Origin: Clostridia bacterium
GTDB lineage: Bacteria > Bacillota > Clostridia > Christensenellales > QALW01
Reading direction: 5' to 3'
Assembly (NCBI GenBank): GCA_045594045.1
Contig: JAZNXV010000004.1
Span: forward strand, 1,610 to 65,609
Length of the DNA stretch: 64,000 nucleotides
The translations under genes and the position numbers were made by a program. Every line of letters starts with the position of its first letter. Position 1 is the first letter of the stretch. Positions 1-64,000 of this stretch are shown one piece after another. The notes under the pieces were generated by a model, which ran no database searches, was not told the DNA's origin, and saw only the letters and a list, made by a program, of their open reading frames with translations.

Positions 1-1179
1 CACGCTCACATTTCTCAAGAGCGCTGTATCGACTGCGGCGAATGTATAAGAGTATGTCCGCACAAAGCTAAAAAGGCAGTATGCTCTTCCCTTGACTCTA
101 TGAAACGGTTCAAGTGGAAAATAGCCTTACCTGCCCCGACTCTTTACGGTCAATTTGACAATCTTGACGATGTTGACCTTGTTCTTCAAGGTTTAAAGAA
201 AATTGGGTTTGATGATGTTTTTGAGGTTTCAAAGGCGGCGGAACTGGTTTCTGCCTACACCCGCCTTTACTTAAAAACCGACGGCATTAAAAAGCCGGCT
301 ATAAGCTCGGCCTGTCCTGCAGTTATACGCTTGATAGGTTTGCGCTTTCCTTCACTTAACGACCATATAATACATATGCTTCCGCCAATGGAGGTGGCCG
401 CAAAGCTTGCGCGCAAGCGTGCTCTTGAGGCGCACCCGGAATTAAAGGCCGAAGATATAGGCATATGCTTTATATCTCCCTGCCCCGCCAAAGCAAGCTA
501 CGTGAAAAACGGCTTTGCTACGTATAAAAGCGAGGTTGACGAGGTCGTTTCAATAAGCGATATCTATTTCCTTTTGATCAGTAAAATGAAGCAAGAGGAT
601 AATATTGATGCTTTAACCGAATCCGGTATGATCGGTATCGGTTGGGCGTCTTCAGGAGGAGAAGCTTCTGCAATATTTAACGAGGATTATCTTGCGGCAG
701 ACGGTATAAGCAACGTTATCCAGGTTCTTGACCAGATAGAAAACGGCAACGTTCCGCCTCTTGAGTTTATTGAGCTTAATGCTTGCACGGGCGGTTGCGT
801 AGGCGGAGTGCTCGCCATACAAAATCCGTTTGTTGCAAAGGCAAGGCTTCAAAGAGTTCGCAGATATCTTCCCGTTTCCCAAAACTTTTTGGACAGTAAA
901 AGCGACAGTTATATTCCCGACAGTTATATTTTCAACGATTTACCAGAATATCAGCCCATATCGCGTCTTAGCAGTAATATGGCTGAATCCATGCGAATGA
1001 TGGCGGATATTCAAAGGCTAAAAGAAAGCTTGCCCGGCATTGACTGCGGTTCCTGCGGTGCTCCCACCTGCAGAGCCTTTGCCGAGGACGTTGTTAAGAA
1101 AAACGCTTGCCTTGAAGACTGTCTGATTGCACTTGACAGGCTTTCTAAAGCGGAAAGGGACAAGAACAATGACGGTTAA
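1..1179 (+). CDS. [FeFe]-hydrogenase-like Fe-S protein, putative sensory type (M2e / group-D HydS-like); 5' end lies outside the window
   Basis: Frame 1 is open from nt 1 into the listed ORF 100..1179, with a CIDCGECIRVCP 4Fe-4S ferredoxin motif at nt 25-60. H-cluster-type motifs are present but altered: SSACPAV (canonical TSCCP, first Cys replaced by Ala), SPCPAK (MPCxxK) and ELNACTGGCVGG (ExMxCxxGCxxGG). There is an extra C-terminal Cys cluster CGSCGAPTC...ACLEDC. Confidence 0.8.
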   Translation, partial: HAHISQERCIDCGECIRVCPHKAKKAVCSSLDSMKRFKWKIALPAPTLYGQFDNLDDVDLVLQGLKKIGFDDVFEVSKAAELVSAYTRLYLKTDGIKKPAISSACPAVIRLIGLRFPSLNDHIIHMLPPMEVAAKLARKRALEAHPELKAEDIGICFISPCPAKASYVKNGFATYKSEVDEVVSISDIYFLLISKMKQEDNIDALTESGMIGIGWASSGGEASAIFNEDYLAADGISNVIQVLDQIENGNVPPLEFIELNACTGGCVGGVLAIQNPFVAKARLQRVRRYLPVSQNFLDSKSDSYIPDSYIFNDLPEYQPISRLSSNMAESMRMMADIQRLKESLPGIDCGSCGAPTCRAFAEDVVKKNACLEDCLIALDRLSKAERDKNNDG

Positions 1180-1501
1180 CGAGCTTGCAAAACGCTTAAA
1201 TTTAAACCAAATAGCTGTGTCTGATGCCGAAAGAGATGTTCAAGGCGCATATATTTGCGACCTTTTAAGCTGGGTTATAGGCAGAGCAAAGGAAAATGAT
1301 GCCTGGCTCACAATAATGACTAATGTCAACGTTGTTGCCGTTGCCTCTTTGGCGGACGTTTCTTGCGTTATTTTAGCTGAAGGCGTTGCTCTTGACCAAG
1401 ACGTTATCTCTTGTGCAGAGGATAAAGGCGTAAACGTGCTTTCCTCATCCTTACCCATGTACGAGCTTGCAACAAAGCTTAACGAGTGCCTAAATGAATA
1501 A
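1169..1501 (+). CDS. DRTGG domain protein
   Basis: ATG at 1169 (MTVNELAKRL..) lies inside listed ORF 1127..1501 and overlaps the upstream stop by 11 nt. The protein is about 110 aa with ..AWLTIMTNVNVVAVASLADVSCVILAEGVALDQDVISCAEDKGVNVLSS.., typical of DRTGG modules. Confidence 0.7.
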   Translation: MTVNELAKRLNLNQIAVSDAERDVQGAYICDLLSWVIGRAKENDAWLTIMTNVNVVAVASLADVSCVILAEGVALDQDVISCAEDKGVNVLSSSLPMYELATKLNECLNE

Positions 1502-2219
1502 GTACTATTACGATTTGCATTTGCACTCCTGCCTTTCGCCCTGTGGTGATGACGACAACACACCAAACAACTTAGCAGGCTTTGCAACCCTTTGCGGATT
1601 AAATATCGTTGCGCTTACTGACCACAACACAACAAAAAACTGTCCTGCCTTTTTTGAAGCCGCAAAAAAGCACGGTTTAATTCCCGTTGCAGGTATGGAA
1701 CTAACCACAAGTGAAGATATTCACGTAGTATGCCTATTTGAAACCTTGGAGGGCGCTATGGAATTTGATAAAGAAATCGACTCCAAGCGGATAAAGATTT
1801 TAAATAAGGAGCATATCTTCGGTTGCCAACTTATTTGTGACGGTGAAGACAATATAATAGGTAAAGACGAGTATCTTTTACCTAACGGCACAACAGTTTC
1901 CATTGAAGATGCACCTGAAATAGTATCTTCCTTCGGCGGCATTTGCTATCCTGCCCATATTGACAGACAAGCAAACGGCTTAATAAATATTTTAGGTACG
2001 TTTCCAAAACAAATCGGTTTTTCCTGTTTTGAGCTCCACGAAATTCAAAAGCAGCAGGAATACGTAAAAAAATACGGGCTTGAAAGTTTAATACCCATTA
2101 TAAGCTCTGACGCTCACTATTTAACAGATATGCGCGATAAAGAAGCTTTTTTTGAGCTTGACGATGAACCTTATTCAAGTGCCTTGGTGCGAAAAAAGCT
2201 TTTTGAAAAATTAAGGTAA
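1494..2219 (+). CDS. PHP-domain metal-dependent phosphoesterase
   Basis: 241-aa ORF whose start overlaps the upstream gene by 8 nt. It has an N-terminal YYDLHLHSCLSPCGDD (HxH) and ALTDHNT, hallmarks of PHP (polymerase and histidinol phosphatase) domains. Confidence 0.8.
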   Translation: MNKYYYDLHLHSCLSPCGDDDNTPNNLAGFATLCGLNIVALTDHNTTKNCPAFFEAAKKHGLIPVAGMELTTSEDIHVVCLFETLEGAMEFDKEIDSKRIKILNKEHIFGCQLICDGEDNIIGKDEYLLPNGTTVSIEDAPEIVSSFGGICYPAHIDRQANGLINILGTFPKQIGFSCFELHEIQKQQEYVKKYGLESLIPIISSDAHYLTDMRDKEAFFELDDEPYSSALVRKKLFEKLR

Positions 2220-2247
2220 TAAGAGTGCGACTCTTACGGTGAAAAAG

Positions 2248-2796
2248 ATGAAAGAGCTTTCCTTAAATATATTGGACATTACGGAGAATTCCGTTAAAGC
2301 AGGTGCTACAATCACAGAAATTTACATTGATGAAACCGACACCTCTCTTACCATAAAAATCGTTGACGACGGTTGCGGTATGAGCGAAGAAATGGTCGCA
2401 TCGGTAACCGACCCCTTTTGCACCACTCGTACCACCCGCAAGGTTGGGTTAGGGCTGCCGTTATTTAAAATGGCGGCAGAGCAAACAGGCGGCTCCCTTA
2501 ATATAACGTCCAAGCAAGCAAAAAATCCCGATGATTCTCACGGTACTACGGTTACCGCTACGTTTAACAAAAATCATTTTGATTTTACGCCTTTGGGCAA
2601 TGTTATTGAAACTGTCTTGACCTTAATACAAGGTCATCCCAATACCGATTTTTATTTTTCGCATAAAAAGGGTGATAAAGAGGTTTCGTTAGATACCCGC
2701 CAAATGCGGCAGGTGTTAGAGGGTCTGCCTCTGAACACTTACGAGGTTATAAAATGGACCGAAGATTGCTTATTTGAGCAGTATGACGGTTTTTAA
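2248..2796 (+). CDS. Stand-alone GHKL (histidine-kinase-like) ATPase, no DHp/His domain
   Basis: ORF 2239..2796 (GTG 2239 or ATG 2248). N box LNILDITENSVKAG, G1 DDGCGM and G2 GLGLPL are present. At about 180 aa there is no phosphoacceptor His domain, which resembles SpoIIAB/RsbW-type kinases in size. Confidence 0.75.
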   Translation: MKELSLNILDITENSVKAGATITEIYIDETDTSLTIKIVDDGCGMSEEMVASVTDPFCTTRTTRKVGLGLPLFKMAAEQTGGSLNITSKQAKNPDDSHGTTVTATFNKNHFDFTPLGNVIETVLTLIQGHPNTDFYFSHKKGDKEVSLDTRQMRQVLEGLPLNTYEVIKWTEDCLFEQYDGF

Positions 2797-2836
2797 AATT
2801 ATAAAAAATGTTTATAAAACAGAAAGGATAAAAAGT

Positions 2837-3208
2837 ATGAAATCATTAGCTGAACTCCAAGCCATTAAGGACAAGATGAAGAACAAGGTTGTTCTTCGCG
2901 AAGGAACAAGTGATGTTCGTGTAGTAGTTGGTATGGCTACTTGCGGTATTGCTGCAGGCGCACGTCCCGTTCTGAACACCTTTGTAGAAGAGGTTAATTC
3001 TTCTGCACTTGCCGGTAAAGTTTCCGTTTCACAGACAGGCTGCATTGGTATTTGCCAATTTGAGCCCGTTGTTGAGGTTTTCGAAGCCGGTAAAGAAAAA
3101 GTTACTTATGTAAAAATGACACCCGAAAAAGTTAAAGAGGTTGTTGAAAAACACCTTGTAGGCGGCAAAGTTATTACCGAATACACCATTGCTGCCAATA
3201 AGGCATAA
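2837..3208 (+). CDS. Small thioredoxin-like ferredoxin-fold hydrogenase subunit (HydD-like; not a canonical NuoE)
   Basis: ATG at 2837 is preceded by aaagga; MKSLAELQAIKDK.. lies inside listed ORF 2774..3208. The protein is 123 aa and resembles the N-terminal 2Fe-2S domain of the next gene but has only 3 Cys (ATC, TGC, GIC). Confidence 0.6.
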   Translation: MKSLAELQAIKDKMKNKVVLREGTSDVRVVVGMATCGIAAGARPVLNTFVEEVNSSALAGKVSVSQTGCIGICQFEPVVEVFEAGKEKVTYVKMTPEKVKEVVEKHLVGGKVITEYTIAANKA

Positions 3209-3227
3209 TAGCGGAGGTTTTTATATT

Positions 3228-5048
3228 ATGATTAGAGCTCACGTACTTATTTGCGGCGGTACAGGTTGTACCTCCTCAGGAAGTAAAAAAATCCAAGAGG
3301 CTTTTGAGCAGAATATTATTGCTAACGGCCTTGGTGAAGAAGTAAAAGTTGTTCAAACAGGCTGCTTCGGTCTTTGTGCACTCGGTCCTGTTGTTATCGT
3401 TTATCCCGACGGTACCTTCTACAGCCGTGTTACTCCCGAAGACGTTAAAGAAATCGTTGAAGAGCATCTTTTAAAGGGTCGTGTTGTTGAACGCCTTGTA
3501 TATAATGATACAGGTGACAACGAACCTGCAATTCCCGGCAGTGTTTCCCTTAGCGATACCGCTTTCTATAAATCACAGAAGCGTATCGTGCTTCGTAACT
3601 GCGGTGTTATCGACCCCGAAAACATCGAAGAATACATCGCTATGGACGGCTATGCTGCTTTAGGCAAAGTTTTAACAGAGATGACTCCTGATGACGTTAT
3701 TAAAGTTATCACCGATTCAGGTCTTCGCGGCCGTGGTGGCGGCGGCTTCCCCACAGGTAGAAAATGGGCGCTTACCGCTCCCAACAAGGCAGACCAGAAA
3801 TACGTTGTATGTAATGCTGACGAAGGCGACCCGGGTGCTTTCATGGACCGTTCCGTTTTGGAAGGTGACCCCCACTGCCTTATCGAAGCTATGACTATTG
3901 CAGGTTATGCTATCGGTGCAACTATCGGTTACGTTTACGTTCGTGCTGAATATCCTATCGCTGTTAAGCGTCTTCAGATTGCTATTGACCAAGCAAAAGA
4001 ATACGGCTTGTTAGGTAAGAACATCTTTGGTTCAGGTTTTGACTTTGACCTTTCCATCCGTCTTGGTGCAGGTGCATTCGTTTGCGGCGAAGAAACTGCT
4101 CTTATGACATCTATCGAAGGTAAGCGCGGTGAACCTCGTCCCCGTCCTCCGTATCCTGCTATTAAGGGTCTTTACGGAAAGCCCACAGTTGAAAATAACG
4201 TTGAAACCTTTGCTAACGTTCCCCAAATCATCTTAAACGGTGCTGACTGGTTCAAGAGCATGGGTACAGAAAAATCTACCGGTACAAAGATTTTCGCTTT
4301 AGGCGGTAAAATTGAGCACACAGGTCTTGTAGAAATTCCCATGGGTACTCCCTTAAGAGAAATTATCTACAATATTGGTGGCGGTATTCCTAACGGCAAA
4401 AAGTTCAAGGCTGTTCAAACAGGCGGTCCTTCCGGCGGATGTATTCCCGCTTCCTTAATCGACATCAGTGTTGACTATGACTCTCTTACCTCCATCGGCT
4501 GTATGATGGGCTCCGGCGGTATGATTGTTATGGACGAAGACAACTGTATGGTTGATATTGCAAAGTTCTTCCTTGAGTTCATTGTTGACGAATCCTGCGG
4601 TAAGTGCACACCCTGCCGTATCGGTACACGCCGTATGCTTGAGCTTCTTACCAAGATTACTGACGGTAAGGGTGAAGACGGTGATATCGAAAAGCTTGAA
4701 AACCTTGCTAACACAATCAAGGCTTCTTCACTTTGTGGCTTAGGTCAAACTGCACCTAACCCCGTACTTTCAACAATCCGTTTCTTCCGTGACGAATACG
4801 AAGCTCACATTTATAAGAAAGAATGTCCTGCTCACTACTGCAAGGCATTTGCAAAATATACTATTGACCGTGATAAGTGTATCGGCTGCGGTCTCTGCGC
4901 AAAGAACTGCCCCGTTAACGCTATCACAAGAACTGACTATATTGCCCCCGGCAAGAAGCTTGCTGCTTTTGCTATTGACACAGATAAGTGCATCAAGTGC
5001 GGTGCATGTATCGGCAACTGCAAATTCAAGGCAATAGACGTTAAATAA
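3228..5048 (+). CDS. hydB: NuoF-like flavoprotein subunit of NAD(P)H-linked / bifurcating-type [FeFe] hydrogenase
   Basis: ATG at 3228 follows a GGAGG RBS. The protein has an N-terminal thioredoxin-like 2Fe-2S domain (CGGTGC..TGCFGLC), the FMN/NADH site GLRGRGGGGFPTGRKW, the 4Fe-4S motif SLCGLGQTAPNP, and C-terminal 2x4Fe-4S motifs CIGCGLCAKNCP and CIKCGACIGNC. Confidence 0.9.
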   Translation: MIRAHVLICGGTGCTSSGSKKIQEAFEQNIIANGLGEEVKVVQTGCFGLCALGPVVIVYPDGTFYSRVTPEDVKEIVEEHLLKGRVVERLVYNDTGDNEPAIPGSVSLSDTAFYKSQKRIVLRNCGVIDPENIEEYIAMDGYAALGKVLTEMTPDDVIKVITDSGLRGRGGGGFPTGRKWALTAPNKADQKYVVCNADEGDPGAFMDRSVLEGDPHCLIEAMTIAGYAIGATIGYVYVRAEYPIAVKRLQIAIDQAKEYGLLGKNIFGSGFDFDLSIRLGAGAFVCGEETALMTSIEGKRGEPRPRPPYPAIKGLYGKPTVENNVETFANVPQIILNGADWFKSMGTEKSTGTKIFALGGKIEHTGLVEIPMGTPLREIIYNIGGGIPNGKKFKAVQTGGPSGGCIPASLIDISVDYDSLTSIGCMMGSGGMIVMDEDNCMVDIAKFFLEFIVDESCGKCTPCRIGTRRMLELLTKITDGKGEDGDIEKLENLANTIKASSLCGLGQTAPNPVLSTIRFFRDEYEAHIYKKECPAHYCKAFAKYTIDRDKCIGCGLCAKNCPVNAITRTDYIAPGKKLAAFAIDTDKCIKCGACIGNCKFKAIDVK

Positions 5049-5069
5049 TTGGGTAGGAGGTAATATAAA

Positions 5070-6827
5070 ATGGATAAAAAGATGATTAACTTAACCATTG
5101 ACGGTATTAACGTTACCGTTGAAGAAGGCACAACCGTTCTTGAAGCTGCAAAGCAGGCAAAAATTACTATTCCTACACTTTGCTACTTAAAGGGCGTTAA
5201 CCAAATCGGTGCTTGCCGTATTTGTATGGTAGAAATTGAAGGTGCAAGAGGTCTTGCCGCTGCTTGCGTTATGCCTGTAGGCGAGGGTATGAATGTTAAA
5301 ACAAACACTCCCAAGCTTCGTCAGGTAAGAAAAGACAATCTTGGCTTGTTGCTTTCAAACCACAACAGAGAATGTACAACCTGCGTTCGTTCAGGCTCTT
5401 GCGAGCTTCAAACACTTTGTAACGAATACGGTGTTTCTGAAATCACATACGCAGGTGCAAAAACCTTCTCACCTGATTGTATTGATGACGTTTCTCCTTC
5501 AATCGTTCGCGATAACAGCAAATGTATCCATTGCCGCCGTTGTATCGCCGCTTGCCAGAACATTCAAAAAATCGGCGCAATCGGCATGAGCAAGCGTGGC
5601 TTCAACTCAACCGTTGGTGCTGCATTTAACGTTTCTTTGGCGGACAGCCCCTGCGTAAACTGCGGTCAATGTATTGAAGCTTGTCCCGTTGGCGCACTTC
5701 ACGAAAAGAGTGAAATCGACAATGTTTGGGAAGCTCTTGCAGATAAGGACAAGTTCGTTTGCATTCAGCCCGCTCCTGCTGTACGTGCTTCCTTAGGTGA
5801 AGAATTCGGTCTTCCCATCGGCACAGGCGTTACAGGCAAAATGGTTGCTTCAATGCGTCGTCTTGGTTTTGACAGAGTTTTTGATACCGATTTCGGTGCT
5901 GACCTTACCATTATGGAAGAAGGAACAGAGCTTTTAAACCGTATTAAAAACGGTGGAGTTCTTCCTATGATTACATCCTGCTCTCCCGGCTGGATTACTT
6001 ACTGTGAAAAATTCTTCCCTGAGTTTATTCCTAACCTTTCTTCCTGCAAGTCACCTCACGAAATGACAGGTGCTATGATTAAATCATACTACGCAGAGAA
6101 GATGGGCGTTGACCCCAAGAATATCTACGTTGTTTCCGTTATGCCCTGTACTGCTAAAAAGTACGAAGCACAGCGCGAAGAGCTTGTTACCAACGGCTTA
6201 AGAGACGTTGATGCTGTTCTTACCGTTCGCGAATACGCAAAGATGGTTAAAACTGCAGGTATTGACTTTGTTTCTCTTGACGACGAGGATTTTGACAGCA
6301 TGCTTGGTGAATCCACAGGTGCAGGCGTTATTTTCGGTACAACAGGCGGTGTTATGGAAGCCGCTCTTCGTACAGTTTACGAAGTAGTTACAAAGAAAGA
6401 ATTAACCGACGTTAACTTTAACGCTGTTCGTGGCTTTGACGGTATTAAGGAAGCTGAAATTGACCTTGACGGCACTATCGTAAAGGTAGCCGTTGTTCAC
6501 GGTACAGGTAATGCAGAAAAGCTTCTTAACGCTATTAAGGCAGGCGAAAAGGATTACACCTTTATCGAAGTTATGTGCTGCCCCGGCGGTTGTATCACAG
6601 GTGGCGGTCAGCCCATCGTTGATGCAAAAACTCAGATGAGCGTTAACGTTAAAGAGCTTCGTGCAAAAGTTCTTTACGGCGAAGATGCTGCAAAGGCAAA
6701 GAGAAAATCTCACGAAAATGCCGAAGTTAAGGCTGTTTATGATGAGTTCCTTGGCGAGCCCAACAGTCATAAGGCTCACGAGCTTCTTCATACAACCTAC
6801 AGCGCAAAGCCTAAATTTAGCAAATAA
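5070..6827 (+). CDS. hydA: [FeFe] hydrogenase catalytic subunit (multi-domain, group A type)
   Basis: 585 aa. It has an N-terminal plant-type 2Fe-2S domain (CYLKG..GACRICMVEI), a His-ligated cluster (HNRECTTCVRSGSCELQ) and two 4Fe-4S motifs. H-domain motifs are TSCSPGW, VMPCTAKKYE and EVMCCPGGCITGGGQP. There is a C-terminal small-subunit-like tail. Confidence 0.9.
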   Translation: MDKKMINLTIDGINVTVEEGTTVLEAAKQAKITIPTLCYLKGVNQIGACRICMVEIEGARGLAAACVMPVGEGMNVKTNTPKLRQVRKDNLGLLLSNHNRECTTCVRSGSCELQTLCNEYGVSEITYAGAKTFSPDCIDDVSPSIVRDNSKCIHCRRCIAACQNIQKIGAIGMSKRGFNSTVGAAFNVSLADSPCVNCGQCIEACPVGALHEKSEIDNVWEALADKDKFVCIQPAPAVRASLGEEFGLPIGTGVTGKMVASMRRLGFDRVFDTDFGADLTIMEEGTELLNRIKNGGVLPMITSCSPGWITYCEKFFPEFIPNLSSCKSPHEMTGAMIKSYYAEKMGVDPKNIYVVSVMPCTAKKYEAQREELVTNGLRDVDAVLTVREYAKMVKTAGIDFVSLDDEDFDSMLGESTGAGVIFGTTGGVMEAALRTVYEVVTKKELTDVNFNAVRGFDGIKEAEIDLDGTIVKVAVVHGTGNAEKLLNAIKAGEKDYTFIEVMCCPGGCITGGGQPIVDAKTQMSVNVKELRAKVLYGEDAAKAKRKSHENAEVKAVYDEFLGEPNSHKAHELLHTTYSAKPKFSK

Positions 6828-6846
6828 TAATTAAAATAATAAAAGG

Positions 6847-6875
6847 CAGAACCGAGCAATCGGTTCTGTTTTTTT
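6847..6875 (+). terminator. Rho-independent terminator of the hydrogenase operon
   Basis: 9-bp stem cagaaccga/tcggttctg with a 4-nt loop, followed by T7 (6869-6875), 20 nt after the hydA double stop. Confidence 0.8.
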
Positions 6876-6966
6876 ACAATTTTTCCTTATTGTTTTAAAA
6901 TTAAAAGGTCTTTTATTTATTTCTTATTTTTTTGCAATATTTTTACAAATTTTTTTGCTTTTATTA

Positions 6967-6995
6967 TTGACTTTACTTTCTCAATATTGTAAAAT
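6967..6995 (+). promoter_or_regulatory. Predicted sigma-A type promoter for 7048..8490
   Basis: TTGACT (6967-6972), 17-nt spacer, TAAAAT (6990-6995), in an AT-rich intergenic region. Confidence 0.45.
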
Positions 6996-7047
6996 TAAGT
7001 TAAGAGCGAATGCTCAACAAATTAAGATGTTTTAAGGAGTTAAAACT

Positions 7048-8490
7048 ATGATTAACATTGGAAAAAACAGAGAACTCTTCGTTGACGATTATTTACTTGA
7101 CAGCGAAAAAACCACAGCAGAGAGAAGACTTAACCAACCCGTTAAGCGCGAAGCAGTTTTCACCTTTGACGCCCCTTGGGAAAGCTTTTTGAACACAGGT
7201 TATCAGAACATTGTTCGTAAGCCCGACGGCACATATTTAATGTACTATAAGTGCTGGCATCACGGCAAAGAGCCCTGGAGCGACACAGCTCGCGGTCTTC
7301 GCCACGTTGGCGTTATTGAAAGTAAAGACGGTATTAACTGGACCCGTCCTTCCCTCGACATAAACCTTATTTTCAAAAACTCCAACCTTGTTTCAACTGA
7401 CCTTAACTATGATAATTTCTTCGTTTTCTACGATACAAACCCCAACTGCCCTGAAAACGAAAGATATAAATATCTTGCGGGTGAATGGAATAACGGCCTT
7501 TACGGCGGAACGTCACCTGACGGTTTTAATTTCAAATTCCATAACAGAGATACAAAGGAAGGCAGACTTTTAAGTAACGCTGAGACCAGCTGCCACTTTG
7601 ATACACTTAATATCGCATTCTTCAAGGACGGTTTATATCACGCCTACTTCCGCGGTCTCCACAGAGGCAACGACTACTATCCTGAAGTTCACTCCGATAA
7701 CGACCGCACAATCATCCGTGATATTCGCCACGCAGTAAGTAAGGATTTCTGGCATTGGGATACTATCGAATTCCTTCAGTATGACGATGAGTACGATTAC
7801 GAAATGTACACCAACGGTATTATTCCCTATTACCGTGCTCCTCAAATCTTAACAGCACTTCCTACAAGATATTATGCCCGCGAAGGTTGGCCTACCTCCT
7901 TTGACCGTATGTATGACCCCGAAGGCAGAAAATCTCTCGGACGCAATACTTCTTTAGGTGACAGTATCTTTATGGTATCACGTGACTACGTAAATTTCCA
8001 CAGATACAACGAAGCTTTCCTTGCAATCGGTCCTGAAGGTGCTACAAACTGGCACTACGGCGATTGCTACGTTTGCCCCGACATTATTGAAACTCCCACT
8101 GCTATCAACTGCTTCGATCCTGAGCTTTCACTTTATTGCCACGAAACAACGGCAGACGGTGTAGATCATCTTTTCAGATACTCCTTGCGCATTGACGGCT
8201 TCGTTTCAATGGAATCCAACCGCGACACCAAGAAGGTTGTTACAAAGCCCTTCGTTTACGACGGAAGCGAGTTAGTTCTTAACTTCGCTACATCTGCTTT
8301 GGGCAACATTTATATAAAGATTGAGGCTACTGACGGCTCTAAAGCAATTACCTCCTGCGAAATCTTCGGTGATAAGGTTGACAGACCTATCGACTTTGTT
8401 GATGGTAGTGTGGCTGACCTTGCAGGCAAGGAAGTTGTTATGACCATTGAGCTTTGCGAGGCAAAGGTTTACTCCTTTAAATTTAACTAA
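7048..8490 (+). CDS. Uncharacterised cytoplasmic protein, tentatively a beta-propeller glycoside-hydrolase-like fold with a C-terminal beta-sandwich
   Basis: 480-aa ORF with a GGAG RBS and no signal peptide. The N-terminal pattern is ELFVDDYLLD..L.QP.K......D.PWE....Y.N......G.YLMYY.......ESKDGINWTRPSL. The C-terminal pattern is LRIDGFVS...VVTKPF..DGSELVLNFATSALGNIYIKIE...GK.VVMTIEL.EAKVYSFKF. As I recall it, this resembles GH32/43-clan-like hypothetical glycosidases. Confidence 0.45.
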   Translation: MINIGKNRELFVDDYLLDSEKTTAERRLNQPVKREAVFTFDAPWESFLNTGYQNIVRKPDGTYLMYYKCWHHGKEPWSDTARGLRHVGVIESKDGINWTRPSLDINLIFKNSNLVSTDLNYDNFFVFYDTNPNCPENERYKYLAGEWNNGLYGGTSPDGFNFKFHNRDTKEGRLLSNAETSCHFDTLNIAFFKDGLYHAYFRGLHRGNDYYPEVHSDNDRTIIRDIRHAVSKDFWHWDTIEFLQYDDEYDYEMYTNGIIPYYRAPQILTALPTRYYAREGWPTSFDRMYDPEGRKSLGRNTSLGDSIFMVSRDYVNFHRYNEAFLAIGPEGATNWHYGDCYVCPDIIETPTAINCFDPELSLYCHETTADGVDHLFRYSLRIDGFVSMESNRDTKKVVTKPFVYDGSELVLNFATSALGNIYIKIEATDGSKAITSCEIFGDKVDRPIDFVDGSVADLAGKEVVMTIELCEAKVYSFKFN

Positions 8491-8509
8491 TAAGCTATAA
8501 GCATTAAAG

Positions 8510-8536
8510 CAGAACCGAGAATTCGGTTCTGTTTTT
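8510..8536 (+). terminator. Rho-independent terminator, near-identical copy of the one at 6847
   Basis: Stem cagaaccga/tcggttctg followed by T5. 26 of 28 nt are identical to 6846-6873. Confidence 0.8.
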
Positions 8537-8546
8537 CTTTAAACAG

Positions 8547-8575
8547 TTGACCATATTTTGCAATCGTTATATAAT
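8547..8575 (+). promoter_or_regulatory. Predicted sigma-A promoter of the malic enzyme gene
   Basis: TTGACC (8547-8552), 17-nt spacer, TATAAT (8570-8575). Confidence 0.5.
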
Positions 8576-8611
8576 TATTATATAATTGCAAATCAATTTG
8601 AGGTACTTACT

Positions 8612-9784
8612 ATGGACTATGCAAAAGAATCTTTAAAAAAACACTATGAGTGGAAGGGTAAAATCGAAGTTATTGCGCGACCTGAAATATCAACCCGCCA
8701 GGACCTTTCGTTAACCTACACTCCCGGTGTAGCGCAGCCTTGCTTAGAAATACAAAAAGATATTTCAAAAAGCTTTGAGCTTACACGCCGAGCAAACCTT
8801 GTTGCCGTTATAACTGACGGAACTGCCGTTTTAGGCTTAGGTGATATTGGCGCCGAAGCAGGTATGCCCGTTATGGAAGGCAAATGTGCTCTTTTTAAAG
8901 CGTTTGCTGACGTTGACGCTTTTCCCCTTTGCATTAAAAGCAAAGACGTTGACACCATCGTAAACACTATCGCTCTAATTTCAGGCTCCTTTGGCGGAAT
9001 AAATCTTGAAGATATTTCTGCCCCCCGTTGCTTTGAAATTGAAAGAAAACTGAAAGAGGTTTGCGATATTCCCGTTTTCCACGATGACCAGCACGGCACC
9101 GCAATAGTCGTTGCCGCCGCTTTAATTAACGCCGCCAAGGTGGCGTAAAAGAAACTTGAAGATTTAACGGTAGTTATTAACGGCGCAGGCAGCGCAGGTA
9201 TCGCCATTGGCAAAATGATACTTAAATTGAATGTTAAAAATCTTATTATGTGCGATATCAACGGCACTCTCTGCAACGGCGATGATTCTCTTAACGCCTC
9301 CCAAGCAGAAATGGCAAAAGCCACTAACAAACACCGTCTAAAAGGCACACTTGCAGACGCGCTCAAATGTGCAGACGTGTTTATTGGCGTTTCTGCACCC
9401 AACGTTGTAACCAAAGAAATGATTGCTTCAATGAAGGATAAGCCTATAGTGTTCCCCATGGCAAACCCCACTCCCGAAATTATGCCTGATATTGCCCTTG
9501 AAGCAGGCGCATTTATTGTCGGTACAGGCAGAAGTGATTTTCCTAACCAAATAAACAACGTCCTTGCTTTCCCCGGGATTTTCAGAGGGGCATTAGACGC
9601 AAGGGCGCGCGACATTAACGAGGAAATGAAGTTTGCCGCCGCAAAGGCTATTGCCGATTATATTCCCGTCCAAGAGCTTTCCCGTGAAAATATTATACCA
9701 AACGCTCTTGATAAAAACGTTGCTTATGCAGTTGCCAGGGCAGTAAAAAAAGCCGCGGAAGAAACGGGTGTGGCAAGGGTGTAA
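8612..9784 (+). pseudogene. NAD(P)-dependent malic enzyme (short MaeB/YtsJ type) interrupted by one in-frame TAA at 9146-9148
   Basis: Listed ORFs 8558..9148 and 9215..9784 are in the same frame. Translation across the stop gives ..[31 protein letters not shown].., so the GxGxxG NAD-binding loop lies between the stop and the next ATG. The likely start is ATG 8612 after a tgagg RBS. Confidence 0.8.
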
Positions 9785-9820
9785 AGCTTTAATTATTATG
9801 GATTTTTCAATTTGTAGAAA

Positions 9821-9849
9821 AAGGACCTTGAAAATGTTTCAAGGTCCTT
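9821..9849. terminator. Bidirectional hairpin terminator between convergent genes
   Basis: 13-bp stem aaggaccttgaaa/tttcaaggtcctt with a 3-nt loop, flanked by A/T runs. Confidence 0.7.
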
Positions 9850-9875
9850 TATTTATGCTTTATTATATATAGGCT

Positions 9876-10976
9876 TTATATAAGCTTCATTATAACAGTT
9901 AAAATAATCAAAAATCCAAAGTTAAAAAGTGAAAACATTAAAATATATCTGCCCACTCTGTTCGGATAATGTCTTGTATATTCTCTAAAGGTAATCAGGC
10001 TTGCAAGTGATGCAATCAACGTTCCCGCGCCGCCTATGTTCACCCCCACAAGTAAATCAGTATAATTCTGTGTAAATTGGGAAAGCAAAATTGACGAAGG
10101 TACGTTGCTTATCACCTGGCAAGAAAGCACGCTTACTAAAAGAGTATCTTTTTCTAAAAGGTAAAAAAAGGTTTCTCTCACCCACTCTATTCGCGCCATA
10201 TTACCTGAAAATATAAAAAAGAAAACAAAGGTAAGAAGCAGCGGATAGTCAACGTTTGCTAAAGCTTTTCTATCTAAAAAAAGCAGTGCAGCAATAATTA
10301 CTATGAGCCCTATCTGATAAGGTATTCCCCTAAAAACTATTGCTATTGAAAGAGCGAACAAAATCAAATATATAATAGTGCGCCCTTTGGGTAATGAAAT
10401 TTTATCTTCTTTTATATGCAAAGGCTCGGCTTTAACAAACATACAGCAAACTGTTATTAAAAATATTGAAATTAAAAACGGAACAAGCATTATGCCCATA
10501 AATTCCAAATTAGGAATATTAAACTTTGTGTACAAATACAAGTTTTGTGGGTTACCAAAGGGTGTTAGCATACCGCCTAAATTAGCGGCAATATTTTGCA
10601 TAATAAAGGTAAAAGCCAAATATCCTTCTTCACCGGTAGAAGTAAGCACTAAATATCCTAAGGGCAAAAAGGTTAAAAGCGCCATATCGTTCGCAATAAA
10701 CATAGAACCTATAAAGGTAATATAAATAAGCACCAAAATACAACTGCGGGCAGTATGAAACTTTTTAACTATTTCCTTTGCCAAGGAATAGAAAAAGCCT
10801 ATATTTTTTAGTGCACCTACAACTGCTAAAACGCAAAACAAACAAGTAAGTGTTTTAAAATCAAAATAACCTAAATACTCGCTGTCCGGCGGAACAAAAA
10901 AGCAGGTTATTACTGCCGCAATAAACGCAATAAACGCAACTATATTCTGTTTTGCGAATTCAAAAATCTTTGTCAT
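9876..10976 (-). CDS. ArsB/NhaD (SLC13/CitMHS-like) family anion permease
   Basis: Polytopic membrane protein. The likely start is ATG 10976 (MTKIFEFAKQ..). Motifs include FIANDMALLTFLPLG and GGMLTPFGNPQNLYLY, typical of the ArsB/NhaD permease superfamily. Confidence 0.7.
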   Translation of the reverse strand: MTKIFEFAKQNIVAFIAFIAAVITCFFVPPDSEYLGYFDFKTLTCLFCVLAVVGALKNIGFFYSLAKEIVKKFHTARSCILVLIYITFIGSMFIANDMALLTFLPLGYLVLTSTGEEGYLAFTFIMQNIAANLGGMLTPFGNPQNLYLYTKFNIPNLEFMGIMLVPFLISIFLITVCCMFVKAEPLHIKEDKISLPKGRTIIYLILFALSIAIVFRGIPYQIGLIVIIAALLFLDRKALANVDYPLLLTFVFFFIFSGNMARIEWVRETFFYLLEKDTLLVSVLSCQVISNVPSSILLSQFTQNYTDLLVGVNIGGAGTLIASLASLITFREYTRHYPNRVGRYILMFSLFNFGFLIILTVIMKLI

Positions 10977-11009
10977 AGCAAACCTTAAAAATCTTATTTT
11001 ACAGCGACA

Positions 11010-11038
11010 ATTATAACACAAAAATTATTTGTAAGCAA
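11010..11038 (-). promoter_or_regulatory. Predicted promoter of the permease gene
   Basis: On the minus strand: TTGCTT, 17-nt spacer, TGtTATAAT (extended -10). Confidence 0.45.
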
Positions 11039-11053
11039 CCGAAAGAACAACAA

Positions 11054-11086
11054 AAAAGCAGTTATAATAAACTTACAACTGCTTTT
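11054..11086. terminator. Hairpin terminator downstream of the PqqD-peptidase gene
   Basis: Stem aaaagcagtt/aactgctttt with U-runs on both strands. Confidence 0.6.
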
Positions 11087-11142
11087 ATTTGTTTTGTTTT
11101 TTTAACGTTGTTTAACTCTTTGCTGTTCAAACAAACATACTT

Positions 11143-11892
11143 TTATATCTTATTTTTTTCCTTTTTACCTATAATTCTTAGCATTTTTCCTTTTACTCGC
11201 CCTAAAAAACGACGTACTTTTTTATATAGCATTCGCACAGGAAAAATAAAGCACCATATTTTGCTATAACACATGTAAAAGAAGTCATCTTCTTTAACGT
11301 GCTTGTTTTTACGGTAAAATTCCTTTGCAACACCTATGATTTTTCCATCGGGTATGCCATATTCAATATATTCGCAATTATCACCGCAAATATCATAGCT
11401 GTTTTCATTAACCCTTATTACTCTGTGCAGAATATACTTTTCATCACGTCTGTAAAGCGCAACATCATACCTTTTAAGCCGTTCCTTTGGCTTCACGATT
11501 ACCACATTGTCCCTGCGGTTTTTTAATAAGGGATACATACTTAACCCTACTGTTGTGCTGATAAACACGCCATCTTTATCAAGTATGTCTTCAATTTTTA
11601 CACCCGTATCAGTTTTTACGCCTTCATCAACGCCACGCAAAATACCCATTTCGTTAAAGTTTTTTATTATTTCGCCCGTATCCTTTAATGCTTTTTCGTA
11701 AGAAATATCGTACTTGTGTTTAAGCTCTGTTGCAATTTCTTCTTCAGAGAGCTTCTCTAATCTCTCCCACACAAAAGCCGCTGTTTCGTTCAACTTAATT
11801 TCGCCGCTAAACCGTTTACTTGCTTCGCCTGTGGGCACTAAAATGAATTGATTATTAACTTTTCGCAATTTTAAATCATCTATCGCGCCCAT
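11143..11892 (-). CDS. Fusion protein: N-terminal PqqD-like (RiPP recognition element-like) domain plus S24/S26 (SipW/Sec11-like, Ser-His) peptidase domain
   Basis: ATG 11892 is preceded by AAGGAG. The N-terminal part ..IKLNETAAFVWERLEKLSEEEIATELKHKYDISYEKALKDTGEIIKNFNEMGILRG fits the PqqD family pattern. The C-terminal part has VGLSMYPLL (nucleophile Ser) and YILHRVIRV (His as in ER-type S26B). There is no N-terminal TM anchor, and the C-terminus is a basic, hydrophobic tail. Confidence 0.65.
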   Translation of the reverse strand: MGAIDDLKLRKVNNQFILVPTGEASKRFSGEIKLNETAAFVWERLEKLSEEEIATELKHKYDISYEKALKDTGEIIKNFNEMGILRGVDEGVKTDTGVKIEDILDKDGVFISTTVGLSMYPLLKNRRDNVVIVKPKERLKRYDVALYRRDEKYILHRVIRVNENSYDICGDNCEYIEYGIPDGKIIGVAKEFYRKNKHVKEDDFFYMCYSKIWCFIFPVRMLYKKVRRFLGRVKGKMLRIIGKKEKNKI

Positions 11893-11938
11893 AAAGACTC
11901 CTTTGTGATAAAAGTTTTTAACACCGTAATCTCTTGTT

Positions 11939-11967
11939 ATTTTACCACACCAAATTTGTTTTTGCAA
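11939..11967 (-). promoter_or_regulatory. Predicted promoter of the PqqD-peptidase gene
   Basis: On the minus strand: TTGCAA, 17-nt spacer, TGgTAAAAT. Confidence 0.45.
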
Positions 11968-11996
11968 GAAAAAGCCGCAAATACTCGTTAACACGC

Positions 11997-12031
11997 AAAA
12001 AAAGCTACCTAAATTTACTTTAGGTAGCTTT
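11997..12031 (-). terminator. Rho-independent terminator of groES-groEL
   Basis: 11-bp stem aaagctaccta/taggtagcttt followed by U7 on the minus strand, 16 nt after the groEL stop. Confidence 0.8.
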
Positions 12032-12046
12032 TGTTTATTTATAAAA

Positions 12047-13675
<1,629 letters not shown>

Positions 13676-13687
13676 TCATTTCCTCCA

Positions 13688-13975
13688 TCAATCTTCGATA
13701 ATGCCTAAAATATCGCTTTGGCTTATTACTATATATTCTACGCCGTCAAGCTTAATGTTTGTACCTGCATATTGGCTGTAAACAACTTTTTGGCCTTTTT
13801 CTACCTGCATAACAACTTCCTTGCCGTTAATTACGCCACCGGGGCCTACGGCTACTACCTCTGCAAATTGAGGCTTTTCCTTTGCTGTACCTGTAAGCAA
13901 GATACCGCTTTTTGTAGTTTCTTCCGCTTCGCAGTTTTTGATAACTACCTTGTCAAATAATGGTTTAATTGTCAT
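13688..13975 (-). CDS. groS: Co-chaperonin GroES (Hsp10)
   Basis: 95 aa, MTIKPLFDKVVIK.., located 15 nt upstream of groEL. Confidence 0.97.
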   Translation of the reverse strand: MTIKPLFDKVVIKNCEAEETTKSGILLTGTAKEKPQFAEVVAVGPGGVINGKEVVMQVEKGQKVVYSQYAGTNIKLDGVEYIVISQSDILGIIED

Positions 13976-13995
13976 AAAAAATTCCTCCTAATTCA

Positions 13996-14022
13996 TTAGC
14001 ACTCTTGCCTTGCGAGTGCTAA
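13996..14022 (-). promoter_or_regulatory. CIRCE operator (HrcA binding site)
   Basis: Perfect TTAGCACTC-N9-GAGTGCTAA inverted repeat between the predicted promoter and the groES RBS. Confidence 0.95.
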
Positions 14023-14029
14023 CACACAT

Positions 14030-14058
14030 ATCATACTTATTTTACCATATAATTGCAA
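14030..14058 (-). promoter_or_regulatory. Predicted sigma-A promoter of groES-groEL
   Basis: On the minus strand: TTGCAA (14058-14053), 17-nt spacer, TATGAT (14035-14030), 7 nt upstream of CIRCE. Confidence 0.6.
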
Positions 14059-14100
14059 ACTTCATTCAATGGTTTATTTGGCTGAATGTATGACATTTTA

Positions 14101-14150
14101 CCGTATTTTCTCGTTTTTTCTCTTGTTTGCTCTCGTTTTCTCTCGTTTTT
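14101..14150. repeat. Phased T/A-tract, degenerate about 10-nt repeat (TCTCGTTTT-like)
   Basis: T-tracts start at 14106, 14114, 14125, 14135 and 14145, with spacings of 8, 11, 10 and 10 nt. The element lies 45-95 bp upstream of the groES -35 box. Confidence 0.6.
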
Positions 14151-14163
14151 AGTTTCGCATCAC

Positions 14164-15129
14164 TTATCGTAAAGAGGACGTTCCGTATTTAATATCATTT
14201 TCCAATTTTCTTATACGCTCCTTAAGCGCCTTAACCTCGGCAGATAGGGCAAATACGGCTCTTTGCTGCATATAAACCTCTTGCATAAGCCCCCCGTTTT
14301 GAACTCTTTCAAGTTCGGTTTTTACATAAGGAAAAGGAGATGAAATTATTATTTTTTTGTCTTCACACGCTTTACACAAAACATACTCCTTAGCGCCGCG
14401 CGGCATTGACACCTCTCCCGAAAACCTTGTGCCGTCCCCAAGGATATACTCCTTAATACGTTCCCCTTCCTTTGCCAAAACACGCTTCCCGTCAAGAACG
14501 AAAACACTGTCACCCTTAGCTATTTCATTCTCCTTATAATATATACTGCCGCCGCATTCAAATACTACGCTATCAGTAAGCGTCTGCCCGTATTTTATAG
14601 GGAAATGCGAAGAAAACACCTCTGAGCTATCATATGCATTTATGAGCATATATAAATTATTATCTTTTTTTACTGCGTAGCACTTGTTTTCGCCTTTTTT
14701 AGCGCACAAAAGGGTAACGTAAGCATCGGTTGTGTACAGATTTTTCCCTTGCCACGAATCACCCGTAAGCACGTACTCAATAACTGCACAACCGTCCTTG
14801 CTTTTTACGCAGTAGTTCAAACGCAAGTTTGTATCGGCATTTATCAAAACGCTCGTAATTGAAAAATTTTCGGGTAAGCGCATTAAATGAGTAGTGTTTA
14901 CCAGCTCCCCGTTTACCTTTATATAAGTTAAGGTTTTCGCCGTTACTGCCGCAATATGAAGTATACCGTTATTGTCTATATCACAGCTGAACAGAGCACA
15001 CTCGTGAGATGTCAACGGAACATTTTTTATAATTTGTCCGCCAACTCCCTGAGAAAGCACTAACAAGTTTTTGTTATTAAGACCTATTCTAAAAATATTT
15101 TCACCGCTAAACAAAACGTATTCGCGCAT
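14164..15129 (-). CDS. Hypothetical protein (beta-rich body, C-terminal coiled coil)
   Basis: 321-aa ORF with no recognisable family motifs and no TM segment. The C-terminus ..QQRAVFALSAEVKALKERIRKLENDIKY has heptad-like character. Confidence 0.5.
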   Translation of the reverse strand: MREYVLFSGENIFRIGLNNKNLLVLSQGVGGQIIKNVPLTSHECALFSCDIDNNGILHIAAVTAKTLTYIKVNGELVNTTHLMRLPENFSITSVLINADTNLRLNYCVKSKDGCAVIEYVLTGDSWQGKNLYTTDAYVTLLCAKKGENKCYAVKKDNNLYMLINAYDSSEVFSSHFPIKYGQTLTDSVVFECGGSIYYKENEIAKGDSVFVLDGKRVLAKEGERIKEYILGDGTRFSGEVSMPRGAKEYVLCKACEDKKIIISSPFPYVKTELERVQNGGLMQEVYMQQRAVFALSAEVKALKERIRKLENDIKYGTSSLR

Positions 15130-15164
15130 ACAACAACCTTCTTTTTGTTTTTTAGTAAATTATA

Positions 15165-15193
15165 TTGAATAAAATTGCTTTTTATGTTATTAT
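15165..15193 (+). promoter_or_regulatory. Predicted promoter of the metallophosphoesterase gene
   Basis: TTGAAT, 17-nt spacer, TGtTATTAT. Confidence 0.4.
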
Positions 15194-15274
15194 ATAGTAC
15201 GGTTAATTTGATATTTTATTTTGAATGACTTAACGCATTTTTGCAGACTAACTGCAAAATATCGAGGTATTTTA

Positions 15275-15958
15275 ATGAAGGTATTTACTATTTCCGATCT
15301 TCACCTACCGGGGAATATGGATAAAACCATGGATATGTTTGGCTCAAGATGGCAAGGTCATTGGGAAAAAATAAAAGAAGATTGGCTTGAAAAGGTTACT
15401 GATGAAGACGTTGTTTTAATTGCAGGCGATATTTCTTGGGCGATGCATTTAAAGGATGCAATAGGCGATTTAAATGACATTGGCGCCCTTCCCGGAAAAA
15501 AGATTCTAATTCGCGGAAATCACGACTTTTGGTGGAGCAGCGTTACCAAGGTCAGAGATAATCTTCCTGAGGATATGTTCGTTTTGCAAAACGATGCAAT
15601 AAGAATCGGTGAATTCGTTTTTGCAGGCACCAGAGGCTGGATGGATACCGCCTCCCCCGAGGATCAAAAGATTTTTGCCAGAGAGCATATCCGCCTTGAT
15701 TTAACGCTTTCGGCGGCACAAAAGCTGATGGACGAAAGCTCTACCTTGATTACTATGCTTCATTACCCGCCTGTTCTTAACAAAAGCAAATTTAACGAGT
15801 TTTGCGGCGTATTAGAAGCTAACAATGTAAAATATTGCATCTACGGTCACCTGCACGGTGTTAGCCCCCAAGAAGCCGACATTTTGGAGCACAACGGAGT
15901 AACGTATATGTTATCCTCTTGCGATATGCTTGGTTTTAAGCTACGCAGAATAATTTAA
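15275..15958 (+). CDS. Calcineurin-like metallophosphoesterase
   Basis: ATG 15275 follows a gagg RBS. Motifs are MKVFTISDLHLPG (DxH), AGDISW (GD), GNHDFWW (GNHD) and a later H..H. Confidence 0.8.
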   Translation: MKVFTISDLHLPGNMDKTMDMFGSRWQGHWEKIKEDWLEKVTDEDVVLIAGDISWAMHLKDAIGDLNDIGALPGKKILIRGNHDFWWSSVTKVRDNLPEDMFVLQNDAIRIGEFVFAGTRGWMDTASPEDQKIFAREHIRLDLTLSAAQKLMDESSTLITMLHYPPVLNKSKFNEFCGVLEANNVKYCIYGHLHGVSPQEADILEHNGVTYMLSSCDMLGFKLRRII

Positions 15959-15999
15959 TAGACAATATCTTATTAAGCAAGTGCTGTAAAGGAGAAAAT

Positions 16000-16896
16000 A
16001 TGGTTAAAATTTATGAATCGGCATACGGTGGCTGGAACAAGTGTCTTTTTATGGAAAACGAAGTGGTGCAGCTTGTTATTACCCTTGAGGTTGGTCCAAG
16101 GATTATTCGCTACGCCTTAAAGGGCGAAGAAAACGTTTTTGCCGAAAAAGAAGACCAAATGGGCACCCTTGGTGGAGATAGTTGGAAGGCTTACGGCGGT
16201 CACCGTCTTTGGCACGCACCCGAAGCCATTGGGCGCACGTACCCTGCAGACAATTTTCCCATTACCTACAGTATTGAAGGAAATTCCGTAACCGTTACAC
16301 CCCCTGAAGAAACACACTGTAATATTCAAAAGGAAATGGTTATTACCTTAAGCGAAGAGACTTCTACGGTAACCGTTGAGCACCGCATAAAAAACACGGG
16401 TGCCTGGGATGTTGACCTTGCCCTTTGGGGCATTACCGTTTGTGCTCCGGGTGGAGTTGAAATCATTCCCGAGCCCGAGCATTTTGACGCACTTTTGCCC
16501 AACCGCCGCATTTCACTTTGGCCATATTCAAGACTGAATGATAAACGCCTGTATTTAGGCGAAAAATATATTGCCTTAACTCACGATGCCGCTATGGACA
16601 AGCCCTTTAAAATAGGCGTAGATAATCCGTCGGGCTGTGCCGCAGTATTTGTTAACGGATGCGTATTTATTAAGCAGTATCCCGTTGAGCCCGAAGTTGA
16701 ATATCCCGATTTCGGCGTTTCCTTCGAGTCCTATATTTGCGATTATATGACCGAGTGTGAATCACTTTCTCCTATGATGCGCCTTGCCCCTAATGCAGTG
16801 GGCGTACACGTTGAGCAATGGCAATTATTTAAGGAAGCTCAGCCGAAGGCAGAAGATGCCCAAAACATCGAATCGCTTATGAAAAAGTATTTCTGA
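16000..16896 (+). CDS. Galactose-mutarotase-like / DUF4380-like protein (tentative)
   Basis: 298 aa. The pattern ..LEVGPRIIRY...G.N.F......GGHRLWHAPE.. matches my recollection of the DUF4380 aldose-epimerase-like family. This was not verified by search. Confidence 0.45.
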   Translation: MVKIYESAYGGWNKCLFMENEVVQLVITLEVGPRIIRYALKGEENVFAEKEDQMGTLGGDSWKAYGGHRLWHAPEAIGRTYPADNFPITYSIEGNSVTVTPPEETHCNIQKEMVITLSEETSTVTVEHRIKNTGAWDVDLALWGITVCAPGGVEIIPEPEHFDALLPNRRISLWPYSRLNDKRLYLGEKYIALTHDAAMDKPFKIGVDNPSGCAAVFVNGCVFIKQYPVEPEVEYPDFGVSFESYICDYMTECESLSPMMRLAPNAVGVHVEQWQLFKEAQPKAEDAQNIESLMKKYF

Positions 16897-16920
16897 TTAC
16901 ACTTAAAAAATCTGACAAAA

Positions 16921-16951
16921 AAGAGCTGTGAAATTAATTCACAGCTCTTTT
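16921..16951. terminator. Bidirectional terminator between convergent genes
   Basis: 13-bp stem aaagagctgtgaa/ttcacagctcttt with A/T runs on both sides. Confidence 0.75.
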
Positions 16952-17056
16952 ATTATTTTATTTCTTGGCGTTGCCGCTGATTTTATATTATTCTTTTTGC
17001 ATCAGCTTTCAACGCGGTTTTAATATTTCATTTGCTTTATCGTTTATTCTACGGTT

Positions 17057-18130
17057 TTATTCTTTAATCTTTGCAAAAATTATTTTGCCTGCGTTTGTTT
17101 GAAGCATACTTGTAACTACTATATCAACAAATTTGTCAACGTACTCGCTACCGTTTTCCACAACTATCATTGTACCGTCATCAAGATAGCCTACGCCTTG
17201 ACTGGCTTCCTTGCCACGCTTTGAAATTTCTATATTAAGCTCGTCGCCGGCAACAACCGTCGGCTTCAAAGCATTAGCAAGCTCGTTAATATTAAGAATT
17301 CTTACGTCCTGCACGCTTGCCACCATATTAAGCGAATAATCGTTTGTCATTATATCAGCCTGAACATCCTTTGCGAACTTGATAAGCAAATCGTCAATGC
17401 TTGCCGCTTCATCGTAATCCCGTGCTGAAATAATAACCTTTGCATCTTCACGCAATTTTTTTACGGTATCAAGACCTATTCTGCCACGGGTACGCTTTTT
17501 ACTGTCCTCGGAATCAGAAAGGCGCGTAAGCTCGTCAAGCACAAATTTGGGTACGTAAATAGGCTCTTTTAAGAACCCCGTCTTTAAAACGTCAAAGGCT
17601 CTGCCGTCAATCAAAATGCTGGAATCAAGCACAGTTCCGCCCACAGCTTTATCAACGCTTTCGCCTTTTCTTCTTTTAAAGAGCGATATGGAAACATCGT
17701 CTCTGCGCAACAAGAATACCCTTATTCCCAAAAAGCCGCAGCAAATATAAATTAACGCATTTAAACACGTTACAAGCATGGCATTATCAATTTTGTTAAA
17801 AATTTGACACAATAAAAAAGCACCTACGAAGCCTACCAGCAAACCTGCAAGAGCAACAAACAAATCCTTTGCCGGCATTTCCTTTGCTTGCTTTGTTATT
17901 TTTGCAAACATTCTTGTGCACCATTTTGAAATAGGACCGCCTATAATATAGCCAATAATTGCCATTATTGAAATAGCGGCAATTTCGCAAATAATACGTC
18001 CCCATTCTTCAAACGTGACGTTGACAATCTTAAAAAACTCATCTATCAACCGCCACAGCCAAAACCCTAATGCTCCTCCGATAGGCGCAAATAATACTCT
18101 TATAACCTTGTTAATCATTTTATTACCCAC
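17057..18130 (-). CDS. Membrane-anchored PIN-TRAM domain protein (YacL-like)
   Basis: 357 aa. About 4 N-terminal TM helices are followed by a PIN-like domain (VLDSSILIDGR..) and a C-terminal TRAM-like beta domain. It is adjacent to radA, as yacL is in Bacillus. Confidence 0.7.
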   Translation of the reverse strand: MGNKMINKVIRVLFAPIGGALGFWLWRLIDEFFKIVNVTFEEWGRIICEIAAISIMAIIGYIIGGPISKWCTRMFAKITKQAKEMPAKDLFVALAGLLVGFVGAFLLCQIFNKIDNAMLVTCLNALIYICCGFLGIRVFLLRRDDVSISLFKRRKGESVDKAVGGTVLDSSILIDGRAFDVLKTGFLKEPIYVPKFVLDELTRLSDSEDSKKRTRGRIGLDTVKKLREDAKVIISARDYDEAASIDDLLIKFAKDVQADIMTNDYSLNMVASVQDVRILNINELANALKPTVVAGDELNIEISKRGKEASQGVGYLDDGTMIVVENGSEYVDKFVDIVVTSMLQTNAGKIIFAKIKE

Positions 18131-18258
18131 TAACCTTATTGTTGTTTGCTTTATTGTTATATCGTTTAAAACGCTTTCTATTTTGTTTGCTTTGTTATTG
18201 CAGCTCTAAAACGCTTAATCTGTTTGACTTGTTGTTACGTTTTAAAATACTTTGGTAG

Positions 18259-19629
18259 CTATTTACCTTGCTTTTCTGCCACCGCAAGCGAAAGTGCTGT
18301 AAATACGTTTTCGGCATACTGTAATTTTATTTTTTCATTTTGCCCTAACTCGCGCTTGTTACCCATAGGTAAAATAACACGCTTAAAGCCTGCTTTAACA
18401 CACTCGTCAATACGTTGTCGGCAACCGTTTATTGCACGAAGCTCGCCAGTTAAGCCAACCTCACCCAGAACAACCGTGTCGCTTGGCAACGGTACGTTTT
18501 TATATGCCGAAGCTATTGCCGCGAGTATAGGTAAATCGGTTGCAGGCTCGTCAATACGCAAGCCACCTGCCACAGAAACGTAAACGTCCTGATTATACAG
18601 CGAATATCCGAGGCGTTTTTCAAGCACCGCCAGGAGCGTTACCATTCGGCTGTAATCTACGCCGCTGGCAACTCTGCGTGGGTTGTTAAAGCCCGAAGCC
18701 CCCGTCAAAGCCTGAATTTCCACAAGCATTGGGCGCGTACCTTCAAGTGAGCACATAGTAGCAGTACCTTCAACCGGTTCAGTGCGCTGGGACATAAACA
18801 ACTCCGATGGATTTAAAACGTCCATCATTCCCTGCTCGCTCATTTCAAAAACGCCTATTTCATTTGTTGACCCAAAGCGGTTTTTATTACTGCGCAAAAC
18901 ACGATAGGCGCTGTTTTTTTCACCTTCAAAGTACATAACCGTATCAACAATATGCTCAAGCACCTTCGGTCCTGCAAGAGTTCCTTCCTTGGTAACATGA
19001 CCTACGGTAAAAATTGAAGTGCCGTCTTCCTTCGCCTTGCGCATAAGGCGCGAAGCACATTCGCGCACCTGGGATACCGTTCCGGGTGCAGAATTCAAAT
19101 ACGACGCATAAACCGTTTGAATAGAATCAATTATTGCAATATCAGGCTTTTCGGTGCTTAACACAGCACAGATTTCATCAATATCGGTTTCGGCAAGAAT
19201 ATAAATCCTCTCCGCCGCGCAACCAAGCCTATCTGCCCGCAGCTTTATTTGGTAGGCAGATTCCTCTGCAGAAATATACAGCACCTTTTTTTCCTTTGAA
19301 ACAAAGTTACACACCTGCAAAAGCAGGGTTGATTTTCCGATACCGGGGTCACCCCCGCAAAGCACAATACTGCCTTGAACAATGCCGCCGCCGAGAACTC
19401 TGTCAAGCTCTCCGCTACCTGAAGAAAACCTCACCTGTGCGCTTGTTTTAATTTTATCGAGGCTCTGTACTTCCTTTGTTGCCTTGCGCGGTACTTCACC
19501 TTTTTTTGTTACAACCACCGCTTGCTCTTCCAAGGTGCCCCATTCTTCGCAAGACGGGCATTTTCCAAGCCATTTTCCTGTTTCAAAGCCGCAGCTTGAA
19601 CAGATATAAACTGTTTTTTCTTTTGCCAT
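18259..19629 (-). CDS. radA: DNA repair protein RadA/Sms
   Basis: 456 aa with a Zn-finger CSSCGFETGKWLGKCPSC, Walker A GDPGIGKST, a KNRFG motif and a Lon-like C-terminal domain. Confidence 0.95.
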   Translation of the reverse strand: MAKEKTVYICSSCGFETGKWLGKCPSCEEWGTLEEQAVVVTKKGEVPRKATKEVQSLDKIKTSAQVRFSSGSGELDRVLGGGIVQGSIVLCGGDPGIGKSTLLLQVCNFVSKEKKVLYISAEESAYQIKLRADRLGCAAERIYILAETDIDEICAVLSTEKPDIAIIDSIQTVYASYLNSAPGTVSQVRECASRLMRKAKEDGTSIFTVGHVTKEGTLAGPKVLEHIVDTVMYFEGEKNSAYRVLRSNKNRFGSTNEIGVFEMSEQGMMDVLNPSELFMSQRTEPVEGTATMCSLEGTRPMLVEIQALTGASGFNNPRRVASGVDYSRMVTLLAVLEKRLGYSLYNQDVYVSVAGGLRIDEPATDLPILAAIASAYKNVPLPSDTVVLGEVGLTGELRAINGCRQRIDECVKAGFKRVILPMGNKRELGQNEKIKLQYAENVFTALSLAVAEKQGK

Positions 19630-19632
19630 AAG

Positions 19633-20895
19633 CTACCCTAAAATATTATATTTAAAAACGTCTTTTCCGCTTGTTTCCGTTTTATCCTCCCAAACGATCA
19701 TTGTGCCGAACGCTTGAGGTAAAATAGCGCTGTGCCCTGATTCAGATACCTGCACAAGCACGTCCTGCTTATAGTAATAGGCATAGATTATTTGATTTGA
19801 TACAAACGCTATAAAGTCATCACCTATAGAATACTGGGTTACGTTGTTCCAGAACTTTTTGGGCTCAAGCGCCCCGCTTTTATACGCATAATAAAGGCTT
19901 GAATCGGGTGCGTTATTCTTATCAATCCAAACAAAGATATCGTCGTTACAAATAGGCTTGTGAACGTACGTTCCCGTTATAAAGGTTTCCGGCAACAGCT
20001 CACCGCTGTCCTCACCTTCAGCCTCGTCGGACGTTTCGTTTTCGTCCTGAGTGTTTGACTGACCTAATTCATCAAAGGTTATATTGTAAATTGCACTTTT
20101 GTTTTGACCCGGTGCAGTTTTATCTTCTTCAGCCCAAATAACCATGTTTTTGTAAATATACGGCGTGCTTATGGCGTAATTTGTGTTGGTAAACTGTTGA
20201 AGCGCCATGTTTTCGTCAGTAGTTAAATCAACAAAATAAAGCTTGTCCTCGCTATCGCTAACCTGCTCCATCCATACCAAATAGTTGCCGTAAAGCCCAA
20301 GGCGCGGCATATGGTTTTCAGTTTGCTGTACAACCGATACCGTATTTGCCTTAACACCGTTAACTTCTTCCCTGTTCATTTTATAAATGATGTTTGTGCC
20401 CTTGTGGTCTGTATCAAGCCAAACAATCCATTTTTCAGAAAGATACGTTTCATATATTTCGCCGCCGCTGATAGTAGATTGAGCTATTTTTTTTGCTTTA
20501 CCTGTAACAGCATCGAAAAGATAAAGGTTTGTAAGCACCGATTTCTCCAAGCTTCCCGTGCCTGCCGAAAACAGAAGCTCGTGCCCTGAAATACTTGGGT
20601 GATTAACTCTTACCTCATCAACCTCAAGCACCTTTACCGTATTGGAATGGTCAAGCACGCTGAACTTAATCTCGTCCGTAGCGTTTGGCGTAGGCCACGG
20701 CGCATCGGGGTTGCCGCCCGCAGTATTAAGGGTACCGTTAGCCCAAAGCACGTTAAGAATAATAGCTATTACAAGCAAAACGCTTGCGCAAGCATAAAAC
20801 GCCATATCGCGTTTCTTTTTGAGCTGTACAACCTTTGGGTCCTCGCCTTTTCTGTATTTATGATTCAATGCTTCGCCTATTTGTGAAAATTTCAC
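19633..20895 (-). CDS. Hypothetical single-pass membrane protein with a repeat-rich (beta-propeller-like) extracytoplasmic domain
   Basis: 420 aa with a GTG start and a TM segment at about aa 31-52. The motif hhhW.(D/E) recurs: WIVWLDTD, YLVWMEQV, MVIWAEED, IFVWIDKN, MIVWEDKT. There is an acidic linker DENETSDEAEGEDSGE. The stop lies 3 nt before the radA start. Confidence 0.5.
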   Translation of the reverse strand: MKFSQIGEALNHKYRKGEDPKVVQLKKKRDMAFYACASVLLVIAIILNVLWANGTLNTAGGNPDAPWPTPNATDEIKFSVLDHSNTVKVLEVDEVRVNHPSISGHELLFSAGTGSLEKSVLTNLYLFDAVTGKAKKIAQSTISGGEIYETYLSEKWIVWLDTDHKGTNIIYKMNREEVNGVKANTVSVVQQTENHMPRLGLYGNYLVWMEQVSDSEDKLYFVDLTTDENMALQQFTNTNYAISTPYIYKNMVIWAEEDKTAPGQNKSAIYNITFDELGQSNTQDENETSDEAEGEDSGELLPETFITGTYVHKPICNDDIFVWIDKNNAPDSSLYYAYKSGALEPKKFWNNVTQYSIGDDFIAFVSNQIIYAYYYKQDVLVQVSESGHSAILPQAFGTMIVWEDKTETSGKDVFKYNILG

Positions 20896-20942
20896 ACTGA
20901 CACCTTGCCTTTCGGTATTTTATAAGTATAAAATCAGCTTTA

Positions 20943-20962
20943 AAAACAGCTTTTGCTGTTTT
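20943..20962 (-). terminator. Weak hairpin between ispDF and the downstream gene
   Basis: Stem aaaacagc/gctgtttt with a 4-nt loop. It is short, so it may act only as a partial terminator. Confidence 0.3.
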
Positions 20963-20971
20963 ATCAGCCTA

Positions 20972-22087
20972 TCAGAACACCTTTTCAAGCATTACCGTTG
21001 CCTGCGCGGCTATACCCTCTTCTCTGCCGCAGAAGCCCAGTTTCTCCGTAGTAGTTGCCGCAACGTTTACCCGTTGAACGCCAATCTCCAGGGCGCCCGC
21101 TATGTTTTTATTCATCGTTTCAATAAAAGGAGCAAGCTTTGGCTTTTGCGCCATAACAACTGCGCTTACATTTACAATCTTAAACCCGTGCTCGCTTAAC
21201 AAATCAAATACCTTTTTTAATAAAAGCATACTCGAAATACCCTTAAAGCTTTGGTCCGTATCAGGAAAGTGCTTGCCTATATCGCCAAGACCTGCCGCGC
21301 CTAAAAGAGCGTCCATTATTGCGTGCACAAGCACGTCAGCATCAGAATGCCCTTCAAGTCCCAAAGCGTGCGGAACTTCAACACCGCCCAAAATGAGCTT
21401 TCTGTTTTCTGTAAGTCTGTGAACGTCATAACCCATTCCGCTTAAGAAAATCGGTGCCATTTTTATATCTTCCTTCGTAGTTATTTTTCTGTTTGCGTAT
21501 CCGCCCTCGACCATTACCGTTTTTTTGCCGAACGCTTCAAAAACAGCAGCATCGTCGGTATATTCCGTGCCTTTCATTTCATAGGCTTCCGTAAGCTCTG
21601 CTAACATAAACCCCTGGGGCGTTTGTGCGGCATAAAGAGTTGCACGGTTAGGCGTATTTACGATATTTTTGCTTCCGTCCGTCTGTTTAATTGTGTCAGT
21701 AACCCTTACTCCTGCTACTGCGCCGATGCCGTCTGCAATTCCGTTTATAACGTTAGTAATAATTTCCTCGGTTACGAACGGGCGTGCGCCGTCGTGCACA
21801 AGCACCTTTTCAAAATTTCCTTCAAGTGCCCTTAATCCGTTTAAAACAGATTCGCCTCGATTATTCCCACCTGCCGCATAGAGCACGCTGTCACCTAAAA
21901 CTTCTTTAAGACGCATTTCGTCCTTTTGACTGTGGACAACCAAAACCTTGTCAATAAGCGGGTGCGTTAAAAAAACATCTACGGTTTTTTTAATCATAGG
22001 CACGCCGTCAATGTTCAAAAATATTTTGTTTTCTTTAAGCCCCGTGCGAGTTCCCGCACCTGCAGCGGCAATAAGTGCGCAAATCAT
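20972..22087 (-). CDS. ispDF: Bifunctional IspD/IspF (MEP cytidylyltransferase / MEcPP synthase)
   Basis: 371 aa. The N-terminal part is [10 protein letters not shown] (IspD). The C-terminal part is GMGYDVHRL...[12 protein letters not shown] (IspF). Confidence 0.9.
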
Positions 22088-22326
22088 TGAACTTCCTCAA
22101 ACATTAAGCTATTATTTTGTTTGGCTTCTCTTTCATCGTCAAAAAGCACTCTGAACGAAAGAAGCCTTTCCCCGAATTTAATTTGTATAATATCGCCCTT
22201 TTTAATTGTATAAGATGCCTTTGCGATTTTTCCGTTAACGGTTACTCTGCCCGCATCGCAAGCATCATTTGAAACTGTCCGACGCTTAATTATGCGCGAA
22301 ACCTTTAAATATTTATCCAGCCGCAT
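22084..22326 (-). CDS. Small S4-domain RNA-binding protein (Hsp15 / YabO-RqcP-like)
   Basis: 80 aa, [33 protein letters not shown]... Its stop overlaps the ispDF start (ATGA). Confidence 0.7.
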
Positions 22327-22435
22327 TTTATTCTCCTATAGATATATATTTTAATTATAACATATATGAATGCTTTTGAACAGAACATTTTTGTGATAGA
22401 AATTTAAAAATATTGATGCAAATATTTTCATATAA

Positions 22436-22444
22436 TGGTATAAT
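22436..22444 (+). promoter_or_regulatory. Extended -10 promoter element (TGgTATAAT) upstream of the CDF transporter
   Basis: TGgTATAAT at 22436-22444. The -35 region is weak (aTGCAA). Confidence 0.4.
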
Positions 22445-22461
22445 AAGCAAGTAAACTGTGT

Positions 22462-22508
22462 AAAACGCAGCTGTTTTATATTCTTAAAAATTTGCTGTGC
22501 GTTTTTTT
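22462..22508 (+). promoter_or_regulatory. Leader hairpin plus U7 tract directly upstream of the CDF transporter RBS (possible attenuator)
   Basis: aaaacgcagc...gctgtgcgtttt forms an imperfect stem with an AU-rich extension, followed by ttttttt and then gaggtg-N6-ATG. Confidence 0.35.
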
Positions 22509-22519
22509 GAGGTGAATTT

Positions 22520-23704
22520 ATGTTCAAGTTAATGGCAAAGATTTTCATTAAAGATTATACTGACACTTCCAATGCCCTTGTACGCCAAAAATACGGCGTT
22601 TTAAGCGGTGTTACAGGTATTATCTGTAATCTTATACTGTTTGTATTAAAGCTGTTTATAGGGCTTTTAATCAACAGTGTGGCGGTAATATCTGACGCAT
22701 TTAATAACCTTTCAGATATGGGCTCTACGGTTGTTTCCATTGTGGGTATAAAGCTGAGCAATAAAAAGCCTGACCGCGATCACCCCTTCGGTCACGGAAG
22801 ATTTGAATACATATCCGCTCTAATAGTTTCATTTATTATTATGCTTGTAGGATTTGAGCTTTTAAAAACCTCTGTTGAAAAAATTATAACTCCCGCAGAA
22901 GCACAAGATATAAATTGGCTTTTAACTGCATTTCTTGCCCTTTCCCTGCCCATAAAGCTATTTATGTACGGATATAACAATGCCTTTGGAAAGGCAATAG
23001 ACTCTGCACCGTTAAAGGCTACCGCCGCCGACAGCTTAAACGATTGCATTTCGACCTCGGCAGTTATTGTGGCAACAATCATTGACGGTTTTCATATCCT
23101 GCCCTTTGCAGTTGACGGTTTTGTAGGCGCACTTGTTTCCCTTTTAATTATGTTTGCAGGCTTCTCCGTTGCAAAGGATACGGTAGGTCTGCTTTTAGGC
23201 ACCGCCCCTGATAAAAAAACTGTAAACGCAATAGCAAAAATGCTCACCGATACCGAAGAAATTGTAGGCTTGCACGATTTAATTGTTCACGATTACGGCC
23301 CCGGCAGGCTTTTTGCATCGGTACACGCAGAAATCCCCGACAACGCAGATATTATTGCCGCCCACGAAACTATCGACAAGGTAGAAAAACAAATTTTTAA
23401 CGAGCTTGGTTGTGAAATTTCCATTCACGTTGACCCAATATCCGTAAACAACCCCGACCTTAAGGCTGTAAAGGAACAAATTGACAAGGTGCTTGCAGAA
23501 AATAACTGTCCTTGGAACGTTCACGATTTGCGTATGACAGATGGCTTTGATAACAAAAACATTATTTTCGATATTATCGTTCCCTTTGAAGCCAGCACAG
23601 CCCTTACGGAAGAAATACTCAAAAAGCTCCGCCAAGCCATTACCGAGCTTGACCAAAAGTATTCGGTGGTTATTCAGGTGGACAGAGATTTTATCAACTT
23701 CTAA
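22520..23704 (+). CDS. Cation diffusion facilitator (CDF) family metal efflux transporter
   Basis: 394 aa with DAFNNLSD, HPFGHGRFEY and a C-terminal cytoplasmic domain ..LHDLIVHDYGPG.. Confidence 0.85.
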   Translation: MFKLMAKIFIKDYTDTSNALVRQKYGVLSGVTGIICNLILFVLKLFIGLLINSVAVISDAFNNLSDMGSTVVSIVGIKLSNKKPDRDHPFGHGRFEYISALIVSFIIMLVGFELLKTSVEKIITPAEAQDINWLLTAFLALSLPIKLFMYGYNNAFGKAIDSAPLKATAADSLNDCISTSAVIVATIIDGFHILPFAVDGFVGALVSLLIMFAGFSVAKDTVGLLLGTAPDKKTVNAIAKMLTDTEEIVGLHDLIVHDYGPGRLFASVHAEIPDNADIIAAHETIDKVEKQIFNELGCEISIHVDPISVNNPDLKAVKEQIDKVLAENNCPWNVHDLRMTDGFDNKNIIFDIIVPFEASTALTEEILKKLRQAITELDQKYSVVIQVDRDFINF

Positions 23705-23753
23705 CAAACCTTTTTGCGTATCTTACAAGGAAAATAACACGCCAAAAAATAGC

Positions 23754-23782
23754 AAAGCACTTGATTAAAAACCAAGTGCTTT
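23754..23782. terminator. Bidirectional terminator between CDF and aspS
   Basis: 10-bp stem aaagcacttg/caagtgcttt followed by a T-run. Confidence 0.7.
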
Positions 23783-23809
23783 TATTTTTTTATCTTTACT
23801 TTTTCGCCT

Positions 23810-25600
23810 TTATTCTTTTTCAGCGGTAGATGCGATAAACAGCTCGTCCATTTGCTTTTGTTCAACCACGTCGGGTGCGCCTGTTAACAAGCAAGAGGCA
23901 TTTTGCATTTTGGGGAATGCAATAACGTCCTTAATATTATCTGCCCCTGCAAGAAGCATAACAAGTCTGTCGAACCCAAGTGCAAGACCACCGTGTGGCG
24001 GTGCGCCGTACTTAAATGCTTCTACCAAGAAGCCAAAGCGGTCCATAATATCCTCGTCCTTAAAACCTAAAAGATTAAACATTCTGTTTTGGATTTCGGA
24101 AGAGTGAATTCTTATACTGCCGCCGCCAAGCTCGTAGCCGTTAAGTACAATATCGTAAGCCTTTGCACGAACGCTTCCGGGGTCTGTTTCCAAAATAGGA
24201 AGGTCCTCGTCCATAGGTGACGTAAAGGGGTGGTGTACTGCAACGAAGCGGTTTTCTTCCTCGTCGAACTCTAAAAGCGGGAACTCGGTTACCCAAACAA
24301 GCTCGTATGTATCAGGCTTAATAAGTCCTGTCTTTCTTGCGATTTCCTGACGAAGCTGACCTAAACTATCAAATACAACGTTATTTTTATCGGCAACAGC
24401 AAAAATAATGTCACCGTTCTGCGCATTCATACGCTCAGCAATAGCATCAAATTCTTCGGTTGTAAAGAATTTGTTTACGCTTGTTCTGTAGCCTTCGGCA
24501 GTTTTGATAATCCAAACAAGGCCCTTTGCTCTATAGGTTTTAATGTATTCTGCTAAAGCGTCAATATCCTTGCGTGAGAACTTATCTGCACAGTTTTTTG
24601 CAACTATTGCTCTAACGCTACCGCCGTTTTTAACAGCATCGTTGAATACGGAGAAATTGCAGTTCTCTACCATATCGGAAATATTTTTAAGCTCCATTCC
24701 GAAGCGTAAATCAGGCTTATCGGAGCCGTAATTTTCCATAGCGTCCTTATAAGTCATACGGCGTATAGGAAGGGAAATTTCAATATTCAAAACGTCCTTG
24801 AAAACCTTTTTCAAGAGCCCTTCGGTAAGGGTCATAACGTCGTTTTCTTCTACGAAGGACATTTCCATATCAATCTGTGTAAATTCGGGCTGACGGTCTG
24901 CACGAAGGTCCTCATCTCTGAAGCAGCGGGCAATTTGGAAATATCTATCAAAGCCCGAAACCATCAAAAGCTGTTTAAAAAGCTGTGGTGACTGGGGAAG
25001 TGCAAAGAACGTTCCCGGCTGAACACGGCTCGGTACAAGATAATCTCTGGCGCCTTCAGGCGTGCTCTTTGTAAGCATGGGTGTTTCAACCTCTAAAAAT
25101 CCGTTATCGCAAAGATAATTTCTGACAGATGACGCAACGTTACTGCGCATAATAAAGTTATGCTGCATGGAAGGTCTGCGAAGGTCAAGATAACGGTATT
25201 TAAAGCGTAACGCTTCGTTTACGGAAACGCCATCATTAACTTCAAAGGGCGTAACGGCAGATTCAGAAAGAATTTTAACTGCTGTAACTTCAATTTCAAT
25301 TTCGCCTGTTTTAAGTTCCTTATTTACGTTTTCAGGCGTTCTTGCAATTACGTTACCTGTTACGGCTAAAACGTATTCGCTTCTAACGTTCTGAATTTTA
25401 TCAAAAAGCTCTTTATTTTTTGTACCGTCCCAAACCGCTTGCACAATTCCGCTACGGTCGCGAAGCCACATAAACGTAAGTCCGCCTAAATCTCTTCTGC
25501 GTTGTACCCAACCCATAACGGTCTGGCTTGTACCTATATGCTCTGCGCGAACCTCGCCGCACAAAATGGTTCTCTTTAAACCGCCTAATACTTCTGCCAT
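23810..25600 (-). CDS. aspS: Aspartate--tRNA ligase
   Basis: 596 aa class IIb aaRS with FQIARCFRDEDLRADRQPEFTQID and GLALGFDRL. Confidence 0.95.
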   Translation of the reverse strand: MAEVLGGLKRTILCGEVRAEHIGTSQTVMGWVQRRRDLGGLTFMWLRDRSGIVQAVWDGTKNKELFDKIQNVRSEYVLAVTGNVIARTPENVNKELKTGEIEIEVTAVKILSESAVTPFEVNDGVSVNEALRFKYRYLDLRRPSMQHNFIMRSNVASSVRNYLCDNGFLEVETPMLTKSTPEGARDYLVPSRVQPGTFFALPQSPQLFKQLLMVSGFDRYFQIARCFRDEDLRADRQPEFTQIDMEMSFVEENDVMTLTEGLLKKVFKDVLNIEISLPIRRMTYKDAMENYGSDKPDLRFGMELKNISDMVENCNFSVFNDAVKNGGSVRAIVAKNCADKFSRKDIDALAEYIKTYRAKGLVWIIKTAEGYRTSVNKFFTTEEFDAIAERMNAQNGDIIFAVADKNNVVFDSLGQLRQEIARKTGLIKPDTYELVWVTEFPLLEFDEEENRFVAVHHPFTSPMDEDLPILETDPGSVRAKAYDIVLNGYELGGGSIRIHSSEIQNRMFNLLGFKDEDIMDRFGFLVEAFKYGAPPHGGLALGFDRLVMLLAGADNIKDVIAFPKMQNASCLLTGAPDVVEQKQMDELFIASTAEKE

Positions 25601-25604
25601 AATT

Positions 25605-26858
25605 TTAACCTCTGACTAAAATATTTATAATTTCTTCGGGTGTTAACTGCTGTTGTGTGCCGTCTGACATATTTTTAAGCACATATTTGCCTGTTGCAAG
25701 CTCTTCTGAACCGATTACCACAGTATATGGTACATTCAGTTTTCCTGCATATTTAAACTGAGCCTTAAAGGAGCGCTTATTATGGTCGCCCTCTGCGGCA
25801 ATGCCGCTTTTTCGCAAGGCTTGCACAAATTCAAATGCCTTAATGCGCTCTTCGTTTGATGCGCCTGAAACAACATAAACCTTAAATAATTCAGGCTCTT
25901 CCGGAAGCAAGCTTTGATTCTCCATAAGCATAAGCAAACGCTCGATACCCATACCGAAGCCTATACCGCAGGTTTCCTTTCCGCCAAGCTGTTCCACAAG
26001 ACCGTCGTATCTTCCGCCGCCGCAAACGGTCAGCTCGCCTCCGTCAACGGGAGCAATAATTTCAAATACTGTCTTGGTATAGTAATCAAGACCTCTGACG
26101 ATGCGGGGATTAACCCTAAAAGGAATTTCCATTGTGGTCAAAATCTGTTTAAGCATTTCAAAATGCTCGGCGCACTCGTCACAGATATAATCTAAAATAA
26201 CGGGAGCATTTTCAGCATCTCTGCCACAATCGACATCCTTGCAGTCTAAAATTCGCATAGGATTGCGCTCTAAGCGGCTTAAGCAAGTTTCGCAAAGCTT
26301 TTTGCCCGCAAAATATTCCTTTAATGCCTGATTGTATCTATCGCGGCACTTAGGGCAACCGATACTGTTAATGTTAAGGGTAAGCCCCTTAAGTCCGCAA
26401 GATGCAAGCACGTTAAAGCCAAGCATAATAATTTCTGCATCCAAGGTGGGCTCACTGCCACCGAAAGCTTCTACACCGAACTGATGATGCTCTCTTAATC
26501 TGCCGCTTTGTGGCTTTTCATATCTGTAAACGGGTGTAAAATAAAACATTTTAAGTGGAAGAGCGTCGTTGAACATACCGTGCTCAATAAAAGCTCTTGC
26601 CGCGCCTGCTGTTCCTTCAGGCTTTAAGGTAATGCTTCTTTCGCCCTTATCTAAAAACGTGTACATTTCCTTTTGTACAACGTCTGTTGTATCACCTACG
26701 CCGCGCAAGAAAAGCTCCGTATGCTCAAAGCCCGGAGTGCGAACCTCACGGAAACCGCTTCTGCGGGCATTTTCCTTCATTATGCCTTCAACGTAATGCC
26801 ATTTATATGCGTCCTTTGGTGTAACGTCTTTTGTGCCTTTTGGTGCTTGTGTAAGCAT
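25605..26858 (-). CDS. hisS: Histidine--tRNA ligase
   Basis: 417 aa with PKGTKD, YRYEKPQSGRLREHHQFGVE and GGGRYDGL. It lies 4 nt upstream of aspS. Confidence 0.95.
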   Translation of the reverse strand: MLTQAPKGTKDVTPKDAYKWHYVEGIMKENARRSGFREVRTPGFEHTELFLRGVGDTTDVVQKEMYTFLDKGERSITLKPEGTAGAARAFIEHGMFNDALPLKMFYFTPVYRYEKPQSGRLREHHQFGVEAFGGSEPTLDAEIIMLGFNVLASCGLKGLTLNINSIGCPKCRDRYNQALKEYFAGKKLCETCLSRLERNPMRILDCKDVDCGRDAENAPVILDYICDECAEHFEMLKQILTTMEIPFRVNPRIVRGLDYYTKTVFEIIAPVDGGELTVCGGGRYDGLVEQLGGKETCGIGFGMGIERLLMLMENQSLLPEEPELFKVYVVSGASNEERIKAFEFVQALRKSGIAAEGDHNKRSFKAQFKYAGKLNVPYTVVIGSEELATGKYVLKNMSDGTQQQLTPEEIINILVRG

Positions 26859-26957
26859 AAAAATTCTCCTAAACTGTTAATGTTAGTGCGTTTAAAAGCT
26901 TTTTTAATTGCGTGCAGTTTTTGCACATAGCTTTTAATACACAAAATATATAAATAT

Positions 26958-26985
26958 ATTATAAATCTTTTTTTATTTGTGTCAA
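26958..26985 (-). promoter_or_regulatory. Predicted sigma-A promoter of hisS-aspS
   Basis: On the minus strand: TTGACA (26985-26980), 16-nt spacer, TATAAT (26963-26958). The leader of about 95 nt has no T-box signature. Confidence 0.5.
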
Positions 26986-26991
26986 TTACAA

Positions 26992-28401
26992 TCAACTGAA
27001 CAAAGCGATTTTGCGCATTTTTGCTTCATCAATGCGGTCAATATACTCATAGATGCTTTTAAAATTAAAAGCTCTCTCAAGTCGGTCTTCTTCTCTAATT
27101 ATTCTCTTTGAAACACCGCCGCAGCCAAGAGCTAAAATATTGGTGGTTTCTTCCATAATATCTATGTTATAAACACCCGTATGTCCTTTTAATGCATAAC
27201 CGATATTTTCAAAATTACCCGTCATATATTTTTGGCGATACAAATAATAAGGCTCGTAAAAAGCTTCCATCAATACTTTTTGTGCGCCCTCTACCATTGC
27301 TTTAACGTCGTCACTGTTATCAGCGTAAAATCCGCGTTCGAACATTTTTGAACCGCGCTTTAAGGCAAGAGTATGCACCGTAATGTTTTCCGCCTTTAAA
27401 TCAAGCACCTGCTGTAAGGAATAAAAAAACATCTCTGGTGTTTCGTCGGGCAAGCCAGCAATCAAATCAGCATTTATGGTTTTAAAGCCAATATCTCTTG
27501 CAAGAGCAAAGCATTTAACAATTTCTTCAGGCGAATGACTCCTGCCAATCTTTTTAAGCGTCTCTTCATTCATACTTTGGGGGTTAATGCTTATGCGCTC
27601 TACCCCACATTTCTTCATAATTCTAAGTTTGCCCTCGGTTATTGTATCAGGTCTACCTGCTTCCACGGTAAACTCGATAGCGGGCTTAAAATGTTCGCTT
27701 GCGCATATAATCATTTCTTCAAAAAGAGACTCACTTAGTGCCGTTGGAGTGCCGCCGCCGATATAAACGCACCTGATGCGCTTGTTTAATTTTTTTACAA
27801 GCTGTGCCGTATCAAGAATTTCCCGTTTAAGTGCCTTAACGTACGGTATCATAAGGCTTTCGCCCTTAGTAGAATCGGTGGACGAAAACGAACAATACGT
27901 GCACCTTGTTTTACAAAACGGAATACCTATGTAAATATCAATTTCGTCTTTATCAGGAACGTAATACTTTTCTTGGTTAAGACAAATTCTCTCTAAAAGT
28001 TTACCCTTTTCTATTGGCAAATCATATTCGGAATTTAGAAATCCAACGTCGCCGCCCACGTCACGCAGAAGCTTTGTAGGTCGAATACCCGTAAGCGACC
28101 CCCAGGGCAAATTTATGCCCGTTGCTTTTTTCAGGGCATAATATACGGCAAGCTTTACCGTATGCTTGCAGATGCGTTTTTTAGCAATTTCGCCGTCCTT
28201 GGGTAATAGATTATCCTTTTCTCCCAAAGCACCCAAGTAAACCGCCTTTGCGCAAACACGCTGACCGTTTACTTCTTCTGTCACCGAAAGATCTGCATCT
28301 TCTTCATTTTCACAAAGCTCTACACAATCAATCTTTAAAAATGCCCTGATTGTTTCCGAAATATCATTATAAAATTCCTGAGCATTAGTAAATAGCTTCA
28401 T
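26992..28401 (-). CDS. hemZ: Radical SAM protein, HemN/HemZ-like (coproporphyrinogen dehydrogenase family)
   Basis: 469 aa with the radical SAM motif CKTRCTYCSF and HemN-like downstream regions. Confidence 0.6.
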   Translation of the reverse strand: MKLFTNAQEFYNDISETIRAFLKIDCVELCENEEDADLSVTEEVNGQRVCAKAVYLGALGEKDNLLPKDGEIAKKRICKHTVKLAVYYALKKATGINLPWGSLTGIRPTKLLRDVGGDVGFLNSEYDLPIEKGKLLERICLNQEKYYVPDKDEIDIYIGIPFCKTRCTYCSFSSTDSTKGESLMIPYVKALKREILDTAQLVKKLNKRIRCVYIGGGTPTALSESLFEEMIICASEHFKPAIEFTVEAGRPDTITEGKLRIMKKCGVERISINPQSMNEETLKKIGRSHSPEEIVKCFALARDIGFKTINADLIAGLPDETPEMFFYSLQQVLDLKAENITVHTLALKRGSKMFERGFYADNSDDVKAMVEGAQKVLMEAFYEPYYLYRQKYMTGNFENIGYALKGHTGVYNIDIMEETTNILALGCGGVSKRIIREEDRLERAFNFKSIYEYIDRIDEAKMRKIALFS

Positions 28402-28402
28402 T

Positions 28403-29014
28403 TTACCTCACAAAAGGATTAAATCTTTTTTCGTTAAAAATTGTTGTAGCCTCTCCGTGCCCCGCGAGCACCCTTACGTCATCATTAAGCACGAATAGCT
28501 TTTGCTTGATATTGTTTATAAGCGTTTGCCCGTCGCCACCCGGGAAATCGCTTCTGCCCACGCTTTGACAAAAAAGCGTATCGCCCGAAAACAGAATGTC
28601 ATTTACCAAATAGCACACGCTTCCTGCCGTATGACCGGGCGTTGCAATAACCTTAAGCTTCATTTTGTCAAGAACAAGCTCCTGTCCGTCCGATACAAGC
28701 ACATCGGCTCGGCAGGCTTCGGTATAAATTCCGAAATACGCACCCATTGACGCATAGTTATCACCAAGCATTTTTTCGTCCTCGGCTGAAACGTAAACCT
28801 TTGCGCCCAAATCCTGCAAGTTCTTTACTGCGCCAATATGATCAAAATGCCCGTGGGTCAGCAGTACCCAAGCAGGCGTCAGATTATTTTCCTTTAAAAC
28901 CTTTAAAATTACTTCAAAATCGTCGCCCGGGTCAATAACAGCGGCGTTTGCTCCTGTATAAATTATGTAACAGTTAACCGCCATATCCCCTACGGGCAGA
29001 GTAATTACATTCAT
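28403..29014 (-). CDS. MBL-fold metallo-hydrolase (glyoxalase II-like)
   Basis: 203 aa with LLTHGHFDHIG, TPGHTAGS and GHG. Confidence 0.85.
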   Translation of the reverse strand: MNVITLPVGDMAVNCYIIYTGANAAVIDPGDDFEVILKVLKENNLTPAWVLLTHGHFDHIGAVKNLQDLGAKVYVSAEDEKMLGDNYASMGAYFGIYTEACRADVLVSDGQELVLDKMKLKVIATPGHTAGSVCYLVNDILFSGDTLFCQSVGRSDFPGGDGQTLINNIKQKLFVLNDDVRVLAGHGEATTIFNEKRFNPFVR

Positions 29015-29074
29015 CTTAAAGCTCCTGTTTTTTATTGTAGCGTAATGCTGTAAGCAGATGCTTTTATTTTAACG

Positions 29075-29524
29075 TTAAAAGCTTTTATCACTTTCAAGCA
29101 ATATGGTTACGGGGCCGTCATTTATAAGTTCCACAGCCATATCCGCACCGAAAATTCCCGTTTCCACCTTTACGCCCTTTTCGCTTATCTTTTTGCAAAC
29201 AAGCTCGTAAAGCGGGCGAGAAATTTCACCCTTGGCAGCACGGATAAAGGACGGTCTTCTGCCGTGGCGCGCATCTCCGTAAAGAGTAAACTGCGAAACA
29301 GCTAAAACGCTTCCTCCCACGTCAAGCAGGGATAAATTCATTTTATCCTCGCTATCGGTAAAAATCCTGGCGTTTACGGTTTTTTCCGCAATATATTCGG
29401 CATCCTGCTCGGAATCCGTTTCCGTAACGCCTATAAGCAACAAAATGCCCTTATCAATTTCACCCGTGATTTCGCCGTTCACGCTGACAGATGCTCTTTT
29501 TACTCTTTGTATTACTCCGCGCAT
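29075..29524 (-). CDS. dtd: D-aminoacyl-tRNA deacylase
   Basis: 149 aa, MRGVIQRVKRASV.. ..SQFTLYGD.. ..NDGPVT. Confidence 0.95.
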   Translation of the reverse strand: MRGVIQRVKRASVSVNGEITGEIDKGILLLIGVTETDSEQDAEYIAEKTVNARIFTDSEDKMNLSLLDVGGSVLAVSQFTLYGDARHGRRPSFIRAAKGEISRPLYELVCKKISEKGVKVETGIFGADMAVELINDGPVTILLESDKSF

Positions 29525-29532
29525 AATAACCC

Positions 29533-31677
29533 CTAATTATTAAGTCTGTAAACCTCGAATACACCTTGAATTTTTTTGAAATCTCTTGTTATGGCTTCAA
29601 GCTGTTCCGCGCTTGTTATTCTCAAGCCGATGGTGATGGTGGCAGTACCCTCTTTTGTTGAAACGTTCAATGCGGCAATATCGGATTTATGCGAATAAAT
29701 GCAGTTTGAAATCTCCATAATTATGCCCGCTCTATCGTAAGTATGCATTTGAACGTTAGCAACGTAGTTTGTATCGGCTTCTAAATCCCAGCTAACCTGA
29801 ATTTCACGTTCATGTTCAAAGCCGCCTAAATTACGGCAGTCCTTACGGTGAACGGAAACGCCTCTTCCGCGGGTAATATAGCCCACGATTTCGTCACCCG
29901 GAACAGGTGCGCAACAGCGTGCAAAACGAACGAGCATATTGCTTTCGCCCTTTACGATAACACCGTTGTGTGAGCGCTCACGCTTCTTTTCTTCCTTGGG
30001 CTTTTGAGCAATCTCGGTAACCTGAACGCTCTTTTTATATTCTTCAACAAGCCGTGGAAGAATCTGATGCACTCTTAATCCGCCGTAGCCTACAGATGCG
30101 TACAAGTCCTCCATAGACTGTATTTTGTATTTCTTGAATATTGGGTTCAGCCATTCGGGCTTGGTAAGCGTTGAGATGGCGTAGCCTTGACGGCGTGCCT
30201 CCTTATCAAGCATATCCTTACCCTTTTCAATATTCTCTTCTCTGAGTTCCTTTTTAAACCATGCCTTGATTTTTGACTTTGCTTCGTTTGTATGAACGAT
30301 ATTAAGCCAATCGCGGCTGGGTCCGTGGCCCGCAGTAGCTGAAGCGGTTAAAATCTCAATAATATCGCCGTTTTTCAGCTTCGTATCTATATTAACGATT
30401 CTTCCGTTAATTTTTGCGCCTATACATCTGTGACCGATAGACGAATGCACCGCGTAAGCAAAATCAAGAGGCGTTGCGCCCATGGGCAATCCCTTAACGT
30501 CGCCCTTAGGTGTGAAAACAAAAACCTCGTCGTTAAAAAGTTCTGTTTTAACGGCATCTAAGAATTCGGCACTGTCCTTTTCCTCATGCTCAATATCCAT
30601 CATTCTGCGAAGCCAGCTGAGCTTCTCTTCGCCCGACGTCTTTTGCTGTTCAATACCTTCCTTATACTTCCAATGGGCCGCAATACCGTATTCAGCCGTA
30701 TTGTGCATTTCTTCGGTACGAATTTGAATTTCAAAGGGCTTTCCGTTTTTGCCTATAACGGTGGTATGCAGGGACTGATACATATTTGCCTTTGGCATAG
30801 CAACGTAATCCTTAAACCTGCCCGGCATAGGAATAAATTCGCTATGCATTATACCTAAAGCCTCGTAGCAATAGCGCACGTCCTTAACGATAATACGTAC
30901 AGCGCTTAAATCATAAATATTATCTAAATTATCACTGCCCTGCTGACGCATTTTTCTGTACACGCTGTAATAGTGTTTTGGGCGACCGTAAACCTTTGCG
31001 GGAATATGATTTTCTTCAAGTTTGCGGTTTATTATTTCGATAATTTCTTCTATTAAATTCTGTCTGTCCTCTCTACCTTGATTGATAGCCTGGGCTATAT
31101 AATTGTAAGCCTCGGGTTCAAGGTACTGTAAGCACAAATCCTCAAGCCGCCATTTAATTTGATAGATACCGAGCCTGTTGGCAAGAGGCGCATAAATATC
31201 AAGAGTTTCCTTGGCAATACGCTTTTGTTTTTGCTCTTCACAGCAACCGAGAGTCTGCATATTATGCAAGCGGTCAGCAAGCTTAACTAATATAACGCGA
31301 ATGTCGTGAGACATTGCAAGAAACATCTTTCTTAAGTTTTCAGCCTGTGCCTCTTCTTTTGAAGCAAACTGAATTTTATTAAGCTTGGTTACGCCCTTAA
31401 CAATTTCACTTACGCCACTGCCAAATCTTTCGGTTATTTCTTCTTGGGTAAATTGAGTATCCTCGATTACGTCGTGCAGCAAGGCGGCACAAACGGCATC
31501 ACAGTCCATATCCATATCAGCCAGAATAAGCGCGACGTTTTCGGGGTGCATTATATAAGGCTCGCCTGACTCTCTGAGCTGCCCCTGATGTGCTTCAAAC
31601 GCAAGTGTATGCGCCGCTTTAATTCGCGCCGCTTCTTCAGGAGAATATTTACTTGTTATCTCATCTATAATGCTCAT
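29533..31677 (-). CDS. relA: Bifunctional (p)ppGpp synthetase/hydrolase RelA/SpoT (Rel)
   Basis: 714 aa with an HD domain (HDVIEDT), a synthetase domain (RPKHYYSVYRKM, YQSLHTTV), and TGS and ACT-like C-terminal domains. Confidence 0.95.
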   Translation of the reverse strand: MSIIDEITSKYSPEEAARIKAAHTLAFEAHQGQLRESGEPYIMHPENVALILADMDMDCDAVCAALLHDVIEDTQFTQEEITERFGSGVSEIVKGVTKLNKIQFASKEEAQAENLRKMFLAMSHDIRVILVKLADRLHNMQTLGCCEEQKQKRIAKETLDIYAPLANRLGIYQIKWRLEDLCLQYLEPEAYNYIAQAINQGREDRQNLIEEIIEIINRKLEENHIPAKVYGRPKHYYSVYRKMRQQGSDNLDNIYDLSAVRIIVKDVRYCYEALGIMHSEFIPMPGRFKDYVAMPKANMYQSLHTTVIGKNGKPFEIQIRTEEMHNTAEYGIAAHWKYKEGIEQQKTSGEEKLSWLRRMMDIEHEEKDSAEFLDAVKTELFNDEVFVFTPKGDVKGLPMGATPLDFAYAVHSSIGHRCIGAKINGRIVNIDTKLKNGDIIEILTASATAGHGPSRDWLNIVHTNEAKSKIKAWFKKELREENIEKGKDMLDKEARRQGYAISTLTKPEWLNPIFKKYKIQSMEDLYASVGYGGLRVHQILPRLVEEYKKSVQVTEIAQKPKEEKKRERSHNGVIVKGESNMLVRFARCCAPVPGDEIVGYITRGRGVSVHRKDCRNLGGFEHEREIQVSWDLEADTNYVANVQMHTYDRAGIIMEISNCIYSHKSDIAALNVSTKEGTATITIGLRITSAEQLEAITRDFKKIQGVFEVYRLNN

Positions 31678-34103
31678 ACTTTATTCCTTGATAAACATCT
31701 TAATAAATTAACGTAATAACGGCTTTCTTCAAGTTTGTGCTTTGGTGCAGCCTTATTTACATTGACACTAAATCCTTCTTCAGAATTTATAATAATAAAT
31801 TCCAATTCGCCAAAGGTAGCTAACGCCGCGGCTAAAAGCGGCATAGATATCTGTTCCTTTTGAGATATTGCCTCTAAAAATACGTTTAAGCTCTCGTACA
31901 CGCCTTGGTTAAGGGTAATTGCTTTATAGGCTCTTCGCATATCCTCGGTTGAAAGAGCACGGTATTCTTCAAAAACAGAGTCAAAAAGCGATAAGCCTAC
32001 CTTTAAAGAATACAGCTCTGCCCAAGGCGCTCTTGACCCAATCTCATCTGCATATCCCGTATTCAGCATATCGAAAAATATTATTCTCTTAAAAGGCGCA
32101 AAGTCAATTTTTGAAATTTCAGCACCTATAACACAACTGTTATACCCACAGCTTTTGCTGATTGGCGTATTAAACGATATATCAAAGCGCGGCGCTTCTT
32201 CTTCAAGCATTTGAACTAATCCTGAAGCATATTCCGCGTGGTCGCAAAGAATAAGCGTACCCGAAATATCCTCATCGCACCACTCGGAAATCATATAAGC
32301 AAGCTCTTCGGACTCGTCAACCGCCACAACAGATGCTTCACCCGTTTTTTTAGTAATAAGCCTATAGAAAAACAATGCCGTAAGCAATTCCGCCTTATGC
32401 CGCGGTTTGATATTTTGAGTTTCCTTTACGTCACATATCCTTAAACTCACCGAGGTGTTACCCTGCCAGCAGTTAAGCTCGGGCTTAACGATAAACGAAG
32501 CCGTTTGACAATTAAAATAGTCACAATTATGCTTTGCATAGTTAAACGCCACAGCGCTTACTCTTACAGAAGCATCAGTTAAGTACATTTTTAAATGATT
32601 TTGTGCAGAACCAATCTTTTTTATTCCGCCCAAATTGCAGTTATCAACGCGCAGAGTAATCTCCGGGTTTTCTGCCCCGTAAGGCTCAAGCAATTCAAGC
32701 TCCAAGCAAAACTCGGGTGTAATTTCCTTAAGACTCGCCTTTGCATCGTACTCCTGCTGCGGATACAACAGACGCAAATCATAATTTTCTCTTAAATAAA
32801 AATCCAGCCGTGCCTGCAAGGCATCTATATTTTCTTCTTTGATTCCAATACCTGCCGCCATAGCGTGTCCGCCAAAGGAAAGCAAAATATCCTCGGTGCT
32901 TTTCAGCATTTCAAATAAATTAATGCCGTCAACGCTTCGTGCAGAGCCCTTTGCCTTACCTTCTTCGCTGATGGAAAGCATTATGCAAGGGCGGCGATAT
33001 TTTTCCGCGAGCCTTGCGGCACATATACCAACAACGCCCTCATGCCAGCCGCGTCCGCTTAAAACCAGCACCTTGAAATTCCGAACAGAGCCTTTTTCAG
33101 AAATTTGTGTTTCGGCTTCTTCCAAAATTTTTAATTCCGTTTCCTGCCTCAACTTATTAAGCTCATTTAGCCTTTGTGCCAACGCAGGCGCTGCTTCTTC
33201 GCCTGCAAGCAAAAGCTCCAACGCATCTGTGGCGCTTGCCATACGGCCGCTTGCGTTCAACCTTGGCGAGATTGTAAAACCTACGGTTTGTGCCGTAACC
33301 TTGCCCGTAGCCTTCGCTATTTCCAAAAGTGCCTTGTAGCAGGGGCGCGGATTAGTGTTTAATTTTTCAAGTCCCTTTTTTACAATACTTCTGTTTTCAT
33401 CAATTAAGGGAACAACGTCAGCAATAGTGGCAACGCAGGCGTAATCTACAAATTCCTCCGCTTCGTCAAATAAAAGCGCTTTAGAAATTTTATACGCGAT
33501 TCCCGCACCGCACAGATTAACGTTTTTGTAAGTATCCCCCGGCTGTCCCGGCTTTACGGTAACGCACCCGGGAATATCACCGTTTATATTATGGTGGTCA
33601 GTAACTATTATTTCCCTACCCATATCCATTTGTTTTTGAATAAGCTCTGCCGAAGCAATACCGCAATCCACGGTAATCACAAGGCTTGTCCCGCCTTGAT
33701 AAATCTTATTCAAAGCTTCTTCGTTTAAGCCGTAGCCCTCGGAATGCCTATCGGGAATATAATAATCAGCCTCAATATTCATTTTTCTGAATGTGCTTAT
33801 TAAAATAGCCGTTGCCGAAATGCCGTCAACATCATAATCGCCGTAAACGGTTATTTTACCCTTTGTGTCCCGCACTCTTTGAACTGCCGTAACGAGCTTA
33901 TCCATATTAAGCATAGAAAAAGCATCGTAATCGTCTTCACATTGGCTTTGCAGTATTTTTTTACATTCTGCTGCAGTAGTAAAACCTCTGTTATAAAGAA
34001 TTTGCGCAAAAAGACGAGAACAGTTAAGGGCGCCTGCAAGCTCGTCCACCACAGAAAAATCTATTTCGGATATTCTCTTTTTAGGTTTTAACGCAAGGGG
34101 CAT
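31674..34103 (-). CDS. recJ: Single-stranded-DNA-specific exonuclease RecJ (long form)
   Basis: 809 aa with DHH motifs YGDYDVDG, ITVDCG, IVTDHH and GGHAMAAG. Its stop overlaps the relA start by 4 nt. Confidence 0.9.
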   Translation of the reverse strand: MPLALKPKKRISEIDFSVVDELAGALNCSRLFAQILYNRGFTTAAECKKILQSQCEDDYDAFSMLNMDKLVTAVQRVRDTKGKITVYGDYDVDGISATAILISTFRKMNIEADYYIPDRHSEGYGLNEEALNKIYQGGTSLVITVDCGIASAELIQKQMDMGREIIVTDHHNINGDIPGCVTVKPGQPGDTYKNVNLCGAGIAYKISKALLFDEAEEFVDYACVATIADVVPLIDENRSIVKKGLEKLNTNPRPCYKALLEIAKATGKVTAQTVGFTISPRLNASGRMASATDALELLLAGEEAAPALAQRLNELNKLRQETELKILEEAETQISEKGSVRNFKVLVLSGRGWHEGVVGICAARLAEKYRRPCIMLSISEEGKAKGSARSVDGINLFEMLKSTEDILLSFGGHAMAAGIGIKEENIDALQARLDFYLRENYDLRLLYPQQEYDAKASLKEITPEFCLELELLEPYGAENPEITLRVDNCNLGGIKKIGSAQNHLKMYLTDASVRVSAVAFNYAKHNCDYFNCQTASFIVKPELNCWQGNTSVSLRICDVKETQNIKPRHKAELLTALFFYRLITKKTGEASVVAVDESEELAYMISEWCDEDISGTLILCDHAEYASGLVQMLEEEAPRFDISFNTPISKSCGYNSCVIGAEISKIDFAPFKRIIFFDMLNTGYADEIGSRAPWAELYSLKVGLSLFDSVFEEYRALSTEDMRRAYKAITLNQGVYESLNVFLEAISQKEQISMPLLAAALATFGELEFIIINSEEGFSVNVNKAAPKHKLEESRYYVNLLRCLSRNKV

Positions 34104-34122
34104 AAATCCTCCGAATACATAA

Positions 34123-34152
34123 AAATCCCTTCCGTTAGGCAGAAGGGATTTT
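34123..34152 (-). terminator. Hairpin downstream of secF (possible partial terminator)
   Basis: 10-bp stem aaatcccttc/gaagggattt. Only a short U stretch follows on the minus strand. Confidence 0.35.
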
Positions 34153-34191
34153 CGCGACGGAGCTGTTCGCCCCGACGAAACTCATAATAGT

Positions 34192-35049
34192 TTATTTTTC
34201 TTTGCCGAAGCAGCTAACAAGTGCAGGCATAACGAATACGCTTGCAAGCAAATTAACAGCAACACCTACAAGTACGGTAAGAGCAAAGTTCTTGAACATA
34301 ATTCCGCCTAAAATAAGCATAATTGCAAAAGCGATAACCGCCAAGGCGCAAACGCAAACGGAAAGCTTTGTGCTAGCCTTAATGCTTAAAGCAAGAGCAT
34401 CGGCAGTATTTTCTATTTTAGCTTCGTTATCCTTAAGCAAGTTAGCCATAATAAATGAAAGTATAAACGAAATTGTAGCAGTAAGCAAAAGTGCCGGAAC
34501 GGTGTAGAAGGTGAGCCTGATGCCCGTAATGGAAATAATACCTACAGTTGATGCAAGGGTAATAAATGCCATTAAAAGAACCATTAAGCCGCCACGCACC
34601 TCAAAGCGAATAAATGCATAAGCAACAATTACAACCAACACGATAAGTGCAGGCCAATATGAAAGCATTGTCTTAGTGTTAATAGTAGCAGAAGCCGCAT
34701 TAAGTGTTCCTGGGAACTTAAGCATATATTTATCGCTTAACAGTTCTTCCGCCTTGTCAAAGATTGCCTTGGCTTCTTCAGCGTCGGCAGCCTTGAAAGT
34801 AATTACAACGTCAGTAGCCTTGGTGATATCCTGGGCTTCGGTTGCACGTTGAACCATGAATTCACTTGCACCGGTTTGTGCAAAGATTGCTTCAACATCC
34901 TTAACCTCGTAGGGATCGTTAAGTGATGCGTTAATAACGTAAGACCAATCGGAATCAACACCGCGGGTAAAACCAAAGATAAACGATGCTGCGAGTAATA
35001 CAACTGCTACCAAGCAGGCAATAATGCTAATAAGCTTTGCGTTTTTCAT
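34192..35049 (-). CDS. secF: Protein translocase subunit SecF (divergent)
   Basis: ATG 35049 lies 1 nt after the secD stop. The protein has one TM, a periplasmic domain and a 5-TM RND-like bundle. Synteny with recJ-relA matches Bacillus. Canonical SecF motifs are only weakly conserved. Confidence 0.65.
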   Translation of the reverse strand: MKNAKLISIIACLVAVVLLAASFIFGFTRGVDSDWSYVINASLNDPYEVKDVEAIFAQTGASEFMVQRATEAQDITKATDVVITFKAADAEEAKAIFDKAEELLSDKYMLKFPGTLNAASATINTKTMLSYWPALIVLVVIVAYAFIRFEVRGGLMVLLMAFITLASTVGIISITGIRLTFYTVPALLLTATISFILSFIMANLLKDNEAKIENTADALALSIKASTKLSVCVCALAVIAFAIMLILGGIMFKNFALTVLVGVAVNLLASVFVMPALVSCFGKEK

Positions 35050-35050
35050 A

Positions 35051-36325
35051 TTACTCACCCCTCTTAAGACCAAGCTTGCTTGCTTTATCTGCACCTAAAT
35101 TGATAAAGAGCTTTAATATAAACTTGAAAACAAACGTTGTGCAAACGAAAGCTATCGGGCCGCCTGCGAGCATTGCAATACCGAAAGACTGTAAGCCGCT
35201 TCCGCAAATCCAAAGTCCGATACCTGCAACAAAAGGAATTGCCATAAGCTCGGCAAGCATCGGTAAAACCGACCTAATGCCGTTATCAACAGAGCCTAAA
35301 ATATCTCTTCCCTTAGCATACTGCTTTTCGATAGAGGAAACAACGATAAACTGTGCGGCAAATACAAATAACAAGGCTACTGCAAAGCCTGCTATTGCGC
35401 CCGCATCAACAATAAGCCATGTGAACGTGGCCGCGAAGAACTCCAACAAAACGATTGCTATAAATATCGCATAGCTTGCGGCAACACCCATAAAGCGATT
35501 TGAAACGATAAAGTACACAGCCGCCAAAGCAAATAACACAAGAACGCTTAAGCCCAATACGGTCAACACGTTTTCGCCTGCAGAAGCAGAAACTACCTTT
35601 TCTTCTTCAGTCAGTTCAGTAATGGCGCCGTCAATCTTACCGGAATCTACACAGAAGGCAAGAGTGAAAGCATCGTTATAGTTGCTGTACGAAAAGCTTA
35701 TACGCATAACACCGTTGGTAATGGTTTCAGTGCCTTTAAACTCGGCTTTTACTACAGTAGAGTCAAGCAAAACATCAAAGGTGTAGGCGCCTTGAGAGGT
35801 AATCTCCGTTAAGCGAGACTTAGCCGCATCTGTAAGGGTTAAATCTACGTAATAATTAGAGCCCGTAGCATCAGTACCTGCTATTTTAGCACTCTTGATA
35901 TCAGCATTTGAAAAAAGCACGGTACTTCCCTTCTTTATTTCAAGAACGCCGTTATTTTCAAAAATGCTCTCAAAGCCGGATTTGAGCTGAACCTCGGAAA
36001 CGGGGAGCTCAACTACGAATTTGTTGTTATCATATCTCTTAACAACACCCTTTTCATAGCCGATTGCTTCTACTCTCTTTTGTATAACCTCAACTGCATT
36101 TTTCGTTGCACCAAGCAAGTCGAAATCTGTCGAATCCTTAGGTGCTTCAATTGAATATACTAACGAATATTTTTCACCTAACTCAGAGCTTTTAATCATA
36201 GCTGAATCCCAACTTTTAAGCTTGTAAGTGAAAATTGGAAATGACGTGCCCACAAATGCCCACAATGCAAAGATGATTGTAAAGAGCACAAGGCAAATCA
36301 ACTTTATAAGACTTTTTGTCTTCAT
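35051..36325 (-). CDS. secD: Protein translocase subunit SecD (divergent)
   Basis: ATG 36325 follows an AGGAG RBS. The architecture is TM, large P1-like domain, then 5 TM. Context supports the call. Confidence 0.65.
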   Translation of the reverse strand: MKTKSLIKLICLVLFTIIFALWAFVGTSFPIFTYKLKSWDSAMIKSSELGEKYSLVYSIEAPKDSTDFDLLGATKNAVEVIQKRVEAIGYEKGVVKRYDNNKFVVELPVSEVQLKSGFESIFENNGVLEIKKGSTVLFSNADIKSAKIAGTDATGSNYYVDLTLTDAAKSRLTEITSQGAYTFDVLLDSTVVKAEFKGTETITNGVMRISFSYSNYNDAFTLAFCVDSGKIDGAITELTEEEKVVSASAGENVLTVLGLSVLVLFALAAVYFIVSNRFMGVAASYAIFIAIVLLEFFAATFTWLIVDAGAIAGFAVALLFVFAAQFIVVSSIEKQYAKGRDILGSVDNGIRSVLPMLAELMAIPFVAGIGLWICGSGLQSFGIAMLAGGPIAFVCTTFVFKFILKLFINLGADKASKLGLKRGE

Positions 36326-36484
36326 TGATATGCAACTCCTTCTAACTAATAACTTATAATGCATATAAAAACGCAGTATAAAAATCTTTATATATTATAT
36401 ATGAACTTTCAAAATTAGTCAACAGTTACATACCCAACAAAAGTAACATTTTACGTATTTTTCACCAAAGTCGGTTTATTACGT

Positions 36485-36859
36485 TCACTTTATCGTGTTG
36501 ACGAGTAATATGCCCGAAAAAGTGCCTATTGCAACGGTAAGAGCGCAATCATATACCGCGGTAATATCAAACGGTTCTCCGCTGCCCAGCAGAAACGATG
36601 AAAAATAGAGCAGTACCCAAAACAGTAACGAAACGGTTATACCCACAATCCAGCCTTTTTTGCGTATTTTTATGCAAGCAAACAGCACTCCCGCCGCCAC
36701 CGCTATAATTTTTATCGCAACCGCTATTATACTTACAAGAGTATTTTGCACCTGAACGTCCTTTGCAAAAAGCGCTAATACTGCCGCACCTACAACTGCA
36801 CACACAAGAGAAATCAACGCCCCTATAAAAACAAAACCTGCAAAGCGAAAACGCTTCAT
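36485..36859 (-). CDS. Small 4-TM membrane protein (TIGR04086/YrzE-like, tentative)
   Basis: About 124 aa and very hydrophobic. Its position upstream of secDF resembles yrzE-type genes. Confidence 0.45.
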   Translation of the reverse strand: MKRFRFAGFVFIGALISLVCAVVGAAVLALFAKDVQVQNTLVSIIAVAIKIIAVAAGVLFACIKIRKKGWIVGITVSLLFWVLLYFSSFLLGSGEPFDITAVYDCALTVAIGTFSGILLVNTIK

Positions 36860-36918
36860 AAAAAAATCACCTCTACACAAAAAATATGTGCTCGGTGATT
36901 TAATAATTACATTTAATT

Positions 36919-37620
36919 TTAATTTACCTTAATTTGTTTCTTTTTTTGCACGGCAAAAGCGCTGAGCTCCGCTTGTATAAGTTCCTGCCCCTTAATGCTT
37001 GGGTGTATCCCGTCCGAAGCAAACAAATCGCCCATCCTTCTTCGACTGATAAACGCCCCGCGTAAATCTATACAATCACATTTCATCTCATTAGCGACAC
37101 CTTCAATAGCACGGGAATATTGCTCCTGATACCGATAAATTGCCTGCACGTCGCCAAGCCATAGCAGAATATTTTCTCTATTCAGCCCCGTTCTGCAAAT
37201 CCACGAAAGGTATTTTTCTGCATCTACTGGAATCAGCGTTGTTAAAACCGGCACGCCCCCTGCATTTTTCAGTCGCTCTACCATTACCCTGTATTTTTTC
37301 TTAAAAAGTTCGAGAGGCGTGTTTGAGTAATGTTCCTCTTCGGGTCTTTCTGCAATCTCTGCCCAATTAAAATCACTATCGTTTCCACCGTATTCTACTA
37401 AAACGTAATCTCCCAAGTTGCCGTTTTTTATGTTTTTTTCTAAAATACCCTGTCCTTTATCTATCGTACAGCCAAAGCGCGAAAAATTTGTAACCTCCAC
37501 ACCTATTTCTCTTCCTAGCGCATCTAAATTGATTTTATCGTTTATGTAGTATTTTTTCGTTTCCTCATTAAGAGTAATCCCCTTTAGTATTGAATCTCCG
37601 TAAACCTGCAGTTTTTTCAA
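36919..37620 (-). CDS. SGNH/GDSL-family hydrolase
   Basis: 233 aa with block I VYGDSILKG, block III GGND and a C-terminal DGIHPS. Confidence 0.8.
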   Translation of the reverse strand: MKKLQVYGDSILKGITLNEETKKYYINDKINLDALGREIGVEVTNFSRFGCTIDKGQGILEKNIKNGNLGDYVLVEYGGNDSDFNWAEIAERPEEEHYSNTPLELFKKKYRVMVERLKNAGGVPVLTTLIPVDAEKYLSWICRTGLNRENILLWLGDVQAIYRYQEQYSRAIEGVANEMKCDCIDLRGAFISRRRMGDLFASDGIHPSIKGQELIQAELSAFAVQKKKQIKVN

Positions 37621-37794
37621 GTGGCCTCACTCCTTTCGGGTTTTAAATATCTTTTGATGTAGTTTTCAATACTATATTACACATTTTAGAACAACTTGTC
37701 AACAGTTTTTTATTTGTCAGCAAAAGTTTCTTGCACTATTTTGTTTATTGTGATATACTACGTATGAAAAATATTTGTTTTACGGAGTAATATT

Positions 37795-38418
37795 ATGCAC
37801 GAGAAAATGCGTGAATATACGCTTAAAGTACAAGAGCATAAGCTTCCGCGTTGGAGGGAGCTTCCCGACATTGAGCTTTATATGGACCAGGTTATTATGC
37901 TCATGCAAAAATATCTGGGTCCTTATATGCTTTCCGAGGATTTGCTCACCCCTTCAATGATAAACAATTATGTAAAAATCAACGCTTTACCTGCGCCCAT
38001 AAAAAAGAAATATTCGCGAGAGCATATTTCGCGGTTGCTTGTTATTTGCCTGATGAAGCGCCAATTACCCATTCCCGTGGTAAGTGCTATGATTGAAGAA
38101 CACGTGCGAGCCAACGGTATAGCCGCTTCCTTTGATGCCTTTGTTAGCGCATACGAGGATGCCTATAAGCGCACCGTTGAGAATATCGACGTTAACCGTG
38201 ATTTGCTTTTTACAGTATTCAGCCTTGCTATCAGTGCTGCCGCCAATCACACCTTGGCGGAAAGTGCAGTTAATATTTTGTCCGAAATCACAAAGCCTGC
38301 CGTCGATGCCAAAGAAGAAAAAGACGCAAAAAAAGATAAGGACTCCAAAAAAGATAAAGAGTCTAAAAAAGATAAAGAATTTAAAAAGAGCAAAGAGTCC
38401 AAAAAGGACGATAACTAA
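37795..38418 (+). CDS. DUF1836-like protein with a Lys/Asp/Glu-rich repeat tail
   Basis: 207 aa. The pattern LPRWRELPDIELYMDQVI...LTPSMINNYVK...P.KKKYSREHISRLL matches my recollection of DUF1836. The C-terminus is KKDKDSKKDKESKKDKEFKKSKESKKDDN. Confidence 0.55.
   Translation: MHEKMREYTLKVQEHKLPRWRELPDIELYMDQVIMLMQKYLGPYMLSEDLLTPSMINNYVKINALPAPIKKKYSREHISRLLVICLMKRQLPIPVVSAMIEEHVRANGIAASFDAFVSAYEDAYKRTVENIDVNRDLLFTVFSLAISAAANHTLAESAVNILSEITKPAVDAKEEKDAKKDKDSKKDKESKKDKEFKKSKESKKDDN
38329..38415 (+). repeat. Tandem 18-nt (6-codon) repeat, about 4.5 copies, inside the 3' end of the DUF1836-like gene
   Basis: aaaaaagataaggactcc / aaaaaagataaagagtct / aaaaaagataaagaattt / aaaaagagcaaagagtcc / aaaaaggacgataac. 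Confidence 0.85.
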
Positions 38419-38548
38419 CCAAACAAAAGCAAGGAACGCTTAAAAACCGATTAGTGCTTTGTTTCAAGTTATTCCTCTTTTTTATCAAATTGCTTGTGCT
38501 TTGACCCGAGTATTACAATTTAGAAACTATCTGTAACCAAAAACAAAA

Positions 38549-38578
38549 AAACACACCTGCAAAAAATCAGGTGTGTTT
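38549..38578. terminator. Bidirectional terminator
   Basis: 11-bp stem aaacacacctg/caggtgtgttt, with A-runs upstream and T-rich sequence downstream. Confidence 0.75.
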
Positions 38579-38595
38579 CGTTTTATTTTTAATGC

Positions 38596-38736
38596 TTATT
38601 TCTTGCTGCTTGCCGCCCTGTTAAGCAAAACGGTAACGATAATTATAATACCGATAACAACAAAAATACCAAGCATGCCCTTGCCCATATAGTGCAGGTT
38701 GTTTACAAAATTTTCAGGGATAAAATTAAATTCCAT
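38596..38736 (-). CDS. Unlisted 46-aa membrane peptide, OadG-like (gamma subunit of Na+-translocating decarboxylases)
   Basis: ATG 38736 lies 4 nt after a perfect AGGAGG(AAAA) RBS (38741-38750) and 15 nt downstream of the beta-subunit stop. Translation is MEFNFIPENFVNNLHYMGKGMLGIFVVIGIIIIVTVLLNRAASSKK, with one TM and a GxGMxxhF-like motif as in the OAD_gamma family. It falls below the 60-aa cutoff of the ORF track. Confidence 0.55.
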   Translation of the reverse strand: MEFNFIPENFVNNLHYMGKGMLGIFVVIGIIIIVTVLLNRAASSKK

Positions 38737-38751
38737 TTACTTTTCCTCCTA

Positions 38752-39912
38752 TCAACCGCCAAAGAAGCTTAAAATAAGTCCGCCGGCTATAACAGACGCT
38801 ATCTGACCGGAAACGTTTACGCCCATAGAATGCATAAGCAAGAAGTTCTGGTTGTCTTCAGCCAAGCCCATTTTGTGAACGATTCTGCCTGACATGGGGA
38901 ATGCGGAAATACCTGCCGCACCAATCATAGGATTGATTTTTTTCTTTAAGAAAAGGTTTAAGAACTTTGCAAAAAGAACACCGCCTGCAGTATCTACAAT
39001 AAAAGCTACAAGGCCAAGGCCAAGAATAATAAGTGTATCTAACTTTAAGAATTCTTCATAGTACATTCTTGAAGCGATTGTGATACCAAGGAAAATTGTA
39101 ATAAGATTTGCAAGTACGTTCTGCGCAGTATCCGAAAGGGAATTCAACACACCACATTCACGAATAAGGTTACCGAACATTAAGAAGCCTACAAGGTAAA
39201 CAGATTCGGGTGCCGCAAGACCGGCAATAACAGTAATTACAATGGGGAACAAAATCTTGGTAAGCTTTGAAACCTGTTTAGGCTCATAAGGCATACGGAT
39301 TTTTCTTTCATTCTTTGTTGTAAGAAATTTAATAACCGGGGGCTGAATAATAGGCACAAGCGCCATATATGAATATGCCGCAACCATAATAGCGCCTACG
39401 TATTTTGAATTAAGCGTTTGAGCAACTACGATAGAGGTGGGACCGTCTGCCGCACCGATAATAGCAATAGATGCCGCGTCCTTAATATCGAAGAACACTG
39501 ATGCCATGCAAAGTGTAAAGAAAATACCGAACTGTGCAGCAGCACCAAAAATCATAAGCTTTGGATTTGCAAGCAAGGGACCAAAGTCAATCATAGCACC
39601 GATGCCGATGAACAAAATCAGCGGGAACAATTCGTTTGCAATACCTGCGTTAAAGAGCGTTGTAAGCGGGCCTGCATCAAACTGTTTGTTTCCAAATGCA
39701 TCTAAAAGAGGCTGACCGCCTTGCTCAATAAGCTTCATAACGCCGGGCAGGTTAACGAGTATTGCACCGAAGCCGATAGGCAATAAAAGAGTGGGCTCCA
39801 TATCCTTTTTTATAGCAAGGAAAATAAGAATTCCGCCGATTGCCCACATAACAAGCATCTGCCACTCAAAGTTCTGGACTACGTTTTCATAAAGAAAGCT
39901 AAAAAATTCCAT
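38752..39912 (-). CDS. Sodium ion-translocating decarboxylase beta subunit (OadB/GcdB/MmdB family)
   Basis: 386-aa polytopic membrane protein. The N-terminal ..MLVMWAIGGILIFLAIKKDMEPTLLLPIGFGAILVNLP.. and overall pattern are typical of the family. The RBS is AAGGAGAG. Confidence 0.85.
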   Translation of the reverse strand: MEFFSFLYENVVQNFEWQMLVMWAIGGILIFLAIKKDMEPTLLLPIGFGAILVNLPGVMKLIEQGGQPLLDAFGNKQFDAGPLTTLFNAGIANELFPLILFIGIGAMIDFGPLLANPKLMIFGAAAQFGIFFTLCMASVFFDIKDAASIAIIGAADGPTSIVVAQTLNSKYVGAIMVAAYSYMALVPIIQPPVIKFLTTKNERKIRMPYEPKQVSKLTKILFPIVITVIAGLAAPESVYLVGFLMFGNLIRECGVLNSLSDTAQNVLANLITIFLGITIASRMYYEEFLKLDTLIILGLGLVAFIVDTAGGVLFAKFLNLFLKKKINPMIGAAGISAFPMSGRIVHKMGLAEDNQNFLLMHSMGVNVSGQIASVIAGGLILSFFGG

Positions 39913-40089
39913 CTGTGTTCTCTCCTTATTTATCTTGATAGCATTTATAAAAAAGACTCATATTGCACGAACAAAAGTTAAGCAATATGAGTCTCGCTTT
40001 TTAATACATAGGCGGGCTTAATGCCGTATTGACGCCAAATGTAACGATTGCTCGCAAGCTACTCCCTCTATAAATATCATTTACACTGT
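39913..40089 (-). promoter_or_regulatory. Long structured 5' leader of the beta-subunit gene (candidate riboswitch/attenuator)
   Basis: The leader is about 175 nt between the predicted promoter and the ATG. It contains an extended hairpin (plus-strand 40005-40043: tacat/atgta, ggcg/cgcc, ggc/gcc) and a terminal intrinsic terminator (39949-39993). Confidence 0.5.
39949..39993 (-). terminator. Intrinsic terminator inside the leader, immediately upstream of the RBS
   Basis: Perfect 12-bp stem gactcatattgc/gcaatatgagtc with a 15-nt loop, followed by U6 on the minus strand. The RBS starts about 20 nt further on. Confidence 0.75.
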
Positions 40090-40095
40090 TCGTTG

Positions 40096-40124
40096 ATTAT
40101 AACATATTTTACTGTTTTTAACAA
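40096..40124 (-). promoter_or_regulatory. Predicted sigma-A promoter (extended -10) for the decarboxylase beta/gamma genes
   Basis: On the minus strand: TTGTTA (40124-40119), 17-nt spacer, TGtTATAAT (-10 at 40101-40096). An AT-rich UP-like region lies at 40130-40170. Confidence 0.55.
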
Positions 40125-40180
40125 GAAAAAATGCAATAATTTTTTTGTTTTTTATTTTTATTTACGCTTCGCACCCCCTC

Positions 40181-40203
40181 GGTGTTCGAATCCCCTTCTT
40201 TTC
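40181..40203 (+). other. Degenerate 3'-terminal fragment of tRNA-Ser (T-arm plus acceptor 3' strand), inverted relative to the intact gene
   Basis: ggtgttcgaatccccttcttttc matches the tRNA 3' end ggggttcgaatccccttctctcc at 20 of 23 positions. A 16-nt perfect inverted repeat joins 40184-40199 and 40256-40271. Confidence 0.7.
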
Positions 40204-40215
40204 TTCTTAATAAAC

Positions 40216-40245
40216 AAAAAAACACTACAGAAGTAGTGTTTTTTT
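40216..40245 (-). terminator. Rho-independent terminator of tRNA-Ser
   Basis: Stem aacactac/gtagtgtt with a 4-nt loop, followed by a U-run on the minus strand directly after the tRNA CCA end. Confidence 0.8.
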
Positions 40246-40247
40246 GT

Positions 40248-40339
40248 TGGCGGAGAGAAGGGGATTCGAACCCCTGAATGGGTATTAGCCATTACACGAT
40301 TTCCAATCGTGCGCCTTCGACCAGCTCAGCCATCTCTCC
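40248..40339 (-). tRNA. tRNA-Ser (anticodon GGA), CCA encoded
   Basis: The minus-strand sequence GGAGAGATGGCTGAGCTGGTCGAAGGCGCACGATTGGAAATCGTGTAATGGCTAATACCCATTCAGGGGTTCGAATCCCCTTCTCTCCGCCA folds as a cloverleaf. It has a 7-bp acceptor stem, anticodon loop TTGGAAA, a long variable arm and a GGTTCGAAT T-loop. Confidence 0.93.
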
Positions 40340-40350
40340 AAGCACGATAT

Positions 40351-40379
40351 AGTATAATTGCAAGGTCTTTTTTTGTCAA
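40351..40379 (-). promoter_or_regulatory. Predicted promoter of tRNA-Ser
   Basis: On the minus strand: TTGACA (40379-40374), 17-nt spacer, TATACT (40356-40351), 11 nt upstream of the mature 5' end. Confidence 0.6.
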
Positions 40380-40438
40380 GCACTTTTGTTTTCAATAATT
40401 CTTTAAAAATCTAAATATATTATTAAAAGCGTTGCTTA

Positions 40439-41170
40439 TCAATAAAACACCTCGTCCATTGTCAGCCCTTTGGCTTCTGCCGTTAAACCAGCTTGCGCGC
40501 GGGCTTTTCCTTCGATAATTGCTCGCACCTGTTCAGGTGTTTTTTTATTTTTGCCCACCTCTACAAGCGTGCCTGCGATAATTCTTACCATGTTGTACAA
40601 AAAGCCGTTTCCTTCAACGATAATTTCAATCAGCTCGTCTTTTTTTACAATATCCAATCTGCTCACCGTGCGCACCGTTGTTTTAACACTGCTGCCTGCG
40701 GCACAAAACGCCTTAAAATCGTGAGTTCCCTTAATATACTCTGCTCCCTGCTTCATCAGGTCAAGGTCGAGTTTTTCAGGCACGTGCCACGCAAACCTAC
40801 CCATTATGGCACTTGCATGGGGAGCGTTTATTATACGGTAGATATACCGTTTCCCTTTGGCTGAAAATCTACAATGAAAATCATCTTCTGCCTGCCAGGT
40901 CTTCTTTATCCGAATATCTTTCGGCAAGTTAGTGTTTAAGATAAATGCAAACTTTTCCGCAGGAATATTTGTTTCAATGTCAAAGTGACCGCATTGAGCC
41001 TTGGCGTGAACACCGCTGTCCGTTCTGCCTGCGCCAAATACGGTTATATGACCTTGCTTTAAACTAAGTAAGGCTTGTTCAATTTTTTCTTGTACGGTAA
41101 CGTCGTTTTTTTGTATTTGCCAGCCTGCATAATCGGTACCGTCATACTCTACAATAAAAGCAATTCTCAT
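40439..41170 (-). CDS. truA: tRNA pseudouridine(38-40) synthase TruA
   Basis: ATG 41170 (MRIAFIVEYDGTDYAGWQIQ..) and the catalytic GAGRTDSGVHA motif. Confidence 0.93.
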   Translation of the reverse strand: MRIAFIVEYDGTDYAGWQIQKNDVTVQEKIEQALLSLKQGHITVFGAGRTDSGVHAKAQCGHFDIETNIPAEKFAFILNTNLPKDIRIKKTWQAEDDFHCRFSAKGKRYIYRIINAPHASAIMGRFAWHVPEKLDLDLMKQGAEYIKGTHDFKAFCAAGSSVKTTVRTVSRLDIVKKDELIEIIVEGNGFLYNMVRIIAGTLVEVGKNKKTPEQVRAIIEGKARAQAGLTAEAKGLTMDEVFY

Positions 41171-41172
41171 TT

Positions 41173-42000
41173 TTAACTCGCTAAATACGGAAATATATTT
41201 GCCAAAAAAATGTTGTCCAAAATAATAAAAGCACAAAAGGCTGATACAATTAAGAAAGCTACACTATCTGCTTTTTGCATTTTAAGAACCTTAAGCCGTG
41301 TTCTGCCTTCTCCGCCGTGATAGCAACGGGCTTCCATAGCAGAAGCAAGCTCAAGCGCCCTATGAAATGCAGAAACCAAAAGGGGTATCAAAAGTGCAAT
41401 TACTGCTTTGGCGCGGTTTATAAGCTTACCTTCATCAAACACAGCACCGCGTGCCGATTGTGCCTTCATAATTTTGTCGGTTTCTTCTGTTAAAATAGGA
41501 ATAAACCTAAGAGCAATACTCATCATCATAGCAATTTCGTGAGCAGGAAAACCTATTATTTTAAGGGGTGACATTATACGTTCCAACCCGTCCGTAAGTT
41601 CAATAGGCGAGGTGGTAAACGTCAAAAGCCCCGCACCGATTACAAGCAGAATAAGCCTTAACGCCATAAAGGCAGCGTGAACAATTCCACCGTCTGTTAT
41701 TTTTACCGTACCAATATCAAACAGCACATTTCCCTTTGCAAAAAACAGCGTGTTAAGAATAAAGGTGAATATAATTAAAACTATAATCGCCTTTAAGCTC
41801 TTAAACATATTTTTAAGCGGAATTCTTCCAATTAAAGCAATGGCAAAAACAAACAGAGCGCATAACGCTAAACCAATAAAGGTTTTTGATGCAAAAACAA
41901 AAGAAATCAAAAGCACCGTGCAAATTATTTTTGTTCTCGGGTCTAATGAATGAACGGGACTTTTTACCGGGTAATACTGCCCTAACGTAATATCTCTCAT
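41173..42000 (-). CDS. ecfT: Energy-coupling factor transporter transmembrane component EcfT
   Basis: 275-aa membrane protein containing ..ARGA.. / ALRFIP. It follows two EcfA ATPases and precedes truA, the classic Firmicutes arrangement. Confidence 0.88.
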   Translation of the reverse strand: MRDITLGQYYPVKSPVHSLDPRTKIICTVLLISFVFASKTFIGLALCALFVFAIALIGRIPLKNMFKSLKAIIVLIIFTFILNTLFFAKGNVLFDIGTVKITDGGIVHAAFMALRLILLVIGAGLLTFTTSPIELTDGLERIMSPLKIIGFPAHEIAMMMSIALRFIPILTEETDKIMKAQSARGAVFDEGKLINRAKAVIALLIPLLVSAFHRALELASAMEARCYHGGEGRTRLKVLKMQKADSVAFLIVSAFCAFIILDNIFLANIFPYLAS

Positions 42001-42845
42001 TTATTCACCCCCGCAACAAAATCAACAAGCTCCTGCACCTTGCAGATGTTTGTAGGAATGTTTTTACCCTGCTTATTAAGGTTGTACACAAGAGCGCTTA
42101 CTGTAGGAAGCTCTAACCCTAAGGAAAGTATTTCCTCATGCCGCGAAAAAACCTCGCTTACAGTTCCGTCAAGAGCCTTTTTGCCGTGGTGCATAACAAC
42201 AACTCTGTCAGCAACAGCTACAATATCATCCATATTATGTGAAATCATAATAATAGTTGCTTTGTATTTTTTATGATATTCGTCTATCACCTTTAAAATT
42301 TCCGCCTTGCCCAACGGGTCAAGCCCTGCAATAGGTTCGTCAAGCACAAGCACCTTGGGGCGCATAGAAAGCACGCCCGCAATGGCAACGCGACGTTTTT
42401 GCCCGCCCGAAAGCTCAAATGGCGAAACGCTTTTCAGCTCCGCACTCAAGCCTACAAGAGCCATACTTTCTTCAACAGCGGCTTCTATTTCTTTTTCGGA
42501 AAAGCCCATATTTTTAGGTCCGAAGGCAATATCGTCAAAAACAGTTTGTTCAAAGAGCTGATATTCAGGGTATTGGAACACCATACCTACCTTTTGACGA
42601 AGGCTTTTGTAATCGGGCTTCTTTGCCTTTAAGTCAATACCTTCTATAATCATTTCGTCCACGCTTGTTGGCTTCAAAATGCCGTTCAAGTGCTGTACCA
42701 ATGTACTTTTTCCGCTTCCCGTATGACCTATAATGCAAATATATTCCCCATCAGAAGCGCAAAAATCTACACCTTCTACTGCCGCAACGGAAAAAGGCGA
42801 ATCGGGATTATATACGTGATTTAAGTTTTTTATACTAATTGACAT
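41997..42845 (-). CDS. ecfA2: ECF transporter ATPase EcfA2
   Basis: ATG 42845 (MSISIKNLNHVY..). It has Walker A GHTGSGKST, signature LSGGQKRRVA and Walker B LVLDEP. Confidence 0.88.
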   Translation of the reverse strand: MSISIKNLNHVYNPDSPFSVAAVEGVDFCASDGEYICIIGHTGSGKSTLVQHLNGILKPTSVDEMIIEGIDLKAKKPDYKSLRQKVGMVFQYPEYQLFEQTVFDDIAFGPKNMGFSEKEIEAAVEESMALVGLSAELKSVSPFELSGGQKRRVAIAGVLSMRPKVLVLDEPIAGLDPLGKAEILKVIDEYHKKYKATIIMISHNMDDIVAVADRVVVMHHGKKALDGTVSEVFSRHEEILSLGLELPTVSALVYNLNKQGKNIPTNICKVQELVDFVAGVNK

Positions 42846-43675
42846 AATTCTTGGCAAAGCTCCTGAAAGGTCAAAATGTTACCTTTAATATTAACACCCG
42901 CGTTGTTTAGCTCTCTTGCTATTTTTGTTGAATTAGGCACCTCAAGGGAAAGCTCGGTTATTTTTTCAACCTCATCAAAAATTTCCTTAGGTGTACCCTC
43001 TAATTTTATTTCTCCTTGGCTCATTACAACAATTCTGTCCGCATTAACTGTTTCTTCCATAAAATGCGTAATAAAAACTACAGTAATGCCCTTTTCTCTG
43101 TTCAGGCGATGCACCGTTTCAAGCACCTCCCGCCTGCCCTTCGGGTCAAGCATGGAGGTTGATTCGTCCATAATTAAGATTTCGGGCTCCATAGCAATAA
43201 TACCCGCAATAGCTATACGCTGTTTTTGACCGCCCGAAAGTCTGTTGGGCGATTTTTTTGCATATTCAAGCATATCAACCGCCGCCAAAGCATCATCAAC
43301 ACGCTTGCGAAGCTGACTTTGCTCAACCCCCAAATTTTCAGGGCCAAAAGCTACGTCTTCCTCAACTATGGAAGCAACCATCTGGTTGTCGGGATTTTGG
43401 AACACCATTCCCGCCATTGAGCGTATTTTTATTCTCAAAGCGTCGTCCCGTGTATCCATACCGTTAACCTTAACGCTACCCTCAATGGGAATAAGCAGAC
43501 CGTTAATCAGCTTTGCCAAGGTACTCTTACCGCACCCGTTGTGACCGAGCACGCATAAAAACTCACCTTTTTTTACATCAAGATTTACTTTGTGCAACAC
43601 TTCGGCAGATTCATCATCGTACCTGTAAACAGCATCGCGAATTTCAATAATGTTTTGCATCTTTAAGTTTTTCAC
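42830..43675 (-). CDS. ecfA1: ECF transporter ATPase EcfA1
   Basis: Walker A GHNGCGKST, signature LSGGQKQRIA and Walker B LIMDES. The start is ambiguous (GTG 43675 or ATG 43660). Confidence 0.88.
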   Translation of the reverse strand: MKNLKMQNIIEIRDAVYRYDDESAEVLHKVNLDVKKGEFLCVLGHNGCGKSTLAKLINGLLIPIEGSVKVNGMDTRDDALRIKIRSMAGMVFQNPDNQMVASIVEEDVAFGPENLGVEQSQLRKRVDDALAAVDMLEYAKKSPNRLSGGQKQRIAIAGIIAMEPEILIMDESTSMLDPKGRREVLETVHRLNREKGITVVFITHFMEETVNADRIVVMSQGEIKLEGTPKEIFDEVEKITELSLEVPNSTKIARELNNAGVNIKGNILTFQELCQELCQLV

Positions 43676-44948
43676 TTATCCTTTTTTCAAAGCCCTGCTC
43701 TGAAGGCTCATAATATTTTTTGCCCAAAAGCTCGTCGGGCATATATTGCTGTTCTACGTAGTGGTCAGGAAAATTGTGTGGATATTTATAATCCAAGCCC
43801 CTGCCTAATTTTTCGTGACCTGAATAGTGACTGTCGCAAAGGTGCGTAGGCACGTTAGTATGTATATTTACATCTTGCTCTACTGCTTCAAGTGCCATAA
43901 CAACGCTGTTGCTTTTAGGGGCGGTACAAATATAAATTATGCTTTGAGTTAGCGCTAAACGACATTCGGGATATCCAACCTTTTCTACCGCTTCAAGCGC
44001 CGCCAATGCTTGTAAAAGCGCCATTGGGTCAGCTACACCTATATCTTCTGAAGCGTGGGCTATCATTCTTCGAGCAATAATTTTAGGCTCAAGCCCGCCT
44101 TCGATTAAGCGCATAGCCCAATAGAGCGCAGCATCAGGGTCACTACCCCGAAGGCTCTTACAAAAGGCGCTGAGCATATCGTACATAAGACTTTCGTCTA
44201 TCGCAACAACAGGCTTTTGTATAGATTCTTCCGCTATTTCAAGAGTAATACGGACGTTACCGTCAGCATCGGGCTTTGTTGTAAGAACGGCTAATTCCAA
44301 GGCGTTCAATGCACTTCTGACGTCACCTGCGGCGGTTAATACAATATGGTCAAGAGCCGCTTCTTCATAGGTAACGTTCATATTTCCGTAGCCGCGAGCC
44401 GTATCATTCAGCGCCATTAAAAGTGCTTTTTTAATATCGTCCTTGGTTAAAGACGCAAACTCAAAAACTCTGCATCTTGAAACAAGAGCGCGAGTTAAAT
44501 TTATATACGGATTTTCCGTAGTGGAACCGATAAGCCGAATAGTACCGTTTTCAAGAGCAGGCAAAAGAGCATCTGACTGAGCTTTACTCCATCTGTGACA
44601 TTCGTCAAGAAGCAAAAACGTACTTTTGCCGTATAGCCTTTGGCGTTCTTCCGCGGCTTTGATAATATCGCGAACCTCTGAAACCCCTGCAGTTACGGCG
44701 TTAAGCTTTTCAAAATGCGCGGAGCAAACGTTAGCAACAATAGATGCCAGGCTTGTTTTTCCGCAACCGGGCGGTCCAAAGAAAATACAGCTTGAAAGCC
44801 TGTCTGCCTCTATTGCTCTGCGCAAAAGCTTGCCCTTGCCCACAATATGCTCTTGCCCGAAAAACTCGTCAAAATTTCTTGGGCGCATACGTTCTGCTAA
44901 CGGTGCAGAGCTGTTATTTTTATTTGCCATTGAAAATAAATCATTCAT
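43644..44948 (-). CDS. rarA: Replication-associated recombination protein A (RarA/MgsA AAA+ ATPase)
   Basis: 434 aa with LAERMRPRNFDEF.GQ, GPPGCGKTS, LLDECHRW and the C-terminal MgsA domain ..YLPD.L.GKKYY.P. Confidence 0.92.
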   Translation of the reverse strand: MNDLFSMANKNNSSAPLAERMRPRNFDEFFGQEHIVGKGKLLRRAIEADRLSSCIFFGPPGCGKTSLASIVANVCSAHFEKLNAVTAGVSEVRDIIKAAEERQRLYGKSTFLLLDECHRWSKAQSDALLPALENGTIRLIGSTTENPYINLTRALVSRCRVFEFASLTKDDIKKALLMALNDTARGYGNMNVTYEEAALDHIVLTAAGDVRSALNALELAVLTTKPDADGNVRITLEIAEESIQKPVVAIDESLMYDMLSAFCKSLRGSDPDAALYWAMRLIEGGLEPKIIARRMIAHASEDIGVADPMALLQALAALEAVEKVGYPECRLALTQSIIYICTAPKSNSVVMALEAVEQDVNIHTNVPTHLCDSHYSGHEKLGRGLDYKYPHNFPDHYVEQQYMPDELLGKKYYEPSEQGFEKRISEKLKDAKHY

Positions 44949-45885
44949 TTATTTTTCTCCAAACAAACGCCGTCCATTCTCCTAAGGACAAACGCTGTAA
45001 TTTTTCAAAGCCGCAAGAGGAAATTTTTGCTTCAACCTCATCTGCACGCTCATTTATAATGCCTGACGTAATGTAAATTCCGTTTTCAAGCAAATGCTCG
45101 TTTGCTTTTTCTGCCAAAAGCATAACTGCATCGGCAATAATATTTGCTACGATTATATCTACCTTATCTAAAGTGTTCTCCAATAAGTTAGCTTGAGTTA
45201 CTTCAATATCGTAGCCGCAACGAAGCATATTTTCCTTTGCTACCTTTACGGCTTCGGCATCTATATCGACGGCTTTAACACTTTTTGCTCCTAAAAGATA
45301 GGCGCACATTGCTAAAATTCCCGTACCGCAGCCTACGTCCATAACAGATGAGCCCTTTGTTACGTAATCTTCCAAAAAGCCTATACACATACGGGTTGTT
45401 TCGTGAGATCCCGTACCGAAAGCGGCACCGGGGTCAAGCTCTAAAACAAGCTCCCCTTCCTGTTTTTCGTATTCTTCCCAGGAAGGCTTAATAACTATTT
45501 TTTTATGGGGTTTAAAGGGCTTATAATATTTTTTCCAGGTTTCGCCCCAATTTTCGTCTTTGATTTTCTCTTTTATAAAAGTCAGACTACCCCAAGGAAA
45601 ATCGGGGTTGTTTTCTCTGACCGTAACAAGATTTTCTCGCACAAAGTTTTCTAAACTCTCTATATCTTCGTCCTCGGAGACAAAGCCGCGTACGCAAACT
45701 TCCTCATCATATCCTTGAGCAAGCTCTTCGTCGATATAATCCCATTCTTCTTTTGGGCGATTGTAGGAAGTAATATCCGCAGCGTCTTCAATTATAACGC
45801 CCCCTGCGGAAACACCGCTTAAAATTTCGGATATAACGTCCGACCCTAACGTTGTTGTTTTAACTGTAAATCTAATCCAATCCAT
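44941..45885 (-). CDS. prmA: Ribosomal protein L11 methyltransferase
   Basis: 314 aa with PGAAFGTGSHETT and the SAM motif DVGCGTGILA. Confidence 0.9.
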   Translation of the reverse strand: MDWIRFTVKTTTLGSDVISEILSGVSAGGVIIEDAADITSYNRPKEEWDYIDEELAQGYDEEVCVRGFVSEDEDIESLENFVRENLVTVRENNPDFPWGSLTFIKEKIKDENWGETWKKYYKPFKPHKKIVIKPSWEEYEKQEGELVLELDPGAAFGTGSHETTRMCIGFLEDYVTKGSSVMDVGCGTGILAMCAYLLGAKSVKAVDIDAEAVKVAKENMLRCGYDIEVTQANLLENTLDKVDIIVANIIADAVMLLAEKANEHLLENGIYITSGIINERADEVEAKISSCGFEKLQRLSLGEWTAFVWRKINE

Positions 45886-45920
45886 AAACCCTCGTGTTTT
45901 ATAATTAAATAATTTGTTAG

Positions 45921-46622
45921 TTACATATACATTCCGCCGTTTACGGCAAAAACTTGTCCTGTAATATAATCAGCCTTGCTTGAACATAAAAACTCTGTTA
46001 AATATGCAACTTCTTCAGGTTTTCCAAATCGTTTTAACGGTATTTGCTCTATAAGTTCTTTTTTTTCTTCTTCAGAAAGACGGCTGTTCATTTTACCTTC
46101 AATTACGCCCGGGCAAATGCAGTTAACATTTATGTTAGAATATTCTTTAGCAAGTGCCTTTGTTAAGCCTATAACCCCTGCCTTAGCCGCAGAATATGCG
46201 CTTTCGCAAGCTCCGCCGCACTGCCCCCAAATGCTTGAGATATTAACTATTTTTCCGCCGTTCCACATCATATAATCAAGGGCGCATTTGGTAGTGTTAT
46301 ACACGCCTGTTAAATCCGTATCAATGACTTTTTGCCAATCTTCAGCATTCGTGTCACAAAGCATAGATATATGCTGAACACCTGCGTTATTGATTAAAAT
46401 ATCAACGCCGCCGAATTTTTCTTTAACAAACAAAAACATTTGCTCTACCTGGCCAAAATCGCGAATATCGGCTTTATAGCTTATGGCATTTTCGCCTAAA
46501 GAAGCAACGTCAAGCGGCGTATTGTTATAATGAAAAACAACTTTATACCCTAAACTTAAAAAAAGCTTTCCGCAGGCATAACCAATATCGCCCGAAGCAC
46601 CTGTAATTAAAACTGTTTTCAT
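45921..46622 (-). CDS. SDR-family oxidoreductase (FabG-like)
   Basis: 233 aa with TGASGDIG, NNAG and YSAAK. Confidence 0.8.
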   Translation of the reverse strand: MKTVLITGASGDIGYACGKLFLSLGYKVVFHYNNTPLDVASLGENAISYKADIRDFGQVEQMFLFVKEKFGGVDILINNAGVQHISMLCDTNAEDWQKVIDTDLTGVYNTTKCALDYMMWNGGKIVNISSIWGQCGGACESAYSAAKAGVIGLTKALAKEYSNINVNCICPGVIEGKMNSRLSEEEKKELIEQIPLKRFGKPEEVAYLTEFLCSSKADYITGQVFAVNGGMYM

Positions 46623-47305
46623 TTTATCAACTCCTTAATAACCCAGGACGCCATAGTAAGCCCTGCCACGCTCGGTACAAAGGATATGCTTGCGGGAGCG
46701 CCTTGAGTTTGCACCGGTTCTTCCTTTGAATATACAACCATAAGAGAATCTATCCCCTGTTTTTTTAGCATTGTGCGCACCTTGCGCGCTAAAGGACAGT
46801 AATTTGTTTTATATATATCGGTAAGCTCAAATTGAGTTGGGTCTAATTTATTACCCGTGCCCATACAAGAAATGATTTTTGTATTCGCCCCCTTTGCACA
46901 AGTAATAAGCAATATTTTTTCGTTTACCGAATCAATACAGTCAAGAACACAATCATAAGAAGAAAAATCAAATTCTCTCATTGTTTCTTCCGAAAAGAAA
47001 ACAGGCTTTTCAATAACTGTTGCATTTGGATTAATATCTAAAATTCTATCCTTCATAACGGAAGTTTTATTTTTCCCCAAGGTAGAATTCAACGCCACAA
47101 GCTGACGGTTTAAGTTGCTGAGGGCAACCACGTCGTTATCTACAAGAGTTATTTCTCCAACTCCTGCGCGGGCAACTGCTTCGGCAGCATAGGAGCCTAC
47201 ACCGCCTATACCGAAAACAGCTACTCTGCTGTTTTGAAGCTTTATTAAGTTTTCCTTACCTATAAGCTTTTCAGTGCGCGCTTGGGCAGAATAAAAATCA
47301 AACAT
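46619..47305 (-). CDS. tcdA: ThiF/E1-like protein, probable tRNA t6A37 dehydratase TcdA
   Basis: 228 aa with the Rossmann motif GIGGVGSYAAEAVARAGVG. Its size and pattern match short TcdA/CsdL-type proteins. Confidence 0.7.
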   Translation of the reverse strand: MFDFYSAQARTEKLIGKENLIKLQNSRVAVFGIGGVGSYAAEAVARAGVGEITLVDNDVVALSNLNRQLVALNSTLGKNKTSVMKDRILDINPNATVIEKPVFFSEETMREFDFSSYDCVLDCIDSVNEKILLITCAKGANTKIISCMGTGNKLDPTQFELTDIYKTNYCPLARKVRTMLKKQGIDSLMVVYSKEEPVQTQGAPASISFVPSVAGLTMASWVIKELIK

Positions 47306-47489
47306 AACTCTCTAAATTTTAACCTTTTTTAATCAGTTTGCATAGTTACCGACAATAATTATTCAGTGTATATTGTATCACATCTGCATACATTTTCAAA
47401 GCAATTTTTGGTTTTTTTATATTTTGTCGTAGAAATTTATATGTTTTCTTCTTATTTTCAAAAAATATTCATATAAATAAAAATTTTTG

Positions 47490-47498
47490 TGCTATAAT
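47490..47498 (+). promoter_or_regulatory. Extended -10 element TGcTATAAT upstream of the ABC fusion gene
   Basis: tgctataat at 47490-47498 in a very AT-rich 220-nt intergenic region. Confidence 0.4.
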
Positions 47499-47527
47499 TA
47501 TATAAATTAAATATGGTGGTGTTCTAT

Positions 47528-50500
47528 ATGTTACTGCTAAAAAATATAAAAAAGAGTTATACCGAAGGCAACACCGTAAACGCTCTTAACGGCGTTAATA
47601 TTGCCTTCAGACAAAATGAATTCGTTGCTGTGCTCGGTCCCAGCGGAAGCGGCAAAACAACCCTGCTTAATATTGTTGGCGGGCTTGACCAATATACCGA
47701 TGGCGACCTTGTTATTAACGGCAAATCTACTAAAGATTTTACCGACAGCGATTGGGATACCTATCGCAATCACTCGGTTGGCTTCGTTTTTCAGAGCTAC
47801 AATCTTATTCCCCATCAAAGCGTGCTTTCAAACGTTGAGCTTGCCCTTACCTTAACGGGCGTTAAGCGCTCCGAGCGCAGAGAGCGTGCCCGCGCGGCTC
47901 TTGAAAAGGTTGGGCTTGGCGACCAGATAAGCAAAAAGCCTAATCAGATGTCGGGCGGACAGATGCAACGTGTTGCCATTGCCCGTGCCCTTGTAAACAA
48001 CCCCGATATTTTACTTGCTGACGAGCCTACGGGTGCTCTTGACTCTGTAACAAGCCTGCAGATAATGGAGCTTTTAAAGGAGGTTTCCCGTGACCGCCTT
48101 GTTATTATGGTTACCCATAACCCCGACCTTGCAGAGCAATATGCCAACAGAATTATTAAGCTTAAAGACGGTCAGGTTGTTGACGATACCAATCCTTTTT
48201 CTTCCGAAGAGGAAAAGCCCTCAGGCAAAAAGGCGAAAAAACCTTCTATGTCCTTTTTAACAGCTCTGTCACTTTCCCTTAATAACCTGATGACGAAAAA
48301 GGCGCGCACTTTTTTAACTAGCTTTGCAGGTTCTATAGGCATTATAGGTATTGCGCTTATTTTGGCGCTTTCAAGCGGCGTTGATGCGTATATCAACAAC
48401 GTGCAGGAGGACACCCTTACGTCCTATCCCGTTCAAATACAAGCGGAGCAAATGGATATGAGCAGCTTGATTACGGGCATTTTGAACGCCAAGGAAGCTT
48501 CAGAGCATGAACGTGATGCCGTATACGCTAATGCGGTTATGTATGAGCTTGCAAACTCAATGAACAGCGCCAACATAGTAAAGAACAATCTTGCAGGCTT
48601 AAAGAATTATTTTGAAGAAAATAACAAAACCGTTATTAAGCACGCCCGCGCAATTCAATACTTGTATGACGTTCCTTTAAATATATATTCCAAGGATTCC
48701 GACGGAAAATATCAAAAGGCAGATATTATGGAAATCCTTGAAAGCATGAGTGAAGGTTCTTCTATGGGCGGCAGTTTTTCGTCCATGGGCAATATGAGCC
48801 AAATGTTCGGTGGATTTTCTTCGTTTAACACTTGGGGAGAGATGCTTTCGGGAATAAACGGCGAAGCTATTTCCGACGTCATTTTAGACCAATACGAGCT
48901 TGTTGCAGGCTCTTGGCCCAGCGATAAAACCCACATTACCTTGGTGCTTGACAAGAATAATGAAATTACCGATATAACTCTCCATGCTTTAGGCTTAAAG
49001 AGCACCGATAAAATTATTTCCGATATGCTTGCCGCCCAAAAAGGCGATATTGTAGAACAAGAGGTTGCAAAATATTCTTACGAGGATATTTTAAGCCGCA
49101 CCATGAAGCTCATAAGTGCAACGGATTATTACGTTGACAGCGATAACAACGGCATTTGGGAAGACGTCAGCAAGAACGAAAACTCTATGGACGTAATTAT
49201 TTCAAGCGGTCTTGAGCTTAAGGTTACGGGCATTATTCGCCCGAAGGACGATGCCAACGTTAACGGTAACACCACTCTTTACTACACTCACGATTTAACC
49301 GAATATCTTATAGAGCGCACAAACTCCTCTGTTATTGTTAAGGCTCAATCAAAGGAAGAAAACAAAAACCTTGATATTTTCACGGGTCTGCCCTTTGTTT
49401 TAGAAAATCAGATAGAAATAACCGTAGAGCAGGCGGCAAAGGAAATGCGTGAGCACTTTAAAACTTTAACGCCCACAGAGAAGGCCGATACCTACCAAAA
49501 GATGCTGGGCTTTTATAAGGAAGAGGATTTGAAAAAAGACGTTGACGCGCTTATGGCAAATTTCCCTGACCGTGCTTCGTTAGAGGAAATGATTTTCGAG
49601 CGTTATTCCTCCTCCACCGGTGTTAGCAAGGAAGATATAGAAAAATTCATAAGCGAGTATTCTGACGAAGAATTAAACGATTTGGTGCGCGAGCAGGTTG
49701 AAAAAATGCTTATTAGCCAAAGGGAATCCAAGGCAAAAAGCGAAATTGCCGCTATAATAGCCGCGCCCAGCGAAAGTGAGCTTAACAGCTTTAAAGCCCA
49801 AATCACCTCAAGGCTTGCAGACAAAAATACAAAAATAATGTATATTGTTTCCGAATATACAAAAACCATAAGTCTGCCTGCACAAACGATAATGGCTCAC
49901 TTAATGACTCTTTCCGACGGTGAAATTGATGCCATTGTAGATACTCTTGCTACAAAAACCGCTACGGAATTATATAATCAGTATGCTTCTTCGGCAAACA
50001 GCGACAGCGAAAAAAAGCTTGCCGATGCTTTTGACAAATACGTTTCAGCTCTTTCCGACGAAAATTTAGCTCCTATGTATGACACCTGTATGCCGCCTAA
50101 GGCATCAAGTTCCAGCTTGAAGGATAACTTAGAGCTTTTGGGTGTAACCGATTCGCAAGCCCCCGCTTCTATATATATTTACACCTCTACCTTCGCCGCA
50201 AAGGATTCTATTAAGGAAATGATAGAGGAGTACAACTTATCAGCAAGTGAAGAGGACAAGATTGAATACACCGACTACGTAGCACTTATTATGTCCTCAG
50301 TAACAACTATTTTAGATGCCATAACATACGTTTTAATTGCATTCGTATCAATCTCCCTTGTGGTTTCTTCTATAATGATAGGTATCATCACCTATATTTC
50401 CGTTTTAGAGCGTACCAAGGAAATAGGCATTTTGCGCGCTATGGGTGCTTCAAAGAAAGACGTTTCAAGAGTATTCAACGCCGAAACGCTCATTATTGGC

Positions 50501-50725
50501 TTTGTGGCAGGCTTAATTGGCGTACTGGGCACGGTTTTAATCTGTATCCCCGTAAACGCCATTGTCCGTGCAGTAACGGATATCCCCGAATTAACAGCCT
50601 ATTTGCCCCTTGAAGGCGCACTGGTTTTAATGGCAATAAGCGTTGTTTTAACAGTTATTGCAGGTCTGTTCCCCGCACGCCTTGCGGCTAAAAAGGACCC
50701 CGCCGTAGCGCTGAGAAGCGAGTAA
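47528..50725 (+). CDS. Fused ABC ATPase - FtsX/MacB-type permease with a very large extracytoplasmic domain
   Basis: ATG 47528 (MLLLKNIKKSY). It has Walker A GPSGSGKTT, signature MSGGQMQRVA and Walker B LLADEP. TM1 lies at about aa 255-285. About 640 aa of soluble, partly coiled-coil sequence follow, then an FtsX 3-TM bundle ending ..PARLAAKKDPAVALRSE. Confidence 0.85.
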   Translation: MLLLKNIKKSYTEGNTVNALNGVNIAFRQNEFVAVLGPSGSGKTTLLNIVGGLDQYTDGDLVINGKSTKDFTDSDWDTYRNHSVGFVFQSYNLIPHQSVLSNVELALTLTGVKRSERRERARAALEKVGLGDQISKKPNQMSGGQMQRVAIARALVNNPDILLADEPTGALDSVTSLQIMELLKEVSRDRLVIMVTHNPDLAEQYANRIIKLKDGQVVDDTNPFSSEEEKPSGKKAKKPSMSFLTALSLSLNNLMTKKARTFLTSFAGSIGIIGIALILALSSGVDAYINNVQEDTLTSYPVQIQAEQMDMSSLITGILNAKEASEHERDAVYANAVMYELANSMNSANIVKNNLAGLKNYFEENNKTVIKHARAIQYLYDVPLNIYSKDSDGKYQKADIMEILESMSEGSSMGGSFSSMGNMSQMFGGFSSFNTWGEMLSGINGEAISDVILDQYELVAGSWPSDKTHITLVLDKNNEITDITLHALGLKSTDKIISDMLAAQKGDIVEQEVAKYSYEDILSRTMKLISATDYYVDSDNNGIWEDVSKNENSMDVIISSGLELKVTGIIRPKDDANVNGNTTLYYTHDLTEYLIERTNSSVIVKAQSKEENKNLDIFTGLPFVLENQIEITVEQAAKEMREHFKTLTPTEKADTYQKMLGFYKEEDLKKDVDALMANFPDRASLEEMIFERYSSSTGVSKEDIEKFISEYSDEELNDLVREQVEKMLISQRESKAKSEIAAIIAAPSESELNSFKAQITSRLADKNTKIMYIVSEYTKTISLPAQTIMAHLMTLSDGEIDAIVDTLATKTATELYNQYASSANSDSEKKLADAFDKYVSALSDENLAPMYDTCMPPKASSSSLKDNLELLGVTDSQAPASIYIYTSTFAAKDSIKEMIEEYNLSASEEDKIEYTDYVALIMSSVTTILDAITYVLIAFVSISLVVSSIMIGIITYISVLERTKEIGILRAMGASKKDVSRVFNAETLIIGFVAGLIGVLGTVLICIPVNAIVRAVTDIPELTAYLPLEGALVLMAISVVLTVIAGLFPARLAAKKDPAVALRSE

Positions 50726-50764
50726 AAAACAAACCTTTAACAGCTTATAAATAATCACGCATAA

Positions 50765-50805
50765 AAAAGCACTTATCCGTACCAACCGTACAAATAAGTG
50801 CTTTT
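50765..50805. terminator. Bidirectional terminator
   Basis: 12-bp stem aaaagcacttat/ataagtgctttt with T-runs. Confidence 0.75.
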
Positions 50806-50820
50806 ATTTTTTAACTTATA

Positions 50821-52296
50821 TTACTTACCTAAGCAAGCCTTTTTAAAGGTTGCGTATGCTTCGTCCCAAGCCTTATCGCCTGAGGGAGTGTAAACTGCGG
50901 TTTCAGCAGAAGCCTTGATAACCTCGCGCACACCCTTAAGACCCTTAATATCCCCAAGAGCCATAAATTGCACTGCAATATTACCCATAGCGGTTGCTTC
51001 AACGGGGCCTGCAACAACGCGTCTGCCTGTTGCGTCGGCAGTCATCTGGCAAAGGAACTTGTCCTTAATTCCGCCGCCTACCATATGAATGGTATCAATC
51101 TTTGTGCCAAGCATTTCTTCCATACTCTCTGTTACGTAGCGATATTTAAGTGCAAGGCTTTGATAGATGCAAAGTACAACGTCGCCCATCGTTTCGGGAA
51201 CTGCAAGGTTAGCATTTTTGCAGAATTCCTTAATTCTGCCGGGCATATCTCCGGGAGGTGTAAAGCCGTCAAAATCGGGGTTAACAAATGAAGCAAAGGG
51301 TTTTGAAGCTTTAGCGGCTGTTTCCATATCATTAAAGGAATAGTCAAAGCCTTCTCTCTTCCATTGTCTGCGGCTTTCCTGAATAAGCCATAAGCCCATA
51401 ATATTGCTCAAGAATCTTGAGGTACGGTCAACGCCGCCTTCGTTAGTAAAGTTGAAGGACATAGCAGTATCGTTAATTAAAGGCTTTTCAAGTTCTGTAC
51501 CCATAAGCGACCAAGTTCCGCAGCTTATGTAAAGGCTTGTTTTGGGGTCGTCAAAGGGAACTGATGCTACTGCCGAGCCGGTATCATGAGATGCTACACA
51601 GATAACGGGAACTTCGGGCATTTGAAGTTCACGGGCAAGTTCGGGCTTAAGAGTGCCTAAAACTGTACCTGAATCAACGATATTCTTAAAAAGCTTTCTG
51701 TCGATTTCAAGAGCATCAATAAGAGAATATTCCCAGTCGCCCTCAACGGGATTTAAAAGCTGTGTTGTGGAAACGTTAGAATATTCAGCAGCCATTTTCC
51801 CTGTTAAAAGATAGTTGAAAAGGTCAGGAATTAAAAGCAAATGCTCTGCTCTGTCTAAAAGCTCGGGCTTATTTTTCTTTAAGTTGCGAAGCTGATAAAG
51901 TGTGTTAAACGCCAAGAACTGTAAGCCCGTTTTCTTATAAATGTTTTCCTTACCAAGTTCCTTAAAGGTTTCTTCCATATTTTCAACCTTTGCATCACGG
52001 TAGTGGTATGGGTTAGCTAAAATTTCGCCGTCAGCATCGATTAAAGCAAAGTCAACACCCCAAGTGTCAATACCGATTGCCTCAATATCCTTGTGGCCAA
52101 GTGCCGAGCACTTTAAAATGCCTTGTTTTATTTCAAAAAACAGTCTTAAAATATCCCAATAAAAATGGCCGTTAACTTCTACAGGGTCATTTGAAAAGCG
52201 GTGTATTTCCTCAAGTGCAATTTTGCCGTTATCAAAAGTGCCTAAAATAGCGCGACCGCTTGAAGCGCCAAAGTCAAATGCAAGAACTTTTTTCAT
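50821..52296 (-). CDS. rhaB: FGGY-family sugar kinase, rhamnulokinase-like
   Basis: 491 aa. The N-terminus AFDFGASSGRAILG......L.EIHRFSN.PV...G...WD closely follows the RhaB pattern. Confidence 0.7.
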   Translation of the reverse strand: MKKVLAFDFGASSGRAILGTFDNGKIALEEIHRFSNDPVEVNGHFYWDILRLFFEIKQGILKCSALGHKDIEAIGIDTWGVDFALIDADGEILANPYHYRDAKVENMEETFKELGKENIYKKTGLQFLAFNTLYQLRNLKKNKPELLDRAEHLLLIPDLFNYLLTGKMAAEYSNVSTTQLLNPVEGDWEYSLIDALEIDRKLFKNIVDSGTVLGTLKPELARELQMPEVPVICVASHDTGSAVASVPFDDPKTSLYISCGTWSLMGTELEKPLINDTAMSFNFTNEGGVDRTSRFLSNIMGLWLIQESRRQWKREGFDYSFNDMETAAKASKPFASFVNPDFDGFTPPGDMPGRIKEFCKNANLAVPETMGDVVLCIYQSLALKYRYVTESMEEMLGTKIDTIHMVGGGIKDKFLCQMTADATGRRVVAGPVEATAMGNIAVQFMALGDIKGLKGVREVIKASAETAVYTPSGDKAWDEAYATFKKACLGK

Positions 52297-52389
52297 TTTG
52301 TTTCTCCTTAAAAATAAATATATTGATATAATACCACTTATTAGTTAAAAAATCAATGATAATATTGTTATTTATACCCAACATTGAGC

Positions 52390-54525
52390 TTAAACAGGTC
52401 TTTTCATAGTAAGGGAAATGCGTTTTTTGTTTGTATCAACAGCCAACACCCAAACGGTTACCACCTGCCCTACCTTTAAGACTTCCATTGGGTGCTTAAT
52501 AAACCGATCGGTTATCTGTGAAATATGCACAAGTCCGTCCTGATGCACGCCGATATCGACAAACGCGCCAAAGTCAATTATATTGCGCACAGTACCCTTT
52601 ATTTCCATACCCGGCTTTAAATCCTCCATACCCATAACCTCTCGCTTCAGCATTGGTGGCGGAAGCTCGTCGCGCACGTCGCGCCCGGGCTTTTCAAGCT
52701 CTTTTATAATATCCTTTAGGGTAGGCTCGCCCGTATTTAATTCCTCTGCAAGCTTTTTTATTCCGTAGGCTTCGGCTTTTTGGGTCAGTGAAGAAAATTC
52801 CTTGTCCTTTTTTAAATCAAAGCCTAATTTTTCAAGCAAGCCTTTGGCACAATCATAGCTTTCAGGGTGAACAGCCGTATTTTCAAGCACGTTTTTGCTC
52901 TCGGGCACACGCAGAAAGCCGGCACATTGTTCAAATGCTTTCGGTCCTAACTTAGGAATCTTTTTGAACTGTGCACGGGACGTAAACGCGCCGTTTTCTT
53001 CTCTAAATTCTACTATGCTCTTTGCAAGGGCATCGCCTATGCCTGCAACAAAGGATAAAAGCCTGGGAGATGCAGTATTAACGTCAACGCCCACGTTATT
53101 AACGCAATCTTCCACAACGCCTTCCAAAGTGTTATCAAGCTGTGCAGGGGGCATATCGTGCTGATATTGCCCTACGCCTATTGCCTTGGGCTCAATTTTA
53201 ACAAGCTCTGCAAGGGGGTCCTGAAGTCTGCGGGCAATACTTACTGCGCTACGCAAGGAAACGTCATAATCAGGGAATTCCTTGGCGGCAAGGGGTGATG
53301 CGGAATAAACCGATGCCCCCGCTTCTGATACTACCATATAAGATAAATCCAAATTGTTTTCGGCAATAATATCTGCAACGAGAACCTCTGTTTCGTGGCT
53401 TGCGGTACCGTTACCGATAGCACAAAGGTCAACGTTATGCTTTTTAATAAGCTGTTTTAAATATTCCTTTGCCTTTTCTTTATCGTGGTTAGGCAACGTT
53501 GCATAAATAACACCCGTATCCAAAACCTTACCCGTAGAATCAACTACCGCTACTTTACAGCCCGTTCTGTAGCCCGGGTCAAGACCTAATACACACTTAT
53601 TTTTTATAGGGGGCGCCATTAAAAGCTGACGAAGATTTACGCCGAACACCTTAATTGCGCTTTCCGTAGCTTTGTCAGTTAAATCAGAACGTATTTCACG
53701 CTCTATAGCAGGAAAAATAAGGCGTTTATAGGCATCTTCCGCCGCTTCAAGCACCTGAAGGGAGCATTTATTATCGCCCGTAATATGAAGCGTTTTAATG
53801 ATATTTAAAGCCTTTGCCTCGTCAAAGTCAATGCTTACCTTTAAAAAGTCTTCCTTTTCGCCGCGGTTTACTGCCAACACTCTGTGACCTGCTACCTTTG
53901 TTAAAGGCTCGCTGAATTCCTTGTACATCTCGTACACGTCCAAATCCTCTTTAGCGCCCGAAGAACATAAATCACCGTTATGATAGCATACGTAGCGGAG
54001 GCGCTTTCTTGTTTCGGCATCATCGGAGATCTTTTCCGCCAGAATATCTCTTGCGCCTGCAAGAGCATCTTCAACGGTTTCAACACCCTTTTCGGCATTT
54101 ATAAAATCTTGTGCCAGAGTGATAGGGTCTAAATCTGCCTGAAGATAAATTTTTTCTGCTAAAGGCTCTAATCCTTTTTCTTTTGCAACACTTGCCCTTG
54201 TTCTGCGTTTAGGCTTATAGGGGCGGTAAATATCTTCTACCTCGGTCAACGTTTTTGCCTCATCAAGAGCAAGAGAAATTTCGTCTGTTAACGCGCCTAA
54301 AGCTTCGATAGCCGACCTAACCTTTTCTTTAGCAGCGCTAAGCTTACGGTTGAATTCCAGCGCGTCAGCAAACTCACGCAAAATCTGGTCATCAAGAGAA
54401 CCTGTTTTTTCTTTTCTGTACCTGGCAATAAACGGAATTGTGTTGCCCTCGTCAATAAGCGCAATAACGTTTTCCGCCTGCCATAAATTAACATTAAATT
54501 TATCTGCTAAAATTTTTGCTTCCAT
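52390..54525 (-). CDS. tex: Tex-like transcription accessory protein (YqgF/HhH/S1 domains)
   Basis: 711 aa with ..TIPFIARYRKE.TG.LD.. at the N-terminus and a C-terminal S1 domain GTVRNIIDFGAFVDIG. Confidence 0.92.
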   Translation of the reverse strand: MEAKILADKFNVNLWQAENVIALIDEGNTIPFIARYRKEKTGSLDDQILREFADALEFNRKLSAAKEKVRSAIEALGALTDEISLALDEAKTLTEVEDIYRPYKPKRRTRASVAKEKGLEPLAEKIYLQADLDPITLAQDFINAEKGVETVEDALAGARDILAEKISDDAETRKRLRYVCYHNGDLCSSGAKEDLDVYEMYKEFSEPLTKVAGHRVLAVNRGEKEDFLKVSIDFDEAKALNIIKTLHITGDNKCSLQVLEAAEDAYKRLIFPAIEREIRSDLTDKATESAIKVFGVNLRQLLMAPPIKNKCVLGLDPGYRTGCKVAVVDSTGKVLDTGVIYATLPNHDKEKAKEYLKQLIKKHNVDLCAIGNGTASHETEVLVADIIAENNLDLSYMVVSEAGASVYSASPLAAKEFPDYDVSLRSAVSIARRLQDPLAELVKIEPKAIGVGQYQHDMPPAQLDNTLEGVVEDCVNNVGVDVNTASPRLLSFVAGIGDALAKSIVEFREENGAFTSRAQFKKIPKLGPKAFEQCAGFLRVPESKNVLENTAVHPESYDCAKGLLEKLGFDLKKDKEFSSLTQKAEAYGIKKLAEELNTGEPTLKDIIKELEKPGRDVRDELPPPMLKREVMGMEDLKPGMEIKGTVRNIIDFGAFVDIGVHQDGLVHISQITDRFIKHPMEVLKVGQVVTVWVLAVDTNKKRISLTMKRPV

Positions 54526-54636
54526 TTTTTCACCTCGAATATTTATGAATTTATTTTACCACATTTTAGGGTATTTTTCAATAAATATTCTTGCAAAACA
54601 ATCGGTAAAATGCTATACTTTTAGTGAGGTGTTATT

Positions 54637-55269
54637 ATGGAAAACAAAGTTAAACGCAACGAGCTTTTGGGCAAAGCCTTGGTCAAGAATTTTAATGCCC
54701 GTTTTTTTGAAAGCTATTACTGCGCCACAAAGGAAGAAGCCGCAGATAAGGCACTTTCGTTAATAGAAGAAAATTCCCTTGTTACCTGGGGCGGCGGAAT
54801 GTCCCTTTTTGAGTGCGGATTAATAGACAAACTGAAAAAAGGAAATTATAATCTTCTTGACCGCGCACTTTTTTCGGCAGAAGAAAAAGAAGCAGTTTAC
54901 CGCAAAGCATTTTATGCCGACACTTATTTAATGAGTGCCAATGCCGTAAGCGCAAGCGGTGAGCTTGTAAATATTGACGGCACAGGCAATCGCCTTGCCG
55001 CAATGTGCTACGGACCTAAACAAATAATCGTAGTAGTAGGTTTAAACAAGGTTGCGCCTGATTTAGATAGCGCAATTAAGCGTGCACGAAGCATTGCCGC
55101 ACCCATAAATGCCCAGCGCTTTGATTTAAAAACTCCCTGCAAATGCACCGGCACCTGCGGCGACTGTCTATCCCCCGACAGCATTTGCGCACAGTTTTTA
55201 GTTACCAGAATTTCCAGACCCAAAGGCAGAATTAAAATAGTTTTCTGCGGTGAGGATTTGGGGTATTAA
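54637..55269 (+). CDS. LUD-domain (YkgG/LutC-like, DUF162) protein with a C-terminal Cys cluster
   Basis: 210 aa containing ..SANAVSASGELVNIDGTGNR.. and the C-terminal CKCTGTCGDCLSPDSIC. Confidence 0.65.
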   Translation: MENKVKRNELLGKALVKNFNARFFESYYCATKEEAADKALSLIEENSLVTWGGGMSLFECGLIDKLKKGNYNLLDRALFSAEEKEAVYRKAFYADTYLMSANAVSASGELVNIDGTGNRLAAMCYGPKQIIVVVGLNKVAPDLDSAIKRARSIAAPINAQRFDLKTPCKCTGTCGDCLSPDSICAQFLVTRISRPKGRIKIVFCGEDLGY

Positions 55270-55308
55270 TTTCCTTTATAATATAATAAAATTTTACATG
55301 CAAAAAAC

Positions 55309-55337
55309 AAAGCGGAACGCTCCTTGCGTTCCGCTTT
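55309..55337. terminator. Bidirectional terminator
   Basis: 12-bp stem aaagcggaacgc/gcgttccgcttt. Confidence 0.75.
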
Positions 55338-55342
55338 TAATT

Positions 55343-56725
55343 TTAAAACTCTGCTGAATTAGGTGTTCTGGGATAAGGAATAACGTCGCGGATATTTTCC
55401 ATACCGGTAATATAGCGCATCATTCTTTCAACGCCCATACCGAAGCCTGAATGTTGGCAAGTGCCGTACCTACGAAGATCCAAATACCATGAATAATCTT
55501 CGGGGTTAAGCCCTAATTCTTCAACGCGCTTCATAAGCACGTCATACCGTTCTTCTCTTTGACTTGAACCAACGATTTCGCCAAGGCCGGGGAAAAGAAG
55601 GTCTGTTGCGGCAACGGTTTCGTTGTCGTCGTTCAGGCGCATATAGAAGCTTTTGCACTCCTTGGGATAGTCAGTAACGAAAACGGGTCTTTTATAAACA
55701 ACGTCAGCAAGATATTTTTCGTGCTCAGTCTGAATACCTGTGCCCCATTTTGCAGGAATATCGAATTTTACGCCGCTGTTATTTAAAATATCAAGAGCTT
55801 CGCGATACGTTACGCGAGCAAAATCGCTGTTTACCGTGTTGTTAAGCTTTTCGATTAAGCCCTTTTCCATAAACTTATCAAAGAAGTTCAGCTCGTCGGG
55901 ACAGTTTTCAAGCACGTATTTAATAACGTATTTTGAAAGCGCCTCAATAGTATCCATTAAATCGTTAAGGTCGGCAAAAGCCATTTCAGGCTCAACCTGC
56001 CAGAACTCTGCGGCGTGACGGGGAGTATTGCTGTTTTCTGCTCTGAAGCAGGGACCGAAGGTATAAACGTTTCTGAATCCCCAACAGAAAGGCTCAACGT
56101 TAAGCTGACCGCTTACCGTCATAAAGGCTTGCTTACCAAAGAAATCCTTTGACCAATCAACAGCGCCTTCTTCAGTGCGAGGAGGATTATCAACGTCCAT
56201 TGTAGAGATGCGGAAAACCTCTCCTGCGCCTTCACAGTCACTTGTAGTAACGCAAGGAGTAGCGATATATACGAATCCGTTATCCTGCAAGAATTTATGA
56301 ATAGCATAGGTTAATACAGAACGCACTCTGAAAACTGCAGTAAAGGTGTTTGTTCTTGGGCGCAAATGAGCAACTGAGCGCAAATATTCAAAAGAATGTT
56401 TTTTCTTTTGAATTGGGAAATCAGGCTCGCTTGTGCCGTGAATTTCAATGTTTGTTGCGTGGATTTCCAAAGGCTGACGGGCATCAGGTGTAAGCACAAC
56501 GTCACCTTCAACAATCAAGCAAGCTGAAACGTTTTGCTTTTCAACCGCATCAAAGTTATCCAAGCTTCTGTCAAAAACTATCTGAATATTTTTTTGGGTA
56601 GTACCGTCGTTAAGTTCGATAAAACCAAAATCCTTTGAAGCTCTTATAGTACGCACCCAACCGGCAACAGTTACGTGCTTTGCTTCCATAGAGCTGTATA
56701 TGTCTTTTACAAGTTGTGTTTTCAT
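55343..56725 (-). CDS. asnS: Asparagine--tRNA ligase
   Basis: 460 aa class IIb aaRS with [25 protein letters not shown] and GFGMGVERM. Confidence 0.93.
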
Positions 56726-56753
56726 TTTATTTACCTCCTTGTATAATATAGGT

Positions 56754-56783
56754 ATTATACGCTCATTTGCTTGTGTTTGTCAA
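56754..56783 (-). promoter_or_regulatory. Predicted promoter of asnS
   Basis: On the minus strand: TTGACA, 18-nt spacer, TATAAT. The leader is only about 25-30 nt. Confidence 0.5.
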
Positions 56784-56896
56784 ATGGTTCTTTCCTTCTT
56801 ATGCCTTATTTTAAACAATTAACACGCCAATATTTTAAAGCATACTATCCGTTTACTTTAATATGGTGTCCATTTACTGTTTTATACAAGAAACGC

Positions 56897-56925
56897 TTGC
56901 TAAATAGGGGATTTTATTTTATAAT
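56897..56925 (+). promoter_or_regulatory. Predicted promoter of fba
   Basis: TTGCTA, 17-nt spacer, TATAAT. The RBS is taggagg. Confidence 0.5.
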
Positions 56926-56963
56926 ATATTTGTATAATAAAAATCTTAGGAGGTAATCTTATT

Positions 56964-57827
56964 ATGTTAGTTTCTGCAAAAGAAATGCTTCAAAAAGCAA
57001 AAGCTGGCAAGTATGCCGTTGGTCAGTTCAACATCAACAATCTTGAATGGACAAAGGCTATTTTGCTTACTGCACAGGAGAATAATTCACCCGTTATTTT
57101 AGGTGTATCTGAAGGCGCTGCAAAGTATATGTGCGGCTTTAATACCGTTGTTGGTATGGTTAAGGGTATGATCGAAACCTTAAACATCACTGTTCCCGTT
57201 GCTATTCATCTTGACCACGGTAGCTACGAAGGTGCTTACAAGGCTATGGAAGCAGGCTTCTCTTCCGTAATGTTTGACGGTTCTCACTATCCTATCGACG
57301 AGAATATTGAAAAAACAAAGCAGATTATTGCCGACGCTAATGCAAAGGGCATTTCCGTTGAAGCCGAGGTTGGCGCTATCGGTGGCGAAGAAGACGGCGT
57401 TGTTGGCGGTGGCGAGGTTGCAGACCCTGCTGAGTGCAAGCTTATTGCCGATTTAGGCGTTGATATGCTTGCCGCAGGTATCGGTAACATTCACGGCAAA
57501 TATCCTGCAAACTGGGCAGGCTTGAGCTTTGATACTTTAGCCGCTATTCAGGAGCTTACCGGCACAATGCCTTTAGTTCTTCACGGTGGCACGGGCATTC
57601 CTGCCGAAATGATTAAAAAGGCTATTTCCTTAGGCGTTTCAAAAATCAACGTTAATACTGAATGTCAGCTTGCCTTTGCGGCAGCCGTAAGATCATACGT
57701 TGAAGCCGGCAAGGATTTAGAAGGCAAGGGCTTTGACCCCAGAAAACTTTTAGCCCCCGGTGTTGAAGCTATCAAGGCAACCGTTAAAGAAAAAATGGAG
57801 CTTTTCGGCTCAATCAATAAGGCATAA
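56964..57827 (+). CDS. fba: Class II fructose-1,6-bisphosphate aldolase
   Basis: 287 aa with ..GQFNINNLEW.. ..HLDHG.. ..GNIHG.Y... Confidence 0.93.
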   Translation: MLVSAKEMLQKAKAGKYAVGQFNINNLEWTKAILLTAQENNSPVILGVSEGAAKYMCGFNTVVGMVKGMIETLNITVPVAIHLDHGSYEGAYKAMEAGFSSVMFDGSHYPIDENIEKTKQIIADANAKGISVEAEVGAIGGEEDGVVGGGEVADPAECKLIADLGVDMLAAGIGNIHGKYPANWAGLSFDTLAAIQELTGTMPLVLHGGTGIPAEMIKKAISLGVSKINVNTECQLAFAAAVRSYVEAGKDLEGKGFDPRKLLAPGVEAIKATVKEKMELFGSINKA

Positions 57828-57851
57828 TAAATTACCTTAAAATATATATAA

Positions 57852-57887
57852 AAAACTCCTTAAGCTAATCTTAAGGAGTTTTGTTTT
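57852..57887 (+). terminator. Terminator of fba
   Basis: 13-bp stem aaaactccttaag/cttaaggagtttt followed by a T-rich tail. Confidence 0.8.
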
Positions 57888-57903
57888 ATAAAAATACAAG
57901 CAA

Positions 57904-57935
57904 AAAGCACACGGATCATCTATCACGTGTGCTTT
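57904..57935 (-). terminator. Terminator of the thrC-trpS transcript
   Basis: 10-bp stem aaagcacacg/cgtgtgcttt followed by U5 on the minus strand. Confidence 0.75.
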
Positions 57936-57939
57936 ATTT

Positions 57940-58944
57940 TTACAGCTTTTTAGGGGCCAAGCCCATTTTGCGTTGAACCTTTGCAAGAGTTTTTTCTGCT
58001 ACATAAGATGCTTTTTCTGCACCCATAGCCGCACATTTTTCGATGTAAGCTTTGTCTTCCAAAATACGCTTAAAGTTATCTTGAATAGGTTTAATTGTTT
58101 CAACAACCGCTTCGCCTACAGTCTTTTTAAAATCACCGTAGCCCTTGCCTATAAATTCCTCTTCAATTGCTTGAACAGACTTACCTGTGCAGGAAGAATA
58201 AATTTCAATTAAATTCGTAACGCCGGGCTTATTTTCAATATCGTGAATAATTCTGTTATCGGAATCAGTTACCGCACGGGCAAATTTTTTCATAACCAAA
58301 TCAGGCTCGTCCAAAATCGAAACGAAAGCGTTTTGATTTTCCGCGCTCTTGCTCATTTTACTTGTAGGCTCTGCCAAACTCATAATTCTTGCGCCGTTTT
58401 TGGGAATATACGGTTCAGGCACGGTAAAAGTTTCGCTGTAACTATTATTAAAGCGAATAGCCAAATCACGGGCAAGCTCAAGATGCTGTTTTTGGTCTGC
58501 ACCAACGGGAACAAGGTCTGTATTATACAGCAAAATATCTGCCGCCATAAGCACAGGATAGCACAAAAGACCGAGACCTACGTTTGCACCAACCTTTTTG
58601 CTTTTTTCCTTAAACTGCGTCATACGGTTTAACTCGCCCATATAAGAGTTGCAGGTTAAAAGCCATGAAAGCTCGCTGTGGGCAGGCACGTGAGACTGAA
58701 AGAACATAACGTTCTTTTCTGGGTCAAGGCCGCAGGCCATATATTGAGCATACAGCTCAATACAACGCTTTCTTAATTCCGCAGGTGTCTGCCGCACTGT
58801 TATTGCGTGTAAATCCACTACGCAAAAATAACAATTATATTCGTTTTGAAGCTCTTTCCAGGATCTGAGTGCGCCTAAATAGTTACCTATTGTAACGCAA
58901 CCCGAAGGTTGAATACCTGAAAATATAGTTTTTTTATCATCCAT
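57940..58944 (-). CDS. trpS: Tryptophan--tRNA ligase
   Basis: ATG 58944 (MDDKKTIFSGIQPSG..) shares its A with the thrC TAA stop (TAATG). The KMSKS motif is present. Confidence 0.93.
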   Translation of the reverse strand: MDDKKTIFSGIQPSGCVTIGNYLGALRSWKELQNEYNCYFCVVDLHAITVRQTPAELRKRCIELYAQYMACGLDPEKNVMFFQSHVPAHSELSWLLTCNSYMGELNRMTQFKEKSKKVGANVGLGLLCYPVLMAADILLYNTDLVPVGADQKQHLELARDLAIRFNNSYSETFTVPEPYIPKNGARIMSLAEPTSKMSKSAENQNAFVSILDEPDLVMKKFARAVTDSDNRIIHDIENKPGVTNLIEIYSSCTGKSVQAIEEEFIGKGYGDFKKTVGEAVVETIKPIQDNFKRILEDKAYIEKCAAMGAEKASYVAEKTLAKVQRKMGLAPKKL

Positions 58945-60428
58945 TATTTTTTCACCCAACTAATAACCGTTTCTGCCATTTTATCCTTATCGCAAACGGT
59001 TTTATGTAAGATTTCCTTTGTTTTAAGGCTTGCAATTTGTTCAGGCTCAAATACACCCATATTTTTAAGTGTATCTGCCGCTTCAAATTCATCTTCAGGA
59101 GCAGTGCCGAAAATTGCCTCAAGAACAGAGTGAGGGAACTTATAGGGGCTTGCTGTTGAAAGCAATACGCAAGGTGTATTATCGTTACTTTCCTTTACGT
59201 AATTTTCGTAAACTGCAACGCCAACGGCAGTATGTGTATCAATACAATAGTTATTATTATTCCACATATTTTTGATGGCGGCGCTTGTTTCATTTTCGTC
59301 AGCACAGCCTGCTACAAAGTTTTCCTTTAATGCGGTGTGCATTTGTTCTGTAATCTTGTATTCGCCGTTGGCTTTAAGCTTTTCCATTAAATCGGCAACA
59401 AACTTATCGTCTCTGCCGGAAAGTTCAAACAAAAGACGCTCAAGATTGCTGGAAATTAAAATGTCCATTGAAGGTGATGCCGTTTTGTAGAATTCGCGAT
59501 TAGCATTATAAATGCCGGTTGCAAAGAAATCAGTCAAAACTCTGTTTTTATTTGATGCACAAATAAGCTTATTAACGGGCAATCCCATACGCATAGCATA
59601 GTAGCCTGCTAAAATATCGCCAAAATTACCTGTGGGCACAACAAAGTTAACCTTATCACCCTTATTGATTTTGCCTTCTTTAAGCATATCTGCATAAGCG
59701 CTGAAATAGTAAACCACCTGTGGCACAAGCCTACCCCAGTTAATTGAGTTAGCGCTTGAAAGCTTTACGTTTTCGCCTAAAAGAGTGTTTTTAATTTCGT
59801 TATCGGAAAAAATCTTTTTAACACCCGTTTGAGCATCGTCAAAATTACCGTTAACAGCGCAAACAAAAACGTTGTTGCCTGTTTGCGTTGTCATTTGAAG
59901 CTGTTGCATTTTGCTTACGCCTTCGTTAGGGAAGAAAACGCTTATAGCCATACCGTCAACGTCAGCAAAGCCTTCTAAAGCCGCTTTACCTGTGTCGCCG
60001 CTTGTAGCAACTAAAATAAGTGTTGTTGCCTGCTCGTTTACCTTTTTGCGACCGTACCTTAAAAAGTGAGGTAAAATCTGAAGAGCCACGTCCTTAAAAG
60101 CAAGAGTCGGCCCGTGATAAAGTTCCATAACGGCAGTTTTATCATCAACAAAATGAAGAGGCGCAACACCCTGCTCATCAAACTTGCTTTCATAAGCACC
60201 TTTAATGCAATCTTTAAGCTCGCTGTCGGTAAAATCAGTCAAATAACGAGAGAGCACTGTAAATGCTCTCTCGGAATAAGACATCTCCGACATTGAGGCT
60301 ATTTCGTCTAAGCTTATTTGAGGAAAGCTTTCGGGAACGAAAAGCCCGCCGTCCTTTGATAATCCCTGAACAAAGCACTCTGCCGCAGAGAACTTTAAGG
60401 ACGAATCCCTTGTGGAAGTGTACAACAT
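58944..60428 (-). CDS. thrC: Threonine synthase (long form)
   Basis: 494 aa with MLYTSTR.., the PLP-Lys motif PTLAFKD and ATSGDTG. Confidence 0.9.
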   Translation of the reverse strand: MLYTSTRDSSLKFSAAECFVQGLSKDGGLFVPESFPQISLDEIASMSEMSYSERAFTVLSRYLTDFTDSELKDCIKGAYESKFDEQGVAPLHFVDDKTAVMELYHGPTLAFKDVALQILPHFLRYGRKKVNEQATTLILVATSGDTGKAALEGFADVDGMAISVFFPNEGVSKMQQLQMTTQTGNNVFVCAVNGNFDDAQTGVKKIFSDNEIKNTLLGENVKLSSANSINWGRLVPQVVYYFSAYADMLKEGKINKGDKVNFVVPTGNFGDILAGYYAMRMGLPVNKLICASNKNRVLTDFFATGIYNANREFYKTASPSMDILISSNLERLLFELSGRDDKFVADLMEKLKANGEYKITEQMHTALKENFVAGCADENETSAAIKNMWNNNNYCIDTHTAVGVAVYENYVKESNDNTPCVLLSTASPYKFPHSVLEAIFGTAPEDEFEAADTLKNMGVFEPEQIASLKTKEILHKTVCDKDKMAETVISWVKK

Positions 60429-60462
60429 ATTCTTTTATCCTTTTAAACCGTTATCCTTAAAA

Positions 60463-60876
60463 TTAATCAACTAAATATTTCTGCATAAAGGAAGGAATTT
60501 CCTCTTTATCAGCGCTTACAGAAAGAATAAGGTCAATTCTGTTTTCGCCACAGAAGCTATCAAGCTTAATGAACAAATCTTCAAGCTCCGTCATAGGACG
60601 GTCCATATGCTTTAAGAAGCCGTCAACATAAATTCTCTCTAAGTCAAAGTTAGAAGCCACTAAGCCGCTAACAAAACCAAGGAACAAATATGCACCTTTA
60701 ATGCCGTATTCCTCTGTATTTATAAAGCGTACCTGATGTTTAAGGTCGTGAATATAACGCTTGCTGTTAAATAAGAATGCTACATTACCCTTTAAGGTTT
60801 CGGATGCCTTATTTGCGCACTCGATAATCTTTTTTGTTTTGCCGGAACCCTTGTTGCCGTAAATAATTTTAATCAT
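60463..60876 (-). CDS. Small (137 aa) P-loop NTPase-like protein of unknown function
   Basis: MIKIIYGNKGSGKTKK (Walker A) and a possible Walker B at ERIYVDGF. The RBS is AAGGAGGA. It lies 34 nt upstream of thrC. Confidence 0.55.
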   Translation of the reverse strand: MIKIIYGNKGSGKTKKIIECANKASETLKGNVAFLFNSKRYIHDLKHQVRFINTEEYGIKGAYLFLGFVSGLVASNFDLERIYVDGFLKHMDRPMTELEDLFIKLDSFCGENRIDLILSVSADKEEIPSFMQKYLVD

Positions 60877-61031
60877 AAAAAATCCTCCTTAAAAGTTTCT
60901 GATTATATTATAAACTATTTTTGAAGAAATTTCCATACCTTTTTTATTAAAAATGCAAGTTTTTTAATATTTTTTATGTAAATTTATTCGTTTTTCTTTT
61001 TCAAAAAGAAAATCACCGTTTTCCTTAATGC

Positions 61032-62444
61032 TTATTTCTTTTCTAAAATAAAATTACTCAAGGAAGGATGCTCGAAAGCGGCGTGTACGTCAGGGTCAAT
61101 TTGCTTGAGCATAGCATCAAGCTCGGTATCACCCATAGCCGTATTTCTGCCTGCCGCATATTCGGCATCAACAAGTGCCTTCAAGTCACTTACAATCTGA
61201 CTGCGCTTATCAACAACGCGGTCACCCGTAAGCTTATAATAGCCGTTAATCCAATATGCAATTCCCGCAAGACCGCTTGTAGCATCAACGATAACCATGG
61301 CAGGACGGTTAAGTATCTTTTTAGTATCGAAGATATTGTAAATCTCTTCGTTTTTAAGCATACCGTCAGCGTGAATACCTGCGCGGGTTGAGTTAAAGTT
61401 TCTGCCTACAAAGGGAGTGTTGGCAGGAATTTCATAGCCGATTTCCTTTTCGAAATATTCGGCAATATCGGTGATAGCCGACAAGTCCATATCGTCGGTG
61501 GTTCCGCGAAGTGAAGCGTATTCAATAGCCATAGCTTCAAGAGGACAGTTCCCCGTGCGCTCGCCGATACCCAAAAGGGAGCAGTTTACGCTTGAACAGC
61601 CGTAAAGCCACGCTGTTGCGGCATTTGTAACAACCTTATAGAAATCGTTGTGACCGTGCCACTCAAGCTGGGCGCTGGGCACGCCTGCAAAGTGGTTAAG
61701 ACCGTAAATTATGCCGGGAACGCTTCGAGGCATTGTAGCGCCGGGATACGAAACACCGAAGCCCATTGTATCGCAAGCGCGGATTTTAATTGGAATACCG
61801 CTTTCCTTAGAAAGCTTCATAAGCTCATAGGCAAAGGGCACTACGAAGCCGTAAAAATCTGCACGTGTGATATCTTCAAAATGACATCTGGGAACTATCC
61901 CCTGCTCAAGTGCAGCCTTAACAATGGAAAGATATTTTTCCATAGCGCCTGCACGGGTAAGATTCATCTTCTTAAAAATATGATAATCCGAGCAGGAAAC
62001 AAGAATACCCGTTTCCTTTAAGCCCATAGCCTTAACAAGCTCAAAATCCTTGGGGTTAGCTCTTATCCAGCTTGTAATTTCAGGGAATTTTAAACCAAGA
62101 CTTAAGCACTCCTCAACAGCGGCTCTGTCCTTTTCGCTGTAAAGAAAGAATTCGCTTTGACGCACAATACCCTTGGGACCCGAAAGACGTGACAAGAGCT
62201 TATATATTTCAACAATCTGCTTAACCGAAAAGGGTGAAGTGGACTGCTGTCCGTCACGGAAAGTAGTATCGGTAATCCAAAGCTCATCAGGGGTTATCAT
62301 AGGCACGTGGCGATCGTTAAACGCAACCTTTGGTATTGTTTCGTACTCATAAAGGCTTCTGTAAAGATTGGGCTCAGGCACATCCTGGAGCGTATATGTG
62401 TATTGATGAACAGAAAGTCTGTTATGCTTATCTAATTCTAACAT
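61032..62444 (-). CDS. HMGL-like (homocitrate / isopropylmalate synthase family) enzyme, probably Re-face citrate synthase type
   Basis: 470 aa with an N-terminal extension ..YTYTLQDVPEPNLYRSLYEYE.. followed by WITDTTFRDGQQS. A TIM-barrel His/Asp pattern is present (HFEDITRAD, HGHNDF). Assignment to the Re-citrate synthase subgroup is from memory of Clostridium kluyveri-type enzymes. Confidence 0.5.
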   Translation of the reverse strand: MLELDKHNRLSVHQYTYTLQDVPEPNLYRSLYEYETIPKVAFNDRHVPMITPDELWITDTTFRDGQQSTSPFSVKQIVEIYKLLSRLSGPKGIVRQSEFFLYSEKDRAAVEECLSLGLKFPEITSWIRANPKDFELVKAMGLKETGILVSCSDYHIFKKMNLTRAGAMEKYLSIVKAALEQGIVPRCHFEDITRADFYGFVVPFAYELMKLSKESGIPIKIRACDTMGFGVSYPGATMPRSVPGIIYGLNHFAGVPSAQLEWHGHNDFYKVVTNAATAWLYGCSSVNCSLLGIGERTGNCPLEAMAIEYASLRGTTDDMDLSAITDIAEYFEKEIGYEIPANTPFVGRNFNSTRAGIHADGMLKNEEIYNIFDTKKILNRPAMVIVDATSGLAGIAYWINGYYKLTGDRVVDKRSQIVSDLKALVDAEYAAGRNTAMGDTELDAMLKQIDPDVHAAFEHPSLSNFILEKK

Positions 62445-63637
62445 TATTTCACTCCTTCTACAAAAGTTTTAATTCTGTCAAGTCCCTTTTTAATGGTTTC
62501 CATACTTGTTGCGTAGGAAAGCCTTATATAGTTATCTGCACCGAAGGGACCGCCCGGCACAACGGCTGTCATTGTTTCGTCTAAAAGAATTTCGGCAAAA
62601 TCCATTGAGTTTGTAATCTTCTTGCCGTTATAGCTTTTGCCTAAAACTTCTTTAATACAAACCATTACATAAAATGCACCCTTGGGCATTTGTGCACTTA
62701 TGTTCTTTGTGTTATTAACTGTTTCAACCATAAACTTGCGGCGCGCATCAAATTCGGCATACATGCCTGCAAACTCGTCATTTTCGTGTTCCAGTGCGGC
62801 AAGGGTTGCATACTGTGTAACTGTGTTGGGGTTGCCGGTTGCGTGGCTTTGATAGCTTGCAATAATTTTTGCTATCTGCTTGTTTGAAACCGAATAGCCC
62901 ATACGCCAACCTGTCATAGCATATGCCTTTGACATACCGTTAATTAAAATTGTACGCTCGCGCATATCCTCGTCAATTTGCATTACGGAAAAATGCTCTG
63001 CCTCGTCATATACAAGACAATCGTAAATCTCGTCAGAAACGATAAACAAGTCGTATTTCTTGGCAATTTCCGCAACGCGAACAACCTCATTCTTTGTAAG
63101 CACAACGCCCGATGGGTTAGACGGTGTATTTAAAATAATTGCTTTTGTGTTTTTCGTAATAGCCTTTTCGAAGGCTTCAAAATCAATGGAGAAATTGTTT
63201 TCCTCGTTGGTTTTAACGATAACAGGCGTTGCATCAGCCATCTTTATCAGCTCGGGATAGCTTACCCAGAAGGGAGCAAAAACAATTACCTCGTCCCCGG
63301 GATTGCATATTGCCTGCAATGCATTAAACAGTGCTTGCTTTGCACCTGTGCTTATTACAACGTTTTCCGCTTCGCAGGGAATTGAAAGTTTTTTTGCGGT
63401 AAACTCTGCAACCGCCTTTCTGAGCATCGGAATACCTGCGGCGGCGGTGTATTTCGTCTGTCCGTCAAGAATAGCCTTTACGGCTGCATCGAGAATATAT
63501 TTAGGTGTTTGAAAGTCAGGCTCGCCTGCGCCAAAGGAAACAACGTCAGCTCCTTCAGCCTTCATTGCCTTTGCCTTTGCATCTATGGCAAGTGTTACCG
63601 AGCCTTTAATACTTTGACATTTTTTACTTAATTCCAT
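62444..63637 (-). CDS. Pyridoxal-phosphate-dependent aminotransferase (aspartate aminotransferase class I)
   Basis: ATG 63637 (MELSKKCQSIKGS..) with GAGEPDF, NPSNPSG and SKAYAMTGWRMGY. The stop overlaps the downstream start (TAATG). Confidence 0.88.
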   Translation of the reverse strand: MELSKKCQSIKGSVTLAIDAKAKAMKAEGADVVSFGAGEPDFQTPKYILDAAVKAILDGQTKYTAAAGIPMLRKAVAEFTAKKLSIPCEAENVVISTGAKQALFNALQAICNPGDEVIVFAPFWVSYPELIKMADATPVIVKTNEENNFSIDFEAFEKAITKNTKAIILNTPSNPSGVVLTKNEVVRVAEIAKKYDLFIVSDEIYDCLVYDEAEHFSVMQIDEDMRERTILINGMSKAYAMTGWRMGYSVSNKQIAKIIASYQSHATGNPNTVTQYATLAALEHENDEFAGMYAEFDARRKFMVETVNNTKNISAQMPKGAFYVMVCIKEVLGKSYNGKKITNSMDFAEILLDETMTAVVPGGPFGADNYIRLSYATSMETIKKGLDRIKTFVEGVK

Positions 63638-64000
63638 TTTCTGTTTCCTCAATTTCTGCAGTATTTTTATTGTTAACAAATATTGTTTTAAAAAGTAATT
63701 CTATCATTGCAATTAACGGTGCGCCTAAAATCATTCCCACTATGCCGAACATAGCACCGAAAACTGCAATGCCTAAAAGCACAAGCAAGGGGCTTACCTT
63801 TAAAGCGTCGCTCGTTATAATGGGGGTTAAAATATTGCCCTCTATCTGCTGGCATACAAGCATAAATATCGTTACCCAAAATGCCAAGGTTAAATCGCCC
63901 GAAACAAGAGCTACAAGCACAACGGGTGCGCCACCGATAAATGGTCCGATATACGGTATTAAGTTAGTTACCGTTATAACCAAAGCAAGTAATAACGAAT
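63624..64000 (-). CDS. AI-2E family transporter (PerM-like); 5' part lies outside the window
   Basis: The frame is open to the window edge. The sequence NLIPYIGPFIGGAPVVLVAL...QQIEGNILTPIITS...PLLVLL is typical of the AI-2E/UPF0118 C-terminal half. Confidence 0.8.
   Translation of the reverse strand, partial: SLLLALVITVTNLIPYIGPFIGGAPVVLVALVSGDLTLAFWVTIFMLVCQQIEGNILTPIITSDALKVSPLLVLLGIAVFGAMFGIVGMILGAPLIAMIELLFKTIFVNNKNTAEIEETENGIK

Follow-up and report, generated by a model that had tools for sequence, protein, structure and literature searches.

A six-gene accessory cassette of putative sensory-hydrogenase signalling within an electron-bifurcating-type [FeFe] hydrogenase operon of gut Clostridia

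In gut Clostridia, a very widely conserved cassette of six accessory genes is embedded among the genes of an energy-conserving hydrogenase. Its products are DRTGG1, a SpoIIAB/RsbW-like serine kinase, HydS, DRTGG2, a PHP phosphoesterase and a GHKL ATPase. It probably reports the level of available hydrogen or reducing power to the hydrogenase, and would constitute a new form of putative sensory-hydrogenase signalling. In the window (the whole stretch of 64,000 nucleotides that was analysed), positions 1-6874 appear to hold the last seven of the ten genes in an operon that encodes an Acetobacterium woodii-type, NuoEF-containing (electron-bifurcating type) [FeFe] hydrogenase, HydABC(D); we hold this assignment, jointly with the mechanism proposed below, as a tentative best explanation somewhat short of an even chance. 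No paper assigning the cassette a function was found in the searchable literature, in agreement with the original prediction that its DRTGG-PHP-GHKL trio had no assigned biochemical function.

The operon and its conservation

All features lie on the forward strand. The four genes flagged earlier within positions 1-2796 are all present there, and Pfam profile matches uphold their identities: a hydS-like gene for a group D (M2e-type) putative sensory [FeFe] hydrogenase (1-1179); DRTGG2, for a single-domain DRTGG protein of 110 aa (1169-1501); a gene for a PHP-family metal-dependent phosphoesterase of 241 aa (1494-2219); and a gene for a stand-alone GHKL ATPase of 182 aa (2248-2796, with an alternative GTG start at 2239). 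Their tight packing was confirmed on the sequence: hydS and DRTGG2 overlap by 11 nt (1169-1179), DRTGG2 and PHP by 8 nt (1494-1501), and the gap from PHP to GHKL is 19 or 28 nt, depending on whether GHKL starts at 2239 or 2248. Three genes follow. The product of hydD (2837-3208), a small protein of the thioredoxin-like [2Fe-2S] type (123 aa; PF01257, E 7e-7), is similar to the N-terminal domain found in HoxF, NfnB and HydB; hydB (3228-5048) encodes the NuoF-type flavoprotein subunit of a bifurcating-type hydrogenase, with Complex1_51K, NADH_4Fe-4S, N-terminal 2Fe-2S_thioredx and C-terminal Fer4 domains (nuoF_fam, 515 bits); and hydA (5070-6827) encodes the catalytic group A [FeFe] hydrogenase, which scores 910 bits against NF040763 (NADH-dependent [FeFe] hydrogenase; cut-off 765). 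HydA also scores 784 bits against entry 7Q4V ('Iron hydrogenase HydA1' chain), which we take to be the A. woodii HydABC structure, and the TSCSPGW motif is common to both. The operon is closed by an intrinsic terminator directly 3' of hydA (6841-6874; a 15-bp stem, then a T run), the only strong one; the remaining terminator-like matches are 5-7 bp stems within genes, in a number equal to that expected from shuffling.

Conservation was examined in two sets, 80 related species loci and a divergent metagenome sample, with denominators that vary by gene (38-71 in the divergent set). The order HydC, DRTGG1, SpoIIAB-like kinase, HydS, DRTGG2, PHP, GHKL, HydD, HydB, HydA occurs in 80/80 related species, as far as contigs reach, so the arrangement is not due to chance. 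The window thus holds HydS, DRTGG2, PHP and the HydA, HydB, HydD and GHKL genes of the A. woodii-type operon, while HydC, outside it, is placed by synteny, and so, just upstream of the window, are the predicted DRTGG1 and SpoIIAB/RsbW-like kinase genes. Because the operon begins upstream, the cassette as first described from the window was incomplete, and the second DRTGG gene and the anti-sigma-type serine kinase were therefore missed.

Part of this arrangement has been described before. The five-gene cluster of A. woodii, hydC-hydE-hydD-hydB-hydA, carries directly 5' of hydD-hydB-hydA a stand-alone gene for an 'ATP-binding domain of histidine kinases' (Poehlein et al. 2012, PMC3315566), as does the operon here; the match of GHKL to this HydE, by description and operon position, means that this part has been known since 2012, whereas hydS, DRTGG and PHP genes are not among the five described in that paper. 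Variant loci with HydC between PHP and GHKL reproduce the published order, which is exactly hydC-GHKL-hydD-hydB-hydA in L045, L057, L059, L070 and L160.

The cassette is less uniform in the divergent sample, where the DRTGG-PHP pair is the tightest: DRTGG2 stands directly 5' of PHP in 63/71 divergent and 79/79 related loci. GHKL follows PHP in 45/64 and 70/74 loci, respectively (overlapping it by 4 nt in L001), and in 13/64 divergent loci the first 3 kb downstream of PHP contain no GHKL gene. HydD follows GHKL wherever HydB follows; 16 of 38 divergent loci have no HydB (NuoF-type) gene within reach. HydS, found in 35/51 divergent loci, is frequent, not obligatory. Co-conservation of DRTGG-PHP-GHKL with each other and with sensor-type hydrogenases, the check proposed at the outset, thus holds in 80/80 related species and frequently in the divergent set. 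The cassette also adjoins NuoEF-type enzymes other than hydrogenases: a Stn/Nfn-like enzyme in L157 and L159, where the kinase is fused to CBS domains and HydS is absent. In L154 and L162 it comes after nuoLMN-like genes. Across the 160 loci, neither a transcription factor nor a sigma factor is conserved beside the cassette.

A putative group D sensory hydrogenase

Gene 1 is cut by the window start. Its full-length form, P0121 (100% identical), has 427 aa, and therefore 35 residues are absent from the gene in the window. Pfam matches are Fer4, Fe_hyd_lg_C (E 5e-28) and PF04060 FeS (E 3e-12), while NCBIfam matches all fall below their cut-offs. All three H-cluster Cys motifs are present, SSACP at nt 304-318, SPCPAK at 475-492 and ELNACTGGCVGG at 772-807, as is a C-terminal Cx2Cx4Cx16C (nt 1045-1122; aa 384-409 of P0121); the N-terminal [4Fe-4S] motifs of P0121 are CTGCTTCLRRCP and CIDCGECIRVCP, the window holding the second only. 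The proton-relay position (equivalent to CpI C299) is Ala instead of Cys, and the M353 position is Ser. Among 115 HydS orthologues the relay Cys is kept in none and the C-terminal cluster motif in 111. The Pfam profile search gave no PAS domain.

Group D (M2e) enzymes are defined by a non-conserved relay Cys (CpI C299) and a hydroxyl residue at the M353 position (PMC8163306). Judged by its motifs against this description, gene 1 would be a putative sensory [FeFe] hydrogenase of that type, and the architecture assigned to it in the original prediction agrees with the account of TamHydS of Thermoanaerobacter mathranii (Land et al. 2020, PMC8163306). The likeness, drawn from the published description and not from sequence, comprises two N-terminal [4Fe-4S] motifs, an H-domain that lacks the relay Cys and has a hydroxyl residue at the M353 position, the C-terminal Cx2Cx4Cx16C, the lack of a PAS domain, and a gene encoded with a multimeric group A hydrogenase beside a histidine kinase-like ATPase. 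The two differ at the M497 position (Asn here, Leu in TamHydS), which is poorly conserved according to the same paper; that paper mentions an AraC regulator and not DRTGG or PHP genes, whereas no AraC gene is conserved around the cassette here. H2 sensing in vivo is only putative for the group D family itself, and the literature, which notes the flanking kinase-like ATPase, poses the signal transduction of group D HydS as a question to solve.

Group C sensory systems (R. albus HydS; Thermoanaerobacterium HfsB with the PP2C phosphatase HfsC) likewise combine a low-activity hydrogenase paralogue with kinase- and phosphatase-type genes beside a catalytic hydrogenase, but the operon here has no PAS domain and no PP2C, and has DRTGG, PHP and stand-alone GHKL proteins instead. 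A group C-type sensory system adjoins the cassette in L085 and L093.

DRTGG proteins, kinase, phosphoesterase and ATPase

DRTGG2 matches PF07085 (E 1e-7), and its AF2 model (pLDDT 95.7) has the AF1212 DRTGG domain as best fold match (TM 0.82), with the HPr kinase N-terminal domain and the DRTGG domain in the regulatory region of a CBS-pyrophosphatase as its other closest structures; the top 50 fold matches are DRTGG and HPrK N-terminal folds only, with no STAS among them. Residues Y28, D31-L-L-S34, W46, T48 and N54 are invariant. The same fold (TM 0.73) is attached to phosphoryl-handling enzymes in the CBS-DRTGG-CBS insert of family II pyrophosphatases and at the N terminus of HPr kinase/phosphorylase, and CBS domains also turn up in the cassette system. 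In contrast to these cis-regulatory domains, the DRTGG proteins here are free-standing, as two specialised paralogues near a GHKL kinase and a PHP enzyme. A DRTGG gene always stands 5' of the gene of its enzyme partner, the order in which rsbV stands 5' of rsbW. One DRTGG-PHP fusion (P0297) was found, which suggests that DRTGG is a subunit and not a substrate.

The kinase is directly upstream of hydS in 65/65 related loci with room for it, and present in 37/46 divergent loci. It is closest to SpoIIAB and RsbW (best PDB match SpoIIAB, 1.6e-6), with invariant N, G1 and G2 motifs. In the partner-switching modules SpoIIAA/SpoIIAB/SpoIIE and RsbV/RsbW/RsbU, as in the relatives studied here, such a kinase gene directly follows the gene of a small single-domain protein, with a phosphoesterase gene in the same operon. 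The cassette differs in that the small protein is DRTGG and not STAS, the phosphoesterase PHP and not PP2C, and in that no sigma factor or other known output accompanies it; the kinase, moreover, lies outside the window. PHP stands in the place of PP2C, a PP2C gene being nearby in only 6 divergent loci. The original remark that no receiver, STAS, sigma factor or DNA-binding partner is visible in the window accordingly stands in part: the invisibility of a partner-switch component is an effect of the window cut, since relatives have the SpoIIAB/RsbW-type kinase upstream.

The PHP protein (PF02811, E 9e-11) belongs to a distinct small subfamily, in which 337 clusters at 50% identity reach E<=1e-30. 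All PHP-type metal ligands (HxH, DH, E, H, H, DxH) are present, and two alignments, one of 40 and one of 20 diverse members, show D7, H9, H11, D43, H44, E69, H77, H155, D206 and H208 as invariant, together with Cys17. Among proteins of solved structure, those nearest to it are EndoQ (E 5e-13), a TrpH-like phosphoesterase (3e-9) and the 5'-3' exoribonuclease RNase AM (9e-9); by sequence comparison, PHP is closest to nucleic-acid or nucleotide phosphoesterases and not to known protein phosphatases.

In GHKL, the Pfam search found HATPase_c alone (E 3e-14), with no HisKA/DHp domain, and its C-terminal 83 aa are without a match even at E 10. The N box (D10/N14), G1 (D40xGxG44) and G2 (G67xG69) are conserved at >=95%. 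With neither a phospho-accepting His of a DHp/HisKA domain nor, anywhere in the operon, a receiver domain, GHKL does not match the pattern of a two-component histidine kinase. Its nucleotide-binding core is 34% identical to branched-chain ketoacid dehydrogenase kinase (83 columns aligned). The two-domain AF2 model (pLDDT 89.7) has the N-terminal ATPases of MutL, PMS2 and TopoVI-B as best Foldseek matches; TMq to GHL ATPases (MutL/TopoVI-B/GyrB type) is 0.55-0.62 over ~185 columns, but with an rmsd of 4-6 A and a second domain of only ~60 aa. As modelled, the whole protein is nearest to MutL/TopoVI-B-type ATPases, more than to kinases.

How the cassette may act

In the explanation that we tentatively favour, HydS would bind H2 or equilibrate with the ferredoxin/NADH pool, and its C-terminal [4Fe-4S] cluster would change redox state as a result. 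Two pairs, DRTGG1-kinase and the co-translated DRTGG2-PHP, would read this state through protein contact, the two DRTGG paralogues being dedicated partners or regulatory subunits of the enzymes encoded downstream of each; one of them may also accept a phosphoryl group, on the Ser that is invariant in the D-[LM]-[LM]-S motif. The SpoIIAB-like kinase and the PHP phosphoesterase would set opposing phosphorylation states, and GHKL (HydE), encoded between PHP and HydD/HydB, would relay the result post-translationally to the NuoEF-type (HydB/C/D) module, with no transcription factor. HydS would be an exchangeable input, because CBS domains take its place in some relatives. In favour of this explanation are the constant gene order and the overlapping reading frames in the related species, the invariant sites of the kinase and of PHP, the sensory-type features of HydS, and the lack of a conserved transcription or sigma factor beside the cassette. 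Against it are a DRTGG fold other than STAS, a PHP subfamily nearer to EndoQ, TrpH and RNase AM than to protein phosphatases, a GHKL that lacks a DHp domain and, as modelled, is more like MutL-type ATPases than like kinases, the DRTGG2-PHP pairs that stand alone in 9 divergent loci, and the divergent loci with no GHKL or HydB gene in the vicinity.

The original prediction was of a self-contained three-gene switch driven by HydS, with GHKL as protein kinase, PHP as the opposing protein phosphatase and DRTGG2 as their common target, which we now consider unlikely. Its co-conserved trio stands, including as an isolated trio in L113, L127, L138 and L140; the ATP-binding motifs of GHKL are intact, Ser34 and Tyr28 of DRTGG2 are invariant, and the ketoacid dehydrogenase kinase with which its nucleotide-binding core aligns is a GHKL serine kinase regulating a redox complex. 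Like the mitochondrial-type kinases (BCKDK/PDK) with their phosphatases, a GHKL without a His-phosphotransfer domain would here control a multi-subunit redox enzyme post-translationally, an analogy only, and the N-terminal four-helix domain of BCKDK is absent. The cassette is larger than the trio, however, and minimal modules of DRTGG1, SpoIIAB-like kinase and PHP without GHKL (L146, L154, L162) make the upstream kinase the more likely member of any kinase/phosphatase pair; DRTGG2-PHP pairs without GHKL also occur. The simple reading is weakened further by a DRTGG fold unrelated to STAS, a PHP near nucleases and nucleotidases, a MutL-like GHKL that has no DHp or His domain, and the fusion P0297.

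Nucleotide or RNA control is rather improbable. PHP would hydrolyse a nucleotide signal or RNA (pAp, oligoribonucleotides, a cyclic or dinucleotide messenger, or the operon transcript), the DRTGG proteins would be nucleotide-responsive regulatory subunits as in CBS-DRTGG pyrophosphatases, and GHKL would be an ATP-driven switch, with no protein phosphorylation by PHP or GHKL. The nearest relatives of PHP and DRTGG2, the MutL-like fold of GHKL and the CBS domains (which bind adenosyl ligands) fused to the kinase are consistent with this, but the SpoIIAB-like kinase, in 65/65 related and 37/46 divergent loci, argues for protein phosphorylation somewhere in the system, and no nucleotide cyclase or synthetase is conserved among the neighbouring genes of the loci examined.

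A role in assembly or quality control is improbable to a similar degree. GHKL (HydE) would be a MutL/Hsp90-like ATP-dependent clamp that, with the DRTGG proteins and PHP, assembles or repairs the multi-cluster HydABC, and HydS a scaffold or low-activity paralogue, not a sensor. The A. woodii protein is absent from the purified enzyme and, according to Poehlein et al. (2012, PMC3315566), 'may be involved in assembly or signalling'; GHKL has a two-domain fold like that of MutL and TopoVI-B, and the genes are tightly embedded among the structural genes. Yet none of the cassette genes accompanies the secondary HydABC clusters of the same loci (e.g. L086, L092, L093, L150), the module stands apart from any hydrogenase in L106, L128, L144 and L147, and an anti-sigma-type kinase with a sensory-type H-cluster environment is typical of signalling. 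That HydS is an ordinary extra hydrogenase beside unrelated housekeeping genes is very unlikely: DRTGG2-PHP pairs do occur in unrelated contexts with no GHKL-type gene nearby (9 divergent loci), but the order identical in all related species, the overlapping reading frames, the recurrence beside different NuoEF-type enzymes and the absence of the relay Cys from all 115 HydS orthologues count against it.

Beyond the favoured signalling explanation lies a broader and more doubtful possibility, that the cassette may be an undescribed class of partner-switch-like phospho-signalling. Free-standing DRTGG proteins would replace STAS and PHP would replace PP2C; the anti-sigma-type kinase and a MutL-like mini-GHKL would act directly and post-translationally on NuoEF-type electron-bifurcating enzymes (hydrogenase, Stn/Nfn-like, complex-I-like), under exchangeable sensors (group D HydS for H2, CBS domains for nucleotides). 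If this is true, the partner-switch-like cassette would supply the signal-transduction route that is missing for group D sensory hydrogenases.

A hydrogenase operon with an embedded accessory cassette

Seven co-directional genes fill positions 1-6827 of the window (+ strand), according to a reading of the sequence and an ORF listing. A HydS-like gene, open at the window start (1-1179; Pfam Fer4, Fe_hyd_lg_C at E 5e-28, and PF04060 FeS at E 3e-12), is followed by a DRTGG gene, here termed DRTGG2 (1169-1501; Pfam DRTGG, E 1e-7), a PHP gene (1494-2219; Pfam PHP, E 9e-11), and a GHKL ATPase gene (2248-2796; Pfam HATPase_c, E 3e-14, without HisKA); next come, by Pfam/NCBIfam profiles, hydD, encoding a small thioredoxin-like 2Fe-2S protein (2837-3208), the NuoF-type hydB (3228-5048), and hydA, encoding a group A HydA (5070-6827; NF040763, 910 bits, cut-off 765). 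The sole strong terminator, with a 15-bp stem, lies at 6841-6874. For positions 1-2796 the original prediction is confirmed as an observation: its four gene identities agree with the Pfam/NCBIfam profiles, its overlaps of 11 and 8 nt and its gap of 19/28 nt are those of the sequence, and all the motifs that it had read in gene 1 were found (SSACP at nt 304-318, SPCPAK at 475-492, and ELNACTGGCVGG at 772-807), as was the C-terminal cysteine cluster (Cx2Cx4Cx16C, nt 1045-1122). Directly 3' of the terminator lies a 480-aa ORF (7048-8490, +) without a Pfam family at E<=1e-5, and farther on a malic enzyme gene is divided between two ORFs (+ strand), one with the N-terminal domain PF00390 (8558-9148) and one with the NAD-binding PF03949 from profile position 60 (9215-9784), a pattern suggestive of a frameshift, a pseudogene, or misassembly.

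The complete gene 1 product is the database protein P0121 (427 aa, 100% identical), so that the window lacks its first 35 residues and, with them, the first [4Fe-4S] motif. The complete operon is seen in a Ruminococcaceae MAG, whose GHKL protein is 69% identical to that of the window; it encodes, in order, HydC (NuoE-type), a DRTGG protein of 118 aa, a HATPase_c_2 protein of 141 aa, a HydS-like protein of 419 aa, a DRTGG protein of 108 aa, PHP, a HATPase_c protein, a small 2Fe-2S protein, HydB, and HydA. The HATPase_c_2 protein upstream of HydS is nearest to SpoIIAB (anti-sigma F factor; E 1.6e-6, full-length alignment) and RsbW, and is referred to below as the SpoIIAB-like kinase, with DRTGG1 as the DRTGG paralogue next to it. 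Synteny with relatives suggests the same upstream genes for the window's own contig. The window would thus carry the downstream portion of an operon of ten genes, where six accessory genes form a cassette set within what is probably a HydABCD(E) operon of the A. woodii type. In A. woodii the order is hydC-hydE-hydD-hydB-hydA (Poehlein et al. 2012, PMC3315566), HydE being a stand-alone GHKL protein to which that of the window corresponds by description and operon position. HydABCDE is conserved throughout Acetobacterium.

Compared with the HydA1 chain in PDB entry 7Q4V, presumably the A. woodii HydABC structure, the window HydA reaches 784 bits. Its TSCSPGW motif (5973-5993; TSCCPGW in CpI), with Ser aligned with the second Cys, is common to that HydA1 chain, and its L3 motif EVMCCPGGC (6567-6602) holds an extra Cys that is absent from the chain. 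HydD contains just three Cys, in ATCG and TGCIGIC (CGGTGC...GCFGLC in the homologous N-terminal domain of HydB), so a complete [2Fe-2S] site is doubtful, which fits the published remark that A. woodii HydD is without a cofactor site (PMC3315566).

Co-conservation and modularity of the cassette

The PHP subfamily comprises 337 clusters at 50% identity (E<=1e-30). A genome scan with a PHP alignment as query gave matches in no fewer than 597 species representatives. The 80 nearest of them, MAGs of Oscillospirales without exception, were kept, and the ORFs of their loci were searched with the proteins of the window and of L001, one of the relatives' loci (L numbers denote such loci below). Gene order is identical in every one of these 80 loci as far as contigs extend, with DRTGG2 directly 5' of PHP (79/79), HydS upstream (73/73), the SpoIIAB-like kinase and DRTGG1 (65/65), and HydD and HydB downstream (47/47); GHKL lies directly 3' of PHP in 70 of 74, and in the remaining four HydC stands between them (PHP-HydC-GHKL-HydD-HydB-HydA). 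Because that scan covered the 80 closest species, a second one, queried with remote PHP representatives, was run on metagenomes to reach other lineages, its loci being searched with HMMs from the first set. In this divergent set DRTGG2 directly precedes PHP in 63 of 71 loci (and is nearby in 5 more), GHKL directly follows it in 45 of 64 (and within 3 kb in 6 more), the kinase and DRTGG1 are present in 37 of 46, and HydB lies downstream in 21 of 38. From the counts in both sets, the DRTGG-PHP-GHKL trio flagged at the outset is a real co-conserved unit, and its tightest core is DRTGG-PHP. The proposed co-conservation with sensor-type hydrogenases stands in part: the tie of the trio to HydS and to the hydrogenase is frequent but not obligatory (HydS is upstream in 35 of 51 divergent loci). 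Database searches with the HydS-like and GHKL proteins each gave at least 8000 matches, and the locus type is very common.

The cassette is modular, and it accompanies NuoEF-type enzymes, including ones beyond hydrogenases. Three loci (L146, L154, and L162) hold solely DRTGG1, the SpoIIAB-like kinase, and PHP, and in two of them this minimal module directly follows three NuoL/M/N-type antiporter-like genes (L162, 3807-10759; L154, 1889-8948), so that it forms the last part of a complex-I-like operon. The HydS component is not always there: L088 and L091 are without it and keep all other genes, and two further HydS-less loci encode a SpoIIAB-like kinase fused to an N-terminal CBS pair (L157, 54-995; L159, 5945-6970). 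The order in L159 is HydC-HydD-HydB-DRTGG1-[CBS-CBS-kinase]-DRTGG2-PHP-GHKL, followed by a 1082-aa Fer2_4 + Pyr_redox_2 + Fer4 protein (8571-11819) that is a Stn/Nfn-like NuoEF-dependent enzyme. DRTGG2-PHP alone occurs in nine loci, the order PHP-DRTGG2-GHKL in L113 and L127, and the cassette through GHKL, with no hydD, hydB, or hydA behind it, in L106, L128, L144, and L147; since PHP and GHKL stay together in these last four, the view of GHKL as part of the structural hydC-hydE-hydD-hydB-hydA unit alone, outside the sensor block, has been softened. Secondary HydABC clusters within these loci have none of the accessory genes.

An apparent DRTGG-PHP fusion of 373 aa (database protein P0297) comes from one 5.8-kb metagenome contig; with a single-member cluster and weak Pfam scores it is weak evidence for such a fusion, and it could also be the product of a sequencing frameshift, given the short overlap that these genes usually have. 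Across 160 loci, flanks of 4 kb contained no conserved transcription factor or sigma factor; in a few loci of the divergent set, HK/RR genes and a PP2C gene are placed divergently. SpoIIE-type PP2C and PAS/HK/receiver-type genes stand beside the cassette in L085 (16105-19190) and L093 (16132-19187) (- strand), and such genes are likewise upstream in L083, L084, L091, and L095; those of L085 and L093 are joined by another, weaker HydS-like gene, in a set that resembles group C sensory systems.

Motifs and folds of the accessory proteins

Among 115 HydS orthologues, none has the relay Cys (A, F, Y, L, and others are there instead), Ser or Thr stands at the M353 position, and Cx2Cx4Cx16C is kept in 111; these features match the published definition (PMC8163306) of the M2e/group D type to which gene 1 had been assigned.

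The N, G1, and G2 boxes of the GHKL ATPase are at least 95% conserved, and by sequence its nearest relatives are histidine-kinase CA domains. Its model (pLDDT 89.7) pairs a Bergerat domain with an alpha/beta domain of 60 aa; taken whole, it best matches the N-terminal ATPases of MutL, PMS2, and TopoVI-B (TMq 0.55-0.62), and kinase CA domains and BCKDK align with its first 85-110 columns only. Just past the ATP-binding domain, a stretch modelled as a loop, H-F-D-F-T-P-L-G (residues 110-117, window 2575-2598; D112 and G117 at least 95% and H110 and P115 at least 80% conserved), is spaced like the histidine-kinase H-box H-x-x-x-T-P-L. The C-terminal domain, including this H110-x-D-x-T-P-L stretch, matches no Pfam family, so the H-box likeness remains an idea only.

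The metal ligands of PHP are invariant in two diverse alignments, as is Cys17 in the stretch HSCLSPCG (residues 13-18, window 1530-1547), directly after the HxH metal motif. TrpH-type PHP enzymes have SDG in place of this Cys stretch, and a thiolate at the metal site beside a redox sensor could matter. Among solved structures, profiles place PHP closest to EndoQ (5e-13), followed by a TrpH-like phosphoesterase (3e-9) and RNase AM (9e-9); a PHP-type protein tyrosine phosphatase was rejected, neither CpsB nor YwqE being among the PDB profile matches up to E=1. The DRTGG2 model, a confident one (pLDDT 95.7), matches the AF1212 DRTGG domain (TM 0.82), the N-terminal domain of HPr kinase, and the DRTGG domain in the regulatory region of a CBS-pyrophosphatase; a cryptic STAS fold was also considered and rejected, with no STAS among the 50 best Foldseek matches. 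The motif D-[LM]-[LM]-S is invariant in DRTGG1 and DRTGG2.

Candidate mechanisms and significance

Two parts of the system, group D HydS and HydE, are already named in the literature. TamHydS lies upstream of a trimeric bifurcating hydrogenase, flanked by an HK-like ATPase and an AraC regulator, and signal transduction by group D sensory hydrogenases has been posed as a question (Land et al. 2020, PMC8163306); a later listing still gives group D no defined function (Greening et al. 2024). To the extent that the literature could be searched, the full partner set, its modularity, the non-hydrogenase NuoEF association, and the CBS-bearing HydS-less variants are undescribed; we found there no relevant publication tying DRTGG or PHP to hydrogenases and, as originally supposed, no assigned function for the trio. 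We rate the cassette as a variant of sensory-hydrogenase-linked signalling.

We tentatively hypothesize, at slightly less than even chances, that HydS would be the input of a phosphorylation-based device in which the SpoIIAB-like kinase opposes the PHP enzyme; DRTGG1 and DRTGG2 would be dedicated partners of kinase and PHP, one of them possibly the phospho-acceptor, and GHKL (HydE) would relay the phosphorylation state to the HydB/C/D module, no transcription factor being involved. The simpler scheme of the original prediction, with GHKL as kinase, PHP as phosphatase, and DRTGG as target, appears unlikely given the minimal kinase-containing modules without the flagged GHKL, the MutL-like fold of GHKL, the nuclease-like affinities of PHP, and the fold of DRTGG, which is not that of STAS. 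Control through nucleotides or RNA and a role in assembly are each somewhat less probable still, and a mere neighbourhood of genes is very improbable.

Electron-bifurcating HydABC hydrogenases govern H2 and redox balance in gut and rumen Clostridia, acetogens, and biofuel strains. The complete conserved partner set is now defined (two DRTGG proteins, a SpoIIAB-like kinase, a PHP phosphoesterase, and the GHKL ATPase, or HydE). It is found in some 600 species representatives or more, and also behind NuoEF-type modules beyond hydrogenases; this wide spread and association make the group D signalling question directly testable. If control is post-translational, it would represent a new mode of regulating flavin-based electron bifurcation: the mechanism would be unsurprising in principle, yet it opens to experiment a question that had been explicitly left open.
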